Origin: an archaeon
GTDB lineage: Archaea; Methanobacteriota; Methanobacteria; Methanobacteriales; Methanobacteriaceae
DNA length: 14,859 bases
Assembly (NCBI GenBank): GCA_024409145.1
Contig: JAKSUF010000010.1
Span: 1-14,859, forward strand
Reading direction: 5' to 3'
Shown: positions 1-14,859 of the stretch, piece by piece
Position numbering within the stretch: position 1 is the stretch's first letter
How the letters are laid out: each line of letters opens with the position of its first letter
Position numbers and translations under genes: made by a program
Notes under the pieces: generated by a model
Seen by the model: the letters and a program-made list of their open reading frames with translations, nothing else
The model's database searches: none
Told to the model about the DNA's origin: nothing

Positions 1-554
1 TTATAGTTATCTAAAATATAATCTTTAATATATTTAATAGTATCCTTTATATCATCATTACTTGGTATATTACCTGTACCTATACTCCATATAGGTTCAT
101 ACGCAATAATAATATTCTCAATACCATTTAGATCAGTTAAAGCATCATCTAATTCTTTCTTTAAGAAATCATTAGTTTCATTAGATTGTCTAACTTCCAA
201 ATTTTCACCAATGCACAAGATTGGTGTAATTCCATTATCTAATAACTGTTTTAACTTTCTCTTTACATAAATATCATCATTATAATATTGTCTTCTCTCT
301 GAATGACCAACTATAGCATATTTAACACCTATAGATTTAGCCATAGAAGCGCTAATATCACCCGTATAAGCACCTTTATCCTCAAAACCAATATTTTGTA
401 TTCCAACATTAAAACCTTTGTTAATGAAGTCTTTTAGGTATAAAGATGAAGGACATAAAACTATATTAGAACCATTAAAATCAAAATTATCTATATAATC
501 TATAATTTCATCATTTAAAAGATTCATTTTAAAATTTCCAACTAATAATTTCAT
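1..554 (-). CDS. tpiA: Triosephosphate isomerase, N-terminal 184 codons; the gene runs off the window edge at position 1
   Basis: Minus-strand translation from ATG 554..552 gives MKLLVGNFKMNLL...GHSERR...AYEPIWSIGTGNIPS. These are the TPI signature motifs (GNxKMN, GHSERR, AYEPIWAIGTG). The SD AGGAG sits 4 nt upstream and overlaps the pgk TAG stop. The pgk-tpi adjacency is classic. The ORF is absent from the track only because it is truncated at the window edge. Confidence 0.85.
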   Translation of the reverse strand, partial: MKLLVGNFKMNLLNDEIIDYIDNFDFNGSNIVLCPSSLYLKDFINKGFNVGIQNIGFEDKGAYTGDISASMAKSIGVKYAIVGHSERRQYYNDDIYVKRKLKQLLDNGITPILCIGENLEVRQSNETNDFLKKELDDALTDLNGIENIIIAYEPIWSIGTGNIPSNDDIKDTIKYIKDYILDNY

Positions 555-561
555 AAAACTC

Positions 562-1716
562 CTATTCAGATATAGAACTAATTCCAGGTAAAACTTTACC
601 CTCTAATAACTCAAGTGAAGCTCCTCCACCTGTAGATATATGTGTAACATTATCTTTATATCCTAAGTTAATTACAGCTGAAGCAGAATCTCCACCACCA
701 ACTATAACAGTTTGATCTTTAGTAAATGTCTTACAAATCTCTTCCGTACCAGTTTTATACAAAGGATTTTCAAACATACCTAAAGGTCCATTCCATATAA
801 TAGTTTTACTATTTCTAATTACATCTTTAAATTCTTCAACAGTTTTTGGACCAATATCTAACGCAATATCATCATCATCCATAACATCTTTTACATAACA
901 TTCAGAAGATTCAATATTTTTTGCACATTTATGGTCCTTCGGAATTATTATTCTATCACTTTTTTTCAATAAATCAATACAATAATCGATTTTATCGTCC
1001 TCAACTAGACTTTTTCCTATATTTTCACCCTTAGATTTCAAAAAAGTATAAGCCATTCCACCACCAATTAATAAATTGTCGGCTTTATCAATAAGATTTT
1101 CAATAACTCCAATCTTATCACTAACTTTTGATCCACCTAATATAACAGTAAATGGTCTTTCAGGATTTTCTAGAACTGGCATAATATTATCTAATTCTTT
1201 TTCAACTAAGAAACCAATACCACTAGGTAAATGAGATGCTATACCCACATTACTAGCATGAGCTCTATGTGAAGTACCAAAAGCATCATTTATATATAAA
1301 TCACCTAAACTAGCCCAATAAGCTCCAAGTTCAGGATCATTCTTACTTTCTTTTTCACCATCAAGATCTTCATATCTTGTATTTTGTAATAATACTAAAT
1401 CATTATCATTTAAAGCATTTTCAACTTCTTCACCACGAGTAGCATTTATAAAAGTAACTTTCCTTCCTAATAGTTCCTCTAATCTCTTTGCCACAGGAGA
1501 TAAATCGTTTTTAGCTAAATCACTTTCTTCTTTAACTCTACCTAAATGCGAAAGTAATAAAACTTTTGCTCCCTTTTCTAAAGCATAATTAATAGTCTTT
1601 AATGATTTTTTAATTCTGTTGTCATCTGTAATAACACCATCCTTAATAGGTACATTAAAGTCTACCCTAATTATAACCTTCTTTCCCCCTAAATCATAAT
1701 CATATATCTTCTTCAT
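562..1716 (-). CDS. pgk: Phosphoglycerate kinase; start revised to the second ATG, 384 aa
   Basis: The track ORF is 562..1734. The protein carries the PGK N-terminal signature KKVIIRVDFNVP and aligns over its full length with PGK. The first ATG (1734) has no SD. The second ATG (1716..1714, reading MKKIYDYDLGGKK) is preceded by AGGTGA with a 4-nt spacer. TAG stop at 562-564. Confidence 0.95.
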   Translation of the reverse strand: MKKIYDYDLGGKKVIIRVDFNVPIKDGVITDDNRIKKSLKTINYALEKGAKVLLLSHLGRVKEESDLAKNDLSPVAKRLEELLGRKVTFINATRGEEVENALNDNDLVLLQNTRYEDLDGEKESKNDPELGAYWASLGDLYINDAFGTSHRAHASNVGIASHLPSGIGFLVEKELDNIMPVLENPERPFTVILGGSKVSDKIGVIENLIDKADNLLIGGGMAYTFLKSKGENIGKSLVEDDKIDYCIDLLKKSDRIIIPKDHKCAKNIESSECYVKDVMDDDDIALDIGPKTVEEFKDVIRNSKTIIWNGPLGMFENPLYKTGTEEICKTFTKDQTVIVGGGDSASAVINLGYKDNVTHISTGGGASLELLEGKVLPGISSISE

Positions 1717-1740
1717 AGTATCACCTATTTTCATTATAAC

Positions 1741-1769
1741 ATTATATTTTTGATATATTCGTTTCTTAA
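1741..1769 (-). promoter_or_regulatory. Candidate sigma-A promoter for pgk-tpi (-35 TTAAGA, 17 nt, -10 TATAAT)
   Basis: Minus-strand reading gives TTAAGA (1769..1764), a 17-nt spacer, then a perfect TATAAT (1746..1741) about 25 nt upstream of the revised pgk start. It lies downstream of the rpoC terminator, so pgk needs its own promoter. The -35 is weak (4/6). Confidence 0.35.
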
Positions 1770-1785
1770 CATTAAATATACATTA

Positions 1786-1827
1786 CTTTACACATTAAAT
1801 GTAAAGAACAATGTAAATCTATGTAAA
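1786..1827. promoter_or_regulatory. Candidate operator: 7-bp inverted repeat CTTTACA-N7-TGTAAAG followed by direct repeats of ATGTAAA (3 copies, 10-12 bp phasing)
   Basis: Plus strand reads CTTTACAcattaaaTGTAAAGaacaATGTAAAtctATGTAAAca. ATGTAAA sits at 1799-1805, 1811-1817 and 1821-1827, and its inverted copy at 1786-1792. Helical-turn spacing and dyad symmetry are typical of a transcription-factor binding array. The array lies between the rpoC terminator and the pgk promoter. Confidence 0.3.
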
Positions 1828-1854
1828 CAAAAAAGAAGAGTTTCCTCTTCTTTT
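1826..1854 (-). terminator. Rho-independent terminator immediately after rpoC
   Basis: Minus strand: GAAGAG (1850..1845), loop GAAA, CTCTTC (1840..1835), then TTTTTTGTTT. A 6-bp GC-containing stem is followed by a T-run and begins 2 nt after the rpoC TAA. An A-run on the other side makes it potentially bidirectional. Confidence 0.65.
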
Positions 1855-1855
1855 A

Positions 1856-4800
1856 TTACATTACTGTTTTTTCTAATGCATCAATAGGTTCATCTTCAGC
1901 GAATTGGTTAGCTAAATCATAATCAACTTTTTGATATGCTTTAATACCAGTTCCAGCAGGAATTAACTTACCAACGATAACGTTTTCTTTTAATCCTTGT
2001 AGCTTATCTACTTTTCCACGGATAGCAGCATCAGTTAAGATACGTGTTGTTTCTTGGAATGAAGCAGCAGATAAGAATGAATCTGTAGCTAATGAAGCTT
2101 TAGTAATACCAAATAATACTGGTCTACCTGTAGCAGGTTTCTTACCATTTAAGATAGCATCTTTATTACCATCAGAGAATTCATGGTAGTTAATTAATGA
2201 TCCAGGTAATAATTCTGTATCACCAGCATCAATAACTTTAATCTTATCAATCATTCTTCCAGCAATAATTTCAACGTGTTTATCAGAAATTTCAACACCT
2301 TGGCTACGATAAGCATTTTGTACTTCTTTCAATACATATTCTTGAGTAGTTAATGGGTCAGTAACAGTTAATAATTCCTTAGGACTAATAGCACCTTCAG
2401 TTAACTTATCACCTGGATTAACTTTATCACCCTTTTGAACACGTAATTTAGCTTGATATTTAGTAGTATGAACTTTAGTTTCTACATCGTTCTTAATACT
2501 AATATGGAATTTACCTTTATCTTCAACAATGTCAACAACTTCACCTGAGATTTCAGCAATAGTAGCTTGTCCTTTTGGTTTACGAGCTTCGAATAATTCT
2601 TGTACACGAGGAAGACCTTGTGTAATATCTTCTTCACCGGCAACACCACCAGTATGGAATGTTCTCATTGTTAATTGTGTTCCTGGTTCACCAATTGATT
2701 GAGCAGCCATAACACCGATTGCTTCTCCAACTTCAACAATATTACCAGTAGCTAAGTTACGTCCATAACATTTGCAGCATACACCATTATGTGTATTACA
2801 TGTTAATGTAGAACGAATTTCAACTTCTTCAATTCCAGCATCAACAATCTTTTCAGCTATTGAATCTGTAATTAATTCATTTCTTTCTACTAATACTTTT
2901 CCTGTTTTTGGACTAACAATCTTTTGATTAGAAAATCTTCCAACAATACGATCATATAATTTTTCAATTACAGAACCGTTTTTATCATTTATAAATGCAT
3001 GTACTTTAACACCTAAGTCAGTACCGCAATCATCTTCTTTAACAATAATATCTTGAGATACATCTACTAAACGTCTTGTTAAGTAACCTGAATCGGCTGT
3101 CTTTAAGGCAGTATCAGCTAAACCTTTACGAGTACCGTGAGTAGATAAGAAGAATTCAGAAACTGATAATCCTTCAACGAAGTTAGATGTTACTGGGATT
3201 TCTACTGGTTCACCATTTGGTTTAGCCATCAATCCACGCATACCAGCTAATTGTGTGAAGTTAGAAATATTACCACGAGCTTTAGAGTTCATCATCATGA
3301 AGATTGGGTTAGTTAAGTTTGTCTTAGCATATTCTTCAAGTTCTTTTTGAACTTCGTTCTTAGCATTATTCCATGTTTCAATTACTTTCTTGTATCTTTC
3401 TTCATCAGTAATTAAACCTCTATGATATTGTTTATTGATAGTATCAACAACTTTTTGACTATTTTCAATAATTCCAGCTTTATTTTTACTTGTAACAACA
3501 TCAGCAGCAGATACTGTTAAACCAGCGATTGTAGAATATTTGAATCCTAAATCTTTTAATCTATCTAGCATCATACTTGTTTCAGTTGTTTTATAACGCT
3601 TGAATGTTTGAGCAATAATCATTTCTAATGTTCCTTTAGCAAATGGTTTAACAATTTCCATTTCTTTAATAGCTTCAGGAATATTTGTTCCTCTTTCAAG
3701 GAAATATTTATTTGGAGTCATAGTTGTAATATTAGCTTCTGATGGTTCATTTAAATATGGGAATGAATCTGGTAAGATTTCATTGAATATTAATTTACCA
3801 GCAGTAGTTACTAAATATTTATCCTTTTGATCTTCAATAAATAATTTATGTTTGAATGAATTTACAGGTAAAGCAATCTTTGTATGAAGTGTGATTTCTC
3901 TTCTTTCATAAGCCATAATTGCTTCGTTAGAGTTTTTGAATACTCTACCTTCACCTGGTTCACCTAATTTTTCCATAGTAATGTAGTAGTTACCTAATAC
4001 CATATCTTGTGATGGAGTAACGATTGGGCTTCCATCCTTTGGATGTAGGATATTATTAGCACCTAACATTAATAATCTAGCTTCAGCAATAGCATCTTCT
4101 GATAATGGAACGTGAACAGCCATTTGGTCACCATCGAAGTCGGCATTGAATGCTGTACATACTAATGGGTGAAGTCTAATAGCTTTACCACCAATTAACT
4201 TAGGTTCAAATGCTTGAATACCTAATCTATGTAGTGTAGGAGCACGGTTTAATAATACTGGATGTTCTTTAATAACATCTTCAACAATATCCCAAACTTG
4301 TGGATCCTTATTTTCAATCATTCTCTTAGCAGCTTTAATATTGCTACAAATAGGTTCTTTTCCATCTTTACGTTTAGTAGTTAAATCATGAATAACATGT
4401 GGTTTGAATAACTCTAAAGCCATATCTTTTGGAATACCGCATTGGTACATTTTTAAATCTGGTCCAACAACGATAACTGAACGTCCTGAATAGTCAACAC
4501 GTTTTCCTAATAAGTTTTGACGGAAACGACCTTGTTTACCTTTTAACATACTAGATAAAGATTTTAAAGCTCTTTGTCCAGCACCAGTTACTGCTCTTCC
4601 TCTACGTCCGTTATCAAATAAAGCATCAACAGCTTCTTGTAACATACGTTTTTCATTTTGAATAATGATTTGAGGAGCATTTAACTCAATTAATCTCTTT
4701 AAACGGTTATTACGGTTAATAACACGTCTGTATAAATCATTTAAGTCAGATGTAGCAAATCTACCACCATCTAATTGGATCATTGGTCTTAAATCTGGTG

Positions 4801-5503
4801 GAATAACTGGGATACAATCCATAATCATCCATTCAGGTTTATTATCAGATGTGTAGAATGCATTTAATACATCTAATCTCTTTAATAATCTATCACGTTT
4901 TTGTCCTTGAGCACCTTCAAGTTCTTCTTTAATTTCTTTAATGTCTTTTTCAAGATCTACATTTTTAAGTAATTCCTTGATTGCTTCAGCACCCATTCCT
5001 ACTTTAAAATCATTACCATATTTTTCATAATATGTACGATAATCTTTTTCAGAAAGAGTTTGTTTATTTTCTAGAGGAGTATTTCCTTTGTCAATTACAA
5101 CGTAACTAACAAAGTATAATACTTCTTCTAGATCTCTTGGAGACATATCTAGAACTAATCCCATTCTAGATGGAACACCTTTAAAGTACCAAATATGTGA
5201 TACAGGTGAAGCTAATTCAATATGTCCCATTCTTTCACGTCTTACTTTAGATCTAGTAACTTCAACACCACATCTATCGCAAACTACGTTTTTATATCTT
5301 ACTCTTTTATATTTACCACAAGCACATTCAAAGTCCTTAGTTGGTCCAAATATTTTTTCACAGAATAATCCATCTCTCTCAGGTCTTAGTGTTCTATAGT
5401 TAATTGTTTCTGAACGTTTAACTTCACCATAACTCCAAGAACGAATCTTTTCTGGAGATGCAATTCCTATTTTTAAAGCGTCAAACTTATTTACTTCTAT
5501 CAT
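1856..5503 (-). CDS. rpoC: DNA-directed RNA polymerase subunit beta' (1215 aa)
   Basis: N-terminal Zn finger CxCGKYx..CDRCG. Catalytic [14 protein letters not shown] motif. C-terminal Zn site [13 protein letters not shown]. Length and collinearity are typical of Firmicute beta'. The ATG overlaps the rpoB stop (TAATG). The SD GGAGG is encoded by the last rpoB codons. Confidence 0.97.
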
Positions 5504-8500
5504 TAGAAATTACCTCCTTCTTCAATATCAATATCTTCATCATCTAATTCATCAAGATCATTATCTTCAAATTCGTCTTCATCGTCTTCTTCCCAATCAG
5601 AATCTTCTTCATCTTCAGCAATTGGTGGAAGAGGTGTAGTTTCATCTAATCCTAAATTTAGATCTTCTTTATCTTCTTCTTCTTCAATTTGTTTTAAGTC
5701 GAATTCTTCTCCGTCGTCATTTTGGATCTTTAAGTCTAAGCCTAAAGCTTGTAATTCTTTCATTAATACTCTAAATGATTCAGGAACACCTGCTCTATTA
5801 ACATCTTGACCCTTAATAATTGATTCATATACTTTTACACGACCAACAACATCATCTGATTTAACAGTTAAGATTTCTTGTAATACATGAGAAGCACCAT
5901 AAGCATATAATGCCCAAACTTCCATTTCACCAAATCTTTGACCACCAAATTGAGCTTTTCCTCCTAGAGGTTGTTGTGTAACTAATGAATAAGGTCCAGT
6001 TGAACGAGCATGTAATTTATCATCAACCATGTGGTGTAATTTAATCATATACATAACACCAACTGATACTCTATTTTCGAATGGTTCACCAGTACGTCCA
6101 TTATATAATACTGTCTTACCATCAGCTTCCATTCCTGCTTCTTTCATCATAGCAGCAATATCTTCAGATGAAGCACCATCAAATACTGGAGTAGCAACAT
6201 GAACGCCTAATTTCTTAGCAGCCATACCTAAGTGTAATTCCAAAATTTGTCCTATGTTCATACGAGAAGGAACACCCATTGGATTTAACATGATATCAAC
6301 TGGTCTACCATCAGGCATGTATGGCATATCTTCTTGAGGTAAAATCAATGAAATAACACCTTTGTTACCATGACGTCCTGACATCTTATCACCAACTTGA
6401 ATCTTACGTTTTTGAACTATATAAATTCTAATAACCTTAGATACACCTGTAGGTAATTCATCATTGTCTTTTCTTGAATATATCTTAACATCGTGAACAA
6501 TACCATCACCACCGTGTGGAACACGTAATGAAGTATCACGAACTTCTCTTGTTTTTTCTCCAAAGATAGCATGTAATAATTTTTCTTCTGAAGTTAATTC
6601 AGCCATACCTTTTGGTGTAACTTTACCAACTAAGATATCTCCTTCTTTAACTTCTGTACCGATCATTACAATACCATTTTCATCTAAGTTCTTACGAGCT
6701 TCTTCAGAAACATTTGGAATATCTCTTGTAATTTCTTCAGGTCCTAACTTAGTATCACGACATTGCATTTGATAATCTTCTAAGTGTAATGAAGTATATG
6801 CATCATCTTTAACTAAATTTTCATTTAAGATAACAGCATCCTCATAGTTATATCCATTAAATGTCATGAATGCAACAGTTAAGTTCTTACCTAATGCTAA
6901 TTCACCTTTATCTGTAGATGGACCATCAGCAATAACTTGTCCACGTTTTACAGAATCACCAACTCTAACAATTGGTCTATGATGTTGGCAAGTACCAGCA
7001 TTTGATAATTCGAAATTACATAAATTATATGTATCTTTTCCTCCAACATTTGCAATAACAATCTTACGTGCATCAACATAGTCAACAACACCATCAGATT
7101 TACTAGTTATTACAGCACCAGAGTCTTTAGCAGCAACACATTCAACACCAGTACCAATGAATGGAGCTTCAGCTCTTAATAATGGTACAGATTGACGTTG
7201 CATGTTAGCACCCATTGATGCACGAGTAGCATCATCATGTTCTAGGAATGGGATACAACTTGTTGTAACAGCAACAACTTGTTGTGGTGAAACATCAACA
7301 TAATCAACTTGATTAGCTTTTGCAATAATATTTTCACCTTTATAACGACAATTTACTAATTCTGGAACGATAACATCTTTATCATCAGTTTCAATAGTAG
7401 CTTGTGAAATATAATAATCTTCTTCTTCATCAGCAGTTAAGTATTCAACATCATCTGTTAACTTACGATCAACTACTTTTCTATATGGAGTCATAACGAA
7501 ACCATATTCATCAACTTTAGCATAAGAAGCTAAAGATGTAATTAAACCTATATTTTGACCTTCTGGTGACTCAATAGGACAAATTCTACCATAGTGAGAT
7601 GCATTAACATCACGTACATCTACACCAGCTCTATCTCTAGATAATCCACCTGGACCTAAAGCTGATAAACGACGTTTATTAGTTAATTCTGCTAATGGGT
7701 TAGTTTGATCCATGAATTGTGATAATTGAGATGAACCAAAGAATTCTTTCATAGCAGCAGTAACTGGTCTAATATTAATTAATGTCTTAGGAGTAACTTC
7801 ATCCATTTCTTGAGTAGTCATTCTTTCACGAATAACTCTTTCCATACGAGCAACACCAATTCTAAATTGATTTTGTAATAATTCACCAACTTGACGAATT
7901 CTTCTGTTACCTAAATGGTCAATTTCATCAATATTTCCAACACCATGTAATAAGTTTAGATAATAACTTACTGAAGCATAGAAATCAGAAATAGTTAATC
8001 TCTTAACATCTATATTATAATCATTACCAATAACTAGTAATTTTTCTTTCTTATTTTCTGGATTGTAAATCTTAACTGTTTGAACTTTTCCATAAATATC
8101 TAATTCTTCATTAATCTTTACATTCTCTAAATTATATCCTTCATTAAAGATTTTCTTTAAGTCTTCTAAAATTTCTTTAGTAACAACTGTATCTTTAGGA
8201 TATTTTACTTCTTTATTAACTTTAATATCTTCAGCTAAAGTTTGTCCTAATAATCTATCACAAACATTTAACTTTCTATTAAATTTATAACGACCTACTT
8301 TAGCTAAATCATAACGGAATTCATCAAAGAATCTTGTAATTAATTGGTTCTTAGATGAATCTAGTGTACTAGGTTCTCCTGGTCTTAATTTTTCATAAAT
8401 TTCAATTAAAGCTTCATCTGTATTTCTAGTAGAATCTTTAGCAATAGTATTTTCTAGATATACATCTTTACCAAATACTTCATAGATTTCTTCATCACTA

Positions 8501-9105
8501 GATAAACCAAATGCTCTTAATAATGTAGTTAATGTAACTTTTCTATTTCTATCAATTCTTACATATAATACATCTCTAGCATCTGTTTCGAATTCCAACC
8601 AAGTTCCACGAGTTGGAATAATTTGAGAAGTGATAACATTTCTTCCATTTTTATCTATTTCACGATTAAAATAGACACTTGGACTTCTTACCAACTGACT
8701 TACTATAACACGCTCAGCGCCATTAATAATAAATGTTCCACTTTCTGTCATTACTGGTAAGTCACCCATGAAAATTTCTTGTTCTTTAACTTCACCAGTT
8801 TCATGATTATATAGTCTTACATCGACCTTTAAAGGAGCAGAAAATGTTGATTCTCTATCTTTAGCTTCTTTAATAGAATAACGAGGTTCATCAAAATGAT
8901 AATCTCCTACTTCTAAAGATAAAGTACCAGAAAAATTCTCTACTGGGAATAAATCATCGAATACTTCTTTAATTCCTGTATCAACGAACCATTGATAACT
9001 CTTTTTTTGAATTTCAAGCAAATCTTTCAATTCATAAGTCTTTCTAATTCTTGAGAAAGATCTTCTTTTGCGGTAATCACCACAATTAACAAGCTTATAA
9101 GCCAT
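5503..9105 (-). CDS. rpoB: DNA-directed RNA polymerase subunit beta; start revised to the second ATG, 1200 aa
   Basis: The track ORF is 5503..9123. The sequence is unmistakably RpoB (..RKRRSFSRI.., ..[13 protein letters not shown].., ..GHGNKGV..). The first ATG lacks an SD. The ATG at 9105..9103 ([17 protein letters not shown], the canonical RpoB N-terminus) is preceded by GGGGTGA plus a 4-nt spacer. A ~70-aa acidic extension follows the conserved ..[21 protein letters not shown] end. Confidence 0.96.
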
Positions 9106-9174
9106 AAATTCACCCCAATACACAATAATAATTTTAACTATCGTTTTAATTTGTCTAAAACGTTGCCAATTTAT

Positions 9175-9204
9175 ATTATTAGCACAAATTTTTTATCAAG
9201 TCAA
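9175..9204 (-). promoter_or_regulatory. Candidate sigma-A promoter for rpoBC (-35 TTGACT, 18 nt, -10 AATAAT)
   Basis: Minus strand: TTGACT (9204..9199), directly after the methyltransferase TAA, then an 18-nt spacer and AATAAT (9180..9175). This leaves a ~65-nt leader to the rpoB start. The -10 assignment is ambiguous in an A/T-rich context. Confidence 0.4.
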
Positions 9205-9206
9205 TA

Positions 9207-9785
9207 TTATTTCAAAGAAATAATGAAAAAACCTTTTTCCTTATCAATTAACTCAACTTTATAGTATTTTTCCATGTCTCTCATTAAAGATTTAGCACCT
9301 TGTTTTTCTCTTACAACGATTATCATTTCACCGTCTTCTTTAAGGTGATCTTTTGAGTTAATAAGTAACTCATATAATTTCTCTTTTCCAACTCTAATTG
9401 GTGGATTAGAAAAAATATAATCATACTTTTCATCTAACAATTCAAATCCATCAGAAACAAGTGCATTAACATTAAACTTATTTTCTTTTGAATTCATTTT
9501 AGTTAAATGAATAGCTCTCCTATTAACATCAACCATGGTAGTATCTACATTAAAAATTTTGCCAACTATTATACCAATCGGACCATATCCACATCCTAAA
9601 TCTAGAATGTTTCCTTTAATATTTTTCTTAAGAATATTTTTAATTAATAAGTAAGTTCCAAAATCTAATTCAGCTTTACTAAATACACCATTATCTGTAT
9701 TAAAAGAAAACATATATCCGTTAAAACCAACATTAAATTTAACAATCTTACTCTCTAAATTTTCATTTGTAAAATAATGTCCCAT
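9207..9785 (-). CDS. Class I SAM-dependent methyltransferase, MTS/RsmC-like 'small methyltransferase' domain (YbxB-like), 192 aa
   Basis: Motif I ILDLGCGYGPIGI and motif IV IFSNPPIR. N-terminal HYFTNEN...FNTDNGVFSKAELDFGT is typical of the MTS domain. A ybxB methyltransferase immediately upstream of rpoB is conserved in Bacillus-type genomes. The start is moved from the track ATG (9848) to ATG 9785..9783 (MGHYFTNEN), which is preceded by GGAGG. The upstream 21 codons are a terminator hairpin with no SD. Confidence 0.85.
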   Translation of the reverse strand: MGHYFTNENLESKIVKFNVGFNGYMFSFNTDNGVFSKAELDFGTYLLIKNILKKNIKGNILDLGCGYGPIGIIVGKIFNVDTTMVDVNRRAIHLTKMNSKENKFNVNALVSDGFELLDEKYDYIFSNPPIRVGKEKLYELLINSKDHLKEDGEMIIVVREKQGAKSLMRDMEKYYKVELIDKEKGFFIISLK

Positions 9786-9793
9786 ATTCCTCC

Positions 9794-9845
9794 AAAAAAA
9801 ATAAAAGGAGTAACTACTTTGAAAACAAAATATAGTTACTCCTTT
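9794..9845 (-). terminator. Strong rho-independent terminator ending the three-gene operon; it abuts the methyltransferase SD
   Basis: Minus strand: AAAGGAGTAACTA (9845..9833), a 16-nt loop, TAGTTACTCCTTT (9816..9804), a 10-bp perfect core extendable to 13 bp. This is followed by TATTTTTTTT (9803..9794), then immediately GGAGG (9793..9789) and ATG 9785. Confidence 0.8.
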
Positions 9846-9894
9846 CATAATTTACTTATTCTATACTCAAACTATCTAAATTTCAAGTATTTTA

Positions 9895-10194
9895 TTAAAA
9901 TTCTATTAAATCCAATGTATTAACATCATAATTTAATGATTTAACTATTGAATCTATTTCATATTCTTCAAATACTCTTTCTAATTCAGCTCTAGTTCTA
10001 AAGAATATACCAATTTGATTAATAAATAAATCTCTCAAAGTATCTAATGTAATTCCTAATTCTAATAAGTATTCTACAATACTAATAACATTTCTTTTAT
10101 TAAGAACAATATTATTAATTACATTAGTACAATTATTATTTACTATTTCATCAACTTCGTCTTTTTTTAAATTATATTGTAACAAGAATTCCAT
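9895..10194 (-). CDS. Hypothetical small acidic protein (99 aa), third gene of the coupled operon
   Basis: Intact ORF. Its ATG lies 1 nt after the TAA of the upstream 746-aa gene (TAAtATG). The SD GGAGG is encoded by the upstream gene's terminal Gly-Gly-Lys codons, with an 8-nt spacer. No motif recognised and no TM segment. Confidence 0.6.
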   Translation of the reverse strand: MEFLLQYNLKKDEVDEIVNNNCTNVINNIVLNKRNVISIVEYLLELGITLDTLRDLFINQIGIFFRTRAELERVFEEYEIDSIVKSLNYDVNTLDLIEF

Positions 10195-10195
10195 A

Positions 10196-12436
10196 TTACT
10201 TTCCTCCTAAAGAATTAGCAAAAGCTTTTATTCTTTCATATTCTTCTTGAGTCATAATAGTGTTATAACATAATGCAAACAATAATGCCTTTTGTGCATC
10301 AACACCATTGCTAGATAATATATTATAAATTCTTACTACTTTATTTCTAGAAATATTTAGTTTTTCAACTGAATATCTATTACCCTTTTGATATTTATCT
10401 AATTTCTTAATTAAGAAATCTTCATCTTTATTATAAGAACGATTATTTCTAATTAACTTCTTATATTCTTCAACTTCTTCTGGTTTAATATCATCAAAGT
10501 TATTATCGAAGAATGATCTCTTATAATCATCAGGCATGTTGATTACATCAACTTTTAGATTACTAATTTCACCAGCAATTGATTTTTCTTTTGAACCAAA
10601 AATCTTTTTACCATTTTCAGAACAATATCTTAATCTCTTAATAGTTTCATCAGTAACACAATTTAATTTATTTGGATACATTTCAATAATATCCATACCA
10701 TCAAATACTTTTCCAGTTCCACCCTTCATTGTATCTTTATAAACAGATTCAACAAAGTAATCTAATTTTTCTTCTAAGTATGGTAAGCATAATAAGTATT
10801 TAGCATTCTTATCAGTTATGTTGAAATTATAATCTTTACATAAATTAATATTTCCTAAAACCATATCATGGTTATAAATAAATACTTCTTTACTAAAATC
10901 AAATAAATTAATTAAATCTATCTTTAATTCTCTAAATGATGCAATATTTTCTTTAAAATCATTAAAGTTTCCATCTTTAGTAATAAAGATTGATGGTAAT
11001 GAACCTACACAAGATATTAATATCTCTTGCATGTCTTCTTTATCTACAGATAAATCTTTTTCAACTATTTCTACAGCTTCTTTTAGATTATCTATATTAT
11101 TATCTTTAATTAAAGCAAGAACTAATTCAGTATTCTTAACAAATGTATTTAATAAATCATTATCTTTTAAATAATCTAATACATTCTTACATGCATCTAA
11201 AGTTAATGAATTATAATCTTCATCATCTATTTCTTTAGTTTTAACATGATAATCACCTAACATCTTTTTAATTTCTTTTATTTCTTCTTCGTTGTTAGGA
11301 GTTTCTTCTTTAACTTCTTCTTTTGGTTCCTCTTTTGGTTCTTCCTTAGGTTCCTCTTTAGGTTCTTCTTTTACTTCTTCTTTATTCTCTTCTTTAGTTT
11401 CTTCTTTTTCAACTAAATCTTTGAAATCTTCATCAACTTTATTTTCTTCAGGTTTTTCCTCAGGAAGTTTAATATCTACTGGACTTGGAATATCAACAGT
11501 AGCAACTTCTTCTTCAGTGTCATCATGTGGAACACCTAATTCATAACTTGGAATTGCATCCAATGCCATATTAGCTTCTGGAATTACTATATTATCATTT
11601 CCATAAGGAATATCTTCTTCTTCAGTAGTTTCCTCTACAGGTTTTTCTTCCTCTTTTGGTTCTTCTTCAACTGGAGGATTATTTATAGCTTCCATATCTA
11701 AATTATTTATATCAACTTGATTTTCATCAATTTGAATTGGTTTAGATAAATCAAAGTCATCTTCTTCTTTTTCTTCTTCTTCATCTTCATTATCTAATTT
11801 ATATAATTTCTTAATATCATATACTTCAGAATTATATTTTAACAGATAACAAACTAAATCATATTTCTTTTCTGCTTCACAGTTACTAAAATCAATTGCA
11901 GTTAATACATCTTCTATATTAGTAACATAATCATTATCATTTAATCTAGCAATTAAACGATTATAACTTTCTTTCCATTCATTCAATCTACTAATATCAT
12001 CACATTCAAGATCATTCTTTGCCATTTCTATTCCTTCAGCAATAGCAAGATTTTCTGTTCTCTTATCATTAATAGCATTAACAAATTTAATTAATGTATC
12101 AGATTGAACATCAGTAAGTGATAAAGAAATACCATTATTAATACCACTAATTAAATATAATAAGCCTTCATAAGTACATCCTGGCTTAGTAAAGTTATCT
12201 TTAATAGCTTGTGGTAACTCAGATAAAATCTTTTCAAATCTTTCTTTATCTAATGTATCAAATTTAAAAATATTATATTCTTTTTCATTATCTTTGAAAA
12301 TATTTAAAATATCTTCATAATATTTAATATTTTCACGTTCAACATCTAGGCTTTTAAACATTTTTTCTAAAGCTTCAATATTATCAATAATAAATTTTAA
12401 TCTAACATTTAATATCTTAAGTAATTCTTCTTTCAT
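10196..12436 (-). CDS. Hypothetical 746-aa protein: N-terminal domain (~1-210), ~190-aa highly acidic low-complexity linker with EE-x-K repeats, and a C-terminal domain (~430-746)
   Basis: Long intact ORF. The SD AAGGAGG sits 9 nt upstream and the ATG 2 nt after the orf305 TAA. No signal peptide or TM segment. No catalytic motif recognised; KGGTGKV is not a canonical Walker A. The composition is E/K/D/N-rich. Confidence 0.75.
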   Translation of the reverse strand: MKEELLKILNVRLKFIIDNIEALEKMFKSLDVERENIKYYEDILNIFKDNEKEYNIFKFDTLDKERFEKILSELPQAIKDNFTKPGCTYEGLLYLISGINNGISLSLTDVQSDTLIKFVNAINDKRTENLAIAEGIEMAKNDLECDDISRLNEWKESYNRLIARLNDNDYVTNIEDVLTAIDFSNCEAEKKYDLVCYLLKYNSEVYDIKKLYKLDNEDEEEEKEEDDFDLSKPIQIDENQVDINNLDMEAINNPPVEEEPKEEEKPVEETTEEEDIPYGNDNIVIPEANMALDAIPSYELGVPHDDTEEEVATVDIPSPVDIKLPEEKPEENKVDEDFKDLVEKEETKEENKEEVKEEPKEEPKEEPKEEPKEEVKEETPNNEEEIKEIKKMLGDYHVKTKEIDDEDYNSLTLDACKNVLDYLKDNDLLNTFVKNTELVLALIKDNNIDNLKEAVEIVEKDLSVDKEDMQEILISCVGSLPSIFITKDGNFNDFKENIASFRELKIDLINLFDFSKEVFIYNHDMVLGNINLCKDYNFNITDKNAKYLLCLPYLEEKLDYFVESVYKDTMKGGTGKVFDGMDIIEMYPNKLNCVTDETIKRLRYCSENGKKIFGSKEKSIAGEISNLKVDVINMPDDYKRSFFDNNFDDIKPEEVEEYKKLIRNNRSYNKDEDFLIKKLDKYQKGNRYSVEKLNISRNKVVRIYNILSSNGVDAQKALLFALCYNTIMTQEEYERIKAFANSLGGK
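11309..11404 (-). repeat. In-frame 12-bp tandem array (8 imperfect units) encoding EETK EENK EEVK EEPKx4 EEVK inside the 746-aa ORF
   Basis: Plus-strand units follow ttt[t/a][g/a/t][g/c/t]ttc[c/t]tc with period 12, e.g. ttttggttcctc / ttttggttcttc / cttaggttcctc / tttaggttcttc. Synonymous variation between units suggests the array is old rather than a recent slippage product. Confidence 0.6.
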
Positions 12437-12438
12437 AA

Positions 12439-13356
12439 TTAAAAGCCTCCTTTCACTAATTCAACGACTCTCTTAATATCAGGATTATCTATATCCTTAG
12501 TTTCTATATATTCAATATCTTCAAACTCTTTAAAGTATTTATATAGAGTTCCATAATCCTTAGCATTATTTGCTTCTTTCATTAATCTTAATAGATAAAT
12601 CTTTTTAACAAGTATGATATTTCTTACATTTATTTTTTCAAGAACTCTCTCTTCAACAAGATCATCTATTCTCATAGTTATATCTAACTTCTTACCAATC
12701 TTTTCATATATTGGTTCATAAGCAGGATTTAACAAGTTTTTATTTCTATCAATAGTATTTTGAATCTTTTCTAACTCATCATCTTTTTTCTTTTCACTCT
12801 TAATACCAGAGTTAGTTTTATAATATTCTAAGTTACTATTTAATAAATATAATACCAAGCCTGTTTTGTCTTCTAAGCTAATAGAATCAAACTTTCTTAA
12901 GAATTCAATAAATTCATCAACATCCTCTATTTGTTTCTTATATCTAAATATGTTGTAGTACTTTTTACATATAGTCTTATATTCATAAGTTCTTTCCATA
13001 TCTACAACTTCTATTTTTAATTCATCAGCTCTTCTATTAAAATGATTAATAATGTTGTTAAAATAATTAAATGCATTTTGAAATTGAGGTAAGTTTTTAA
13101 TAGAATCATTATTTGATTTAACTAAATATAAATTAGCTTTATATTCTTGTTCATTTGAAGCTACATGTTCTAGATTATTAATAATAAATTGTTGATTACT
13201 AAATTTCTCTATATTTGCAGGATCATTGTCTACACACGACAAAAAAGATAGTATGCTATTATTCTCATAGATTAAAGTATCTAATATATTTTTAGCGCTA
13301 TCTATATCTTTTATTATTGGTTCTAAATAACTTAACATTTCGTCTACGTATTTCAT
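12439..13356 (-). CDS. Hypothetical 305-aa protein, first gene of the coupled operon
   Basis: Intact ORF with a weak SD (AAGGG). The promoter lies just upstream. No TM segment and no recognisable motif. Its C-terminal ..KGGF codons form the SD of the next gene. Confidence 0.7.
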   Translation of the reverse strand: MKYVDEMLSYLEPIIKDIDSAKNILDTLIYENNSILSFLSCVDNDPANIEKFSNQQFIINNLEHVASNEQEYKANLYLVKSNNDSIKNLPQFQNAFNYFNNIINHFNRRADELKIEVVDMERTYEYKTICKKYYNIFRYKKQIEDVDEFIEFLRKFDSISLEDKTGLVLYLLNSNLEYYKTNSGIKSEKKKDDELEKIQNTIDRNKNLLNPAYEPIYEKIGKKLDITMRIDDLVEERVLEKINVRNIILVKKIYLLRLMKEANNAKDYGTLYKYFKEFEDIEYIETKDIDNPDIKRVVELVKGGF

Positions 13357-13380
13357 TCTACCAACCCTTATTCTACAATA

Positions 13381-13409
13381 ATGATACCATAAATAAATTT
13401 AAATAACAA
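13381..13409 (-). promoter_or_regulatory. Candidate promoter of the orf305-orf746-orf99 operon (-35 TTGTTA, 17 nt, extended -10 TGgTATCAT)
   Basis: Minus strand: TTGTTA (13409..13404), a 17-nt spacer, then TGGTATCAT with the -10 at 13386..13381. It sits directly downstream of the SPFH-gene terminator and ~25 nt upstream of the orf305 ATG. Confidence 0.45.
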
Positions 13410-13410
13410 C

Positions 13411-13440
13411 AAAAAAAGACTAATTTTTTTAGTCTTTTTT
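13411..13440. terminator. Bidirectional rho-independent terminator overlapping the SPFH stop codon
   Basis: AAAAAAGACTAA-ttttt-TTAGTCTTTTTT. A perfect 12-bp stem carries A-run and T-run flanks on both strands. The SPFH-gene TAA (13429-13431) lies inside the hairpin. Confidence 0.75.
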
Positions 13441-14172
13441 CTTTCCATAGCTTTCAAATGCTTTAAATACTTCAACTGGTAATGCAAATACAATTGTATT
13501 AGATTTATCAGCAGAGATATCATTTAATGTTTCTAATGTTCTTAAATGAACAGCAGTTGGATTTAATGATAAAGTATCAGCAGCTTTCTTTAAATCCTCA
13601 GAAGCTTTAACTTCACCTTCTGCTTTAGTAATAACAGCAAGTTTTTCTCTTTCTGCTTCAGCAGCTCTAGCTAAAACACGTTTCATTTCATCAGGTAATG
13701 TTACATCCTTTAATTCAACGTTTTCAACTTTTAATCCCCAAGGATCTGTTTCTTTATCAAGAACTTCACAAATCTTATTAGAGATCATTTCTCTCTTTTG
13801 TAATAATTCATCAAGAGTTACTTCACCAACAGCATTACGCATAGTAGTTTGAGATAATTGTGATACAGCATATTGGAAGTTTTCAACTTCTAGAATTGCT
13901 TTAGATGCATCAAATATCTTATAGTAAACTACTGCATTAATTCTAATAGATACATTATCTTTAGTAATTGCATCTTGTTCAGGTACATCTACAACTTTAG
14001 TTCTTATATCAATTTTCTTACAACTTTGAATAATTGGGAAAACTAAATTAAGTCCTGGTTTCATCATACCTGAGAATTTACCTAAAGTAAATTTAACTCC
14101 TCTTTCATATTGATTTACTTGTTTAATTGAAATTAAAACAAGAAATAACACAATAATAATTATTGGTCCCAT
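13429..14172 (-). CDS. SPFH / band-7 (stomatin-prohibitin-like) membrane protein, 247 aa
   Basis: N-terminal hydrophobic anchor MGPIIIIVLFLVLISI. Then comes an SPFH-domain sequence (..VVYYKI.. QLSQTTMRNAVGEVTLDELL..) followed by a coiled-coil EAEREKLAVITKAEGE segment. The SD AGGAGG sits 6 nt upstream. Confidence 0.88.
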   Translation of the reverse strand: MGPIIIIVLFLVLISIKQVNQYERGVKFTLGKFSGMMKPGLNLVFPIIQSCKKIDIRTKVVDVPEQDAITKDNVSIRINAVVYYKIFDASKAILEVENFQYAVSQLSQTTMRNAVGEVTLDELLQKREMISNKICEVLDKETDPWGLKVENVELKDVTLPDEMKRVLARAAEAEREKLAVITKAEGEVKASEDLKKAADTLSLNPTAVHLRTLETLNDISADKSNTIVFALPVEVFKAFESYGKKKD

Positions 14173-14190
14173 ATTTTTCCTCCTAGTTTT

Positions 14191-14219
14191 ATATTACCAC
14201 AAAATGACCATTTTTTCAA
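14191..14219 (-). promoter_or_regulatory. Candidate promoter for the SPFH gene (-35 TTGAAA, 17 nt, TGgTAATAT)
   Basis: Minus strand: TTGAAA (14219..14214, abutting the ung stop), a 17-nt spacer, then TGGTAATAT with the -10 at 14196..14191. Confidence 0.4.
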
Positions 14220-14859
14220 TTACCATTTTATAGGTTCATACCCATTTTTAATTAAAAAATTATTTGTTTTTGAAAAAGGTTTACTACCAAAAAATCCTCT
14301 ATTTGCAGATAATGGACTAGGATGATTTGATTCTATAACATAATGTTTTTTATTAGTAATAAAAACTTTCTTACTTCTAGCATAATTTCCCCATAATATA
14401 AATACTATAGGTTCATCTCTTTCATTTAAAAGTTTTATAACATTATCTGTAAAAATCTCCCAACCAATATCTTTATGAGAAGCAGCTTTATCTTTTTCAA
14501 CAGTTAAAATACTATTTAATAATAAAACTCCTTGTTTTCCCCAATCACTTAAATCATTATTGGTTCTATAAATACCTAAATCATCTTTTAATTCTTTAAA
14601 TATATTATTTAATGATGGAGGTCTTTTAATACCTTCTCTAACAGAGAAAGATAATCCATGAGCTTCCCCATCTCCATGATAAGGATCTTGTCCTAATATA
14701 ACTACTCTAACTTGATCATAATCAGTTAATCTAAAAGCATTAAATATATTAGGATATTCAGGATAAATAATTTTAGTAATATATTCTCTATTTACTCTAC
14801 TAATTATTTTCTTAAAATAATCCTTTGAATATCTGAAGGTAATTTTCTTGAATAATAAC
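14220..14859 (-). CDS. ung: Uracil-DNA glycosylase, C-terminal ~213 codons; the N-terminus lies beyond the window end
   Basis: The minus-strand frame ending at TAA (14222..14220) reads ..[59 protein letters not shown]. The family-1 UDG signature HPSPLSAxRGFFG and the C-terminal ..PIxW are present. The ORF is not in the track because it is truncated at the window edge. Confidence 0.9.

What the first reader, a model, noticed from the sequence alone, without database searches (positions are those of the whole stretch)
9895..13409. Self-contained, translationally coupled three-gene operon of unrecognisable proteins embedded in the conserved rpoBC neighbourhood
The three ORFs are orf305, orf746 and orf99. 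They have their own promoter (13381-13409) and are flanked by strong terminators on both sides (13411-13440 and 9794-9845). They are coupled with 2-nt and 1-nt intergenic gaps, and each downstream SD is embedded in the upstream gene's last codons, which implies fixed stoichiometry. None of the three proteins shows a motif I can assign to a known family. All three are predicted cytoplasmic. The cassette sits where low-GC Gram-positives normally carry nusG-rplKAJL upstream of ybxB-rpoB. Codon usage matches its neighbours, so it is not an obviously recent insertion. It could be a lineage-specific complex of unknown function, for example a cytoskeletal, regulatory or defence-type module.
Basis: partly seen in the sequence, partly recalled or inferred. 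Interest (0 to 1): 0.7.

Follow-up and report, generated by a model that had tools for sequence, protein, structure and literature searches.

The report
Bacterial three-gene operon with mTERF-fold proteins
Three tightly coupled genes next to the RNA polymerase genes of an uncultured gut/rumen Firmicute form a real, conserved and unannotated operon; two of its proteins are predicted to adopt the helical-repeat fold of mitochondrial transcription termination factors (mTERF), which has been reported only once in bacteria, and its function is still unknown.

Summary
orf305, orf746 and orf99 (minus strand, 12439-13356, 10196-12436, 9895-10194) are separated by 2 nt and 1 nt. A GGAGG sits inside the last codons of each upstream gene. 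They have a conserved TG-extended sigma-70-type promoter and are flanked by hairpin plus T-run terminators. The trio is conserved as a unit in all nine related loci examined in full and in three of four much more distant loci.

Adjacency to rpoBC holds only in the close clade. Distant trios sit in unrelated neighbourhoods.

Best reading: a soluble, acidic A-B-C complex of mTERF-type repeats acting as a nucleic-acid or gene-expression adaptor. Only the fold and the co-conservation are shown; the function is inferred. It is a new variant of a known kind and moderately interesting.

The parts
13381..13409 (-). Promoter of the trio: -35 TTGTTA (13409-13404), 17-nt spacer, TG-extended -10 TATCAT (13386-13381)
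   Evidence: Consensus scan. The same TTGnnn, 17 nt, TGnTAnnAT arrangement sits at the same distance from geneA in 8 related loci.
13357..13372 (-). Conserved short 5' leader and ribosome-binding region of orf305 (AATAAGGGTTGGTAGA; AATAAGGGATGGTA in relatives)
   Evidence: Sequence; conserved in 8 related loci.
12439..13356 (-). geneA (orf305): acidic helical protein. The ~185-aa core is a paralog of the orf746 N-domain; residues ~186-305 are a variable extension. Fastest-evolving of the three (25-34% identity to relatives).
   Evidence: hhalign of the geneA core against the B N-domain: P = 1.8e-4 over 170 columns. The geneA HMM hits the N-domains of B homologs P0112 (E 9e-6) and P0218 (E 2e-6). 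Identities.
11801..12436 (-). geneB (orf746) N-terminal domain, residues 1-212: long-helix, coiled-coil-like bundle, net charge -13
   Evidence: AlphaFold2 pLDDT about 90. Coiled-coil structural hits (RecN, SMC, dynein stalk, prefoldin, GCN4 fusions). Retained in distant homologs.
11294..11800 (-). geneB disordered polyanionic linker, residues 213-381: 29% E, with D, K and P at 11% each; PEEK-type repeats; net charge -49
   Evidence: pLDDT below 50. Composition and charge. Across the close family the length is 127-249 aa and the net charge -39 to -87. The linker is short or absent in most distant homologs of 550-690 aa.
10196..11293 (-). geneB C-terminal domain, residues 382-746, plus stop codon. 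Residues 382-564 form helix-helix-short-helix triplets (mTERF-like solenoid, net charge -18). Residues 565-746 form a mixed alpha/beta plus helical subdomain (net charge +5) with the conserved basic motifs TIKRLRYxSENGKKxFGSK and NxSxNKVxRxYNxL.
9895..10194 (-). geneC (orf99): 99-aa acidic (pI 4.3) protein of three mTERF-type motifs (nine short helices). Most conserved of the three; the C-terminal third FDEYEIDSIVKSLNYDVNTxDLIEF is nearly invariant.
9794..9845 (-). Hairpin (GAAAGGAGTAACTA...TAGTTACTCCTTT) plus T8. It terminates the trio operon and is also the first structured element of the ybxB-rpoBC leader.
   Evidence: The surrounding region folds at -28.3 kcal/mol, z -4.3. The stem is conserved in 9 loci, with 2 of 13 pairs showing compensatory changes and several G-C to G-U changes. 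The motif is unique to this junction.
13411..13440 (-). Upstream boundary: hairpin plus T-run terminator of the SPFH gene, overlapping its stop codon
   Evidence: -11.4 kcal/mol, z -4.2; sequence.

Best explanation
The three ORFs are a genuine, vertically inherited operon of uncultured low-GC Bacillota from gut and rumen. It encodes a soluble, strongly acidic hetero-oligomer.

Parts:
- GeneC (orf99) is a minimal three-repeat protein with the mTERF fold.
- GeneB (orf746) joins a coiled-coil-like N-domain, through a polyanionic disordered linker, to a C-domain. The C-domain is made of mTERF-like helix triplets followed by a near-neutral subdomain that carries the family's conserved basic motifs.
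- GeneA (orf305) is a paralog of the geneB N-domain.

Proposed mechanism (inferred, not shown):
- A pairs with B through the paralogous helical domains.
- C docks onto or extends the B solenoid in a fixed 1:1 ratio set by translational coupling.
- The composite mTERF-type surface, above all the conserved basic patch in B residues 565-746, binds a nucleic acid or a basic component of the gene-expression machinery, as organellar mTERFs do with DNA, rRNA and the NSUN4 methyltransferase.
- The acidic linker acts as a flexible spacer or nucleic-acid mimic.

The position next to ybxB-rpoBC is a clade-specific accident of gene order, not a defining feature.
For: Shown:
- Operon anatomy.
- Conserved promoter and junctions across 9 loci; the B-C gap is always -1 or +1 nt.
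- The trio is syntenic in every close-clade locus examined in full (window, L001, L003, L005-L011), and in the contig of P0039, which was listed without DNA. The short contig L017 keeps B-C-MTS.
- B and C remain adjacent and overlapping in 3 of 4 distant loci in unrelated contexts. Homology there is confirmed: C' E about 1e-14, B' C-domain 1e-18 to 1e-25.
- The weak but recurrent Pfam mTERF signal appears in 28 of 46 family members, best E 6.5e-4.
- A-to-B N-domain paralogy.
- No TM segments; GC3 like the neighbours.
- No phage, plasmid or defence-library matches.

Inferred: complex formation, from coupling, co-conservation and the near-invariant C-terminal third of geneC; and ligand binding, from the only non-acidic and motif-rich subdomain.
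Against: - No interaction, binding or expression data exist.
- All three proteins are acidic overall (orf99 pI 4.3; B net charge about -75), unlike nucleic-acid-binding mTERFs, which to my knowledge are basic.
- Sequence-level membership in mTERF fails: Pfam 12.9 bits against a 23.1-bit cutoff, and MTERF3 in the PDB only at E 0.13-0.27. orf99 also has no proline, so it lacks the conserved motif proline (read from the sequence; criterion as quoted in PMC11417379).
- No internal repeats are detectable by profile self-comparison.
- No B-C fusion protein was found that would prove the complex.
- One distant locus (L014) has A and B but no C gene was called after B.
Confidence: 0.4

Rival explanations
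1. A purely structural or scaffolding complex with no nucleic-acid role. Coiled-coil domains (A and the B N-domain) would oligomerise, the solenoid parts would act as protein-protein interaction modules, and the acidic disordered linker would act as an entropic spacer or hub. One example would be a morphogenetic or sporulation-associated scaffold in endospore-forming Bacillota.
For: - All parts are acidic.
- The N-domains resemble coiled coils.
- The proteins evolve fast (A 25-34%, B 35-45% identity, against 87-89% for RpoB/C), as is common for structural and coat proteins (general knowledge).
- Sporulation or germination genes lie near the trio in several independent contexts: a CwlJ/SleB-like Hydrolase_2 gene divergent from geneA in 6 close loci, gpr-spoIIP in L012, Coat_F in L014, and PRC-barrel genes in L015 and L016, with a sigma-factor gene beside the one in L016.
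Against: - The promoter looks like a vegetative sigma-70 type with a TG-extended -10, not a sporulation-sigma type (inference from consensus).
- Sporulation genes are frequent enough in spore-former genomes that one within 8 kb is expected by chance.
- The best structural matches for both B and C are nucleic-acid or ribosome-associated mTERFs.
- Conserved basic motifs sit in the B C-terminal subdomain.
Confidence: 0.28
2. A lineage-specific RNA polymerase accessory or termination/antitermination factor. The mTERF-like complex would act on RNAP, or on the conserved promoter-plus-hairpin leader that lies between geneC and ybxB-rpoBC, tuning rpoBC expression. This would parallel organellar mTERFs, which terminate transcription at defined sites.
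For: - The trio is immediately upstream of (ybxB-)rpoB-rpoC in all first-tier relatives whose contigs reach that far.
- The hairpin has a conserved sequence, not just a conserved structure, and is preceded by a conserved -35/-10 pair. The motif is unique to this junction.
- mTERF fold.
- The acidic linker is reminiscent of the polyanionic tail of the Firmicute RNAP delta subunit (general knowledge). RpoB itself carries a -36 acidic tail in this clade.
Against: - In second-tier relatives the same module is not near rpoBC and their terminators are unrelated.
- The trio has its own promoter and terminator.
- Acidic proteins are poor candidates for direct DNA or RNA binding.
- No delta (HARE-HTH) or other RNAP-factor domain was detected.
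Confidence: 0.12
3. A cofactor of the adjacent RsmC/RlmG-like (MTS, YbxB-type) rRNA methyltransferase, analogous to the MTERF4-NSUN4 complex that targets an rRNA methyltransferase to the mitoribosomal large subunit.
For: - geneC is directly followed by an MTS methyltransferase gene in the window and in most first-tier loci: L003, L006, L008-L011 and L017 by ORF or gene lists, and the contig of P0039, where a 305-aa gene intervenes.
Against: - L001 and L007 have no MTS gene between geneC and rpoB.
- No MTS gene is near the distant trios.
- A promoter and a terminator separate the trio from the MTS gene.
- ybxB lies upstream of rpoB in many Firmicutes that lack this trio (general knowledge of Bacillus gene order).
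Confidence: 0.07
4. A mobile, defence or toxin-antitoxin-type cassette inserted next to rpoBC.
For: - It is a compact, self-contained three-gene cassette of unannotated, fast-evolving proteins.
- By eye, some distant geneA versions have a beta-rich C-terminal extension that looked RelE/Gp49-like.
Against: - No PADLOC hit and only insignificant PHROGs hits.
- No tblastn match in 50,697 phage or 72,556 plasmid records.
- No Pfam support for a RelE-like domain.
- The chromosomal position is stable across a clade whose RpoB proteins are 87-89% identical to the window's, and GC3 equals that of the neighbours.
- No integrase, transposase or repeats flank it.
Confidence: 0.03

Closest known systems
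Eukaryotic organellar mTERF family (MTERF1-4, plant mTERFs, ciliate mitoribosomal mS93; Pfam PF02536)
   Same: - Its nine helices fall into three helix-helix-short-helix triplets.
- The orf746 C-domain gives MTERF1, MTERF3, mS93 and MTERF4 among its best hits.
- There is a faint recurrent Pfam mTERF signal across the orf99 family.
   Different: - It is bacterial and split over several polypeptides: a 99-aa three-repeat subunit plus a larger subunit.
- The proteins are strongly acidic rather than basic.
- Scores are below the Pfam threshold.
- orf99 has no conserved motif proline.
- It is combined with a coiled-coil domain, a polyanionic disordered linker and a paralogous partner protein, none of which is part of organellar mTERFs to my knowledge.
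pTERF family (prokaryotic mTERF-like DNA-binding tandem-repeat proteins; NAR 2024, PMC11417379)
   Same: Both are bacterial proteins from Bacillota MAGs, and pTERF1 comes from the ruminant gut. Both have repeat units of three alpha-helices resembling the mTERF motif, and pTERF members have as few as 3 units.
   Different: - pTERFs are single proteins with regular tandem 35-residue repeats. pTERF1 and pTERF2 bind specific dsDNA motifs, pTERF1 with a Kd of 1.87 nM.
- Here the repeats are degenerate: no internal repeat is detectable.
- The proteins here are acidic and belong to a three-gene module.
- Homology to pTERF1 (MBQ3414883.1) could not be tested because the sequences were not retrievable; the supplementary table is truncated.
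MTERF4-NSUN4 (mTERF protein acting as a docking subunit for an rRNA methyltransferase)
   Same: An mTERF-fold protein is encoded next to an rRNA-type SAM methyltransferase (MTS/YbxB) in most close-clade loci, and there are structural matches to MTERF4.
   Different: The methyltransferase is of a different family (RsmC/RlmG-like rather than NSUN). It is absent from that position in L001 and L007 and from the distant loci, and it lies in a separate transcription unit.
RNAP delta subunit (RpoE) of Firmicutes
   Same: A cytoplasmic protein with a long polyanionic disordered region, encoded by a low-GC Gram-positive and here located next to rpoBC (the properties of delta are from general knowledge).
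   Different: No HARE-HTH N-domain or any delta signature was detected. The acidic region is an internal linker, is variable in length, and is largely missing in distant homologs.

Membership tests
mTERF (PF02536) | Fold: tandem ~30-residue motifs of two alpha-helices plus a short (3-10) helix, forming a superhelical solenoid | tested here: met
   [not shown]
mTERF (PF02536) | Sequence match to the family profile above Pfam's gathering score | tested here: not met
   orf99 scores 12.9 bits against a 23.1-bit cutoff (E 0.052). The best family member reaches E 6.5e-4, and 28 of 46 members give sub-threshold hits. The orf746 family gives no mTERF hit. PDB profile searches reach MTERF3 only at E 0.27 and 0.13.
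mTERF (PF02536) | Conserved motif proline (position 8) and leucine-zipper-like hydrophobic heptads, as summarised in PMC11417379 | tested here: not met
   orf99 contains no proline at all (sequence). Distant C' proteins have a single FLP in the third motif. The hydrophobic periodicity is present but was not scored.
mTERF (PF02536) | Binds DNA or RNA through a basic solenoid surface | tested here: inconclusive
   Net charges: orf99 -9 (pI 4.3), B residues 382-564 -18, B residues 565-746 +5 with conserved K/R motifs. Binding itself cannot be tested with these tools.
pTERF (prokaryotic mTERF-like tandem-repeat DNA binders) | Regular tandem ~35-residue repeats (3-11 units) detectable at sequence level | tested here: not met
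   Profile self-comparison of the orf99 and B C-domain families finds no internal repeat (best E 0.085 and 0.18).
pTERF (prokaryotic mTERF-like tandem-repeat DNA binders) | Sequence homology to pTERF1 (MBQ3414883.1) or pTERF2 | not testable with these tools
   Only the accession could be retrieved. The supplementary table with the family was truncated when stored.
Anti-phage defence or toxin-antitoxin systems | Match to a known defence or TA protein model, or association with mobile elements | tested here: not met
   PADLOC gives 0 hits. PHROGs gives only E >= 0.0034. There are no tblastn matches in the phage or plasmid collections, and no RelE-type Pfam hit in the geneA variants.
RNAP delta subunit (RpoE) | N-terminal HARE-HTH domain followed by a C-terminal acidic tail | tested here: not met
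   No Pfam or NCBIfam hit. The acidic region is internal, not C-terminal.

The most novel reading that the evidence does not exclude
The trio would be a bacterial multi-subunit mTERF-type factor that acts in transcription, as organellar mTERFs do. One possibility is that it binds the conserved promoter-proximal hairpin between geneC and ybxB-rpoBC and sets termination or read-through into the RNA polymerase genes. The family would then represent a prokaryotic lineage of the mTERF fold relevant to the origin of organellar mTERFs.
Probability: 0.1. Interest if true: 0.85.

Novelty: new variant of a known kind. Interest (0 to 1): 0.6.

Why it matters
mTERF proteins are regarded as a eukaryotic, organelle-directed family. 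The only prokaryotic report I found is the pTERF family of single-chain DNA binders described in 2024 (PMC11417379).

This operon would add a second, architecturally different bacterial occurrence of the fold. It has a minimal three-repeat subunit, obligately paired with a larger subunit that also carries a coiled-coil domain and a polyanionic linker, plus a paralogous third subunit. The family has at least 223 representatives at 50% identity, all from uncultured gut and rumen Bacillota. None has a name, a Pfam domain or a solved structure.

Working out what it binds would annotate a conserved piece of 'dark matter' in abundant gut organisms. It could also show how mTERF-type solenoids are used outside organelles.

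The case is a caution as well: strict adjacency to rpoBC throughout one clade disappears in more distant relatives, so gene neighbourhood alone would have misled.

Tried and rejected
- **Sequence libraries.** Pfam, NCBIfam, PADLOC and PHROGs on single sequences gave nothing significant.
- **PDB profile searches.** Profiles A1, A2, A5 and A6 gave only sub-threshold mTERF (E 0.13-0.27) and coiled-coil noise.
- **Family-wide Pfam votes.** These were useful only for orf99. The NAMPT_N hits in 14 of 35 orf746 relatives (best E 3.6e-4) are below the cutoff and I treated them as spurious.
- **Foldseek against the PDB** for orf746 gave no significant hit. **AFDB50** was unavailable.
- **Internal repeats.** Self-comparison with hhalign found none.
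- **B-C fusions** ('Rosetta stone') were absent among the 277 proteins fetched by then.
- **RelE/Gp49-like extension.** My visual impression of such an extension in some distant geneA proteins has no Pfam support and was dropped.
- **Rfam.** The downstream hairpin gave only a sub-threshold stem-loop resemblance to a plastid psbA 3'UTR (38 bits against 55.8), which I dismissed.
- **pTERF comparison** was impossible for lack of sequences.
- **Taxon names for the distant loci** could not be obtained.
- **Corynebacterium VaFE-repeat hit** (P0237) in the profile search is a repeat artefact.
- **Antisense ORFs** 10536-10742 (+) and 11292-11546 (+) are read as shadows of orf746. The second is the S/F-rich mirror image of the E/K-rich linker.

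Full report
**1. The observation**

The window is a low-GC (22-35%) stretch in which every substantial ORF lies on the minus strand. The order is ung, an SPFH/slipin gene, orf305, orf746, orf99, a YbxB-type MTS methyltransferase, rpoB, rpoC, pgk and tpiA.

The junctions read directly from the sequence:
- orf305 stop at 12441-12439, a 2-nt gap, then orf746 ATG at 12436.
- orf746 stop at 10198-10196, a 1-nt gap, then orf99 ATG at 10194.
- A GGAGG lies 9 nt upstream of each downstream ATG, inside the last codons of the upstream gene.

As a side-effect, the conserved C-terminal Gly-Gly of the A and B proteins is the Shine-Dalgarno sequence read as codons.

The proposed promoter (13409-13381: TTGTTA, 17 nt, TG-extended TATCAT) is one of many consensus matches in an AT-rich region (51 found against 47 expected). 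Unlike the rest, it is conserved in position and sequence upstream of geneA in eight related loci.

Both flanking hairpins fold far better than shuffled sequence (z about -4.2 and -4.3) and are followed by T-runs. The simple terminator scanner missed them.

None of the three proteins has a hydrophobic segment compatible with a membrane span, and their GC3 matches the neighbours.

**2. Conservation**

orf746 has 40 relatives of 688-827 aa at 30-48% identity, none with a name or Pfam domain. orf99 has 64 relatives at 45-67% identity. orf305 found only itself in the word-based search. The gene upstream of every orf746 homolog, however, encodes a 183-434 aa protein that shares LPQY, KKYY-IF and EF--FL motifs with it.

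The nine related loci examined in full come from uncultured Erysipelotrichaceae, Bacilli or 'Clostridia' MAGs of rumen and gut. All have the order SPFH, sometimes a CwlJ/SleB-like hydrolase on the other strand, then A-B-C, usually MTS, then rpoB-rpoC-pgk. The B-C junction is always -1 or +1 nt. A further contig, listed without DNA, has A-B-C, a 305-aa gene and then MTS.

Identity of the window's proteins to their counterparts in those nine loci:

| Protein | Identity |
|---|---|
| RpoB/C | 87-89% |
| SPFH | 73-76% |
| MTS | 57-62% |
| C | 46-61% |
| B | 35-45% |
| A | 25-34% |

The module is therefore old, vertically inherited and fast-evolving.

**3. A wider family and the rpoBC question**

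An exhaustive profile search with the B C-domain found 223 representatives. Thirty-six are close (E below 1e-30). A second tier scores around 1e-15 to 1e-6, mostly 550-690 aa, with the whole C-domain aligned and little or no acidic linker.

The most divergent first-tier member still has B-C-MTS. Second-tier members sit in unrelated places:
- L012/L013: between rpsT-gpr-spoIIP-DUF975 and ZnuA / RNase III / RNase J.
- L015: near RNase HII, CvpA and thioredoxin.
- L016: between a glycosyltransferase gene and TspO / SNase / NUDIX.
- L014: near phospholipid synthesis genes and Coat_F.

In three of these four, a 94-102 aa gene overlaps the end of B and matches the orf99 profile full-length at E about 1e-14. 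An unannotated gene of 284-518 aa lies upstream of B: directly upstream in L012, L014 and L016, and separated from B by a 61-aa ORF in L015.

B plus C is thus the deeply conserved core and A is a positional partner. Adjacency to rpoBC is a property of one clade only.

There are no matches in phage or plasmid collections or in defence-system models.

**4. What the proteins are**

At sequence level there is a faint but consistent echo. Twenty-eight of 46 family members hit Pfam mTERF below threshold, best E 6.5e-4. MTERF3 appears at E 0.13-0.27 in PDB profile searches.

*A and the B N-domain.* The geneA core aligns end-to-end with the B N-domain (hhalign P = 1.8e-4). The geneA HMM independently hits the N-domains of two B homologs (E 9e-6 and 2e-6). 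A is therefore a paralog of that domain.

**5. Physical character**

Everything is acidic:

| Part | Net charge |
|---|---|
| orf99 (pI 4.3) | -9 |
| B N-domain (1-212) | -13 |
| B linker (213-381) | -49 (family -39 to -87) |
| B residues 382-564 | -18 |
| B residues 565-746 | +5 in the window; family median -1 |

The last subdomain carries the family's conserved basic motifs (TIKRLRYxSENGKKxFGSK, and NxSxNKVxRxYNxL, the latter retained in distant relatives). The C-terminal third of orf99 is almost invariant, as expected of an obligate interface.

**6. Mechanism**

*Shown:* a co-transcribable, translationally coupled, co-conserved gene set; the mTERF fold of C; a probable mTERF-like solenoid in B; and A-to-B N-domain paralogy.

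*Inferred:* A and B pair through their helical domains. C docks on or extends the B solenoid at 1:1. The assembly binds a nucleic acid or a basic component of the gene-expression apparatus through the B C-terminal subdomain, with the acidic linker acting as a spacer or mimic. I give this about 0.4.

*Main rival (about 0.28):* a non-nucleic-acid scaffold. The overall acidity, the coiled coils, the fast evolution and the repeated proximity to sporulation or germination genes favour it. That proximity is expected by chance in spore-formers, however, and the promoter looks vegetative.

*RNAP-specific factor acting at the rpoBC leader (about 0.12):* attractive because of the conserved hairpin, but the distant loci undercut it.

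*MTERF4-NSUN4-like methyltransferase cofactor (about 0.07) and defence or toxin-antitoxin cassette (about 0.03):* both unlikely.

**7. Comparison with what is known**

The module works like, or at least looks like, an mTERF protein, but it fails sequence-level membership: it scores below the Pfam cutoff and orf99 lacks the motif proline.

The only published prokaryotic mTERF-like family I found is pTERF (PMC11417379). These are single-chain proteins with regular 35-residue tandem repeats from Bacillota MAGs, pTERF1 from the ruminant gut, and pTERF1 and pTERF2 bind specific dsDNA motifs with nanomolar affinity. The present proteins have degenerate repeats, are acidic and are multi-subunit. Homology to pTERF could not be tested because its sequences were not retrievable.

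I therefore class this as a new variant of a known kind.

**8. Verdict**

This is a real, conserved, unannotated operon. Its 'unrecognisable' proteins resolve to a bacterial mTERF-fold complex, and its genomic context is a clade-specific coincidence. Function remains unproven. Interest 0.6.

Noticed in passing
window 9786-9894 (- strand); also L001 10429-10545, L003 10646-10762, L005 ~4764, L006-L011 equivalents: The geneC-to-ybxB spacer is conserved as a unit in every close-clade locus. Right after the geneC stop comes a -35/-10 pair (window 9886-9858: TTGAAA, 17 nt, TAGAAT; the TTG and TAnAATA are invariant). Next comes a hairpin of conserved sequence, whose 5' arm is Shine-Dalgarno-like (AAAGGAG) and whose 3' arm is anti-SD-like (CUCCUUU), then a T-run and the real SD. 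A terminator placed just downstream of a promoter suggests a leader or attenuator for ybxB-rpoBC. L001 and L007 lack ybxB but keep the hairpin, followed by a ~180-nt leader before rpoB.
   Followed up: partly
window 9207-9848 (- strand): The mechanical ORF for the MTS/YbxB-type methyltransferase is over-extended by 21 codons. The true start is almost certainly the ATG at 9785-9783 (MGHYF...; homologs start MSHYF...), preceded by GGAGG at 9793-9789. The spurious extension is the terminator hairpin read as codons.
   Followed up: yes
whole window: The window equals a 14,859-bp NCBI MAG contig whose proteins are labelled '[archaeon]' (e.g. MCQ2976555.1 slipin family protein; MJ232_00845). Separate bacterial-type rpoB and rpoC of about 1200 aa each, the ybxB-rpoBC order and the closest relatives (Erysipelotrichaceae/Bacilli MAGs) show that it is a bacterium of the Bacillota. 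The taxonomic label is wrong.
   Followed up: partly
window 5503-5730 (- strand), C-terminus of RpoB: RpoB ends in a ~75-residue polyacidic tail (net charge -36) finishing ...EEGGNF (EEGGEF in relatives). The tail is conserved across the clade. The rpoB stop overlaps the rpoC start at 5503, and the terminal E-G-G codons appear to encode the rpoC Shine-Dalgarno sequence, the same arrangement as in the trio.
   Followed up: no
L003 6899-7327, L005 202-630, L006 2581-3009, L008 ~8881-9369, L009 190-618, L010 8523-8951 (all opposite strand to geneA): In six relatives a 142-aa CwlJ/SleB-like cell-wall hydrolase gene (Pfam Hydrolase_2) is transcribed divergently from geneA, between it and the SPFH gene. 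It is absent from the window, L001, L007 and L011. It hints that these organisms form endospores.
   Followed up: no
window 10536-10742 (+) and 11292-11546 (+): Two antisense ORFs (68 and 84 aa) lie inside orf746. The second is an S/F/L-rich low-complexity mirror of the E/K-rich linker. They are most likely non-coding shadows.
   Followed up: partly
L001 3272-3913, 4693-5325, 5421-6068; L007 4589-5266, 6007-6675: Upstream of the SPFH gene, these relatives carry two or three paralogous genes of about 210-225 aa with no Pfam hits on record for the three L001 genes (N-termini such as 'GLNPARAKQQIEELN' and 'GYNPSQSGKDIRNL'), interleaved with ung. This is another small unannotated family in the clade.
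   Followed up: no
geneA across loci (window 12439-13356; L003, L006, L008, L009, L011 short forms; L005 434 aa): geneA comes in length classes: a ~185-aa core only (183-203 aa), the core plus a ~100-120 aa helical extension (283-305 aa, as in the window), and 434 aa in L005. In distant loci the positional equivalent is 284-518 aa and no longer detectable by HMM.
   Followed up: partly
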